Assembly: GCF_001194135.2 (NCBI RefSeq)
Contig: NC_068994.1
Span: 17,193,085 to 17,257,084 of the forward strand
Source: Octopus bimaculoides
Taxonomy: Eukaryota
Length of the DNA stretch: 64,000 bases
Direction: 5' to 3'
The stretch's first letter is position 1; every line of letters starts with the position of its first letter. A model generated the notes under the pieces. The model was not told where the DNA came from. It did not search any database and saw only the letters and a program-made list of their open reading frames with translations. Positions 1-64,000 of this stretch are shown here, in pieces. The position numbers and the translations under genes were made by a program.

Positions 1-189
1 AAAGCATGTTTCGATAATTCATTTTTCTATTTTGCATTCTTTCTTTTCAAAGAATGAATTCTCGTATCTATTGCAAAAGTAATAACAAAAGAATTGCAAA
101 GTCTGAAAGTTTTCAGATTCATCATCCGCCCCCGTTTAGTCTTATCCACACAGCCTTAGAAAATTCTGAATTTTTGGTACAAAACCAGC

Positions 190-330
190 AGTTTTGAAAG
201 GAGTGGTAAGTCGATTGCATTGACCTCAGTGCCCAACTCAGAAAGGATGAAAGGCAACGTCTCGACCTTTGCAGAATTTGAATTGAGAACGTGAAGCCAA
301 AAGAAACGCTATTATCTAACAATAGCGTTA
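190..330 (-). mobile_element. tRNA-derived SINE fragment (family C)
   Basis: gaaaggatgaaaggcaacgtctcgacc...aatttgaattgagaacg matches the reverse complement of the family C copies at 41817 and 56683. Confidence 0.55.
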
Positions 331-979
331 TGACATCAAAGCGTTCGTTTTTTTGCTTTCCGAACTTTGAGCTAATTTTAAAGGCACGCAAACTTTCGAT
401 ACTCGCTGTAAGTTTTTTTTTCTAATTTTGTTTTCGCCATTTGCCTAAGTAAATCTAGATTTTAATACAGTTTTTAATTAAAAGCAAAAGTAGTAGAAAA
501 TATCTCCATGTGAAGTACTGTTTCGAATGTTGTACCTTCTCTGGTTCGGTCTGTGTCTTGTCTCCTATTATAATTCCATTCACATATAGGATGCTTTGTA
601 GAATATAAATCAACTTCAGAATTTGACTAGTTTTGTTTTATTGACACTTGTAAAGTCGACCTCGATGAGATTTGAACACTTACATCATAAATAGGTAGTA
701 ACTTAATGCTGCACGTCATTTTGTCAGACGCTCTGATTATTATTGCAAACTTCCGTATGACATTTCCAAGTTCCAGTCTTGTTCACACGGAGTAAATAGG
801 TACAACTAGGGTACTGGGATTGATTCAGTTGACTTTACACAATCTTTCCGGCTCATGAAAACGAAATAGGATATCTTATGGTTTAGAAAGACATCATTTA
901 TTGATTGGGGACACAGACGCATGTCTTCAGATTTCTAGAGACGACAGTCTTAACGTTTATTCATGGGCATTGTAAATCA

Positions 980-1300
980 AATGAAATGGCGGCGAAAGTA
1001 GAGAATACGTACATCCGGTGTTTATGGGTTAGAGTTTTTGTAACGTTGAAAACGGGTAGTGTACGTATTCTTTACCTCCACCGAAATGGCTTCGAGAATG
1101 AAGATCGCGCGCACGCTTGGTTGTCTGTTATGGTTGGTCAGAGAGTGACCATTCGTTTCTCACCTATAAAGCGTGTCAGACTGAAATGGCCTGGGACACA
1201 CATACACACATTTTATTAATATTTAGCTGAAGCAACAGAGTAACTCAAGGACCGAGAGCTTCGTGCGTTGGCACTTATCAAGAGTTTAATAAGCGCCAAC
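980..1300. promoter_or_regulatory. CpG-rich promoter-like patch with YY1-like and ETS-like motifs
   Basis: aaatggcggc at 984-993 and acatccggt near 1010; CpG locally frequent against a CpG-poor background. Confidence 0.35.
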
Positions 1301-1395
1301 GCACTAAACTCTCGGCCTTTGTTGCTTCTGCTAAATATTCATAAAAAATATACACATACTCATATTTTGAGTTCTATTTTTCCTGTTTGCATCAC

Positions 1396-1436
<41 letters not shown>

Positions 1437-1529
1437 CGCTTCGTTATTTACCTCGATCGGGTGATCTACTGGCGCAAATCAGTCAACGTGTTGACTGAAT
1501 TGTATACAAAACTATAGTTTTATTAAGTT

Positions 1530-2880
1530 CATTCACAGTTGCATCTCCAAGCTACATCTCCTTTTGGCTGCTGCTTGTTTGTGATTTCTTGTTGCACTGT
1601 TTGTTGTATCTGTTGAAATTCGAACTGCTGTTAACCTGTAAACTGTCATTTTCGTCCTACGGGGCAAAAAATTGTGAAATAATTTAATATTGTTGGGAAT
1701 AACTGCTATTGGGCTTTTTGTGATTTGAACTCTTACCTTTGTCGGGTAAAAAATATTTTTTATATTCCTTTTTAAGGAATTTATTTTTCTGAAAAGTTGC
1801 ATTATGGAATTCAACGTAATGTCCAAGGAGGGTTTCCCAGAAATGGAAGGAGTAACAAACGGAGAAGTTGATAATGTAAAACAAGTGTTTGGGGAAAAAC
1901 CCAGTTTTTCGGCAGCCGTATGCGGTAATATGGTAACGCTAGAGGTGACGATGGCTGAATTGTTTAAGTACAGATATCTCGTAAAAAAAGAATGGAACTG
2001 ATACGAAATTACTTCCTCCCCAGGAAATTGTACAAAATGTAGCTGCGAGAACAGTGGTTTATAATATATGTACAACCTAAAAGAATTGTAACTTGTAAAA
2101 GTGAAATAATTGAAAGGTACCTGGCACCTATATGGAAGAAAATTGTGTACGTTAGACGTGGTAGAAGGAATGCCACAGTAGAAGCACAGTTTGCTAATGA
2201 GAACACGGCTAAGGAGTTATCAACAAGAACTTGAAAAAATGAGGAAATAATTCTATTACCAACGTATTTGGATAGAAGAAAGGCAAAAAAAAAAACGTAG
2301 AAGAAATACCAGCAGGATAAGACGTAATGTGGATAGCAGCAGCCATAACTTATGATGTGGAGGCATAAATGGCTATTTTACAAGTGAAAAAGAAAGAGGC
2401 TGAAAACTGCAAGGGGCAGACCCTCGAGGTTGTGGTTCAAGCCACCCCTGAAGTATTAGAAGGCCTGTCCGATAGGGTATTCATAGGGGAGGGGCTGAGT
2501 GTGAGAGTTGCAGTAGAGGGGCGTTTAAGTGCAGCGAAAAGGGCCACGTCCACTCTGAATGCAAGCCTAAAGACAAAAGAGTGAGGACTCTCCCCCAGGA
2601 AGAACCACTAGAGACAGGAGAAAGAGAAACAAGAACTAAAAGGACAAGAAGGGACACAAGGAAAGAACACAAGATACAACTCAAAACATAGAGGAAGAAA
2701 TGGAATTTACAGTGGTTAAATCCGAAAAGAGGAAAAAAGCCCAAACCCCGGACTCCCCTCCCCGTACAAAGAAAACAAATAAGTCAATTACAGACACACA
2801 CGGAAAAACTAACCTCACCATCCTGTTCGTAAAACCCATAATCCATTACAAAACTCCACCCCATGTCTTTCTTGGATTCC
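1530..2880 (+). mobile_element. Non-LTR retrotransposon 5'UTR plus decayed gag-like ORF1 with CCHC zinc knuckle
   Basis: Broken frames read IERYLAPIWKKIVYVRRGRRNATVEAQF, then VFIGEGLSVRVAVEGR, then after a frameshift FKCSEKGHVHSEC (knuckle, first Cys lost) near 2525-2570, followed by a K/E-rich tail. Confidence 0.65.
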
Positions 2881-2981
2881 TTCTTTGACCGTTTCCATTT
2901 ACTTTAAGCCATGGCACATCTTATTACAGTTTTCCTCTTCCATTTGCATCACATCTCCATACAAATACAGTCTTTGGTTCT

Positions 2982-3604
2982 CTTGCAGTATGTGACCTAC
3001 ATGCTATTGTGATCTACAGCAACTTAAATCTAGACTAGTTTGTGATCTATATTTGAAATTTTGTTATAAATTTGCAATCTTAAAAATGTGTGATCTTTTA
3101 CTAAGTAAAAAAAACAGTTCCAAAATTTCACATAAAGTCAGTTTACAATTGATTTTCCTATTCAAATCATTGTAATGGAAAAACATTTCCATGGTGCACA
3201 GACCTAAATGTTTGGCATCCTTTCTTTGTTCAGTGAAAATCAGGATGGGCTTCACCTCTTATTTCTCTTCGTTTTTCTGCCATTTCTCCTCCACATTTGC
3301 TGCATGGATCAATGTCTCCATGTTCATAGCATCGTAGGAATTCTATTGCAGCTTCTTCATCTCGAATAACTTGTGTATAAAATTCTTTTGCTCTCATCAT
3401 GACTTCTTTCAATGGGCTCAGGACTAAAAGTGTTTAAATCCTAAAAGTTTTTTTGGTTTATATACCAAACCAAATGGAAGTCAAATAAATAGATGAATTT
3501 TGAATGTAGATCAAAACATCAGTGTAGATTACAAGCTATACCATTTGAACTAATGTAGATCACAAGCTATACCAGAAATATGTATGTAGATCACATACTA
3601 CGCC
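2982..3604 (-). mobile_element. Merlin (IS1595/ISXO2-like) DNA transposon, internally deleted, N-terminal transposase remnant
   Basis: EEAAIEFLR...CSKCGGEM and FFHYNDLNRKINCKLTLCEILELFF across a frameshift; imperfect TIR gcagtatgtgacctacatgc versus reverse complement gtagtatgtgatctacatac; subterminal tgtgatctaca repeats at both ends. Confidence 0.72.
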
Positions 3605-3639
3605 AGCACCCAGTCTTCTCTTTTGCACATTACTCCTAA

Positions 3640-4099
3640 TTCTTCATATACTTATCCATAATGTGAAGGTTACACCAACAGCACTCTCAAACCACAACAT
3701 TGTTGAACTATGTATGGTCCTGTGCAAACTGTTGGTGTCTACCCTATCAGGAGGACTCAAGCCTTATCCAACCTGAATTTCCATAAGGTGAAATGGGAAT
3801 CGGTCCACAAAGTGATCCACAAAGGAAACTGGTCCAACATTCTGCGTATGCAAGACATTGATCTGAAACTCAGCCAGTTTATGCAAGCTATATGCACTAA
3901 ATATGTCCCAGAAAGAAAGGCCAGCACACTGCACGTGTCCAAGGGGAGAAGGGAAGACAAGATTCCCAGGGACAGAAAAATCCTCATGGGACATCTCAAA
4001 GCAGCTGAATAGACAACTGACAGATAGAGAAATGTCTGTCTTAACACAGACGCTCCTAGAAATTGAAAGCAAGATCAAACTCTCTCATGAAAGGGAAAG

Positions 4100-4146
<47 letters not shown>

Positions 4147-5460
4147 GGGCTGTGGAAAGCATAAAAACAAATTCCAAAGCTTTCTCTAAATTCGCAAAGG
4201 AAACAGCTACAATACAATATAAAATAGGACCATCGTTCCAAGGAAATGACTCGCAGCAGACCCAGGAAGAATAAGTGAGATACTCAGTGACCAATTTAAA
4301 AGTGTCTTCCCTTCCCCCCTTGGACACATGCAGATAAAAAATCCAGCTGAATTCTTTGATATTGCAACTCTGAAAAAGGAGGTGCCAGCCATCGATTACA
4401 TCAACATTGAGGGAACAGATGTAACAGCGGCCATAGATGAAATGAGCTCATGCTCCGCCACTGATCCTGATGGCTTCCCAGCTATTCTCCTAAAGTCATG
4501 TAAGCAGGCTTTATTGAAACCACTTCAGATACTTTTCCAAAGTTTCCTTGCAAGTGGTATACTTCCTAAAAACCTGAAAGAAGGTATTATATGCCCTATC
4601 CACAATGGTGGAAGCAGAGCAGATACCAAAAACTACAGGTCAATCTCTCTGACTTCGTACATCAGTAAAGTCATGGAGCGAATCATCAGAACGAAGTTGA
4701 TAATGTTCCTAGAAGAAAATGACCTACTGAACAATACCCAGCATGGCTTCCGCCCAGGAAGAAGCTGCCTCACACAGCCCCTTCAGCACAAGGTTGAGAC
4801 CTTGGCATTGCTGGTAAACTGGGAGAGTGGCTGCATGACTTCCTTAAAAACAGAAGTCAGGTAGTTGCAGCCAATGGCGCCCTTTCTGAGGAAACTGAAA
4901 TCGTAAGTGGTGTCCCCCAGTGAACTGTTCTGAGGCCATTACTGTTCATAATAGCCCTCTTAGACATGCCCACAATCACTCAAACAGCCACTGTCACTAG
5001 CTATGCCAATGACACAAAATTACCACTGGCAGTAAAAAACCAAGAGGATGCTACAAGCTTACAGCGGGACCTGAACTCAGTGTACAAGTGGGCCGAAATA
5101 AATAACATGCAGTTTAATGCTGGAAAATTTCAAGTACTGCAATATAAACTCAGTATAAATGCAGTACAATGTACATTTACAGGACCCGAAGGCACTACAA
5201 TCCCAGAGTCACAGGCAGTGAAAGACTTGGGGATCAGCATGTGCAATGACGCATTATTTCATATGCACATAAGCAAGATGGCAGCAAAGTGCAGACAACT
5301 GGCAGGATGGATACTGAGGTCCTTCAAGACAAGAGACCAAGAAATTATGTTGACCCTGTGGAGAACCTTTGTTCTCAGCCACCTGGACTACTGTTCCCAG
5401 TTATGGTCACCACATAGCACCAAACTAACAGCGGAGCTTGAAGCAGTCCAATGCCACTAC
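3640..5460 (+). mobile_element. CR1/L2-group LINE ORF2 (end of APE endonuclease plus reverse transcriptase), decayed and internally deleted
   Basis: LSNHNIVE (SDH-like motif), NYRSISLTSYISKVMERI, QHGFRPGRSCLTQ, SGVPQ*TVLRPLLF, YANDT (mutated YADD), VKDLGI, LDYCSQLWSP; (GA)n expansion at 4106-4141. Confidence 0.9.
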
Positions 5461-6697
5461 TCAGGGGAGAAAAACTAGAAGTAGTTGATAGCTTCCGCTN
5501 NNNNNNNNNNNNNNNNNNNNNNNNNNNNNNNNNNNNNNNNNNNNNNNNNNNNNNNNNNNNNNNNNNNNNNNNNNNNNNNNNNNNNNNNNNNNNNNNNNNN
5601 NNNNNNNNNNNNNNNNNNNNNNNNNNNNNNNNNNNNNNNNNNNNNNNNNNNNNNNNNNNNNNNNNNNNNNNNNNNNNNNNNNNNNNNNNNATGGCAGTGA
5701 AACATGGGCCATGACTGCTGAAGACATGCGTAAGCTCGCAAGAAACGAAGCCAGTATGCTCCGATGGATGTGTAATGTCAGTGTGCATACTCGACAGAGT
5801 GTAAGTACCTTGAGAGAAAAGTTAGTCCTAAGAAGCATCAGTTGTGGTGTGCAAGAGAGACGATTGCGCTGGTATGGACATGTGGCAAGAATGGATGAGG
5901 ATAGCTGTGTGAAAAAGTGCCACACCTTAGCAGTTGAGGGAACTTGTGGAAGAGGTAGACCCAGAAAGACCTGGGATGAGGTGGTGAAGCACGACCTCCG
6001 AACTTTAGGCCTCACTGAGGCAATGACTAGTGACCGGTACCTTAGGAAATATGCAGTACGTGAGAAGACACTGCAAGCCAAGTGAGACCATAATCTGTGG
6101 CCTCTGCCAGAAGTGTAGCCAGCTCACTTATTCGTATCTTTACTTCGTTAGACACTAAACTCTGCTTGCAAAGACCTGTTGGGGCAAGTGAAATTGAAAT
6201 CGTAATTGAACCGTATTCGATGACTGGCACCTGTGCCAGTGGAGTACTAACAGCACTGTCTGAGTGTGTTCATTGCCAGAGCAGCTGTCTGACTTCCTTG
6301 CTAGGGGCTCGTAAATAGCACCATTCGAGCGTGATCATTACCAGCGTCGCCTTCTGGCACTTGTGCCTGTGGCACGTTAGAAAATCATTCGAGCAAGGTC
6401 ATTGCCAGTGCCGCTGGACTGGCTCCCGTGCTGGTGGCATGTAAAAAACACCATTTTGAGCTTGGCCGTTGCCAGTACTCTGCGACTGGTCCTCGTGCCG
6501 GTGGCATGTAAAAACACCTACTACAGTCTCGGAGTGGTTGGCATTAGGAAGGGCATCCAGCTGTAGAAACTCTGCCAGATCAGATTGGAGCCTTGTGCAG
6601 CCTACTGGCTTGCCAGTCCTCAGTCAAATCATCCAACCCATGCTAGCATGGAAAGCAGACGTTAAACGACGACGATGATGATGACAACGATGATGAT
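5461..6697 (+). mobile_element. RTE-clade LINE, 5'-truncated: ORF2 C-terminus, 3'UTR with about 66-bp tandem units, (GAT)n tail
   Basis: GEKLEVVDSFR, then after the N-gap MLRWMCNVS...RRLRWYGHVARM...GRGRPRKTWDEVV; tail gttaaacgacgacgatgatgat; nearly identical copy at 34659-35430. Confidence 0.95.
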
Positions 6698-8189
6698 ATA
6701 TATATAATATTGATATACACACACACGTACACACATATATATACAACCAGTACCTTCATAAAACATTGTTGTTTATCTTTTGTTTCAGTCATTGGACTGA
6801 AACTTAAAGCAAATCATCCCCAGTACACACACACACACACATGCAACAGGCTTCTATACAGTTTTTATTTACCAAATTGACTCATGAGGAATTGGTCAGC
6901 TCAGGGCTAAAGTAGAAGTTACTTGAGCAAGAGAATAAGTACCAGGCTTTAAAAAAATTAGCACTGGGGTCAATTCATTTGACTAAAAGCCCTTCAAGGT
7001 GGTGCCCCAATATTGCTACAATCTAATGCATGAAACAAGGAGCGAAAGATGAAAATCATGTGATAGGTTGTGACCTTGCTTGCTCTCTTTGCTAATAACT
7101 TTCCATGTTTGAATTGGATTAAAAAATATTGTGTAAGTATTTTTGGGACACCTCCTGATTTTAGCACATCGAGTCATGACTTAGTTTGCTTAATATGTAG
7201 TGCCTGCCTTGCAAACAATATAGCACAACACATATGATGCACAATAATTACCCAATAAAATAAAATAACAAGACATACACTCTTAAGTAAATCAATATCC
7301 AATGCAATATAAAACCAACAACTCACACAATTCAGATTCTACACAATTGACAGCCAGTCATACAACGCAACCCACACAGCTCTACACAATACAATCACAG
7401 TCCAACACTAAAGCACATACCACTAGCAGTCATACAACAACACATAAAACACAAAGAACCATCGAACCTGACAAAATAACATATCTAGTTTTGCACATAG
7501 CCTGCACTAAAATAACACCAGGAACAATAAAATAAAGCTTAACAAATAGACAAAAACTAATGCAGCATAATAAACACAGTCCTACAGTCCTAACATTCCC
7601 CAAAAGGCAAATGCTGTGCACAACCCCTCAGATATATGGAGGTGCACCAAGTAGTGCAGTTAGAAAGTCTGATAAAACTGTTGGAACTAGATAACATAAC
7701 AGATGAATATGGTGATGGTGGTAGTGATGATGGAGGGCATGTTGGTAGTGATGGTGGTGACAGTGGTGGTGGAAGTGGTTGTACTGTTGGAAACAGAAAA
7801 CATTGATAATAGGTTATGATGATAAATGATGGTGGTAGTGGTGGTGGTGATAGTTGACTCTTGTACAATTCAAACTGAGAACAAATCTGAATATGTCTTG
7901 AAGTTTTATCCAATGCCATCTTTCTTCTATGGTGCCAGATGATATCTGTAAGGGATAAGGTTTATAGTTGGTTGGGCCATAATACCTATTCCATTACTTT
8001 CAGTTTTATTTGATCTCAGAAAATTATGAGACTTTGTTATACATTCAACATGCATTTCACCGAGGTTGCCACCATCCATTTTAATTACACCAACATTGTC
8101 AATGATGTTATTCAAGCCCTTAGGTTTATTCTGACCAAGGCAGACTTATAATCAAAGGCTTTCCAACCATGACCTTCTTGTCTATTCTT

Positions 8190-8632
8190 TGTCTTTTCAT
8201 CATCAAAAGTCTGTTTTCTATGCTAGCATGGGTAAGACTGTTTGACTGGAGCTGATAATCTGGAGGGGTGGACTGGGCTCCAGTCTGTTTGGGCTTGGTT
8301 TCTATGGATGGATGCCTTTCCTAATGTCAACCACTCCACAGAGTGTACTGGATGCCTTTTATGTCTCACTGATACTGGCCACAACTATGATTTCGCTTAG
8401 CTTGACATGTCTTCTCAAGCACAGCAAATTGCCAAAGGTCTTGGTCACTTGTCATCACTTCCCTGTGACTCAACATCTGAAGATCAAACTTCACCACCTT
8501 CTCCCACGTCTTCCTGGGTCTACCTCTTCCACAGGTTCCCTCTATAGTTAGAAATTGGAACTTCTTTATGCAGCTGTCCTCATCCATATGCATCACATGA
8601 ACATACCAGTTCAGTCTTCTCTCTTGCATATT
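8190..8632 (-). mobile_element. Older RTE LINE 3' fragment
   Basis: MQERRLNWYVHVMHMDEDSCIKK...GRGRPRKTWEKVV plus diverged RTE 3'UTR and tail. Confidence 0.85.
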
Positions 8633-9189
8633 ACAGAGAAGACTGTGCTGGTATAATCATATGGCAAAAAGCTGTGATTTGAGAGATTTTGGCCTTTATT
8701 TCAAGCCGGTTGAACTCATTGGCTTTCTTGGTAAAGGAAGGGGGCAGTGGTGGCGGTGGTTGCAGTGGCACGACATGGTGAAAATAATGATGATGATGAT
8801 GAATTTTTTAATAGGCATGAAGTTTCCTTTATATCCTTATAATAAACAAAGTTTGTTTACCACTGAAAACACTAAATAAAATTAATAATATTTCAGGTTT
8901 ATCATCTCATTTAAATTGATTCGACCATTTCACAGATAACTGCGCACTTATTTTCCGAAAATGTAATTGGGGTGGCCAAGTTAGCGGTGTGTTTGCTCCT
9001 ATTTCTAGCAATCCATGTACTATCTATTTCACTATAATGCTTTTTACAGAGCGAAAAATACTCCCCCTCCAACTTTCTTTTAGTTTATACATTACATTTA
9101 TTCCTTTGAACTCACTGCTGGACCTCTGCTTTTTCTCTATATATATTTGTCCCTCTGTATGTCTCTATCTGTCTCGCTATCTCTTTGGT

Positions 9190-9275
<86 letters not shown>

Positions 9276-9341
9276 TGTATATATATATATCTCTCTCTCT
9301 CTCTGGTTATATATATATGTCTCTCTCTCTTTCTCTGGTTG

Positions 9342-9393
<52 letters not shown>

Positions 9394-9420
9394 TGTATAT
9401 ATGTCTCTCTCTCTCTCACT
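9190..9420. repeat. Compound microsatellite (TG)n, (CT)n with ctggttgtatatat interspersed units
   Basis: Directly visible. Confidence 0.95.
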
Positions 9421-9600
9421 ACCACTACTTCTGTTTCTCTTAAGAGAAAATATACGTGAGACAGATAGAAAGGGGATTAGGGAGAAAAAACAAGTGAGAC
9501 AGAGGGGGGAAGAGACAGAAAATATAGAATAGAGCACCGTACAAACTGGGCTGAAGTCTGGGAGGCCTGCTAGTACATATATATATATATATATATATAT

Positions 9601-9765
9601 TTGGAATTTACAAAAAAATAAAACAAAAGACGAAGACGGAAGTGTAAACAACAAACAGATGTATTAGTTTAATGCTCGGGAAGTGAGAAAGTCTTTTACA
9701 TTTCGGTCCTACACTCTTCAACAGAAAGAAAGGAACACAGAAATAAGCAGAGGGAGAAAATAAAT
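9601..9765 (-). mobile_element. Short (TA)n-embedded element with a degenerate hammerhead-like motif (Penelope pLTR-like)
   Basis: Minus strand tcttt-CTGTTGA-A-gagtgtaggacc-GAAATGTA-aaaga; same architecture as 47683-47857. Confidence 0.45.
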
Positions 9766-10029
9766 ATATATAATATATATACACATCACTTCTTGAATTA
9801 TCTGCATCGCTCTTGTATCAGAATGCATTGTGCTCATTGAAGTAGCTTTCAATGATGGTCTTTGAAAATGTCTTAAACTGTAATTGGACTTGTGTATCCT
9901 GCTTGGATGGTTGGTGAGTTTGAAGGCAGTGTATATATATGTTTATTGTGTTATTGTTTTATATTATTGGCTTTTCTTTTTAATATTTGAATTTATAGCA
10001 TGTTGCATGCTTTATTGATGATTGTACCA

Positions 10030-10726
10030 TTATATATGTCCTGGATGCAAGGCACTTTATTTCATATTACTCCCGTACATACAGCTTAAAATTATTATAC
10101 ACAATTGCTGGAGTTAACTTTACAATGGACTGGCATCCTATTCATAGCAGAGTCTTATTTCATTTGCTTTACACTTCAGAAAATGGGATAAGTTCTGGCC
10201 TAATGAGTCGGGTTAAGCACCTACATAAAAATGTTAAAATTTGTTTCAAGACAATGAATGACATCAGTGATTATGAAGCTTTTAGTTACATAAAAGTGAT
10301 TTTTAGACCATTAATGCTGTATTGCAGGTTGGTTATAATTCTATGTTTATGTGTACATATTGATTATTTTTCTTGATATGCATTTTATGTGTCAAGTGGC
10401 TGTGTTTAGATTTGTTATCTAAATTCATAGAAGGTCTTCAGAGGTGGGAAGATTTTTGAGATGTGTGGTTTTCAGTAAGTGAGGTTTTGATGTTTGTGTT
10501 TTCAGCTTAGATATCTCAAAGTACATTTTGGTGCTGTTATCTTTCGAAATGTTATGTTTATTACTTTGACTACAATCTCAGCTTTCAAGATTTAACCATC
10601 CAGTGTGTTTGGTGTATTTATTTTCTTGATACAGGTCTCTGTGATAAATCTTTATTGTCCCACGACCTTCTAACTGTAACTGCTTCCTTTTTTTGCATAT
10701 TATCCAGTGAATTATGTACTATATTC
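10030..10726 (+). pseudogene. Degenerate SLC16/monocarboxylate-transporter-like (MFS) sequence, N-terminal to middle part
   Basis: Broken frames SLKLLYTIAGV...GLASYS*QSLISFALHFRKW, HFMCQVAVFR and YLKVHFGAVIFRNVMFITLTTISAF resemble MCT TM4-6 and the loop-TM7 motif; many stops. Confidence 0.45.
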
Positions 10727-10982
10727 ATCCATTCTTAAGATGTCAGAGTCAAATTTGAGAGAACACATAGAGGTTTTCTCGTAGGCTCAAGTTTTCCCCA
10801 TATGCAATTTATTGTGTAGACAAGCAGTTTTTCCAGTCCAGAATAGAAGAACATGGAAACTGAATATAGTAAGATATATTGCTTAATATATATTTTATGT
10901 ATACAACTGTGAACTTGCTTACAAAATATAGAATCATGTGCAGCCATTTTCAGAATGCGACTTCATTTCTGTTGGCTAATTC

Positions 10983-11641
10983 TCATTTCTGTTGGCTAAT
11001 ACGATTCTTTTTTCTCATACAAGTAATCAGTAAGTATGTAGCTCCTAATAGCAAAACCATAAGAATTTCAAATAATCTAGTGAGATGAAAAGCAAAGTCA
11101 TAACTGTGTGTAAGATCTGTGAGTTTATCTACAATAGTTGCCATTGGTATTGCACATATACCATTTACAGTGTAAGTATAACCAATCGCTAGTGGGTAAG
11201 CTTCAATACCAACAACTTTTTTTGAAGACCAAGAGAAGTAATGTGGAGAACAAGTCACTAGACAATCCATTCAAGACTATCAGGAAAACTAACAGTGAAC
11301 AAGTATTGTACAAAGCAGCAAAAATGAAGACCATTCCACTAGTACTACAAACAATGTAAAATATGAGAATGTAGTACATAATTCACTGATTAATATGCTA
11401 AAGGAGGAAGCGGTTACAGTTAGAAAGTCGTGGGACAGTAAAGATTTATCACAGAGACCTATATCAAGGAGATAAATATATCAAACACACTGGATGGTTA
11501 AATCTTGAAAGCTGGGGTTGTAGTCAAAGTAATAAACATAACATTTCGAAAGATAACAGCACCAAAATGTACTTAGAGATATCTAAGCTGGAAACACAAA
11601 CATCAAAACCTCACTTAACAAAAACCACACATCTCAAAAAT
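10983..11641 (-). pseudogene. Degenerate SLC16/MCT-like C-terminal part (about TM7-TM12)
   Basis: YYILIFYIVCSTSGMVFIFAALY...FSTLLLLVFKK, +1 frameshift in an A7 run (11217-11223), then VVGIEAYPLAIGYTYTVNGICAIPMATIVDKLTDLTHSYDFAFHL, resembling MCT TM10-12 (xxDxTGSYDxAF pattern). Confidence 0.62.
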
Positions 11642-12042
11642 TCTTTTCTGCCTTATATATATATATATATATATATNNNNNNNNNNNNNNNNNNNNNNNN
11701 NNNNNNNNNNNNNNNNNNNNNNNNNNNNNNNNNNNNNNNNNNNNNNNNNNNNNNNNNNNNNNNNNNNNNNNNNNNNNNNNNNNNNNNNNNNNNNNNNNNN
11801 NNNNNNNNNNNNNNNNNNNNNNNNNNNNNNNNNNNNNNNNNNNNNNNNNNNNNNNNNNNNNNNNNNNNNNNNNNNNNNNNNNNNNNNNNNNNNNNNNNNN
11901 NNNNNNNNNNNNNNNNNNNNNNNNNNNNNNNNNNNNNNNNNNNNNNNNNNNNNNNNNNNNNNNNNNNNNNNNNNNNNNNNNNNNNNNNNNNNNNNNNNNN
12001 NNNNNNNNNNNNNNNNNNNNNNNNNNNNNNNNNNNNNNNNNN

Positions 12043-12250
12043 GACCAATCGCAGCCCCTAATAAGGTCACGTGATTGGTCAGTTTGCGTTCTGGCGGGAA
12101 CGGTTTGAAGAAGTTGCCGATTCGAATAATGATCAGTCACGTGATGACAAGGAATGGGTTCTCTACTACGCTCGCATTTATTTATATTTAAATGAGAAGA
12201 TTGTATGTAATGGCGATAGTAGTTTGTATCTAATGGCGGGAGGTAGTTTC
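12043..12250. promoter_or_regulatory. Promoter-like CpG patch: two GTCACGTGAT E-boxes, CCAAT boxes on both strands, YY1-like aatggcgg
   Basis: CCAAT 12045-12049; GTCACGTGAT at 12066 and 12136; ATTGG 12074-12078; aatggcgg 12232-12239. Confidence 0.55.
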
Positions 12251-12614
12251 ACTACATATATACATATATATAAGGCAGAAAAGAAACGTTGTGATTCTCT
12301 GACTTTCTCCTTAGTCTGTTAGCTGTTTGATCCTTTTGGTAAAGCAGTGTTGAAAGCTTCATCACCATCATCATTATTGGTATTAGCATCTTATTTTTCT
12401 TTCCCCTTTTTTTTAGTCTTAATTCTTCTCCTTGTCTTTCTTCTTCATTAGCTGTTATTTTCTGTTTTGTTTTCATTTTCTTTTGTTCTTCAGATTTCTT
12501 CTACTCTTCTTCATTTCTTCTTTTATCTGTTTTCTGTCTTTCTCTTCATCTCTTCTTCATCATTTATTCATTTTTTTTCAATTTCCTTCTTCCTTTTCCT
12601 ATTCATATACACTA

Positions 12615-12786
12615 TAAGCACCCACTACACTCTCAGAGTGGTTGGCATTAGGAAGGGTATCCAGCTGTAGAAACTCTGCCAGATCAGATTGGAGCCTGGT
12701 GCAGCCTTCTGGCTTGCCAGTCCTCAGTCAAATCGTCCAACCCATGCTAGCATGAAAAGTGGACGTTAAACGATGATGATGATGAT
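12615..12786 (+). mobile_element. RTE 3' tail fragment with (GAT)n
   Basis: Matches 6520-6690. Confidence 0.9.
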
Positions 12787-12805
12787 GAATGTGAGGTTAC
12801 CATAA

Positions 12806-13032
12806 CAGTGGTTCTCAACTGGGGTCCATATAAGATTTTTTATTAAAATTTATGTGCAATAAATTGGTTATACTTCTACAATGCATAAAATATTTTTTAA
12901 AAGACAATTCCTAATAATATTTAAGGATAAAAACACAATAGGATTTTTTAAACACTGAGTGGCTATGAGGGTCCAGTGGAGTAAGATAAGAATCAAATGG
13001 GTCCATAGATAGAAAATGGTTGAGAACCACTG
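12806..13032. mobile_element. hAT (Charlie-like) MITE
   Basis: Perfect TIR cagtggttctcaac / gttgagaaccactg; no clear TSD. Confidence 0.8.
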
Positions 13033-13189
13033 TTCTACAGCAAGACACCTGTGTTTGTCCACCTGTTACTTCAATCTCTTAGCAACTGACATAAAAACTA
13101 CCTACCCCTCCCTAAAACTCCCCACCTTCTCAATCATGAGGGTTTTTCCCTTTTTCCTGTCTTTTTTCTTGCAACTTACTTGACAACCT

Positions 13190-13501
13190 CACTAGTTGTT
13201 GTTGTTGGCACTCCGTCGCTTATGGAACAGCCTGCTCGTGAAATTAACGTGCAAGTGGCTGAGCACTCCACAGACACGTGTACCCTTAACGTAGTTCTCG
13301 GGGATATTCAGCGTGACACAATGTGACAAGGCTGACCCTTTGAATTACAGGCACAACAGAAACAGGAAGTAAGAGTGAGAGAAAGCTGTGGTGAAAGAGT
13401 ACAGCAGGGTTCGCCACCATCCCCTGCCGGAGCCTCGTGGAGCTTTAGGTGTTTTTTCGCTCAATAAACACTCACAATGCCCGGTCTGGGAATCGAAACC
13501 G
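13190..13501 (-). mobile_element. tRNA-derived SINE family D, head lost in gap
   Basis: Near-identical to 29124-29521; (AAC)n tail. Confidence 0.9.
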
Positions 13502-14074
13502 NNNNNNNNNNNNNNNNNNNNNNNNNNNNNNNNNNNNNNNNNNNNNNNNNNNNNNNNNNNNNNNNNNNNNNNNNNNNNNNNNNNNNNNNNNNNNNNNNNN
13601 NNNNNNNNNNNNNNNNNNNNNNNNNNNNNNNNNNNNNNNNNNNNNNNNNNNNNNNNNNNNNNNNNNNNNNNNNNNNNNNNNNNNNNNNNNNNNNNNNNNN
13701 NNNNNNNNNNNNNNNNNNNNNNNNNNNNNNNNNNNNNNNNNNNNNNNNNNNNNNNNNNNNNNNNNNNNNNNNNNNNNNNNNNNNNNNNNNNNNNNNNNNN
13801 NNNNNNNNNNNNNNNNNNNNNNNNNNNNNNNNNNNNNNNNNNNNNNNNNNNNNNNNNNNNNNNNNNNNNNNNNNNNNNNNNNNNNNNNNNNNNNNNNNNN
13901 NNNNNNNNNNNNNNNNNNNNNNNNNNNNNNNNNNNNNNNNNNTGTCTAAACCCATATTTTAACATTGGAAGATAAGTTGTATCTTATTTGCACAGTCCTC
14001 AATTTGTCTCTAATAGCTGACCCTGTTCAAACAAAACACCTTCTCTTGTTTCTCTCTGTTCAAACAAACTCTTC

Positions 14075-14124
<50 letters not shown>

Positions 14125-14408
14125 CCTCTCTCTCTCTCTGTTATCATTTAAACAAACCCAACAAGATCCAACATTACTTACTATTTGGTTGTGTCTTTAT
14201 CATTTGTATCTTCTATCATTGCTAGTACTGCCTGCGACTCTCTCAACTCCCCTCTTTTATGTTAATAAATATTTTAATCAACATAATTAGTTATTCCCAA
14301 ATTTACTTATCACCAAATATCCAACAAATTTGCCTTTCTTGCTTCTGTGAAACTTATTTTTTTCTGTTCTCAAACAAATTCCCATGAAGCTAGTGCATGT
14401 ATCTAGTC

Positions 14409-14740
14409 TAGTCATTCTCAACCATTTTTCAGACCCCTTTGATTGCTATTTCATTCTGGTGGACCCCTATAGCTATTCAATGTTTAAAAACCAGTTTTAT
14501 ATACACTTCTTTCAAAATTCCTATTTTGTTTATCACATATTCACTTGCCTAGGCTAAACTAAGTTAAACATCAGAGAAAGAAACTTAGCTGTCTCTTGCA
14601 ATACATACATCTAAAGCAAAGTTTTTTCATGGACCCATAAAATAAAACTGAGGACCCAATTTAGTATTTTGCTTGTATGGATCCCCAAAAATCTTATATA
14701 GACTACAAGGGGTCATATGGACCCTGGTTGAGAACCACTG
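14409..14740. mobile_element. hAT (Charlie-like) MITE with 8-bp TSD
   Basis: TIR tagtcattctcaac / gttgagaaccactg; exact TSD atctagtc at 14401-14408 and 14741-14748. Confidence 0.88.
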
Positions 14741-15329
14741 ATCTAGTCTTTGGTTTCCATAGCGACAGATACATGAGAAATAAATCTCCCTCTAGATAAA
14801 ACAGGTTTGTTGTAAGTTACTTTCCCCACAGTAGAAAATGAGCTTGTTATTACATGGCAGTTAATCACTTGACAATACTCTATGGGGAGTTATATCAACT
14901 ACGATACCTACATAGAGTGAGGTGGACTTGACTTTTTTAGAGTATAGCTGGCATTCTGTCAGTTACGATGACTAGGATTCCAGTTGATCTGATCAATGGA
15001 ACAGACTGCTCACATACCAATTTCCTTATTTCCCATGGGGGGGCTAAACATAGAATGGTACAAAACAACTGATTGGGATCAGTAATGCGAATGGTTTACA
15101 TAAAATATGACTTTAAAAATTATATAAAATATAAAAAATCGAATGATATTAACAGTACGTTAGACAACACAAATGAAGCGATGATCAGGCCATGCTCCGA
15201 CCCCACAAGCCCCGATCTATCGCTGGCACCTTTTTTTTTTTTTTCCTTTTTTTTTCTGACTATTCACACGGTTCCTTGCACGCACAACACTGGTGCAACA
15301 TGCTTCCATCTCTACCTTTAATGTAGTTC

Positions 15330-15530
15330 TCAGGAGGTTTTCAGTATAACACAGAATGCAACAAGGCTGGTCCTTTGAATTACAGGTACAATTCATTTTT
15401 GCCAACTGAGTGGACTGGAGCAATGTGAAATAAAGTGTCTTGCTCAAGGACACAACACACCACTGGGTATTGAACTCATGACCTTATGATCGTGAGCCAA
15501 ATACCCAAACCACTAAACCACATGCCTTCA
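15330..15530 (-). mobile_element. SINE head and body (family B/D-type tRNA head)
   Basis: gagcaatgtgaaataaagtgtcttgctcaagga...aaccactaaaccacatgccttcac. Confidence 0.75.
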
Positions 15531-15629
15531 CTTTGAGAATATAGCATCTTAGCCACACACATACCTCTACACATGAATAGTGAGTGCCATGCCAGGACTC
15601 AAACCCAGTTCCTTAATGAATAGGACATC

Positions 15630-15822
15630 TTTTACATTTTTATCTTTTACTTGTTTCAGTCATTGGACTGTGGCCATGCTGGTGTACTGCCTTGAAGAAT
15701 TTTAGTCGAACAAATTGATCTCAGTACTTATTCTTGTAATTATTCTATTGGTCACTTTTGCCAAACCAGTAAGTTACAGGGACGTAAACAAGTCAACACC
15801 AGTTGTCAAGTAGTAAAAGAGA

Positions 15823-15830
<8 letters not shown>
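15630..15830 (-). mobile_element. SINE family A, 3' half
   Basis: ttttacttgtttcagtcattggactgtggccatgctgg tail shared with many copies. Confidence 0.8.
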
Positions 15831-15862
<32 letters not shown>

Positions 15863-15909
15863 CTCACATCATATATCTGTCTGTCTATTTATCTGTTTGT
15901 CTATCTGTC

Positions 15910-15944
<35 letters not shown>

Positions 15945-16022
15945 ATGAATGTGTAGACATATATTTGTGTGTGTTTATAAATATATATATATATATACAC
16001 ACACGCACACACACTTACACAT

Positions 16023-16065
<43 letters not shown>

Positions 16066-16068
<3 letters not shown>

Positions 16069-16268
16069 CAGTTGCCTAGGCATACCAGCCTCCCCTCTCC
16101 CATGCTACCGATGTTATCCAAGGGAAAGACAAAGGCTGAGTGAACTGGAGCAACATGAAATAAAGTGTCTTGCTCAAAACCACAACACACAGCCTGGTCC
16201 AAGAATCAAACTCACTACCCCATGATTGTGAACCCAACACTCTAACCACTGAGCTATGCACCTTCACC
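16066..16268 (-). mobile_element. SINE family B, internally deleted
   Basis: Minus-strand head gtgaaggtgcatagctcagtggttagagtg (A-box like); body matches 16269-16585. Confidence 0.88.
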
Positions 16269-16585
16269 TAGAGTGTCAGGCTCACAATCATGAGGTAATG
16301 AATTTGATACCTGGACCAGGCTGTGTTGTGCTCTTGAGCAAGACACTTTATTTCATGTTGCTCCAGTTCACTCAGCTGTTGAAATAAGTTGTGACATCAC
16401 TGGTGCCAAGCTGTATCAGCCTCCGTATTTCCTTTGGTGACATGGAGAGGGGAGGCTGGTATGTATAGGAAACTGCTGGGCTTCCATAAAACAACCTTGT
16501 CTGGACTTGTGCCTTGGAGGGGAACTTTCTAGGTGCAATCCCATGGTCATCCATGGCTGAAGGAGGGGGGGGGTCTTTACCCATT
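16269..16585 (+). mobile_element. SINE family B, head-to-head with the previous copy
   Basis: Body and tail gggggtctttaccc also seen at 32598-32900. Confidence 0.88.
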
Positions 16586-17026
16586 TTATATATATGATTG
16601 GCTTACATGCAGTTTCCATCAACCAAATTCACTTGCAAGCCATTGATCAACCCAGAGCTTTAGTGAAATATATTTGCCCATGGCATCATGCAATGGGGCT
16701 GAAGCTGAAACCATAGTTAGAAAGTGAGCTTTTAAACCACACAGCCCTTGCTGTCTGAAAATAAATATTTACCACAGAATGCTATGATCTCTCATATAAT
16801 TTCTTTAGAATATTTCTGATGTAGGGCAAGTCCATAAACTGAGAAGATGAGTGTGGTTGATTGAATAAACCCAGTACTTGATTGGTACTTTATTTTATTA
16901 TCAACTTTAGTGGAATTTGAAGTCAGAAGTGTAATGGGCTTAACTAAATACGACGAGGCATTTCTGTTTAATGTTGTAATAATTTTATCAATTCATTGTC
17001 CTTCTATTAATTTCAATAATTCACTG

Positions 17027-17374
17027 TGAAGGCATGTGGCCTTGTGGTCAGAGTGTTGTACTTACAGTTGCCAGACCATGGGTTTGATTCCCAGACTGGA
17101 AAGCTTTTGTGCTGTGTGGGGACCAGCATGTCAAAGAATAGCCTCAACACTTCTTCTGTGTGTTGCAAAAGGTGACTAAAAGAAGTTAAGGTAGGGTTTG
17201 CACTCCAACCTCATAAAACCCCTACCAGCAATGGCTACCCAAACAGACCTGTGGGCTGGAAGTTTGTCACCTGAGTGGTGCAAAGGTGTTATTTGCCAGG
17301 AGTAGGGAGTCACCAATAAATGGTAGATGCAGTGATGCATGGTTATAGAGCATGCCCCCATACTACTGCTGCTG

Positions 17375-17427
<53 letters not shown>

Positions 17428-17428
17428 G
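17027..17428 (+). mobile_element. tRNA-headed SINE with distinct body and (CTA)n tail
   Basis: gtgaaggcatgtggccttgtggtcagagtg...ggtttgattccc head; unique body; (cta)n run at about 17375-17428. Confidence 0.6.
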
Positions 17429-18360
17429 TCCTTGATAAGATTTTAAATATTAACCTAAGAAGGCCAATATGACTTCTAAGGTCCATAGTTACACAAATTT
17501 AGCTGGTCGTTATACTCAATTATATCAACCCCAGTATTTCTGGTATTTTAACTTCAAATGGATTAAAGACTGATAGTACAGATGCAGGCACGGTTGTATC
17601 GTTAAGAAGTTTACTTCTCAACTACATGGTCTGGAGTTCAATTGTACTGCTTGTCACCTTGGGATAAAGCGTTTTCTTCTATAGACCTGATCCGAACAAA
17701 GCCTTGTGAGTGGATTTGGCAGATGGAAACTAAAAGAAGGCCATTGCCTATATAATTATAGTGGAAAAAGACTAGAGTAGAAACCAACCAGAGATTTCAT
17801 TACTTCTGTGTGTTCAGGACAACAGATTTGTTTGAAGAAACTTTCCATGAAAGTGTGCCAGTACACACACACGCACGCACGCACGTACCCTTGTCTGTGT
17901 TTATGTTTAAGGTTTTAAAAAGTGGTATTGTCTATCTTTAAATCCTGTAACTTAGCAGTTTGATGAATAGATATGGGTAAAATAATTACTAGATTCAAAA
18001 TAAGTACTGGACTTGATCTGATAGATTAAACCCTCAAAGGTAATGCTCCAGCATGGCCATAATCCATTGACTGAAATCAGTTAAAGAACAAAAGAATATA
18101 ACAGCCAGGGTAGACCTCTTGACAATATGTGGACAGATGAAATTTTTACAGTGGAGATTTTGCAGAAGACTCTCAAGTGTTCAGTGTGATTTTAAGAAAG
18201 TGATAGACCCAAAATAGTTGAAAATCGTTTCTTCAATGATTGAAATCTGACTAGCTTTAACATTAACTCTATTTGATTTGCTCTAACTATATGACTAGCT
18301 CTAACATTAACTCCATCTGATTATCCCTAACTTTAACTCTACCTGACTAGCTCTAATATA

Positions 18361-19186
18361 TTTATTTGTCTGTCTGTCAGTCACTCGTTCATTCATTTCA
18401 GGCAGCAGGTTGCCCAGACTAAAATCACTCTTTCCTTCCAAGTATTTTTGTCTTTCATGACATTTCTGAAGGCTTCTGTTTGTAACTTGGTATCATGAGA
18501 GAGTTGATTAATGTATGTCATTCTGGATCATTCAACATGAGAATTCTCATGGCTCCAATTCGCAGAATTCATTTTTGCTTTGATAGTAATGACCAGCATA
18601 TCTTGTCCTTCACTTTTAAATGATTGATATGTTGGGGATATTTCCATAAAGCACTTCTTTCATTGGATATTGTTTCCATGATTTGTTGTGAACAGCAACT
18701 AACACATGTGCATAGGCCCCATCAAGCTTATTTTCTATCTTTTTTATCAGAGTCCATGCTGATGAGCCAAAGAGAAGAACTGGTTCTACTATGGTTTTGA
18801 AAAATTCCCTTTTTATCCAGTCAGGCAGTGTAGACTTCCAAATTTTCATTTGTTTCATATCTTCTATGCTTTTGCTGTGCAAATTGATATATCTTTTTTG
18901 GTGGATGAAATATCAATTCTGAGAAAAGTGACAGACTTGACTTTCTTCAGAGATGTACCACTCATTGAGTGGATCTGACCATTCTGGTTAAAGCATATGA
19001 ATATTCAATCTTCCCAGCATTCACATAGATTGATCCTGAAAGCTGCCTCTTCTAGTGCATGCAACAGTTTTTCAGTATCTGTTACCTTGTCAGTAAATAG
19101 TGCAGGGTTGTTCGCATAGTTACCAACAGTGATCTTCCTGGCTGGCTACCTCCTGCTTCTAGCTTTTTGTAGAGAAAAGCCAATAT
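18361..19186 (-). mobile_element. Old RTE LINE: RT motif 5 to C-terminus and tail
   Basis: GFSLQKARSRR*PARKITVGNYANNPAL (mutated YADD), EKLLHALEEAA, VEPVLLFGSSAWTL...LDGAYAHVL...LYGNIPNIS. Confidence 0.88.
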
Positions 19187-19805
19187 TACAGGAGAGATAA
19201 ATAGACGTATGCAAAACAAGAAAGGTGCTGGTCTGGAGGAGATCACCACTGAAGTTTGGAAGACAAGAAACTGTATTGATAATCTTCTGCAATTCTGCAT
19301 TCATATGTACAACCAATGTGCAATCCAGGTCTGGACAGAAGGATGCATTGTCCTGTTATTGAAGTAAGGGGACCTATCACTGACTACCAGCTATAGTGTT
19401 ATCACATTTACAGCTATTGCTGCTAATATCTACAATGTAATGTGTAATTGAATCCAACCTGAAATCAAGAAAGTTTTTCATTTGAACCAGAGCAGATTCA
19501 GAAAGAACAGATTGACTCTTGGGCAGATATTGATTGTAAGAAGAATCATCAAAGGAGTGAGGGTAAGGAACTTAGAGGCAGTTATGTGCTTTGTGGGCTT
19601 CTTGAAGGTCTTTGATTCAGTGCATCAAGAAAAGATGGCTGAAATAGTGAGGACCTATGGGATATGGCAAGAAACAATGGATGCAATCTTGATGTGTAAG
19701 AAAACAAAATCAGTGGTGCAATCCTGTAGTAGTGATAGAAACTCTTATGATATTTAAGTGGGAGTACTACAGGGCAATACACTTTTACACTTCTTGTTCA
19801 TCTGT
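19187..19805 (+). mobile_element. Same RTE: RT N-terminal half in inverted orientation
   Basis: MQNKKGAGLEEITTEVWK...NQSRFRKNRLTLGQILIVRRII...FDSVHQEKM...VGVLQGNTLLHFLF. Confidence 0.88.
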
Positions 19806-20324
19806 ATCTGACTAGCAGTAACCTTAACTCTATCTCTTAACAGCAGCCTAACAGTGTGTGTTTTGGGGGAAAAGATTTTCATCAATGAGAGGAAAGGGAA
19901 AGAATTTTGAAACGTGATTTCTCTTTTTGACATTCGTATTTTATTTATTTTTATATTGCTGTCTATATTTTGACTAACTAATCCTATGTGTTTCATATGA
20001 CACATAAACATGTTTTAAACTGTTAAAATATAACAGCCATTATGGTTCTTACCAGCAGCTGTAGATTCGACATTCATTTAACCCTACAATGTCAATGTTG
20101 ATTCTGGTGTCCTCCATTTTAGGTGCTGCCACCAATTTTGAATTTAAAGAATTCAAGAAAAAGTTGTTGTTTTTTTTTCCAGTCATTTTATTAGATTTTG
20201 TTTGGGCTTTTAATTGCATAATTACGTTTGCTTTAAGGTTGTACTATATTGTCTTTGTGACTTCATCAGCTCACATTGAGTTTAGAGGCAAATAAGTGTA
20301 AGAATATTATATTATATTATATTA

Positions 20325-20620
20325 TCGGTCTTTTTTGCTGAACCGCTAAGTTACGGGGACGTAAACACACCACCATCGGTTGTCAAGCGATGTTGGGGGG
20401 GACAAACACAGACACATAAACATATACACACACATACATATATATATATACATATATACGACAGGCTTCTTTCAGTTTCTGTCTACCAAATCCACTCACA
20501 AGGCTTTGGTCAGCCCGAGGCTATAGTTAAAGACACTTGCCCAAGGTGCCACGCAGTGGGAATGAACCCAGAACCATGTGGTTGGTAAGCAAGCTACTTA
20601 CCACACAGCCACTCCTACGC
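20325..20620 (-). mobile_element. SINE family A (CORE-like), intact tRNA head
   Basis: Minus head ggcgtaggagtggctgtgtggtaag (A-box), ggttcattccc (B-box), ccttgggcaagtg resembling the CORE domain. Confidence 0.92.
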
Positions 20621-21154
20621 CTATATGGTGGATACAGACTGACTCAAGAGCTGCGAAATTTTATTTGAGATGAGACTTTTAAAATGGAATAAGCTTAAAG
20701 CAATATTGGTTCATTCATTGTCATACAAAATGATAACTGCAGCAAAATTTGCCATTAAACCATTTGTCAATTTGTCGTCTTGTTAATCTGGTACTCCACC
20801 ATCAAACCCTTTCGTTGTTTTCTTCATACTTGCTCTAATAATATGACTGAATAAGTTCAAGTCACAATTTGTATTTATAAATCTTCAGCCTAAGGCCAGT
20901 ATTTTGCCTACCAAACCAATGTCACCTTTTTTACCATACTAAAAATCAATACATGTGGTTTACCCCTGCTGGTCAGCTATCATAAGTGAGACAATTCCTT
21001 TTTTATTTATTTATTTTTGGTGGGTTTTGTTTAAATCAAAGAGTAAAGGTGTACAAAATGTACATTTTAAATATTTCTTTTACTTACACAGTGGTGAGTT
21101 GTGAAGGCACATGGTTCAGTGGTTAGAATTTCAGGCTCACAATCATGTGCTCAT

Positions 21155-21632
21155 GGATAGGTTGCACCAGTGGGTAAGTCACACCAGTGGATAGGTCACA
21201 CCCTTAGTTTGAAATTGTCAAAGTAGGTATTTGCAGTTAACTCGCGGATAGGTTGCACTATAATCTGGGGAGTTACATGGCCCCTTTTTTAATGTAAATA
21301 TAACTAATATTTGAATCGATGTTGTCAAAAAGACCAATATGCAAACTTCTGGTTTCCAGTTTCTAGTAAAAAGATGTCATAAAAATGTTTTCATAACAAC
21401 TTGAAAATTGAAAAGCCCAGGTCTAGGGTACACTTGAGTCTAAGGTACAATCAAGTCCAGGGTATGCTCGAGCCCAGGGTACATTCAAGCCCAGGGTGTG
21501 CTCAAGCCCAGGTTACACACCTAGAGTACTGATACACTTCAATACCTGTGATGTCCAGTGGATAGATCGTGCTCCTGATTTTTATCGAAATTTTTGGCAA
21601 AAAAAATGTGACCTATCTGCGAGTAAATACAG
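21155..21632. mobile_element. pogo/Tigger-like non-autonomous element with internal 17-bp minisatellite
   Basis: Repeated gataggt(t/c)(g/a)cac motifs; right end gacctatctgcgagtaaatacag; about 5 copies of ctcaagcccagggtaca at about 21440-21520. Confidence 0.55.
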
Positions 21633-22319
21633 CTTAAAAGCTGCTGGATTTCACAATTAATTTCGATTACTCCCAAAATTTATTTCCAAGTTATGAAAAA
21701 TGTTATCGTACAGAAAAATCACGTAAAAAAATCGCAGAAAACAATCGTATGAACGAAAACCTGGGAATCCAAAATTTCAGAATTACAGGTCCGGATTTTG
21801 CGCAGAATGACTTTAATTTACTCATGGAGTCAGCATGATTCCAAAATGGTATGATATGTTGGATTACAGCCTCTAGGAGTAAAGTTGAAAAAGTGTGACA
21901 CACTGACATTCACATTTATTATATTAGATGTTATCAGATACTGTAATACTGGTAATAATGCTGTAATTTCAAGGGATATTGTTGAAACTCTAACTATTCA
22001 ATAGCAGAAGTGGTTGGGATAAATAGATCAAAAATTGATAAATTCTTTGCTGAAAACAAAGATTGTGATAAGTAGGTTCCATGCAATTAAAAATCAGTGC
22101 AGAAACTCAGTATAATGCAAATGCTAACTCATTACAAATTATATTTACTCAAGCATCAATTCTAGTGTTAGATAAAGACCCATATAGGCCCTCAGCACTT
22201 AAAAGATTTTGGTACCCCCCTTATAAATATGTAATTCAAAATATAAACAATAATAAACCATAAAATAAATTTTTACTTTTCAAAATGTAACACAACTAAC
22301 AATAAGATGGAAAACAATG

Positions 22320-22511
22320 TTTATTACCCTGCGTGCATAAGCGAAAGCAGGGTATTGTAATCACTTGCCTTTGTCTGTTTGTCTGTGTGTTTGCAAAATT
22401 ACTGGAATGGATTTTCACCAAACGTGGCAGAAATACTCATTGGATGAATGGCTCGAAATGATGAAATTCTGGCTGGATTATCTTCAAACATACATAAATA
22501 CATAGATATAC

Positions 22512-22557
<46 letters not shown>

Positions 22558-22770
22558 AGTAAAGGATTTGAGGGTTTCATTTATTTATGAGTTGGTTTCT
22601 TAATTTCACCGGAATATAAATATCTATAATGGTGATACTTAGAAATAAAAATCAATTCAATTCAATGAAAAAGCATGGGTAAGCAATGCATTGTAAGCCA
22701 CAATATAATTTATGAAAAAATTTATCTGCATGCAGGGTATGCATCACCCCTCTGATCCCCCTTTGTTTTT
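22320..22770 (+). mobile_element. DINE-1/HINE-like (Helentron-associated) element
   Basis: 5' ttattaccctgc...gcagggtatt hairpin, gtctgtttgtctgt microsatellite, 3' subterminal gcagggta, T-rich end. Confidence 0.6.
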
Positions 22771-22948
22771 GTTTTTGTATACTTCTACTTTATTTGTATT
22801 TGAAAAGTTTTCTCCTTTTTTTTCTATTTGCGAAGTCTTTGATCAGATCCTCACTATGACACCATGAACACTTTGAAGTCATTTTTCCAATCATTATATA
22901 TTATTTTGAATATTATTTTAGCAAGTTTAAAGTGACTTCTTCTGTGTT

Positions 22949-23647
22949 CATCATCATCATCATCATCGTCGTTTAACGTCCGCTTTCCATGCTAGCATGG
23001 GTTGGACGATTTGACTGAGGACTGGTGAAACCAGATGGCTACACCAGGCTCCAATCTGATTTGGCAGAGTTTCTACAGCTGGATGCCCTTCCTAACGCCA
23101 ACCACTCAGAGAGTGTAGTGGGTGCTTTTTACGTGCCACCGGCACGAAGGCCAGTCAGGCGGTACTGGCAACGGCCATGCTCAAAATGGTGTATTTTATG
23201 TGCCACCCGCACAAGAGCCAGTCCAGGGGCACTGGCAACGATCTCGCTCAAAAGTCCTTACACATGNNNNNNNNNNNNNNNNNNNNNNNNNNNNNNNNNN
23301 NNNNNNNNNNNNNNNNNNNNNNNNNNNNNNNNNNNNNNNNNNNNNNNNNNNNNNNNNNNNNNNNNCCAATGAGGGAGACGACGTTGGCATGGGTGCCAGA
23401 CGTCAAATTTAACTCAATTTCGATTTCACTTGCCTCAACAGGTCTTCGCAAGTGGAGTTTAGTGTCCAATGAAGGAAGGAAGGTACGCATAAGTGGACTG
23501 GCTGAGGCCTTAGATTTAGGTCTCACTTGGCTTGCCGGGTCTTCTCACGCACAGCATATTTCCAATTGGCAGTGTTTCTACAGCTGGATGCCCTTCCTAA
23601 CGCCGACCACTCAGAGAGTGTAGTGGGTGCTTTTACATGCCACTGGC
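22949..23647 (-). mobile_element. RTE 3' fragment with an extra tail segment at its 5' end; 7-bp TSD
   Basis: WKYAVREKTRQAK* then 3'UTR and (GAT)n tail; ctgtgtt at 22942-22948 and 23648-23654. Confidence 0.85.
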
Positions 23648-24825
23648 CTGTGTTGTAAACCAATTACCATTTCTGTGGCGACCCCTTCCCTTGCCCAAAG
23701 CATGCACTTATTTTGATTAATGATTAATCCAGCATTGGTATTTGCTTCAATTCATCAGTTGTTGATGATAATTCAAATACTTATTATAGCTCATGAACCC
23801 ATGAAAATAGAGAATACTGAAAATGATAATGATAATGAAGATGACAATGACAAGATTTTCTTTTGATCGCTCAAGTGATTATGAAGTTCTAGGAAATTAT
23901 AGTTTTGTTAGTTGATCATTTGGAAATTCGAAGTGGTATGTTGTGGACAAGGTTATTCTCTTTCAGTTTCCATCTACCAAATCCATTCACAAGGCTTTGG
24001 TTGCTCAAAGTGCCATGCAGTGGGACTGAACCCAGAACCATGTGGTTGTGAAGGAAGCTTCTTACTCCACAGCCATGCCTGTGCCTATATCTGTATAAAA
24101 TTTCATTAAATCATATGCATTGATAAAAAAGATTCAAGGAAACACGTGTAAATCTGTGAATGTGCTTTATTTTCCATATTTTATTTCAGACTAATAAGCT
24201 CCAGGATAATCCTCACCAGCTCTTTAAGCCATAATTTAGTGGTACTAAGCTTAAGATATTGCCACAAATTGCCAAAAGTCTAAAGCTTCCAGGAGCTTGG
24301 ACACTGGATTCTCATTAGAGGTCCTACTCCTGGGCTAGTTCTGGGGCCCACTGCTTCTCTCAGTGGCCTTGGATATGATTTTTTTCTTCTGTACATAGAC
24401 TGCATCATATCCTTTTACTCTTATAAGGTGTGGCCTCAGATAAGATTTTCCACTGTAGCTTGTATACTGCTTTTGACCAGCAGTAACTTGATAGTGTATT
24501 AGGACTCTTTTTTGATGGGTATCTAAATGAATAAAGATACAATGCAATCTATATGTGGGAAAAGCTGCACATATCCTCTTTGTAAAGTATGTCTTTTACA
24601 TGAAAAAGAAACATCTGAAAATGTGACAGCTTGTCAGCATAAAATTTGTTAGATTTTGCTGAAATATAAACAGGAGTGTAGTATAACCGGCAATTGTAGT
24701 ATGACTTCATAAGCCGTAGCACACCACTAATAAGTATACTAATGTATGATAATACTGTGTAACAAAATTAAAATTTTTTTTCTTCTTTGGTCAGTAAGTG
24801 TTATTTCCTATAGGTCTCCATATAA

Positions 24826-25314
24826 CCCCTCATAACATTTTTTATATTTTGGAATTTTCAGAAATTTTTGTGAATTTGTGTTCTGCGTACGGGTGTTCAT
24901 ACAATTATGCAAAAAAAATTTTTGTGTGTATGTGTGATTCAAGGGCAATTTAGCTGTTACTTTTAGCACATCCCATGACCACCTGATACCGTTCTCTTTT
25001 CTTTGCCACTTTGACATGTATTGATGTGTTTCAATATTTTTTCCTAAACATATTTATAATGGAATGATGATACATCCAAAGGTGGTCCACTAATGGAATT
25101 TAAACAAAAAATTCAGACTATCTGCATTTTGAATATTGATTTTATAAAAAATTTCAGAAAAGAGAGAAAATGTTAGGATTTAAGGGACAGGGAGAGTTTT
25201 AAAAAAAGGAAAAAAAAAATTTCTTCTTTCATAATTGTATGAATTCCTGTGTATAGAACACCAATTCGCAAAAGTTTTTTTGAAAATTTAAAAAAGTAAA
25301 AAAGTTACAAGGGG
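24826..25314. mobile_element. Long-TIR MITE, piggyBac-like (CCC ends, (T/A)TAA flanks)
   Basis: About 90-bp imperfect TIRs; second copy at 44244-44669. Confidence 0.75.
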
Positions 25315-25690
25315 TTAATCAGAGTTCTGCCAATTTATGGTCCAAACACCAGCTTAATAATGACAAACTTATTTTTCTAAATTTTTCAGAATTTTAAAAT
25401 TAATTGAAATGAAGGAAGTATATTTTAACAGAAATATGGTATCAAAAAGGTTAAGTGAACTTATAAGTCTTAAAAAGAAATACCAGCTATTTTTATTTTG
25501 TAACTTGGAGCTTAAATAGAAAGTATGTTAGAATAATAACTACAACTGTATAATTGAAATAATACTAGTATATACATAGTAATATAAAATAATATTAGTA
25601 TATACATAATACTAGTATATATATAGTAATATAAAATCAAATTATGCAAATGGTTTTTAATAAATTAACATAGAGTTGTTGATATTGCAG

Positions 25691-26103
25691 AATTTTTTTC
25701 CTTGAAAAGATCAAGAACAGAGCACAGCATGAAGATGTTGGCAAATTATATTAACCGAGGGATACGACATAAAATCAATTTATTAGCCCGGTTGGAATGC
25801 CAAGCCTGCAAGCTGACACAGATCAGGTGTCTTCTAAAAGAAATTGACCGCATTGGCTGTCAAGAAGCTCGAAAGAGGTTGAAATCTGAAAAGAGAGAGT
25901 TGTTGAGAAGAAAGATTTCGAAGGCCAAAAAAACAATTACATGTCTAAAAGAAGAGAAAAAATCATATATTCAAAATACTAAGCAACTTAGAAGACATAA
26001 TCGAACAACAAGGGCAATGGTGTCTTATTTGTTAAAGAAAATGCGAGAGGTGTGCCGACAATCCAGTTATAAAATCAAAATATTAAACAAATATAGCTTG
26101 TAA
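25691..26103 (+). CDS. Candidate terminal coding exon, basic coiled-coil-like peptide of unknown family (about 137 aa)
   Basis: Longest clean non-repeat ORF; ttgcag acceptor at 25690 (phase 1); TAA then AT-rich UTR with AATAAA at 26332; no homology recognised. Confidence 0.45.
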
Positions 26104-27163
26104 TGAGTTTGTGAAGTAAATGTGAAAATGAGAAAATGAATTTATTATCAAGAATTTCAAATCAAAACTTTCCATATATATTTGACTGATTTGTGTGCAA
26201 GTTTAAAATTATTGAAGATTTCAAAGCTTCATTTTCAAACAGTTTTGCTGTTGCAGTTATAGACAACAAAATCAAAGAAGTCCTTGCATAACAACATATC
26301 AACTGTTTTCTGTATCTTATACATCCATTGGAATAAAGTGAAGCACTTAGAATACACAAAATCATTTTAAGAAAATAAATTAATCATTTTCCTCTCAGAG
26401 AAAAATACTCAACGTTGTGATGTAACGAGTTCCATTTGTCAAATGCATTCAATTAAAATATCAAGAAATTTAGAACTTCATGAATGAATTAATGTTGAAA
26501 TAATTTTTTCTGTTTGTAATTACTAAAATAACCTGCTTAAAAAATTACTTATCTCACTTATTGTCTTTGTTATTATTATTTTTTTTTTTTAAAGGATACA
26601 TACAATATTAAAATATACACTCAGTGTGTGTGTGTGTGTATGTCTGTTGTGAGAATGAGTAAGAACTGAAGCTGATCAAGTTTTTTTCTTGTTAATTTAT
26701 TGCAATATTTTGTATTCAGCATGTACATGCATGCATACATGTGTGCACACACACACACACACACACACATTCATTTTCTTCTCTGCAACATTTATATACT
26801 TATAGAAAGCAGTTGAATTATTTATCAAAATTAGATGAAAATCTATTCTTTTAAGGAATACTGAAAAAGAATGAGAATCTTGAACTTCAAACCTTTCTTT
26901 ACCCTGCTTTAACATGTCACAGTACTAAATTTATTACTAACCTTGGTCAGCTCTCATTCCACTAAAGCTGATAAAATAATAAAAAAATAAATAGCTGTAA
27001 TACAGTAAGAGGAGGGACTAAAAGATAATTTATAATTCTTAATCTTTGCTCTGAGAAGCTAACAAAAGGGAAACACATTCCACTTTTAACTACCCCCCAC
27101 TTCACTTTTGTCATTAATACCAGGTTGGGGAGACATGAATATAACATTTTTCTCTACCCTTAG

Positions 27164-27210
27164 GTGTTTTGTTACTAGTCAGAAGAAACCAATATGTTAT
27201 CAAGTCTGAG
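27164..27210 (+). CDS. Candidate internal exon (xVLLLVRRNQYVIKSE, or start exon MLSSLR)
   Basis: Acceptor ttttctctacccttag|G and donor GAG|gtaagc; one fully open frame. Confidence 0.35.
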
Positions 27211-27865
27211 GTAAGCACTGCACAGCTAATCACCCAGAGAGCCAAGTTAGTAAATCAATCAATTCTTATTTAACTTCATTTACAGTACAAAATTATTGAG
27301 AAAGTCCATAAACATCAAACAACTTTATTTCATTTTCAGTGAAGGTTGTGTGCCTATGTAACATAAGATATTATTGAGAGCTTATATTGTCTGAGTGGGT
27401 AAATGAGATGAATTAGTTGTAAATGTATCTACTGAGGTCAGTAACCAGTCACACATAGACAGTCTTTCTTGCCTTCAATTAAACAGAACAAAGAAAACTC
27501 TATGCATTGTTTAACCTGCTTGGAATAAGAGCCGAATCTCCCTCAAATTCCATCCTTCTGTCTTAAAATAGGGATACATCAGATCACTATGCCTGAAGAA
27601 AAGAAAGAATGCATGGAGACGACAGGAACACCTTTTATTATTGGTCCTCTCAGTCGGGTCTAACATGGGTCTAAATAATGACTGACTTTATCATTCGTAG
27701 AAATTATGGATCTGGAATTTAATAAAACATCATGTCTTTTAGACTGAAGTATTTATCAATTTTCTAGGTTTTGGCTATGGTACAGAGATAACATCACTCA
27801 ATATAAGTTAGCTAACAGGTGCAACAATAAATTAAGCCATGTAGCTATCCATCATCATCATTTAA

Positions 27866-28078
27866 CCCTTTGGCATTTAAACCGGCCATATCTGGCCAAA
27901 ATATTCAATTGGTTTTAACTAACCAAATACAGTCTCTTACGCTTACCTTACAATGTCATACTAAAAGTAAACAATTGCATCATCGAAATTTCAAAGCTAC
28001 AAGATAATGCATGATTAATTCAAAACAATGTGAATAAATAAGCATTATATCTGACAGAGTAATCTGAATGCTAAAGGG
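27866..28078. mobile_element. piggyBac-like MITE
   Basis: TTAA-ccctttggcatt ... aatgctaaaggg-TTAA; decayed relative at about 32370-32545. Confidence 0.82.
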
Positions 28079-28639
28079 TTAATGTCTGTATTCCATGCTG
28101 GCAAGGATTGGACAATTTGACAGGATTCAATGGGTGCTGGAGCACATCATTCTCCAGTATCTGCTTTGGCATGATTTCTATGGTTGGAGGTCCTTTGTAA
28201 TAGCAATCACTTTACTGCATGTACCAGGTGCTTTTTTTTTTTTTTTTTGTGCCATTGGCACGAGTGATGTTTCCATGTAGCTTGCAAGACTACAAAACCC
28301 AGGGGTAGCAGGAGCTTTATGTGAGGAGATGAGAGGGTTAAAGAAGGGAAAGGGGGGCGGGTGAGCAGATTCCTGTAGAGGAGCTGCATGGTTGATCGCC
28401 TTTAGGAGAGAGAGTGAGAATGGTCTGGAGGAGCTGCAAGTCACAGGTGATTCCTCAAGGTACATGGTGAGTAGAAGTGCAATGAGATGGGGAAACTAGG
28501 AATGTAGTGGGGGGTTGCAAAAGTGTATGGTGGTGCAAGAGATGGGAGTATGGGAGGTAGGCAACAACTTCAAAAATCGGGTAGGAGTGAAGGGTGGATG
28601 TAGGGAGTGATGAATGGCTATACTGAATAATAATTTTAA

Positions 28640-29000
28640 GCTTATTTAATACTCTAAAATCATTTATTTCTGTTAATAAGTCACAAGGCCAATTTAAATG
28701 AGGAACAAGGGCACCTTAACAAAATGAAAAATGTGGAAAGAAATAGTTAATATCTTGGGCATGAAAGGGTTTCAATTGGTATGTGTTTGAGATATAATGA
28801 AGTGAATTTCAATGGTTGTGGATTGCACTTACTTGATTGTATCGTCTGTTAAAGGAAAAATATTTGTTTTCATAGCAGTCATATGATTAACTAGCTCAAC
28901 TTTTGTATATTGCTATAACATAGTTTATTAATGTCAGTAGAAGGAAAATTGAAGTAAACTTCATTACAACTTTAAAAAGTGAAGTGGGAGGACCCTGAAA
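28640..29000. mobile_element. Non-autonomous DNA-transposon-like repeat, with related copy at about 30410-30680
   Basis: About 100-bp block shared by 28754-28855 and 30432-30535; both end near ggaccctg. Confidence 0.4.
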
Positions 29001-29123
29001 ATCTGAAATTTTACTATTTCTGCTGGTTTGGCTTTTAAATTTTAAAAAATGTATTATTTTCAGCCACATATTAGCATGTTTGAAAATTCAGTTAAAGACT
29101 TAATAATCTTAACGCTTCATATG

Positions 29124-29521
29124 TTGTTGTTGTTGTTGTTGTTGGCACTCCGTCGCTTACGACGTCAAGGGTTCCAGTTGATCCGATCAACAGAACAGCC
29201 TGCTCGTGAAATTAACGTGCAAGTGGCTGAGCACTCCACAGACATGTGTACCCTTAACGTAGTTCTCAGGGATATTCTGCGTGACACAGTGTGACAAGGC
29301 TGACCCTTTGAATTACAGGCACAACAGAAACAGGAAGTAAGAGTGAGAGAAAGTTGTGGTGAAAGAGTACAGCAGGGTTTGCCACCATCCCCTGCCGGAG
29401 CCTCGTGGAGCTTTAGGTGTTTTCGCTCAATAAACACTCACAACACCTGGTCTGGGAATCAAAACCGCAATCCTATGACCGCGAGTCCGCTGCCCTAACC
29501 ACTGGGCCATTGCGCCTTCAC
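29124..29521 (-). mobile_element. Full-length SINE family D with 14-bp TSD
   Basis: Minus head gtgaaggcgcaatggcccagtggttagggc...ttttgattccc; (AAC)n tail; TSD taacgcttcatatg 29110-29123 / taatgcttcatatg 29522-29535. Confidence 0.95.
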
Positions 29522-29934
29522 TAATGCTTCATATGAGCAATTTCAAATATGACTAAATATAAATATACGTTTTTTTTTTTTTTGCATATTAATTTAGAAC
29601 ATAATAATAACTGGTCCATCACATAATTACATCTTCCAGAGGCTTTCCTTTTTAACTCTACTTAGCATTTGGTGCTTAATGATCCTAATTAGTTAAATGC
29701 TATCAAATTAAGCTATTTGGCTACATATTTCACTTCTGTGCCAACAGTTGGTTGAGCTATTAAGCTATCAGTGGGATATTTTACCAGATATTCTTGTGTA
29801 TTTGATATGATGTAATGGATGAGGTATACTTGAGTTTATCCCAGTTTTTGCAGCATGAAACCTTTGAAAGGCATCTTTAACATTCAGTAGAAACCTCCAG
29901 TCTTTTGTAGTTTCACAAATGAAATAACTTCACA

Positions 29935-30112
29935 TAAAAAGCACCCAGTACACTCTGTGGAGTGGTCAATGCTAGGAAGAGCATCCAACCATAGAAATCA
30001 TACCAGAACAGATAATGGAGGCTGGTGTGGTCTCTGGCCTTACGAGCTCCAGTCAAACCATCCAACCTATGCCAGCATGGAAAATAGATGTTAAATGATG
30101 ATGATGATGATA
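29935..30112 (+). mobile_element. Diverged RTE tail
   Basis: aaaagcacccagtacactc...gttaaatgatgatgatgat. Confidence 0.8.
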
Positions 30113-31283
30113 AGCACAGTATACTTACAAGGCATTTGTCAGTTATGCTCTGCCATATTGTATTATATTACACTATATCATTATATCATATTATTTATAT
30201 TATATACATTATTATATACACTGCCATAAATAATAAATATAGAAGATTATTATTAGTTAAATTTTTGTATACCAACTAATCTAAATAGATAAAAGAGTTG
30301 TTGAATTGAAGATGTAATTGATTATATATTTTTTTGTTTAAGTTACACGTAGGAGAAGGCTTAGATACTTAATTATACACATCTATATACACACAAATAT
30401 TATTATTGTATGTTGTGATGACAAGGGACTATCTTAGACATCAAAGGGTTTCAATTGGTATGCGTTTGAGATGTAATGAAGTGAATTTCGATGGTTGTGG
30501 GTTGCACTTATTTGATTGTATTATTCGTTAAAGTGTTTTTGTTGTTTTTTTAATTGTAATTGATGTAAGATTGAATAGTCAACACTCACGTTCATAACAC
30601 AGACATTTGAATTAATTTTTACAATCTAGCTGTCCTTTTACACAGAATTTCATCTTTCTGAAACCAAGGACCCTGAAGTGACTTATATATAATGGAACTG
30701 TGATTATGTATATCAGAAAAAATATACATAAGTTGAAACAATTTGTTGGCATTTTATGGTTTTTATAATTATTTATATAATATCATATTATGTTATATAT
30801 TATATTCATAGTATTTAATGTAATATTGTAATATATAAATTATTGGATTGTCAATAGAATATCTCTATTTAATTTATCTTTATTATATCATATTATATCA
30901 TATGAGACACTTAGTAACAGAGTGTTGCAAGCGCCATCCTGGCCATTTTTGAGGTTAGTATATCATTTTCTTTGTCTCAATGGCTAGAATCCAAAAAAGT
31001 CGGGAGGAAGAACTGGTGAGGCTTGTGATAAGGTTGAAAATCCATCTGAAAAATATTGTACCTCGATGCTATTGAAACACGATGCTCACTCACCCAAACT
31101 CAGACCTGAGAGTTGAGTAACACACTATTGTAAGCACACACACTCAATCAATAACTTTGGTCTAGTCCCTGTATTGTTTTGTGAGGTGTTATGGCTCCTT
31201 TTCTAATATTCTTCATTACCATTGAAACGATAATGGGCTATTTTCTTAATATTTTGTCATACTTACCTCTTAAAGATACTTAC

Positions 31284-31392
31284 CTTGGTATATTAGAACA
31301 CAAAGAATACCTTTGTGGAGTCTCTATGTTTTTTCTAGGTATTATGTCTAAAATATGCACTGTGATACACCATTTCGTTGTCCCAGTATATT
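31284..31392 (-). CDS. Candidate internal exon, phase 1 to 2 (EYTGTTKWCITVHILDIIPRKNIETPQRYSLCSNIP)
   Basis: Acceptor gcatctttctcattttgtag|A; donor AAG|gtaagt; exactly one open frame; no family recognised. Confidence 0.38.
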
Positions 31393-32597
31393 CTACAAAA
31401 TGAGAAAGATGCAGTCATTGGTTCATCTTTCAGATGCATACATACATAAATAATTTTACATAGGTAAAATGATTAGAGGAGGTCCTCACGGTCATTTTAA
31501 GACCAAAACCAGCTTCCTAACTTCATTCTTTGCCAAGATATCACATTCTGAAAGTTGTGAAACTTTGACTGTCTTTTTCTCAGTTTTTAAGTTGTGGTGC
31601 TTACAACGGTCTGTTACTAAATACCTCGTATATTATATTTATATCATATCATCTGTTGTTGGAGTTAATTCCAAGTCAGACCTGACCAAGCAGATATATA
31701 ATAAAAGACATTCCAGCAGCAGCAGCTATCTTGCATGATTTTTTAACTAAATTATCCAATGTGTCCTTTCTTTTATAAAGTTGTAAGGTGTGGAAGACAT
31801 GTGGGAGATTTAGCCAAAGAACTTATTCAGTGGTTGATGGTCACAAGTTAATTGTTTTCATGATATTAGATTCAGAAGAGCACTGACCATAACTGGGATG
31901 GAAAGTACTCTGGTATAAGAGATAAGAGAGAGAGATGACTGAGACTTGGCATTAAATATGAATTGTAAAAAAGTAAACATTACTGTAAAGCAGGGAGAGT
32001 AGAAGCTTCTTTGAAGTACCCTGATTTTGTTCTCTTCTGAGAGGCTATGTATTTAGACCTACATATATGTATATATCTATGTGTTGGTGTTTCTTTGTGT
32101 TTGTCTCCCAGTGCTGCTTGACAACTGATGTTGGTGTGTTTATGTCTCTGTGACTTAACAGTTCAGCAAAACAGACTGATAGAATAAGTACCAGGCTTAA
32201 AAAAAAATAAGTCCTGGAGTTGATTTGTTCAATTAACACCATTTAAGGTGGTGCCCCAGCATGGCTGCAGTCAAATGACTGAAACAAGTAAAAGATAAGG
32301 CATGTCTGCTAAATAGTAGATTGAGAATTTAAATGCTTCAAGGGACATTATTTTGTTTTTAGGATTCTAAGCTTTTAGCACTTAAACTGGCCATATCCAG
32401 CTTAAGTATTCTACCTGTTTTTTTACCTTGGAACTAGCTAGATCCAACCTTTCACATCTACCCTATAACGCAGGGTAAATTCAAAACAATGTAAATACAT
32501 AGGTGGTACATTTGATGGAGTTATTCTGAATGCTGAAGAGTTAAAAAAAAATGATGATGGCTCTTTGTTTTTGAGATGTCTGTGTAGCTGAGTGCTT

Positions 32598-32900
32598 AAG
32601 GCAGCATGGCTCAGTGGTTAGAGCATCAGTAGTGAATCTGATTTACAGACCAAGCTGTGTTGTGTTCTTGAGTAAGACACTTTATTGCTGCAGTTCACTC
32701 AGCTGTAGAAATGAATTGCAATGTCACTAGTGTCAAGCTGTACTGGCTTTTGCCTTTCCCTTGGATAACACTGATGGCATGGAGAGGGGAGGCTGGTATG
32801 CATGGGCAACTGATGGTTTCCATAAACAACCTTGCCCGGATTTTGCCTCAGAGGGTAACTTTCTAGGTGCAATCCCATGGTCATTCATGATTGAAAAGGG
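32598..32900 (+). mobile_element. SINE family B
   Basis: gcatggctcagtggttagagc head; body as 16269-16585. Confidence 0.85.
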
Positions 32901-33201
32901 TTTTGTGTGGTCCTACATTGAACCCCACTGCATAGCATTGTGGGCAAGTGTCTTTTGCCATATGATTGGGTCAACCCAAGCCTGTGACTGAGATTAAGTC
33001 AATGGAAACTGTGTCAGAGGGAATGTTTTTCAAGTCAAAGGTTTAAACTTGTCACACAGTTGTCATGCTGCTGCATGACAACTGTCTGAGAATTATGTTA
33101 AGGGTACAAATGTCCTTGAAAAACTCATCTCCTTACAGTATGATTTAATAAGTAGACAAGGCTAGGATTTACTTATGAGCTAATGAACAGACAGTTTAAA
33201 T

Positions 33202-33497
33202 GAGTGTTTCTCAACCATTTTTTGCCTGGGGACCTCTTTGATTCCTATTTCACTCTGCTGGATCCTTATACCCATTCAATGTCTAAAAAAATCCCATTAT
33301 ATTTTTTATAATTAAATATTATTAGGAATTGTATTAAAAGAATTGTGAAAATATTTTGTGGATTGTAGAAGTTTAACCAATTTATTGCACATAAATTTTA
33401 ACACCAAAATTTCATATGGACCTCCAAGTGTCATATGGATCCCCAAAAGCTCATATGGACTCCTAAGGGCCATATGGACCCTGGTTGAGAAACACTG
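33202..33497. mobile_element. hAT MITE
   Basis: TIR gagtgtttctcaacc / ggttgagaaacactg; degenerate 8-bp TSD gtttaaat / atttagat; catatgga repeats. Confidence 0.8.
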
Positions 33498-34658
33498 ATT
33501 TAGATTACTAAACAACTGGAATTCTCTTTGTTAAAATTCATGGAGGATCATTCCAATATGGCAAATAGAGAAATTGTCCAATGTTACAAAGTACTGAAGA
33601 AATGCATAGGCACAGGTGTAGCTTGTGGCTTCCCAACTATGTGGTCTTGGGTTCAGTCCTATTACATGGCACTTTTGGCAAGAATCTTCTTTCATGGCCT
33701 TGGGCCATCCAAAGTCTTGTGAATAGATTTGGTAGATGGAGGGGAAAGATGCTGGTTGTGTATATATGTGCATATGTATGTGTGTACGTGTGTGTATATA
33801 TCAATATTATATATATATATAAATATATATNNNNNNNNNNNNNNNNNNNNNNNNNNNNNNNNNNNNNNNNNNNNNNNNNNNNNNNNNNNNNNNNNNNNNN
33901 NNNNNNNNNNNNNNNNNNNNNNNNNNNNNNNNNNNNNNNNNNNNNNNNNNNNNNNNNNNNNNNNNNNNNNNNNNNNNNNNNNNNNNNNNNNNNNNNNNNN
34001 NNNNNNNNNNNNNNNNNNNNNNNNNNNNNNNNNNNNNNNNNNNNNNNNNNNNNNNNNNNNNNNNNNNNNNNNNNNNNNNNNNNNNNNNNNNNNNNNNNNN
34101 NNNNNNNNNNNNNNNNNNNNNNNNNNNNNNNNNNNNNNNNNNNNNNNNNNNNNNNNNNNNNNNNNNNNNNNNNNNNNNNNNNNNNNNNNNNNNNNNNNNN
34201 NNNNNNNNNNNNNNNNNNNNNNNNNNNNNNNNNNNNNNNNNNNNNNNNNNNNNNNNNNNNNNNNNNNNNNNNNNNNNNNNNNNNNNNNNNNNNNNNNNNN
34301 NNNNNNNNNNNNNNNNNNNNNNNNNNNNNNNNNNNNNNNNNNNNNNNNNNNNNNNNNNNNNNNNNNNNNNNNNNNNNNNNNNNNNNNNNNNNNNNNNNNN
34401 NNNNNNNNNNNNNNNNNNNNNNNNNNNNNNNNNNNNNNNNNNNNNNNNNNNNNNNNNNNNNNNNNNNNNNNNNNNNNNNNNNNNNNNNNNNNNNNNNNNN
34501 NNNNNNNNNNNNNNNNNNNNNNNNNNNNNNNNNNNNNNNNNNNNNNNNNNNNNNNNNNNNNNNNNNNNNNNNNNNNNNNNNNNNNNNNNNNNNNNNNNNN
34601 NNNNNNNNNNNNNNNNNNNNNNNNNNNNNNNNNNNNNNNNNNNNNNNNNNNNNNNNNA

Positions 34659-35430
34659 ACAGGTCTTCGGAAGCGGAGTTTAGTGTCCAATGAAGGAATG
34701 TTACGCATAAGTGGGCTGGCTACATCCCTGGCAGAGGCCTTGGATTTTGGTCTCACTTGGATTGCCGGGTCTTCTCATGCACAGCATATTTCCAAAGGTC
34801 TCGGTCACAAGTCATTGCTTTGGTGAGGCCTAATGTTCGGAGGTCGTGCTTCTCCACCTCATCCCAGGTCTTCCTGGGCCTGCCTCTTCCACGGGCTCCC
34901 TCAACCACTAGGGTGTGGCACTTTTTCACACAGCTATCCTCATTCATTCTCGCCAAATGTCCATACCAGCGCAATCGTCTCTCTAGCACACCACAACTAA
35001 TGCTTCTTAGATTCAACTTTTCTCTCAAGATACTTACACTCTGCCGGGTATGCACACTGACATTACTCATCCATCGAAGCATACTGGCTTCATTCCTTGC
35101 GAGCTTACGCATGTCTTCAGCAGTCACGGCCCATGTTTCACTGCCATGTAGCATGGCTGTTCGTACACATGCGTCATACAGTCTACCTTTTACTCTGAGT
35201 AAGAGGCCCTTTGTCGCCAGCAGAGGTAAGAGCTCTCTAAACTTTGCTCAGGCTATTCTTATTCTAGCAGCTACACTTTCAGTGCACCCTCCCCCTCTAC
35301 TAACTTGGTCACCCAGATAGCGGAAGCTATCAACTACGTCTAGTTTTTCTCCCTGGAATGTGACAGAAGTTGTTTTCTGCACATTTTCAGTGTTTATTGC
35401 ACCTGAACATCTGCCACATACAAAAACTAA
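34659..35430 (-). mobile_element. RTE LINE ORF2 C-terminus and start of 3'UTR (rest in gap)
   Basis: GEKLDVVDSFRYLGD...MLHGSETWAVTAEDM...RRLRWYGHLARM...GRPRKTWDE. Confidence 0.95.
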
Positions 35431-35509
35431 ATTCCTAATTAACCTGCCTTATAAATAATATATGAATATATGCATATATCCATACATATTTGTACATACC
35501 TACATATAT

Positions 35510-35765
35510 ATGTATATATACATGCATATGTGGGTACAGGACATCAAAAAAACGTTGAACACAATGAGAAACGAAAACATAAAAACAAAATCATAGAAAA
35601 CAAACTTTTTTTTTAACAATGAAATAGACAAATAGAGAAACGAGACATGTGACAATTGTATTGTCCTTGCCTTCGAAACGTGGAGTAGATGAAACAGTGA
35701 CAACTGATGAAGGGGTATACTCTTTATGTTGCATATCTCGTTTTTCTGTTTGTTTGACTTTGTAT
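35510..35765. mobile_element. Penelope pLTR-like segment, partly inverted
   Basis: 35520-35590 is the reverse complement of about 36330-36370; 35690-35760 resembles 36235-36290; contains cgaaac and ctgatga. Confidence 0.5.
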
Positions 35766-35771
35766 GTATCA

Positions 35772-35880
<109 letters not shown>

Positions 35881-36169
35881 CCTCTTTTACTTACTCTCTA
35901 TATTATATGTTGAGCATGTGATCAATGTGTAAGAACGCCGGTACAGATAGAATGGAAGAAATATAAAAGTTGCTAGAAACAAAAGCCAAATCTCCTTTAA
36001 ATCACACAAAGTAAACGGAATTTAAAAAATCTAATTACTGCACTGGAAAGTTCACATTGAGAAAATTCCATTGATGTAAAAATTTTCATGAAAAAGTGGA
36101 AAATGTGGATTTCTATAAACTTTTAAAAAGGCTACACACAAACACACAACCTCAGCTTTATATATTAAG

Positions 36170-37240
36170 ATATGTGTGTCTATATATATATATGTATAAG
36201 TTCAGTGCTCAAAATAAGGAGTAGAAGGACAGCCGACAACAGCTGAAGAGTCGTTTTTTTATGTTACTTGTCCCGTTTTCCATTTATTTCTCTCGTTCTT
36301 TGCATGCCCAACTTTATGTTCGTATTTCATGTTGTTTACGTTTTGTGACATTCTGTACCCATATATGCATACCTATAAGGGTAGAGGAACATCACAAAGT
36401 TGTGCATATGTACTCATGGTTATGTACAAAGGGTGAGAGTATGCGTGTAGACAGGCATGTAAAAGTGTTGAGCGTTGGTGATTTGCAGTGCTTTTCATGG
36501 GGGCTTGTTTGTGACAGTGACCTTGGTGCAGGCTGTGCTGGGGGTGGCTGGTACTAAAGAGGTATATTCAGGTTGTCGGCAGCCAGTGGCTTGAAATTTA
36601 CCAGAAGGTTGTACCCCTAGTGACAGCATTACAACACCTCATATTTCTTGTTGATGGATACTGCAGGCTGGTAGATAATATGCAGTTTTTCATGGAAGCA
36701 CAACTAGCAATTAGGGGTGCTGAGCAAATATGGTGGCACCCTGTCAACAATAGTCCACTTGATGCTGAGTGTTTTGTCTTGGAGATCACACAGTTTCCAG
36801 AGAAAGCGTCACGGGAAAGTGGAGTTCTCTCTGTCCTTGGATCTAAATAAATGCAAGTGCTGGGAGTATCTTCCCTTGAAGTCATTGGCTGTCATTCCCA
36901 TATAGTGCTTAGTAACATCATAAGATGGCATAAGGGTGGCTCTGTATACTACAACCCTTGAGAGGCAAGATCCTGCTAGAAGGCAGGTGGTAGGGCTTCA
37001 ACAGTTGCAGGTTGGGGTTGGGGATTGTGTGAGTGCATTTTTACGTTTATTGATGTGTGCGATATTGTCTAAGCAGGTATAGCTTACCTTGACATTATTG
37101 GGTTTGAAGACTTTGAGTTATGTGGTACTCTGTCCTGTTTTGCAAGAAGTTCTTATTGTTAATTCCAAACCTGTATTCAACTGATGAAAGCATATTTTTT
37201 TTTTCATGATGTAACACTTTTGTTCATCAATAAAGAACAC
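36170..37240 (-). mobile_element. Penelope-like element 3' end (linker plus GIY-YIG endonuclease, Naiad-like) with pLTR-like flank
   Basis: NNVKVSYTCLDNIAHI, TCNC*SPTTCLLAGSCL, VVYRA...HYMGMTANDFKGRYSQH, IKWTIVDR..PY, C*LCFHEKLHII; several stops. Confidence 0.85.
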
Positions 37241-37719
37241 ATCTGAAACAGCTGTAATGAACCACAACCTGTCTGTGTTATTATTTATTCTTCACGTAAC
37301 TTGGAACCTTCCATATGTTTGGATCTGGAATCTGTAGTCAAAGTGCAATATGTGCAGTGAGTGTACCTCAGTATGACTTTAATGGCATGTTGTGTATTCA
37401 GTCAGTTACTTGTGAATGTATACATAAATGGAAGGGCAAATCCATATTTACTTTAGTAAGTACATAGATGTCAGTATACATTATCAGTACACAAGTGCAC
37501 TCTCCCCAACTCTACCTTGGTGTTTTTACTATTTAAATACCTGATTCTTTTGAATTTTGTAAAGTTTTATATATAAATGTATATATGCATTTGTATGCAT
37601 GTATATGTTTTTATGTATACATACATATATGTATGTATATAAATGTATGTGTATTTTCTATGTGTACAAATAACATAGAAAAAAAAAATAAATAGTTACC
37701 AGGGTAGCAAAAATTCACA

Positions 37720-38181
37720 TAAGTGCCAAGAATATTACAGCCTCATCTCCCTTCTGTATTGAGACTCCATCAAACCTGCTGCAGCATGCGTTTGCTGATC
37801 TTAAGAAAGTCATATCTCACTTCTGTCTTGAGAGTTCATTTGATGTTCTGCAGCATGCGTTTGCTGATCTTTGGAAAGTCTCATCTCCCTTCTGTTTTGA
37901 GACTCCATTTGATGTACCTTCTGTACTGAGACTCCATCTAACATGCTGCAGCATGCCTTTGCTGATCTTGAGAAAGTCTCATCTTGCTTCTCTCTTGAGA
38001 CTCCTTTTGATGTACTGCAGCATGTGTTTGCTGATCTTGAGAAAGTTTCATCTCTTTTCTCTCTTGAGACTCTTACCTTCGGTTTTCTACAATTCTCCTT
38101 GGTTTATACTTGTTTCTGGAGAGATTACATCTTTTCTTTGGTGGCATATTTTTTCAATATTGTAAACCAAAAATTATGAAC
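37720..38181 (-). mobile_element. Helitron-like ORF N-terminus: MPPKKR start plus about five 23-aa STPR-like repeats (69-bp tandem repeat), inactivated
   Basis: ATG at 38147: MPPKKRCNLSRNKYKPRRIVENRR*, then units ESQxRREMRLSQDQQTHAAVHQM fitting E-[ST]-x-[DE]-x-R-x-x-R-L; in-frame stops. Confidence 0.6.
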
Positions 38182-38726
38182 CTAGAAGAAATTATACAGT
38201 AATCTCTATTATTGTAACTAGTTGTACATATGAAGTATGTCTTTATTTTTGTATGCAGTATCAATTAACCAAATATAAGCAAATTAACCAAATATAAGCA
38301 AATTAACCAAATAGAAGCACATGTATGAACTGCTAATTTAACGGTAAATTTGCAACTGCTGGGATAATTATTAACTGGTAATTGAATGGTAAATGTGCAT
38401 TTTTATATAACTTGGACCTGCCACCTCATTGTTTTTTGTCAAGAGTTTTGCCTCAAGCCGTTCATTATGCCAGTCAACAAACATATACTGAAACACCATT
38501 CTGCTGTCATGGCCATAAACACGGAAAGCTGCCAATGTGTAACGTTCTTCACATTAGGATATAATCAAAATTAAAAGTGGAAGAATAAAAGAGAAACAAT
38601 ATTATATCACATTACAATATAGATGTTATTTTATATTTGAAGAATATACGTTATACAAAAAGTGTTGTGAATATGGTTTCCTCTTATAGATTTCATGTGG
38701 GTCATTGTGCTAGTCAGTCATCATAC

Positions 38727-38807
38727 CTTAATTTTCACATCCCTTGTATCATGTTTCTGTTGCAAGAATCATTTTCCTTGCTCATCTCTTACTGCACTGA
38801 GATTTTT
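38727..38807 (-). other. Candidate 81-nt exon with stops in all three frames (likely 5'UTR exon)
   Basis: Acceptor gatttctttccag|A; donor AAG|gtatga. Confidence 0.35.
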
Positions 38808-38944
38808 CTGGAAAGAAATCTAGTTAAGCATGTAGGAAATGTATTTTGAACAATATCTAACAACCTATTTCTTTAAAGGCATCAGGAAGCTCCTCAACTC
38901 CATGTGTATATGCAGAGAATTTATTTCCCTGCATATACACACAT

Positions 38945-39312
38945 ATCTTTTACTTGTTTCAGACTTTAGATTTTGGCCATGCTGAGGTACTGCCTTGAAG
39001 AATTTTCAATTGAATGAATCAGCCCCAGTACTTACTTTTTAAGCCTGGTACTTATTCTATTAGTCTCTTTTGCCAAACTGTGAAGTTGCAGGAACACAAA
39101 CACACTAGTTGTTAAGCAGTACTGGGGGACAGACACACCCACTCACACACAAATATATTTCTCTCAGCTTCCATCTACCAAATCTACTCACAAGGCTTTG
39201 GTCAGCCTGAGGTTATAGTAGAAGATACTTGACCAAGGTGCCACACAGTGGGACTGAACCTGGAACCAGTGATTGGGAAGTAAGCTTCTTACCATGCAGC
39301 TATGCCTGCACC
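38945..39312 (-). mobile_element. SINE family A, near full length
   Basis: Head, CORE-like segment and tail all present. Confidence 0.88.
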
Positions 39313-40104
39313 TGTATTGAAAGTTTGTTAGAATTAAATATCTGACCTGTGGCCCAACATAAATCCTACCCACTATATTATTTTTTTGTTTTCTTTTCAA
39401 AATCTACTAAAATCTTCCTGTGGTGACATTATCCAATGCGTTAACAGAATTTTTCATTAAACCAAGCTTAATGTGTAGAAAATGTAGAAATATCTTCTTG
39501 GGATTAGCCAGGGAAAGATTGGATGTTGCTAATTCGAGAGACTAATGTTGACTTAAGTGGTCAGACAAGAGTAATAAAGTGATCCAACTGTCCTCATCGA
39601 CTTAAGAACAGCATTTTGTAAATCCTTCTTATTCCTTTCGAAGAACTCCATAGAGATTATATTGATGGAAACAGTGTTGAGTTCTAGCAAGCAATGCAGC
39701 TGTGTTAGCTTAAGCCACACTTGGTGATACATGACTTTTCATTATGCAGTAGACCTACTTTCTTTCTTATAAATCAATGAAGAGGTGCTATTGAGAAGCA
39801 AATGAAAGACTAAGACAAGTTTGTGAAGATTTCATTAATGTTATTGCAATAGTAAAGGAGGCCATCTTCTGTTGAAGCCTTGTCAAAATAAAATCCCATT
39901 TTTATAGGGATTATCATATTTTGGTAAAGAAGATAAAGTAAATTCCAACGGAATTAAGGTGTATAATGGGTGATACCTAAATCTGTAGCGTCCCAAAAGA
40001 TTTTTTCATAGGAAGGGAGAGAACTCTTCCTGGACACACTAGAAATTTTAATTTTTTTTTTTCTGTGTTTAAGGAAATAAGGAATATTTATATTTATCTT
40101 GGAA

Positions 40105-41200
40105 GCCAGATTCTTTTTTCAGCCTTGTAGATGTGGACTTTTTCCATTTTACTTTCCTATAGCACAATGAGTTCAATCAGAATGACTCGTTTTGATACAA
40201 GTGAGGTCAGTACAATATTTGGATACATACCACACTTATTGACGATTTTTAAAAATTCTAAAATGTCTTCTAGGTACTCCCAGTCACCCACTCCATCCAG
40301 TAGATTATACTTCCATGATCCAACTGGTACAGCTGTTCCAGGTCACAGTTTTTTTACTCCCTGCAGTATAGAACACTGGTAGAGCTTCGAGGCACAAGTC
40401 ACACGCAATATCTATTTAAGTACCTATTTCGAACGAGCACTATTCTCATGAGATCAAGACGTGTTACACCGTTTGCTTACCTTGGTAGAGTGGGAATGTT
40501 GGATTATCTCATTCCTCCCACCTTACCAAGTTTGTATTTGAGGACAGGAGGTCATAAACGGTCCTGAGGATAATGCTGACACTGAGAGAAGCCATGTGCC
40601 ATATGTTATTTCAGCTGATATTTCTCTGGAGTTTTCTGGAATAACTTTACATTAAGGAGTAGAACATAAAATTTCCTGTCATTCAGATCGCTTCATGGTC
40701 TTAGTAGACAAAATGGGAAAGGAGTTGCCCCGGAAGATGCCGAAGGAGATGCACTGGAACAGTCACACTGATCACGGGGCTCACATTTGCAGATAGACAT
40801 CTCCACCCTGATAGCGGTGAGCAGAAATATGGTTCGTGCGCCAAGAACGCCAGAGGTCTCCACTACTAGACTCGCTTCCACGTTGTTCACTGTCCCTGCT
40901 GGCCTTCCTGGACTGCCTTGTGGATTCTCTTGGTATCCTCTTCTCTCACTTCCAGGTCCCTCTTTGATTTCTCTTTTGACTTTGAATCCCGCCTCCATCA
41001 AGCCTAGTCCCTGGCTATTGATCTGAGTGCGTCCCATTATTTTCCTGAGCTCGAAGCTCTTTTTCGCTGCATTCATTACTTTCTGAACCTTCTATTTCCT
41101 ACCATTTCTCAGCTTGCATTGGATTGATTTTACGACCTAATCTCTATTACTTTCAGGCATACAGGGTCTTGCTTTTCTAGCCTCCAACTCCTCTACAGTG
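40105..41200 (-). mobile_element. R2-Hero (REL-endonuclease) non-LTR retrotransposon, 3' part, with about 230-bp insert
   Basis: KLRNGRK*KV...IMGRTQINSQGLGL, KAVQEGQQGQ*TTW, WHMASL...RTVYDLLSSNTNLVRW, LLDGVGDWE...YPNIVL...RVILIELIVL*ESKME (PD-D/ExK-type REL). Confidence 0.85.
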
Positions 41201-41816
41201 AACTAGCTTCAGCTGTGCTTGGCGATAGTAAAGAATAACAACAGTGAGAGCAGGTGGAAAGCTAATCACTTCGTTGTGTATTTATTTAACTTGGCTTCGA
41301 CTACTGCCGTTTAAATGTAGCCAACTCTCGCTATTTTCATAAACAACATCAACAAGTGTAAGGGAGATAATTCTCTCAAAAATTTCTTTTTACAGACGAA
41401 ATACATGGTACATTTCATGTTCTACATGATTTTTGATACTTAAATTATAAACACTATTAAAAAAAGTCCAAAGTGCTCTGCTATAAAAATAACGTTTACG
41501 CAAATAAACTAAACTAAACATTTGTGCTTGTGAGTGTGTAATTCAGTTTTATTTCAAGATTTCTTGCCAATAGAGAAAGAGCCGGTTTCTGACCTAGATC
41601 CAAGGCTCCTTCATTGGAATATCAGCATCAACAGCAGGGTATTTTTGTTTGTTCGCATGTATGTATGTATGTATGTATCATCGTTTTAAAGTCCACTTTT
41701 TCATGTTTGCATGGGTCGGACGGAGTTTGCTGAAGTATATTTTCTACGGCCCGCTGCCCTTCCTATCGCCAACACATATTTGCTTTCAAGCATGGTAATA
41801 TTTCATCGTGAGCAAA

Positions 41817-42030
41817 GGCGGCGAGATGGCAGAACTGTTAGCATGCTGGGCAAAATGCTTAGCAGCATTTCGTTTGTCTTTGCGTTCTGAGTTCAAATTC
41901 CGCCGAGGTCGACTTTGCCTTTCATCTTTCTGGTGGGGGTCGATAATATAAGTACCAGTCGATGTAATAGACCTACCCACTCCCTACAAAATTGCTGGCC
42001 TAATGCCATAATTTGAAATCAATATCTTTT
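41817..42030 (+). mobile_element. SINE family C
   Basis: ggcggcgagatggcagaa head; gagttcaaattcc B-box. Confidence 0.85.
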
Positions 42031-42182
42031 CATAGGCTGACATGTCGCGAGATAATGAAAATGAATGACACTACTAATATGATAGTGGCAACCATTTACA
42101 ACTATCGTGCAGTTATTTATTACTAGCGTAGTCACATCACTGAAAATTGGATGCTTTCGATTTGCTCATCCTACCTTCCTAG

Positions 42183-42231
42183 GAAAAACACTATCAGTTC
42201 GCATCGTTTTGCTACATTTGGGCCTGGTAAG
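42183..42231 (+). CDS. Candidate 49-nt exon (KNTISSHRFATFGPGK or KTLSVRIVLLHLGLV)
   Basis: Acceptor ctcatcctaccttcctag|G; donor AAG|gtaagt; two frames open. Confidence 0.33.
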
Positions 42232-42474
42232 GTAAGTACCAGGAAATTACTTCCTTTTTTTCTCCCCAACACTTTTTTTTTTCTTAAGGTGCAGATGTGT
42301 CTATGTGGTAAGAAGTTTGCTTCTCAAACAAATGGTTTTGGGTTCAGTTCAGCTGAGTGGCAACTTGGGCAAGTGTTTTCCACTATAACCGTGGGCCGAA
42401 CAAAAGTTTATGAGTAGATTTGGTATACGGAAACTGAAAGAAGCCCGTCATGTATATATATATATATATTATAT

Positions 42475-43630
42475 AAAGGGTGTATACGCATTGTAAAGTA
42501 GGTGTTTATTAAAATACATTTCATTTTCAAAATTTAATAGAATCTACAGACATTATTTATTGTTTTGTCAACGCCTGTTTTCAAACTGATGTCCGTTTTG
42601 GTCCAGGCACTGCTGTCAACGCGAAGCAATGGAATCGCAAACATCACGAAACAATTTCGTTTGGTATTTGTGTGCATTCTCGTTCAATGGCTACTCTCAA
42701 ATCAGCGACTGTTGCAAGTTTCATAGTGTAGACTTTGTCTTTTAGGTATCCCCATAAAAAAATGTCTAGTGGTGTGAGGTCTGGTGAACGCGGAAGGTAT
42801 TCAACGAAACCCCTTCATCCAATCCACCTGTTTAGCAAGATCCCATCAAGGACGGGTCTAACATCGCGATGGTAGTGTTGCGGTGCCCCAACTTGCTGAA
42901 AATAAAACTCTTCTCCAATGCTTGGCATGACAGACTGTTGCAGTAATTTCAAGTAAACGGGACCAGTCACAGCACCGTCAAAAAAGAATAGTCCAATTAG
43001 TCCTCTTGATGATAGGCAACACTACACTGTAACTCCTGGTAAATTAACGTGGTGTTTCACCATAACATGCGGATCGTCAGGCCCTAGTAGGTGCAATTGT
43101 AGCGGTCAATTGAACCATTTAATTTGAATGTAGCCTCACCACTCCACACAATCTTTGTTGGAAAGTGTGCATCTTCTACACATCGTGCCAAGTATCTCGC
43201 AATACTACACTCTTCGGTCTGGATCATCGTCATTAATAGCATGGACTAATCTTGGAAAGTAACTTTTCCATTGACAACGCTTCAAAATACGTTGGACAGA
43301 CGATTTTGAAATACCTCCCTCACGACTCGCTTACCTCACAGATATTCTTGGGCTTTAGTGATACGTTTCCAGCACTCCTTCTTGCTTCGTTCAGGTTGTC
43401 GATATTCATGGTCTTCCGGAACGCTTTTCGTGGACATTCTGAACAGTTCCACCGGCTTCAAACTTATCTCTAATTTGAATGATGTTAAGTCGCGTTGGTG
43501 GATCTATTTGAAACTCCATCTCAAACTGTCTTTGCACTTTGACTGCGTTTTCACACTTCCAGTAGCATTTTAGAATGAATTTCCTTTATTCAAAGCTTAG
43601 TCTGACTGCCATCATTAATTCGTGTTGGTT
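42475..43630 (-). mobile_element. Tc1/mariner DD41D-type transposase pseudogene
   Basis: [13 protein letters not shown] (D to G), [12 protein letters not shown] (D to V), PRSPDLTPLDIFLWGYLKDKVY; 41 residues between the second and third catalytic positions. Confidence 0.88.
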
Positions 43631-44243
43631 TAATCTGGAAAGAAAAAACAGCAATTGAGATTATATATATATATATATATATATATAGAGTGAGAGAGAG
43701 AAGGAGAGCGAGAGAGCACTATTTGACAACCGGTATTCGTTTGTTTACGTCCCTGTAACTTAACGGTTCGACAAAGACGTCGATAAAATAGGTATCAGGT
43801 TTTTAAAAGGTAAATACTGAAGTTGATTTGATCAATTAAATCTTTCAAAGTGGTGCTCCAGCATGGCCGCCGGTCAGTGACTGAAACAAGTAAAGTTAAA
43901 AGATCTACCGTCAGATGATGACATTGCTTTTGACAAGAAAACATCTGTCCGAAGCGGCAGAACTCACTTTGTCTCATGGCACAGAATTATCTGATCTTGT
44001 GAATTTCATTAACTCTTATTACACTTATTTTTTAACTTTGTACATTTGCCAACGTAGAGCGTCACTTATTTATTTTTTTACGTCCCTTTTTTTCATTTCA
44101 TAAACATCAGTTCGGGTTTCAGTGCCACAACGTAGCACATTGGGGGAATTGTCTTCTACTATCGCCTCGAGTCGAGTGGATTTGGTAGACGGAAACTGAA
44201 ACAAGCCCGTCCGGCGGAATTCTAGTTTAAACACCCTATATAA

Positions 44244-44669
44244 CCCTTCATAATTTTTTCATTGTTTAGAAGTTTCAGAAAATTTTTGCGAATTTGTGTT
44301 CTACACATGGGAATTAATATGATTATGCAAAAACAAACAAAAAACTAACAAAACTCTGATTTAAGCGCTATTTTGCTGTAATTTTTAGCACATCTCACGA
44401 CCACCTGATACCTTTCTTGTTTCTTTGTCACTCTGACGTAGAGATGTTTTTCAATATTCTTCTTCCCATAAACACATATAATGGTCAGTTGCTGGGATTT
44501 AAGCAAAAAATTCGGCCTTTCCGTATTTTAAAGAACTCTGATTTTAAAGAAAGAATTCGAAAAATTTTTTAAAAAAAGTTATTTTTCATAATCCTATGAA
44601 TTCCCGTGTGTAGAACACAAATTCACAAAGACTTTCTAAAAATTCCAAAAAATAGAATGTTATGAGAGG
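44244..44669. mobile_element. Long-TIR piggyBac-like MITE (same family as 24826-25314)
   Basis: Shared internal sequence and TIRs. Confidence 0.75.
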
Positions 44670-44952
44670 TTACATGGCGTCCTTAAACCAAAATTCCGCC
44701 GTCTGTTGTATATACATGTGTGTGTTTGTGTGTTTATGTTTGTACTCCAACCACCGCTTGTCAATCGGTGCTGGTTTGTTTACGTCCCCGTAAATAAGCG
44801 GTTCGGCAAAAAGGAAAAGACAGAGTAAGTACAAGGCTTTTAAAAAAAGTACTGAGGTCAATTCATTCGACTAGAAATTCTTCCAGGTGGTACTCCAGCA
44901 TGACTGCAGTCTAATGATTGAAACAAGTAAAAGATAAAAGATTAAAAAAAGT

Positions 44953-45350
44953 ATAGGCGCAGGCTGGGCTGTATGGTAAGAAGGTTGATTCCCAACCACA
45001 TGGTTCTGGGTTCAGTCCCATTGCATGGCACCTCGGGCAAATGTCTTCTACTATAGCCCCGGGACGACCAACGCCTTGTGGACGGAAATCTGTAGACGAA
45101 AACTGAAAGAATTCCTTCGTATTCGTTCATATATATATGAATATATCTGCGTTTTTTGTTTATCCACCCTACCACCACCACTGACATTGGCTTGTTATGT
45201 CTTTGTAAGCTAGTGGTTCAGCAAATGACATTGATAGAGTAAGTACCAGATTAAAAAAAAGAGAATATCCGAAAAAAAAAAATAACACGAGTACAGGAGT
45301 TGATTCGTTCGACTAAAAACAGTCTAGACAGTGCCCCAGCATTGCCTCAA
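44953..45350 (+). mobile_element. SINE family A
   Basis: ggcgcaggctgggctgtatggtaag head, ggttcagtccc, ctcgggcaaatgtc; directly preceded by another A tail at 44700-44942. Confidence 0.85.
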
Positions 45351-45828
45351 GCCACTGACGCAAGAAAAGTCAAAGTAAAAAAATTAAGTTATCTCCCTTA
45401 TATTTTTAGTTTCTAAGTGTTAAATCACGTGACTAATAATGTAGCCATTTTGTATTGGTTCAGTAAAGTTGTTTTGCACCTTCCATTTATTTATCTACTC
45501 TTCCTTCTCCACATCTCTCTCTCTGTGTCTCTCTCCCTCTTTCTCTCTCTATACATATACATACACACATACATAGAAAACTACCCACATATATCATTGC
45601 TCTCTCGCCTCCCACTCTTGCTCCCTTATCTCTGTTCGATTCATTCTCTCTCTTATCTCTTCTCTCTGATGTCATTTCTCACATTCAGTGCGAATTATTA
45701 TTTTTTTTTCTTCGGTAATTGTCATAACGGCATTTCTTCCAGTTAATTAACACACTTCACAAGTAAAAACAACAAAAAAAGACGAGTAAAGGAAACAAAA
45801 AACAAAAAAAGGGATACGATACATACCT

Positions 45829-45873
45829 TACGGGTACTGCCAACGGTGCAGTACCTTAACTTTTTCTCATCCT
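45829..45873 (-). CDS. Candidate symmetric 45-nt exon DEKKLRYCTVGSTRK
   Basis: Acceptor tttacctacctctag|G; donor AAG|gtatgt; open in phase 0. Confidence 0.4.
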
Positions 45874-47682
45874 AGAGGTAGGTAAACTAATAAATGACAA
45901 TAACAAATAATTTAATGATTATTTCTATGATAATTATAATGACGATTTCTCTCATAATGGTAATAATGTGATGATGTGTTATTCTTTGTCAGCGAAGTCT
46001 GTGAGTCAACATGCAATGTAAACAGCACTGCATTCACGCACCTAACCTGTCACTTTAATATTATGTAGACAATGTTGTAGTCACATCGAGTGTTACCCTC
46101 TTCTCAATCAATTTTTAATTACAGTTTGTCTTTTATGTTAATCCTAGCACAACCACAAAACATATGCACAGCCCCATATATATATAGCTATAGATATAGA
46201 TACATATATGCGATGCAAACTAACTACATATACTCATGTGCATTTGTAAACAAATACAATTCGAATTTTCATAAAAATCTCAGACATCACTATGATGTAG
46301 ATACACACACGCATATATATATAAACATATATATNNNNNNNNNNNNNNNNNNNNNNNNNNNNNNNNNNNNNNNNNNNNNNNNNNNNNNNNNNNNNNNNNN
46401 NNNNNNNNNNNNNNNNNNNNNNNNNNNNNNNNNNNTATATATATATATATATATATGTGTGTGTATGAATGTATTTAATTGTTTGTATTTCTATTTCGTA
46501 AAAAAAATAATAAATCCGTACAAATTGGTCTTCACCCGTACCATGTTTCAATTTCACTATTTCTAAACAATATGAGAAATGTTGCTAGCTGAGTATATTT
46601 ATTATCTGTATATGAACGACTTGTTAAAACATAAGCTAGTCAGTGTTCAGTTTTAACACACACACACACAATCGTCTAAAAAGGTGTAAGTTAGATTGTC
46701 AATAGAGTGGGTGGGTATATTAATCAAAGTGGACAGTATTGTAGATCCATACTGTATAGTTTGCGTAGTGTATGTGTGTATACATACGTATATATGTATA
46801 TATATATATATGGCTATTGATTGTCATTTATATATATATAAAATATTGATTTTTTTACCCATTCAGTTTCAGCTCTTGTTCATTTGCAACAACTGTTGGG
46901 TGGTGGGGCGAAGGTACCCAACTAGTCCTATTTCACCAAGAACTATATTACATGAATCCAGAAAGAAAGAAAAAGTCACAGGACAATATCAATAAACGAC
47001 TGATTTAATATTTTCTTTTTCTTTTATCATTGTTTTATTTAAGATTTTATAGGTATATGAAACGTGATTTATTTTTCCACCACATATGTGAAACACTGTT
47101 ATATCTATTGTATGGCCGAGCGATTTTTAAATATTATTTTTTTTTGTAATTAAATCTATCATTTATTATATATATTTATACAATATTAAATTTTTTCCTA
47201 TGACTTTTTTTCCACAGACGAATATTTTGACTTGTTTTCAGACTTTGTTTTCATTCACCACTTACATAACTGATTAAACCAGCAAATCAGTTGGGCGTTT
47301 TCTGAACATAATCATCCAGACCTTATTGGTAGTGAATGAATATTTTCAATTGATTCCAGACTTAAAATATGTAGATCCCATTTTAAAAACGTTAGAGTAG
47401 CTTATTGGACGAGATTAGTTGTTATATTCATATTACATAGATATTCTCACAGAGTTGTTCCTACATTATTTAATATCATATGTATAAATACAATAAAATC
47501 CTAACTATCCGACGCAGGTTGGAGGTGAGAAAATCTGTTTGAACTATATTGGGAATATGTCAACACATAATTGTAATTCAATGCAGATGTCTGCCTGTCT
47601 GTATGTATGTATGTATGTACGTAAACATGAACAGCTATACACTTCTACACGTACGTCCATACGCACACGTATATATATATAT

Positions 47683-47857
47683 CTCGTGGGCATCGGTACC
47701 ATTTTCCTCTTTCTCCGTTCTTCCATTCTCCGAACTTTCCATCTTTCCGACGAAGGGCTACGCCCGAAACGTCATACGCTCTCTCTTTCCTTTCCTGAGC
47801 GTCCAATAATACTATCCATATCACGTCTTCACTTTGTTGTTTTTTTGTTTTTTTGAA
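47683..47857 (+). ncRNA. (TA)n-embedded element carrying a minimal hammerhead-ribozyme-like motif
   Basis: CCGACGA-A-GGGC tac GCCC-GAAAC-GTC at 47747-47773; U4C variant; stem I weak. Confidence 0.5.
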
Positions 47858-48254
47858 CTATATATATATATATAGTGTGGGTGTGTTTAGATGTATCTTA
47901 TATATGTATGCATATGTGTATTTCTATGTACATGGATATATATATGTGTGTTTGTTTATATTTATGTATATGTGTATGTATATACATTTATAAGTATGTG
48001 TATGTATGTTTATGTATATGGATATTTACGTATGTGTGTGTGTATGCGTACATATGTTTACCTTTACATGCATAGATACACACACATACATACATACATA
48101 CATACATACATACATACATACAGGTGTTCAGACTGAATTTGACGGTTTGCATAAATGGAAAAGAAAACAATATCCCATCCTAGAATATAAGTATTTTGAA
48201 ATATTCTTTTAAAAAATCAAAAGATACCAACTAGGTTATGACTGAGAGATAACT

Positions 48255-49060
48255 GTCAGCCTCAGCTTCAACCATGACTTCCAGATGGCTCCAGAACCTG
48301 ACACGTGTTTCTCACTGTATTGCTAGGAAAATCATCAATCACCTCCTTGATCTTGACCACCAGCCTGGCCTTGGTGTTGCAGGTAGTGTAGTTGGTAATC
48401 ATTCTCAACTGCAGCCTAAACATAGTAATCCATTGGATTACATTTGGGGGAATTAGAAGGCCAGAAAGTGGGGCTGGTGATGTCGTAGAAATTCTCCAAC
48501 AACCACTTCTGACTCTTTCCGGAGGTATAGCAAAGAGCCAATTTCTACTGCTACATATATCCCTTCCAGGAGTAAATTTCTCCATCAAGGGTTTTGACTA
48601 AAGTCTCCTGCAGTTTCACATAGCCTCCTGAATTGAGCCGAAGACCGTATTCAAAGATATGGGCTGGCATGACGTCATCTTCACTGGAGATAAATCTAAA
48701 AACCATCACAGTTTGGGGGAACTTGGTTTTCATATGTGGAAACATAACACGTGTTGTAGGCAAGCTACCTGTTATTCTGGCTGTGGTGGAGCTGGTCCTT
48801 GCAGCAGATGTTTTTATCCATCTGAGAAGAACTAAGAACTTCTTGGCCTTGACTGTCAGAATTTGTCCCTTGCACCTCTTGTATGAGTGGTAACAATGAT
48901 CCTCATTCAGAGCCAGCTTCATGGTGGTGATTGCAACACCTTCATTTGGTTCTTGAACATCCAGCATTGAGATCAGGTCTGGATGAGGATTCGTTATGTG
49001 CTAGCAATTTGAAAATTCAAATTTTAAGAGAACTCCAAAAACTTGTGAACTTACAAGTTT
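48255..49060 (-). mobile_element. Tc1/mariner DD37D (maT) transposase pseudogene
   Basis: MKTKFPQTVMVF..ISSEDDVMPAHIF, QQ...CYTSGKSQKWL, WPSNSPKCNPMDYYV; 37-residue spacing. Confidence 0.88.
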
Positions 49061-49372
49061 TTCAGTTAAACTGAATTTAAAATAATATGATATTGGTAGA
49101 GTACCAACAAATGCTTTATTATTATTGCTGCCTTTAGTTTTGGGCTGTCTTTAGCTTTGGGCTGCAAGCCCAATTAGTCCTCCACAGGAGCTAGCTTGAA
49201 CGTCTGCATGGAGGGCAGCTGTTAGGCTAGTGTTTAATATATGTGTGTATATGCATACACACCAACACACACACATGCATGCATATATTCATATCTGTAT
49301 ACATTTATATAGATGCATATATATATGTGTGTGCATGTATATGTATACATATATATTAACACACATATATAT

Positions 49373-49420
<48 letters not shown>

Positions 49421-50543
49421 NNNNNNNNNNNNNNNNNNNNNNNNNNNNNNNNNNNNNNNNNNNNNNNNNNNNNNNNNNNNNNNNNNNNNNNNNNNNNNNN
49501 NNNNNNNNNNNNNNNNNNNNNNNNNNNNNNNNNNNNNNNNNNNNNNNNNNNNNNNNNNNNNNNNNNNNNNNNNNNNNNNNNNNNNNNNNNNNNNNNNNNN
49601 NNNNNNNNNNNNNNNNNNNNNNNNNNNNNNNNNNNNNNNNNNNNNNNNNNNNNNNNNNNNNNNNNNNNNNNNNNNNNNNNNNNNNNNNNNNNNNNNNNNN
49701 NNNNNNNNNNNNNNNNNNNNNNNNNNNNNNNNNNNNNNNNNNNNNNNNNNNNNNNNNNNNNNNNNNNNNNNNNNNNNNNNNNNNNNNNNNNNNNNNNNNN
49801 NNNNNNNNNNNNNNNNNNNNNNNNNNNNNNNNNNNNNNNNNNNNNNNNNNNNNNNNNNNNNNNNNNNNNNNNNNNNNNNNNNNNNNNNNNNNNNNNNNNN
49901 NNNNNNNNNNNNNNNNNNNNNNNNNNNNNNNNNNNNNNNNNNNNNNNNNNNNNNNNNNNNNNNNNNNNNNNNNNNNNNNNNNNNNNNNNNNNNNNNNNNN
50001 NNNNNNNNNNNNNNNNNNNNNNNNNNNNNNNNNNNNNNNNNNNNNNNNNNNNNNNNNNNNNNNNNNNNNNNNNNNNNNNNNNNNNNNNNNNNNNNNNNNN
50101 NNNNNNNNNNNNNNNNNNNNNNNNNNNNNNNNNNNNNNNNNNNNNNNNNNNNNNNNNNNNNNNNNNNNNNNNNNNNNNNNNNNNNNNNNNNNNNNNNNNN
50201 NNNNNNNNNNNNNNNNNNNNNNNNNNNNNNNNNNNNNNNNNNNNNNNNNNNNNNNNNNNNNNNNNNNNNNNNNNNNNNNNNNNNNNNNNNNNNNNNNNNN
50301 NNNNNNNNNNNNNNNNNNNNNNNNNNNNNNNNNNNNNNNNNNNNNNNNNNNNNNNGTGAATAAATGCCATTTTTCTCAAATATTCTACAAAAATATCTGG
50401 CCATTAGGAAATATTATCTTGCTTGGGAACAGGTTTTGGTTGGCATCAGGAAATGCATCAAGCTGTAGAAATTCTGCCTTAATAAACTTTTGTCTGATCC
50501 ATGCAAGCATGGAAATGTGTCGGTTGAAAAGATGCTGGCACTG

Positions 50544-50574
<31 letters not shown>

Positions 50575-50578
<4 letters not shown>

Positions 50579-51037
50579 TCATCATCGTTTAACATCTGTT
50601 TTCCATGCTAGCCTGGTTTAACAGGAGCTGTCTGGACTCGTGTTTTGGCATGGTTTCTATAACTGGATGCCCTTCCTAGCACCAACCACTTTACAGAGTG
50701 TGATGGATGCTTTCAATGTACCACCGGCACAGATGTGTCTATGTAACACCAGCACAAGTGCATTGTACATGCACTGGCTTGAGTCCATTTTACGTGGTAC
50801 TGGGACCTGCAAAGGACATGCCTGTATGCATGGATGGCTGCAATTTTACTTAGCTTGATGTGTTTTCTCATGTACAGCAAATCACAACTCCCGGTCCCTT
50901 GTCATTTCTTCATTGAGGCCCAGCATCCAAAGATCCTTACTCCCCACTTCGTCCTACATCTTCTTGGGTCTACCCCTTCCACAGGTTCCCTTCACAATTA
51001 TAGATCCACACTTCTTTAAACAGCTGTCATTATCCAT
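50575..51037 (-). mobile_element. Older RTE 3' fragment
   Basis: (GAT)n tail, 3'UTR and GRGRPKKM-type C-terminus similar to 8190-8632. Confidence 0.8.
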
Positions 51038-51049
51038 ATGCCTTATATA

Positions 51050-51088
<39 letters not shown>

Positions 51089-52176
51089 TTAGGGAAACTC
51101 ATCGATGAAAATCCAGTCACATATAGGAAAATTAATAAAAGTACAATAAATAAGTATAATATAATACAACGTAAATATAAGATAAAGATAATAAAGATAT
51201 CTTATGNNNNNNNNNNNNNNNNNNNNNNNNNNNNNNNNNNNNNNNNNNNNNNNNNNNNNNNNNNNNNNNNNNNNNNNNNNNNNNNNNNNNNNNNNNNNNN
51301 NNNNNNNNNNNNNNNNNNNNNNNNNNNNNNNNNNNNNNNNNNNNNNNNNNNNNNNNNNNNNNNNNNNNNNNNNNNNNNNNNNNNNNNNNNNNNNNNNNNN
51401 NNNNNNNNNNNNNNNNNNNNNNNNNNNNNNNNNNNNNNNNNNNNNNNNNNNNNNNNNNNNNNNNNNNNNNNNNNNNNNNNNNNNNNNNNNNNNNNNNNNN
51501 NNNNNNNNNNNNNNNNNNNNNNNNNNNNNNNNNNNNNNNNNNNNNNNNNNNNNNNNNNNNNNNNNNNNNNNNNNNNNNNNNNNNNNNNNNNNNNNNNNNN
51601 NNNNNNNNNNNNNNNNNNNNNNNNNNNNNNNNNNNNNNNNNNNNNNNNNNNNNNNNNNNNNNNNNNNNNNNNNNNNNNNNNNNNNNNNNNNNNNNNNNNN
51701 NNNNNNNNNNNNNNNNNNNNNNNNNNNNNNNNNNNNNNNNNNNNNNNNNNNNNNNNNNNNNNNNNNNNNNNNNNNNNNNNNNNNNNNNNNNNNNNNNNNN
51801 NNNNNNNNNNNNNNNNNNNNNNNNNNNNNNNNNNNNNNNNNNNNNNNNNNNNNNNNNNNNNNNNNNNNNNNNNNNNNNNNNNNNNNATGATCATTTTGAA
51901 TAATATAGGGTAGAATCTCCTCAGGGTTTTTTTGTTTTTGTTTTAGAGACTATACCCTATATTATTCAGAATGATTTTTTTTTTATTTAGAGATTCTACC
52001 CTATATTATTAATTCTCAACATTGGATTTAATCTAATTCTTGAAGTTATGCATTTATCTATAGGCTTCAGTTGAAATGTATGTAGGTTTTTTTTAATAAT
52101 TTATTTGTATTCAGTTTTTACCTTGGAACTATGTTAATAAATTAATTTACATCTTTACCGACTCTCCATTTTCTCA

Positions 52177-52209
<33 letters not shown>

Positions 52210-52324
52210 TATATATATATATTTATATATATATATCATCATCATCATTTAATGTTAATGTCTGTCTTCCTTTGCTGACATGGGTTGTTAAACAATATAT
52301 TTTTATATATCTATACACACACAC

Positions 52325-52489
52325 ACATGCATGGCTGTATGGTCAAGAAGCTAACTTTGCAACCATGGTTATGGGCTTAGTCCCTCTGTATGGCACCTTG
52401 GCCTAGTGCCTTCTACTATTGCTCCCAAGTTAAACAATACCTTGTGAGTGAATTTAGTAGACAGAATCTGAGTGGAAGACCATCATATA

Positions 52490-52526
<37 letters not shown>

Positions 52527-52725
52527 CTTTGTATTTGTGTCTGCTACCACCACCACTTGACACCCTGTGTTGGCTTATCTAAGTTCCTGTAACATAGCAG
52601 TTCAGCAAAAGGTACTGACAGAAGTGCCACACTTAGAAGAGCATTCATAAGTACTCGGGTTGATTTATTCAACTAAAACTCATCAAGGGAGTGCTCCAAT
52701 GGCTGAAATAAGTAAGAGATAAATG
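52325..52725 (+). mobile_element. SINE family A with internal (TG)n
   Basis: Head, CORE-like segment and tail. Confidence 0.8.
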
Positions 52726-54184
52726 ACCTGGTTATATATCTGTTTCAAATATCGTGTATATATAGGTACAGGCATGTCTGTGTGATTAGAAGTTCATTCA
52801 GCCAGGCAGCTATATACAATATCAGTGACTATTCACTGTTTCCTGTATTGGAGGTGACAAATTCTTATCCAGGTATGTGGCTGAATGTGAGTGCATGTCA
52901 TAGAAAAGGCCCAAAAAGGTTGAAGTGCATCAGGAGGTTTTACTAGTCACTTTTGGAATGATTTCTCAACTCCCTCTTGTCCTTAAGAAATGTTATCTCT
53001 AGATGAGTACTGTGGTAATCAGCCTATCAATTGTGTATACACATTATGATACATCAATGGTTATTTTAATGTAATTCAGCCTCAATTGTGTATACTGGAC
53101 GGACACACGCACAGAGTTTCTGTCATCTTACTGCTGCCATGCTGGGGCACCGCATTGAGTGTTTTAGTCTAAGTTGGCTCTAATCCTTATTTAAGTGTGG
53201 TATTTATATAGATACCCAGATCTTTTTGCCCAACCGTTAAAGTACAGGTGCATAAACAAACCAACACTAGTTTTCTAACACACACGCACATGTAACACAC
53301 ACACACGACTTATTTATGTTTGTGTATATATGGACATGTGTGTATATATTATATATATATACGTACATACATGTCCACACACACACACACACACATGCAT
53401 GCATATATATATATACGGACCTATATATAAACATACGCACATATATATTCAAACATATATAAACATTATAAACGCACCTTATACAGAAGCACAGATTTGC
53501 ATATACGCATAGAGAGAGAGAGAGAGAGAGAGATGCGCACCCACATGCATTTATATTGATCTACATATTTACATGCACATTTATACTTGCACCCTCAGTG
53601 ATACTAATTGTTCATATGTAGACGTTATGCCTGTTCACGTATCTGTCAAAAGCTTCTGAACTAAAAGGTTTGTTTCCGTTTTAGATTTCATTATGAAGAC
53701 GAAAATCTGTTGATAATGAGCTGCCTTGTTATTTATTATATTAACCTGATGTGAATTTTATGTTGTATATTTCTTTCTGCTGTGTCCTCTGCTATTTATG
53801 CAGTACGTATTTTCTCTTATTCCTCGTCTCTCTGTTTAATTCTTATCCATTCAGAAAATGCTTCCTTTCACGCTATAAATAATGCAATTTATGTTGTGCC
53901 AGTTCGTTTAAGGAAACAACTGATATACAGATATTAACATACACGCGCGCACTCACTCATGCACGCATCACTTCAATAATAAACAGGTGGTCGTTTTCAT
54001 AGGTCTGACTCACAGATATTTCTGTAGAACAGGGTGCGTGTGTGCTGGCTGATTATTGTTGCAGTTGTTTTCAGAAATAATCTGTGATAATTGTCTATTA
54101 CAATGCTAAGTTTTACCGTTCAACTATAACCCTATCATTGATAGGATACGTTGATTTACTTTCCTGGTTATTTAATAATGATAA

Positions 54185-54790
54185 TTCTTTCTAATTTTAC
54201 GGAGGGAGGGAGGGTTAGCCGATTACATAGACCCAGTGTTCAACAGGTACTTATTTTTAAAAATTCAAAAAAAAAGATGAAAGACAAAGGCGACCTCGAT
54301 AGAATTTGAACTCAAAACGTAATGAGTTGGAAATAATGTTGCTAAGTATTTTGTCTGGCGTGCTAATGATTCTTTTCTACTATAGGCACAAGGCCTTGAA
54401 TTTTTTGGGAGGGGGCCAGTCGATTAGATCGACTCTGACACGCAACTGCTACTTAATTTATCGGAAAGGTGAAAGGCAAAGTCCGTAGCGACGAGCGAAA
54501 TACCGCAAAGCATTTCGTCCAGCGTGCTAATGATTCTGCCAACGCACTGCCTTCAGTATAATAATAATAATTCTTTCAAAGAGAAAAATTGGTAGTGGTG
54601 GTGGTGGTGGTGGCTAGTCGATTACATCGACTCTAGTATTTGACTGGTACTTATTTTATTGAATTCGAAAGGATGGAAGGCAAAGTCAACCTCATTGGAA
54701 TTTGAACTCGGACCATAAAGACAGACGAAATGTTGCTAAACAGTTTCTCTGGCGTGCTATCGATTCAGCCAAGCTCGCCGGCTTCACTAT
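54185..54790 (-). mobile_element. Three tandem SINE family C copies
   Basis: Three successive tcgatta..atcgac...aatttgaactc...gcgtgcta(a/t) units at about 54190, 54375 and 54600. Confidence 0.8.
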
Positions 54791-54794
54791 AGTA

Positions 54795-55050
54795 ATATAA
54801 TAATGATAATGGTTTATTGGTCACAAGGGGCAAAAGAAAATCCATTTAAGACAATACAAGGGCAAAGGACAGCGAGGATTTACATTTACATGTGTAAACA
54901 ATAAAGCAATAACAAGAAAATTGATGACAAATTTCTCTAGTTTGGCGGGAAGTACCACCCAGGAAAAACCAAGGAACCCTGCCAATTTTGGATTTTCCTG
55001 GTACCTCGGGCAACACAAAGAAGAGCCCCTTTCCTATCCTTAAGCATAAG
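54795..55050 (-). mobile_element. Probable LINE 3' end, followed by a SINE D fragment (55050-55260)
   Basis: Minus strand ends ccccttgtgaccaataaaccattatcatt; body T-rich and UTR-like. Confidence 0.45.
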
Positions 55051-56460
55051 GCTATTCGTGGCACTCTGTCAGTTACGACGACGAGGGTTCCAGTCAGCCT
55101 GCTCGTGAAATTAACGTGCAAGTGGCTGAGCACTCCACAGACACGTAGTTCTCGGAGAGAGATTCAGTGTGACAAGGCTGGCCCTTTGAAATACAGGTAC
55201 AACAGAAACAGGAAGAAAGAGTGAGAGAAAGTTGTGGTCAAAGAGTACAGCAGGGTTCTACGATAATAGATACTAATGAAAATCCAATGGCAGGATGCAG
55301 GAACTCTAAGTTCAGAATTAGTTCTCGATAAACAGTCTTGTTTTTCACCACTTCAGGTGAGACATTCACATCTGCTAGGGAGCTGATTTCTGCAGCAGTG
55401 CATGATCTTTGTTCTCTGTCTCATAGAAAAATATCAAATCTGATGTGTTGTGCATCTGGTTGTTGTTCCTAGAGGAATGTATCACCTGTATTCTTTAATT
55501 TTAACTCTTTGGAGATGGAGCCTCATTTGGAGTTTTAGTGCCAAGAAGACGGAACCCTTTTGACAAGCCCTACAGAAGGCATACACTTATTTTTCAAAAA
55601 AATTATTACAAAATAAAGTAATTGCTTTACATATATAAAACTATATATATTCTTGTGGGAAATTTAATGAACTAATACAGTCTTCTTTGTCATTCAACTT
55701 TTTGACTGATAAATAGACCCTATTGTTTCCCAAGGGTTAAAGGTGTGGATACATTCTGCTTTTATTGTGCCTTTGATATGACTGCCAGGACAATCCTTCC
55801 TATAGATAACATTGTAAATAGTTTCAATAACAATAATGTCATGTCTTATGGGAAAGTAATATCATGTGGACATTTTTGGGGTAGTTGCTGATGATATATG
55901 AATAATAACCTCCACACTATATGATGCCGGCAGCATTTTCTACTCCAATATAATTCACTTGTCCCTTCCTTTCAGCAGATCTACTGTCTCATTCCTAAAA
56001 CACTGGAAGCACCTTCATCCATTTTATTGATAATTTATTTAGTAGCTGTTTCCTGTTTCTGAATAGTGACAGTGTATTTTTGTAGGTGGCATGTGATATA
56101 TTTATCACAGGCCCAGGAGAAGCTAATCTGTCTGTCATTGTTGTTTGTATTCTTTTCTTTGGTGGATATTATCATCATCACCACGTAACATCCATGTTCC
56201 ATGCTGGCATGGGTTGCATGGTTTGACAGGCTCCAATGGGCCCAAGGACTGCATCATGCCCCAGTGTCTGCTTTGGTATGGATGCCCTTTTTTAATGCCA
56301 ACCACTTTACAGCGTATACTAGGTGCTTTTTTTCACCTGTCTATAATCTTAAGTAGGTTAGCTACCCTTGGATCACAAGGAACAGCTTTACCCTCAGAGT
56401 ACCTATTCTAGAGTTGTTCATCTCTTTCTAAGTTATTATGTTCACTGTTCAATAAGTGTG

Positions 56461-56497
<37 letters not shown>

Positions 56498-56682
56498 AAT
56501 GCATGTGCACACTTTTAAGCTTCCCATCTTATGTTCCCCAACAGAAAACTCTGAACACTACATTTAGGTATGGGAGCCTAGACATATACATGTATACATA
56601 CCATGGTGGCAGAAAACTGGCTCTGATGAACTAAAGGTACACCTAGTCTTGGCAATTTTTAATATTTGAATGAAATAAAGCA

Positions 56683-56860
56683 GTGAACCGGCAGAATCAT
56701 TAGCATGCCGGGCAAAATGATTAGCAGCATTTCATCCGTCTTTATTTTCTGAGTTCAAATTTCGCTGAGGTTGACTTTGCCTTTCATCGTTTTAGGGTTG
56801 ATAAAATAAGTGCCAGTTGAACACTCCTCTGGAATTGTGCCAAAATTTGAAATCAATATT
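56683..56860 (+). mobile_element. SINE family C
   Basis: ggcagaatcattagcatgccgggc...gagttcaaatttc. Confidence 0.82.
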
Positions 56861-57704
56861 TGAATGAAATATTTTGTTATTAATCTCAAAGTGTTGCCCC
56901 AGTATGGCTGCAGTCTAATGACTGAAACAAATTAAAGAATAATTAATAAAAATCATTGGCAATGTCAATGTCATTAATGTAAATCACATTTTAATGATCT
57001 TGAAATTTGCAAGCTCTTGACTGAAAAATATGTAAATATAAAGACACATCAATGGGTTAAAAAAGCTGAAATGTAATGCATGCACCCACACGCGCGCGCA
57101 CACACACAGACACACACACACACGTGTTCATGTAGTATATCCTTGGTTACGGCAATAACCAATTAGAAAGTGACTGTTTATTGCCATAACTAAGGATGTA
57201 CTACTCAAATACATAAAGAAAATACGTAACTGCTCAAAAAATTTCATTTCTTTTAGAGTACTCTTTTTTTTTTTGTTCTGATTTATGACTAGCTGACCAA
57301 GAAAAATATATGTAATATGTGTGTGTGTGTACTATTATTTCAAGCTATTTTTCTTTTGATTTCTAATATTAACACACCTCATTTTCATAGATGATTTAGT
57401 GAAAGACATTAACCAACCATAATTTTACTTTTTTTTTTCTAAGATTTTTAACTTTAAGTCATAAATTTTTATGAGCATAAAAATTACCATACATCGTCTG
57501 TGTTCAAAGGGAATTTCATTTTCATAGTTAAGATACAAGTTAATGATACTACTAAGTTGTAGCAAAACAGTTGTTATTCTGAAACTAGGATGAGATTCTG
57601 TCTCTCAAAATGATAATTCAGCAGCTGTGTGCTTCATAAATTTTAATATCTAGGTCATTCTAAGAATCATGGAAATAGTGTCATTGTTTTAAGGTTTGTC
57701 TGTC

Positions 57705-58080
57705 CAGGGGTTCTCAACTATTCTCTCCGCCAGGGATTCTCAACAAGTTTTTTTTATTTAGGGACCCCTTTGATTGCTGTTTTATTCTGGTGAACCCCAT
57801 AGCCATTCTATGTTTAAAAACTAGTTTTATGGAAACTTCTTTCAAAATTCCTATTATGTTTTTCACACATTAACTTGCATAGGTTGAACTATGTAAAATT
57901 AGAGAAAGAAACCCAGCCATCTCTTGCAATAAATTCCAATACATGCATCTAAAGCCAAATGTTTTCAGGGGCCCTTAAAATACTATTGTGAATCCCCAAT
58001 TTACTATTTTGTTGCATGAACCCCCAAAAAATATTATATGGACCTTCAGCCGCCATATGGATCCTGATTGAGATCCACTG
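57705..58080. mobile_element. hAT MITE (same family as 14409-14740)
   Basis: caggggttctcaac start (duplicated) and gattgagatccactg end; internal identity to the 14.4-kb copy. Confidence 0.78.
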
Positions 58081-58234
58081 GTCTAGACTGTTTACTGTAC
58101 AGGTACATCTTGCCAATCTTCCTTATACTTTCTCATCTCATCTGTAGGACCCAATATTCTTTGATCTGATTTCAGTATGTCCCATGTTTTTCTTGATCTG
58201 CTTTTTCCTTTCTCAATCTTTTTGCCAGTGGTGG

Positions 58235-58440
58235 TGCTGCATGATTGGCACCCATGCCAGTGGCACATAAAAAGCACCCACTACACTCTTGGAGTGGTTG
58301 GCATTAGGAAGGGCATCCAGCCATAGAAATCATGCCAAATCAGATTGGAATCTGGTGCAGCTCTCCAGCTTACCAGTTTTCAATCAAACCGTCCAACCCA
58401 TGCCAGCATTGAAAATGGACGTTAAAGGATGATGGTGATG
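58235..58440 (+). mobile_element. RTE tail fragment
   Basis: aaaagcacccactacactc...ggacgttaaaggatgatggtgatg. Confidence 0.85.
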
Positions 58441-61139
58441 ATGGTACTCTTCTTCTTATTCTAATCCTGAGCAAGCAGACCTATCATTAACGGCATTTCA
58501 GCTGTGCCCAGACCAACCCTTCTTTTTTGTCAGACTTCATTATCTTGTTTGTTCCTCCCCCTTTTTTTTTTATTTAGATAGTGGGCTGTGGTGTATGGGA
58601 GATTTGGCTGATACTTATAGCAAGTCTTGCAACAACATAGATGCCACTTCATTGACTGTCATAGTAATTTTTCATGCAACAGGTGTTTTCCATATACAAG
58701 TCCATACGAGAAGAGTTGCTTCCGCATTCACATACACACATGCACATATATACACATGTACATGTGTATGCATATTCATGTAGTTCTATATCCATTTCTT
58801 TGTTTGTATTGTTTTCCTTTTACATCCTGTAACTTTAGCAGTTTGACAAATAGAAATTTGTTAAAATAAGTAACTGACTGAAATAAACTGTGGACTTGAT
58901 ATGATTGACTAAGACCTTTGAAGGCAGCAACTCAGATATCTTAAGTACACTGACTGAAATAAATAAGAGGATCATAGCTCACAGCAGTCTTCGTTGCACT
59001 TTCAATATATCAACCTCATTTCTTGTACAACGTCAAAGTAATAAGTAAACAAATCCTGAAACATGTCTGGTACTTGTCTGAACACAGTGTTATTATTTTA
59101 GTTAGTGTTTATTATCTTTGCTTTGAAGCCCCAACACATACACACTCCAAAGGTGATTAAATACAAATAATTTACTGGAGTTAATCAATCAAATAAACAA
59201 CTTTCACCATTCAAACTGCAGATTTTGTATCTCATCAAAAGGAATCATTATTCTCACTTCTATCTTCATCATCTTGTTTGTTTTTACTGCTCTGGAGTTT
59301 TAGCATATTTATAGTTTCAATTTAAAGTTGGAGTACTCAATGTTTGAACCAGGCACAGGCAGCCTTTATAGGAAGCAGGCCACATGAGACATGGCTCATG
59401 ATCAAGCAGATTGCACAGTTAAAATATCCCAGGTAATTTTTTGTTAGGCATGCCATTCAGGATGTCCTGCAGGTCACAGGTTACCCATGACTTGTTTAAA
59501 ACTATAGTTATTTTTGCTGCTAAAATATTTCTTAATTTTCCTCAGTAATCTTTGTCTTAGTCAAGTTCACCTGTAAGGTATAGATAACTTCTAATACCTG
59601 TCTGACTGTTGGTATTATTGTGTTAGTTTTGTTTGATCTCATGTGACACCATGGCCAGATATCTTCTACTATAGACCCAGGTAGTGAAATTAGGTAGCTC
59701 TTCAGATGGGTTACTTAAATTTATCCCCTAGGATGAAAGCCCATCAGATTACTTATACCTGTCTTGGCTAGAAAACTTAATCCTTTACCTGGTTAAACAC
59801 CACAACTTGATTCTTGGCTGCTTATACTGTGTCTGCTCTGTTACAAGCATTCAGTGAGATCTCTGTGATAAGATATTGAAATATTCCTCCTTTTCCTGGA
59901 TTAGTCTTGAAGGCTCTGTAAAAAGGTAATGAACATTGTCCTTCCTCTTCTGACTAAAGTTCAAGTCTGTCTTGAGCCTACAAGCCCATCAATTTGGAGC
60001 TGATCCTAGTTTATCCTGGAGCTGATCCTGATTTATGAGGTGTTTAAGTGATTAGAAGTACAAAACCTCTCTTGAACAAGATACCACTCCAGTACACCCT
60101 TTCCCTAGCTGAGTGGACTGAAACAATATGAAATGAAATATTGTGCTCAAGAACACAATATACTGCCTGGTCTCAGAATTGAACCCATGTCCTAAATATC
60201 TGACTTGACCCATAAAAAGAAAAAAAGATACACTACATAAAAATAGTCTTCAATTGTACTTCTATAACTCAGTTATAAGATTTTCCATGGTTAACATGTC
60301 TTTGAATGTTACATCAAAAGCCAATTTCTATTAGAAATATTATAGTTTTTGTGTACGTTGAAAGGAGCCATATATGTACTTGTTCATATCTTATGTTTTT
60401 TTTTAATAATTTTAAAATCACAAGCACTCATCTAAAACTGCTCTTAATAAGCTTTGAAATGTAAGTTTGTTATCCAGAAACAAAGCAACACTAATTAGTT
60501 ACTGTGTGGCTTTCATATAAATTATGATTATACATAAATGACATGATCCCACTCTTTCATTTAAAAGAACTTTGTCTATATTTATTTATGTTACTATTGA
60601 TGATTGCAGAAAATTTTCTTTTTAAATATTGCAATGTTGATATTTTTTAGCATAAATCAGCTCTGATCAAAGGCTTTCAAGTAATGACTATCTTGTCTGT
60701 CTCTCAGGGATTCATTATCCAATGTGTCTTTTTTTAAAGATGTATGATTTAAGTAGATTTAGCTGCTATTGCTAGCAAATCAAACTCCTGTGTAGAAGTT
60801 CTTTTGTTTATTCCAAGAAAGGTTTAATGTGCACCTTAGAGATTATGCTTTTGTGACACGAGTTCATAACCCAACTTTGGCTAATTTTCTCACAGATTCA
60901 TGGAGTTTCCTTAGTGATGACAAGGGAGATAACTATTCCTTCATAATATGAGGTGGGATTAGAAATTTGAATTTAAAATTCGGGAATTACAAGGAAAAAG
61001 ATGCATAGAAATTGTTTTACATGAAATATTTTGTCTTGATACACAACTTTCATAGACTGAGGTAATAAAACAACCCTTACTAACTCCTCTTTTCCAACTT
61101 ATCATAATGTTCTTTAGCCCCAGGTCAGGCCTCATTTAA

Positions 61140-61363
61140 CCCCTTAAGTCCCACTGTCCTATAAATAGGACACTAAACGAGAACATTAAATAAGCTATAT
61201 CACATTGTCTCAGTGTCTTGTTTATAGGACACCGAGTATTTCCATTTCTACTTGAAGTAAAGGAGTTTTAATAATTATTTTGTTTCATTTTAACCCATTT
61301 TCAATCATCTGTAAAAATTTAAAAGTAATATTCAGAAATTTAAGTACTCTGGGACTTAATGGG
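61140..61363. mobile_element. piggyBac-like MITE
   Basis: TTAA-ccccttaagtccca ... tgggacttaatggg-TTAA. Confidence 0.82.
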
Positions 61364-61799
61364 TTAACCGTCCTGTATTCAAACATATTCCAGCTGTGAT
61401 TATCTTCTTTTTTTTTCCCCTTCTTACAGTCTTCATGTATCTCACACTACATTATCTATTGTGTTCTGCTTTCTTTTCTTCATTATATATGGGTGTAATT
61501 CAAATGAGATTTTGCTGCTATTCCTAGCGGATCCAGTGAGTGTACCTTGTTGACTCATGGGTCATATTGAAAGGTGTGTTCAGTTATCTGAGAAGGCTTG
61601 TCAAAGTACACTGTTACTAGTTATGACTGAACTAAAGTTTATTATTTACCAGTTTAACAAGTTGTACCAGCAGATTTATTTTTTATTACCAGATTGAGTA
61701 AAGAGGTATTATTTTATTTGTGTAATTAAAGAATAATTAAGAAACTAATATAAAGGTTTATTCTTAATCTATTTCATTTTTAAGGGATAATTAGGAAAT

Positions 61800-62040
61800 T
61801 TTATCTTGTATCTTTTACTTGTTTCAGTCATCTGACTGTGGTCATGCTGGGGCACAACCTTGAAGGGTTTTAGTTGAACAAATCAACCCCAGGACTTATA
61901 TTTTTTAAAGCCTAATACTTATTCTATTGGTCTCTTAGGCTGAACCGCTAAGTTACGGGTATGCAAACAACACACCAACACCAGTTGTCGAGTGGTGGTG
62001 GGGTACAAACACAGACACAAAGACACACACACATAGATAT
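61800..62040 (-). mobile_element. SINE family A, 3' half
   Basis: tcttttacttgtttcagtcat...gaaccgctaagttacgg. Confidence 0.85.
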
Positions 62041-62074
62041 ATACATATGTGTGTGTGTGTATATATATATATAT

Positions 62075-62259
62075 CATCATCATCATCATCATCGTTTAAC
62101 GTCCGCTTTCCATGCTAGCATGGGTTGGACGATTTGACTGAGGACTGGTGAAACCGGATGGCAACACCAGGCTCCAGTCTGATTTGGCAGAGTTTCTACA
62201 GCTGGATGCCCTTCCTAACGCCAACCACTCAGAGAGTGTAGTGGGTGCTTTTACGTGTC
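62075..62259 (-). mobile_element. Young RTE tail (continues into gap)
   Basis: Nearly identical to 22950-23130. Confidence 0.92.
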
Positions 62260-63330
62260 NNNNNNNNNNNNNNNNNNNNNNNNNNNNNNNNNNNNNNNNN
62301 NNNNNNNNNNNNNNNNNNNNNNNNNNNNNNNNNNNNNNNNNNNNNNNNNNNNNNNNNNNNNNNNNNNNNNNNNNNNNNNNNNNNNNNNNNNNNNNNNNNN
62401 NNNNNNNNNNNNNNNNNNNNNNNNNNNNNNNNNNNNNNNNNNNNNNNNNNNNNNNNNNNNNNNNNNNNNNNNNNNNNNNNNNNNNNNNNNNNNNNNNNNN
62501 NNNNNNNNNNNNNNNNNNNNNNNNNNNNNNNNNNNNNNNNNNNNNNNNNNNNNNNNNNNNNNNNNNNNNNNNNNNNNNNNNNNNNNNNNNNNNNNNNNNN
62601 NNNNNNNNNNNNNNNNNNNNNNNNNNNNNNNNNNNNNNNNNNNNNNNNATATATATATACATATATATATATATACATATATATATATACATATATACAC
62701 ATATATATATATACATATATATATATACATATACCTATATACATATATATACATATATACATATATGCTATGGCACCCTCTCCAGACACAGCACAATTGT
62801 CGTGAGCAGCTTTTGCAGCCTTAGAACCTTGATTAAAAAGCAAAAAAAGGAGGTGTCGAAAATGCTCGTTTTTCTTAACTTGACATTCCATTTTAATGAT
62901 CTGAAAATAAACAAAAATTAACTAAAATTAACTAGAAAAAAAAACAAAATAGATTCCAAAATTTTAAAACGCAATAAATTCCAAGATTTAAAAAAACGAC
63001 GGGAACTTAGTTGCCGGCCTAATATATACATATATATATATATAAAGGATGGGCTTCTTACAGTTTCCATCTCCAAATCTATTCACAAGGCTTTGGCTAG
63101 CCTGATGCTATAGTAGAAAATATTTGCTTCAGATTCCATGCAGTGGGACTGAACACAGACCCATGTGGTTGGGGAGCAAGCTTGCATAAAAGTTTATTGG
63201 TATTTTATACATGCTCAAATCTTGTTTTTGTTTTCTACAGAATAAATTCAAACAGAATTGATATTTATTTGTCAGTTGAAATATCTTCTTTGTACTCTGG
63301 TGTAAAAAATATTTGGTTTTAATCTCTAGA

Positions 63331-63700
63331 TCAATGGGTCTCATATGGGGGTCCATATGGCCCCTGAGGGTCCATAAAAGATTTTACAGAGTCCACACAA
63401 CAAAATAGGATCCGCAATAGTATTTTAAGGGCCCCTGAAAAATTTTGCTTTAGGTATATGTATTAGTATGTATTGCAAGAAACAACTAGGCTTATTTCTC
63501 TAATTTTACATAGCTCAGCCTACACAAGTTAATGTGTGAAAAAACAAAATAGAAATTTTGAAAGAAGTTTCTATAAAAGTAGTTTTTAAATATAGAATGG
63601 ATATGGGTCCACCAGAATGAAAGAGTAATCAAAGGTAATCATAGATAGGAAGAGTAATCAAAAGTAATCACAGATAAAAAAAATAGTTGAATTGTTTAAA
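63331..63700. mobile_element. hAT MITE copy in opposite orientation to 57705-58080
   Basis: ctctagat flank; reverse-complement match to the 57.7-kb copy; 29-bp tandem duplication near the end. Confidence 0.7.
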
Positions 63701-63834
63701 TGTAGTTTAAAATAGCGAGTCCCAAGTTCCAGTTTTCAAGTGATGTAAAAATGTTGATTAATAGAAATTTGTTTCTCACATCTTTGTGTGTGTGTGTGTT
63801 TTGCCACTTTAACATGATTTAAAATACTCCTTTC

Positions 63835-64000
63835 TGCTGTAGGCACAAGGCCTGAAATTTTGAGGGAGGGGACTAGTCAATTACATCGACCACAGTCCTT
63901 AACTGGCACTTAATTTATCGACCCTGTGAAAGGCTGAAAGGTAAAGTTGAACTCAGAACGTTGTGACGGGTGAAATACCACTAAGCATTTCATCCAACGT
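63835..64000 (-). mobile_element. SINE family C, runs off the window end
   Basis: ggcacaaggcctgaaattttgagggagggg...gaactcagaacg. Confidence 0.8.

Follow-up and report, generated by a model that had tools for sequence, protein, structure and literature searches.

New processed pseudogenes are 5'-truncated in 74% of cases, and 21% of them contain an inversion with microhomology at the junction, an arrangement credited to twin priming, which inverts without duplication (PMC3996531). In the account given there, twin priming (Ostertag and Kazazian, 2001, as cited in PMC3996531) is the source of the 5' inversion in LINE-mediated processed pseudogenes. L1/TPRT events also yield inverted duplications and fold-backs, which arise through self-annealing at microhomology (10.1101/2024.12.14.628481). 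Pseudogenes that form hairpins and give rise to endo-siRNAs have precedents in mouse, fly and human, the human case being psiPPM1K (PMC3616710).

The locus described here lies within a 64-kb stretch of Octopus bimaculoides DNA (the window, to which positions refer unless a comparison locus is named) and contains two inverted copies of a 275-nt sequence, at 10452-10726 and 11367-11641, around a 640-nt spacer. Ungapped alignment of the two arms gives 21 mismatches (17 transitions and 4 transversions), an identity of 92.4% and no indels. An earlier description made from the DNA letters (the original prediction) had given the same arms and spacer with roughly 92% identity, and in this it was exact. 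Across the 64-kb window the arm sequence has no copies beyond these two. Arms and spacer are contained in a single gap-free contig (5691-11676), and an assembly gap, on which the original prediction was silent, starts 36 nt past the right arm. The alignments presented below indicate that the locus is probably a 5'-truncated processed pseudogene (retrocopy) of an octopus SLC16-like MFS transporter mRNA with a fold-back. In gene sense, which is the minus strand, its layout is inv(U2) - exon4' - exon5 - U1 - U2 - U3, where U2 is the 275-nt segment of the 3'UTR (Table 1).

Four paralogous loci were compared, so that about 155 kb of octopus DNA was sampled. Three of the genes form an O. bimaculoides tandem cluster on CM046623.1, namely P0008 (locus L003), P0009 (L001; XP_014790367.1, the middle gene) and P0018 (L004), and the fourth is the O. 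sinensis paralogue P0002 (L002). The coding sequence of the window copy is 91.3% identical to P0009, 83.9% to P0008, 82.2% to P0002 and 80.6% to P0018. The parental SLC16 gene sought by the original prediction is thus to be placed, together with the retrocopy reading and with the same good probability, in the lineage of P0009, the closest among the four sampled paralogues; the U2 arms diverge from the P0009 UTR by 8.4% (left) and 9.5% (right). P0018, the 499-aa gene of the cluster, was rejected as the parent, being 81%/74% identical and having a UTR without the arm. The flanks of the locus have only interspersed repeats (95-97% identical) in common with the 72-kb cluster region.

Table 1. Features of the fold-back pseudogene and its flank (window positions)
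Feature	Position	Strand	Basis or remark
U3, distal 3'UTR-derived segment (N-terminal segment A of the original prediction)	9784..10451	-	Collinear with L001 and L003
Left arm: U2, resident 3'UTR segment in its original collinear position	10452..10726	-	Inside the collinear alignments to three paralogue downstream regions
U1, proximal 3'UTR-derived segment from stop codon to left arm, part of the spacer	10727..10982	-	Collinear blastn matches to L001, L003 and L002
Transporter coding remnant, pseudogene	10983..11377	-	P0009 codons 358-486: 3' part of exon 4 fused to exon 5; stop codon 10983-10985
Exon 4/exon 5 junction without the parental intron	11128..11129	-	Window ...ACTATTGTAG/ATAAACTCACAG... 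vs L001 exon 4 end ...ACTATTGTAG/gtaa and exon 5 start ttctag/GTAAAATCACAG
A7 homopolymer (A6 in paralogue), +1 frameshift splitting the frame	11217..11223	-	TTC-AAAAAAGTTG in the L001 paralogue vs TTCAAAAAAAGTTG in the window
Fold-back junction, imperfect 10-11-nt microhomology GTACT[A]CATTC	11367..11377	-	Common to the antisense of the U2 5' end and to exon 4
Right arm: additional U2 copy, inverted relative to the pseudogene, on its truncated 5' end; only in the window	11367..11641	+	Reversed-orientation match to paralogue UTRs
Outer flank of right arm	11642..12042		14-mer TTCTTTTCTGCCTT, (TA)n at 11654-11676, then 366-N assembly gap at 11677-12042

The arms consist of untranslated sequence. 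Window sequence aligns collinearly, at 82-88% identity, with exon 5 and the ~1.0-1.2 kb that follow the stop codon of P0009, P0008 and P0002. In blastn alignments, window 11137-10063 matches L001 19872-20929 (87.8%), 9783-10985 matches L001 1201-21 (83.3%) and 9783-11137 matches L003 24663-23335 (83.1%). The P0009 alignment ends at window position 10063, while those to P0008 (L003/L001) and P0002 (L002) run on to 9783; P0018 shows only a short similarity just beyond its stop codon. The left arm falls inside this collinear block and is therefore the resident 3'UTR segment. U2 is single copy in each paralogue that has it (L001 20278-20550; L001 280-553, equivalent to L003 23742-24015; L002 20909-21185), and in none of these three does it have an inverted partner. 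The right arm matches L001 20278-20554 at 89.6%, in the orientation opposite to the rest of the copy. Beyond the one copy per U2-bearing paralogue UTR, the ~155 kb of sampled octopus DNA contained no further copies of the arm. These alignments do not bear out the layout of the original prediction, A-B-inv(3'UTR)-inv(C)-inv(B), in which A and B were coding, the arms were a repeated coding middle segment and the hairpin consisted of transporter coding sequence. The whole of 9784-10982, left arm included, is collinear with paralogue DNA downstream of the stop codon, and segments A (9880-10451) and B (the arms) are noncoding because they match neither residues 1-357 nor exons 1-3 nor the 5' part of exon 4. 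Since the arms of the actual layout are UTR, the stem of the hairpin is UTR sequence.

The transporter itself is represented by the last 129 codons of P0009, an MCT12/14-like gene, and on the minus strand only. The window was searched by tblastn with seven relatives and later with the four closest full-length paralogues, and all matches were confined to 11370-11001 on the minus strand. P0009 residues 358-408 match 11370-11218 (-) and residues 407-479 match 11222-11004 (-), whereas residues 1-357 have no tblastn match anywhere in the 64 kb, and neither exons 1-3 nor the first 519 nt of exon 4 have a match there at the DNA level. About three quarters of the transporter protein is therefore missing from the window copy. 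The original prediction had also assigned MCT-like N-terminal and middle segments to the plus strand; these were not recovered, as stops occur throughout the six frames of 9880-11641, the arms contain no Pfam MFS match and tblastn finds the minus strand only. By contrast, its placing of the transporter C-terminus, a stop codon and then 3'UTR on the minus strand proved right, and the C-terminus and stop codon are located within the spacer.

The affiliation of the remnant with the MFS superfamily is carried by some searches and not by others. A 95-aa minus-strand ORF in the spacer (10983-11270) matches an O. bimaculoides "monocarboxylate transporter 14-like" fragment (E 2e-31, 77% identity). A further search placed the family among octopus "MCT12/13/14-like" proteins, which are distant (27-29%) from fish MCT12, and the full-length relatives from a profile search are genuine MFS_1 proteins according to Pfam. 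However, the spacer ORF, the left flank and all frames of the arms remained without an MFS match in Pfam, the terminal fragment being shorter than the model requires; homology was established by the other searches. The MFS assignment of the original prediction accordingly stands on tblastn homology to MFS_1 paralogues at 11370-11001 (-), and it is not matched by a Pfam hit for the window translations. A complete 12-TM MFS domain in an open frame is absent from the window copy, whereas the paralogues do contain Pfam MFS_1. Exact-protein look-ups of the window ORF, P0001 and P0012 in public assemblies found nothing on record.

The remnant has decayed. Its two tblastn segments are in different frames and overlap at KK, where an A-homopolymer is one base longer than in the paralogue (Table 1); a frameshift within a homopolymer could in principle be a sequencing error. 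When changes were polarised with three outgroups, the window branch received 17 nonsynonymous and 4 synonymous changes and that of P0009 received 4 and 6 (Fisher p=0.04), and 15 of the 82 residues that are invariant in the paralogues are altered in the window copy. With its remnant frameshifted and evolving neutrally, the locus is not a functional SLC16/MFS transporter gene.

The copy was made from RNA. The last base of P0009 exon 4 is L001:19122 and the first of exon 5 is 19881; the 758-nt intron 4 that separates them (L001:19123-19880) is missing to the base in the window copy, between 11129 and 11128. All four paralogues (P0009, P0008, P0002 and P0018) have an intron at the same codon, and its absence is therefore the derived state. 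Homology starts inside exon 4, at ~11377, and thus the copy is 5'-truncated. The precise loss of the intron, the 5' truncation in exon 4, the frameshift and the ratio of 17 nonsynonymous to 4 synonymous changes together define a processed pseudogene, and alignment to the paralogues shows a spliced mRNA copied from the 3'UTR back into exon 4. The SLC16/MCT-like pseudogene folded back on itself that the original prediction had proposed is supported in this form, although its intron-less, mRNA-derived nature had been missed. Only sequence of transcribed type is present (exon 4', exon 5 and ~1.2 kb after the stop codon), with a sharp end, in an unrelated and repeat-rich setting.

The ends of the copy are less clear-cut. 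Homology ceases at 9784/9783, its last bases being ...GTGATGT; L003 and L002, which are orthologous loci, remain alike further on. Neither a clean poly(A) tail nor a canonical AATAAA is found at this 3' homology end; ~26 nt of TA-rich low-complexity sequence lie past 9784 and may be a decayed tail or the product of a non-L1-type RT. No target-site duplication (TSD) is identifiable, and both ends abut TA-rich sequence. On the 5' side, the (TA)n tract and the 366-N gap hide the insertion boundary. UTR homology was also sought past the gap, after 12043, and none was found there; an extension of the right arm across the gap was rejected for this reason. LINE/RT fragments are present in the window, with a sub-threshold Pfam match to RVT_1 at 4328-4864 in the neighbouring long ORFs, and LINE activity is documented in octopus (PMC9115989).

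The junction between right arm and exon 4 suggests how the fold-back arose. The arm alignment ends with ...GTGAATTATGTACTA[C/T]ATTC and the exon 4 alignment starts with ...CCAGTACT-CATTCTCATATTTTACA, so that the two blastn segments overlap at 11367-11377; in antisense, the U2 5' end reads ...GTACTATATTC, as compared with ...GTACT-CATTC... in exon 4. The U2 5' end adjoins exon 4 and the U2 3' end is outermost. Reverse transcription of the spliced mRNA would have proceeded from the 3'UTR into exon 4 until, on reaching codon ~358, the extending 3' end jumped to another template via the 10-11-nt microhomology, after which at least 275 nt of already-made 3'UTR would have been copied in the opposite direction. 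The route may have been snap-back self-priming of the first-strand cDNA on its own U2, or fold-back of the end of primary RT; an atypical twin-priming (second priming) event would be an alternative route of equal topology. A fold-back or self-priming variant is needed because classical twin priming inverts without duplication. The outcome would be inv(U2)-exon4'-exon5-U1-U2-U3, with the inverted repeat as an insertion scar and the ability to form a stem as its by-product.

Substitutions in the arms bear on the timing of this step. Pairwise divergence within U2 is 7.6% between left and right arms, 8.4% between left arm and P0009 and 9.5% between right arm and P0009, which is near star-like; orthologues from O. 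bimaculoides and O. sinensis are 10.3% apart in this segment. Strict polarisation yields 7 changes private to the left arm, 11 private to the right arm and 2 common to both. As the common changes are so few beside the 7 and 11 private ones, the fold-back is placed at or just after retroposition, and the substitution pattern speaks for one event, or close to one. Those parts of the pseudogene that are single copy have changed by 4.6-6.5% on the window branch (U1, 16 changes in 248 columns), and the divergence between the arms is below twice this neutral branch (21 changes observed against ~30 expected, P=0.05). The 2 common changes and this deficit leave room for a short delay, for some gene conversion between the arms, or for a slightly later origin at the DNA level by a replication-based switch, each of which is possible.

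The last of these can be put more fully: a retrocopy, possibly longer than the present one, would have been inserted first, and a template switch in DNA replication or repair at the same microhomology (FoSTeS/MMBIR-type) would have added the inverted duplication and the 5' truncation later. Both the common changes and the deficit in arm divergence fit such a course, and microhomology junctions are typical of replication-based switches too. However, the private changes so outnumber the common ones that any delay must have been brief, one event at retroposition accounts for truncation and inversion together, and fold-backs associated with reverse transcription are documented (10.1101/2024.12.14.628481). 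A separate later switch is therefore considered unlikely, though it is a reading to be kept in mind, and a fold-back during retroposition is preferred.

Whatever its origin, the inverted repeat could form a hairpin. The predicted stem is ~280 bp long and almost continuous on either strand (MFE -529 kcal/mol for the minus, gene-sense strand and -576 kcal/mol for the plus strand), with runs of perfect pairing of up to 57 bp, and a long inverted repeat capable of forming dsRNA, as in hpRNA and endo-siRNA loci, is thus present in silico. Of the 21-mers in the arms, 25-31 occur unchanged in the P0009 UTR and 10-19 in the P0008 UTR. If it were transcribed, such a structure would be a ready source of long dsRNA, matching two expressed transporter paralogues exactly at many 21-mers, and a candidate for RNAi or A-to-I editing in an animal well known for editing its RNA. 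The fold-back might be transcribed, for instance by read-through from a neighbouring repeat or host gene, and its stem might then be processed into siRNAs against the P0009 and P0008 3'UTRs or serve as a substrate for ADAR hyper-editing. If true, this would give the cephalopods their first described hairpin-RNA regulator of pseudogene origin. The near-continuous stem, the shared 21-mers, the lack of indels in the arms and the mouse, fly and human psiPPM1K precedents (PMC3616710) speak for a functional hairpin-RNA gene of this kind. Against it, the ORF has no record in the public assemblies searched and no Rfam family was found at 8-14 kb with a permissive threshold. Selection on the stem is also unconvincing, as the bias towards G.U wobble pairs (12/17, p=0.14) is not significant, the deficit in arm divergence is marginal (P=0.05) and the divergence itself is near neutral; moreover, the structure is fully accounted for as an insertion scar. 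The Rfam search returned one sub-threshold match, to mir-1537 at 8597-8660 (35 bits against a gathering score of 63), which lies outside the feature and is taken as chance. On balance, a hairpin-RNA gene acting through endo-siRNAs or ADAR seems very improbable and, given that the structure is real, the locus is most likely, with considerable confidence, a non-functional relic.

The locus might also be a DNA-level partial duplicate of an unsampled paralogue that itself lacks intron 4, or an exon captured by a transposon with long TIRs (a MITE or foldback element). Such an origin would agree with the absence of a visible poly(A) tail and TSD, and the search covered ~155 kb of sampled octopus DNA. 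However, the intron is kept in all four paralogues, the flanks are unrelated to the cluster and the arms, being homologous to the parental 3'UTR and collinear with it on one side, are not TE termini; they were rejected as a SINE/MITE pair, with no other copies in the window or at the four loci. The original prediction had held that arms matching the TIRs of a multi-copy MITE family would overturn it; instead, no multi-copy termini with TSDs were seen, and the arms match a single 3'UTR segment per paralogue in the ~155 kb. Duplication or capture at the DNA level is thus scarcely probable. Finally, a chimeric contig joining the UTR of another paralogue in the wrong orientation would be conceivable, since the assembly is a draft in which N gaps are frequent and one begins 36 nt past the right arm, but is hardly credible here, because the arms and spacer lie in one gap-free contig, the right arm carries 11 private changes and is 9.5-13.5% diverged from all known paralogue UTRs, a mis-join through an imperfect 10-11-nt overlap seems unlikely, and the mismatches between the arms, as the original prediction had argued, rule out a trivial assembly duplicate.

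The structure can be regarded as an unremarkable consequence of reverse transcription, and it adds one more case to the processed pseudogenes whose 5' end is folded back. The chief value of the analysis is a correction, in that the hairpin is a retroposition scar of the 3'UTR and not folded coding sequence. In addition, the locus offers a clean and datable germline case, from a mollusc, of the cDNA end of a retrocopy folding back at microhomology; such fold-backs are so far known mostly from L1 events in human experiments and tumours. The locus also indicates that the octopus lineage had active reverse-transcription machinery able to use cellular mRNAs.

Compared with known systems, the locus shares some features with each and differs from all. 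The octopus SLC16/MCT-like MFS genes (XP_014790367.1 and its neighbours) are related to it in sequence, with 83% protein and 91% DNA identity to P0009 over the last 129 codons. The window copy lacks approximately three quarters of the protein, is frameshifted and neutral, and is therefore not a gene. Like the hairpin endo-siRNA loci of mouse oocytes, Drosophila (hpRNA) and human (psiPPM1K), it is a partial retrocopied pseudogene with an inverted repeat and 21-mers that match the parental mRNA. However, those loci owe their definition to transcription and to small-RNA sequencing, and the candidate stem in the window derives from a 3'UTR. The LINE processed pseudogenes with 5' inversion resemble it in that they too are intron-less, 5'-truncated and composed mostly of 3'UTR and the last coding part, although a poly(A) tail and TSD are not recognisable in the window copy. 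The likeness to twin priming extends to the inverted 5' segment, the microhomology at the junction (10-11 nt, 11367-11377) and the outermost position of the 3'-most end. However, twin priming inverts the next-upstream part of the RNA without duplicating it, whereas the inverted piece in the window duplicates UTR from ~900 nt downstream of the break. In the inverted duplications at TPRT ends, as is proposed for the window, a 3' end self-anneals at short microhomology and synthesis produces an inverted duplication next to or containing the insert (10.1101/2024.12.14.628481). Those cases involve mostly flanking genomic DNA and 2-bp homology, in human cells and tumours, whereas in the window it is a piece of the cDNA itself that is duplicated, with a homology of 10-11 nt, and the event is an old one in the germline of an octopus.

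Fragments of non-LTR retrotransposon ORF2 in the window show that this region is populated by elements bearing reverse transcriptase (see table). Three of these fragments are near-identical C-terminal ORFs containing the stretch RLRWYGH..GRGRPRKTW, and a sub-threshold RVT_1 match at 4328-4864 corresponds to one of the fragments. A further sub-threshold match, to the Rfam family mir-1537 (8597-8660, plus strand; 35 bits vs. a gathering score of 63), is overlapped on the opposite strand by a LINE-like ORF and is probably due to chance. By eye, some ORFs resemble remnants of mariner/Tc1-type transposases, e.g., one with a '...RWIG' stretch; Pfam gave no confirmation of a transposase for the single ORF tried (48551-48967).

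Features of the window and of the parental gene cluster
Feature	Position	Strand	Remark
non-LTR ORF2 fragment	3700-6100	+	
non-LTR ORF2 fragment	8369-8656	-	
non-LTR ORF2 fragment	18619-19754		
non-LTR ORF2 fragment	34753-35320	-	
SINE-like repeat candidate, ~180-365 nt	6319-6682, 12613-12786, 22956-23266, 29937-30112, 58242-58442, 62079-62257		window copies
second repeat family	13224-13501, 29135-29521, 55059-55258		window copies
long compound microsatellites of (TC)n, (TG)n and (TA)n	9138-9434		directly downstream of pseudogene
14-mer AAGGCAGAAAAGAA	11641-11654	-	inverted partner at 12272-12285
14-mer AAGGCAGAAAAGAA	12272-12285	+	inverted partner at 11641-11654
mariner/Tc1-type remnant candidate	42818-43021	-	likeness by eye
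mariner/Tc1-type remnant candidate	48271-49000	-	likeness by eye
right-arm A->G changes	10576, 10578, 10622, 10624, 10655, 10722		UTR-sense; left-arm-equivalent positions
three-gene MFS cluster (L003/L001/L004)	O. bimaculoides CM046623.1:25386132-25458560		head-to-tail

The parental cluster comprises three MFS genes of five exons each, encoding 481, 486, and 499 aa. NCBI names them inconsistently (MCT12, MCT13-like, and MCT14), and XP_014790368.1, an older model of 90 aa, is merely the C-terminus of the 481-aa cluster gene. The cluster shares two interspersed repeats with the window. The first, probably a SINE-like family, has another copy within intron 4 of P0009, the paralogue of the parental lineage (19415-19778 of its locus, L001), at an identity of 78-94%. 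Copies of the second are 93-97% identical to those at the cluster loci (e.g., L001 9063-9327 and L003 7688-8076), and such identity suggests recent activity as well as a common species of origin for the window and those loci.

Nine N gaps occur in the window, from 5500-5690 through 62260-62648, and most lie next to (TA)n or (CA)n tracts; the draft assembly is thus interrupted at microsatellites. The gap at 11677-12042 is flanked by an inverted pair of the 14-mer AAGGCAGAAAAGAA, each copy adjoined by a (TA)n run. The 14-mer is found only twice in the 64-kb window, where 0.1 matches are expected by chance, and was not found in the four paralogue loci. The pair could represent the ends of a ~645-bp TIR element inserted beside the right arm or, alternatively, another fold-back.

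The two arms of the inverted repeat also carry private substitutions. In the right arm (11367-11641), 6 of the 11-12 private changes are A->G when read in the UTR sense, including two pairs spaced 2 nt apart, and the majority of those private to the left arm are G->A. Though the counts are too few for a test, the pattern calls to mind an RNA template that had been hyper-edited.
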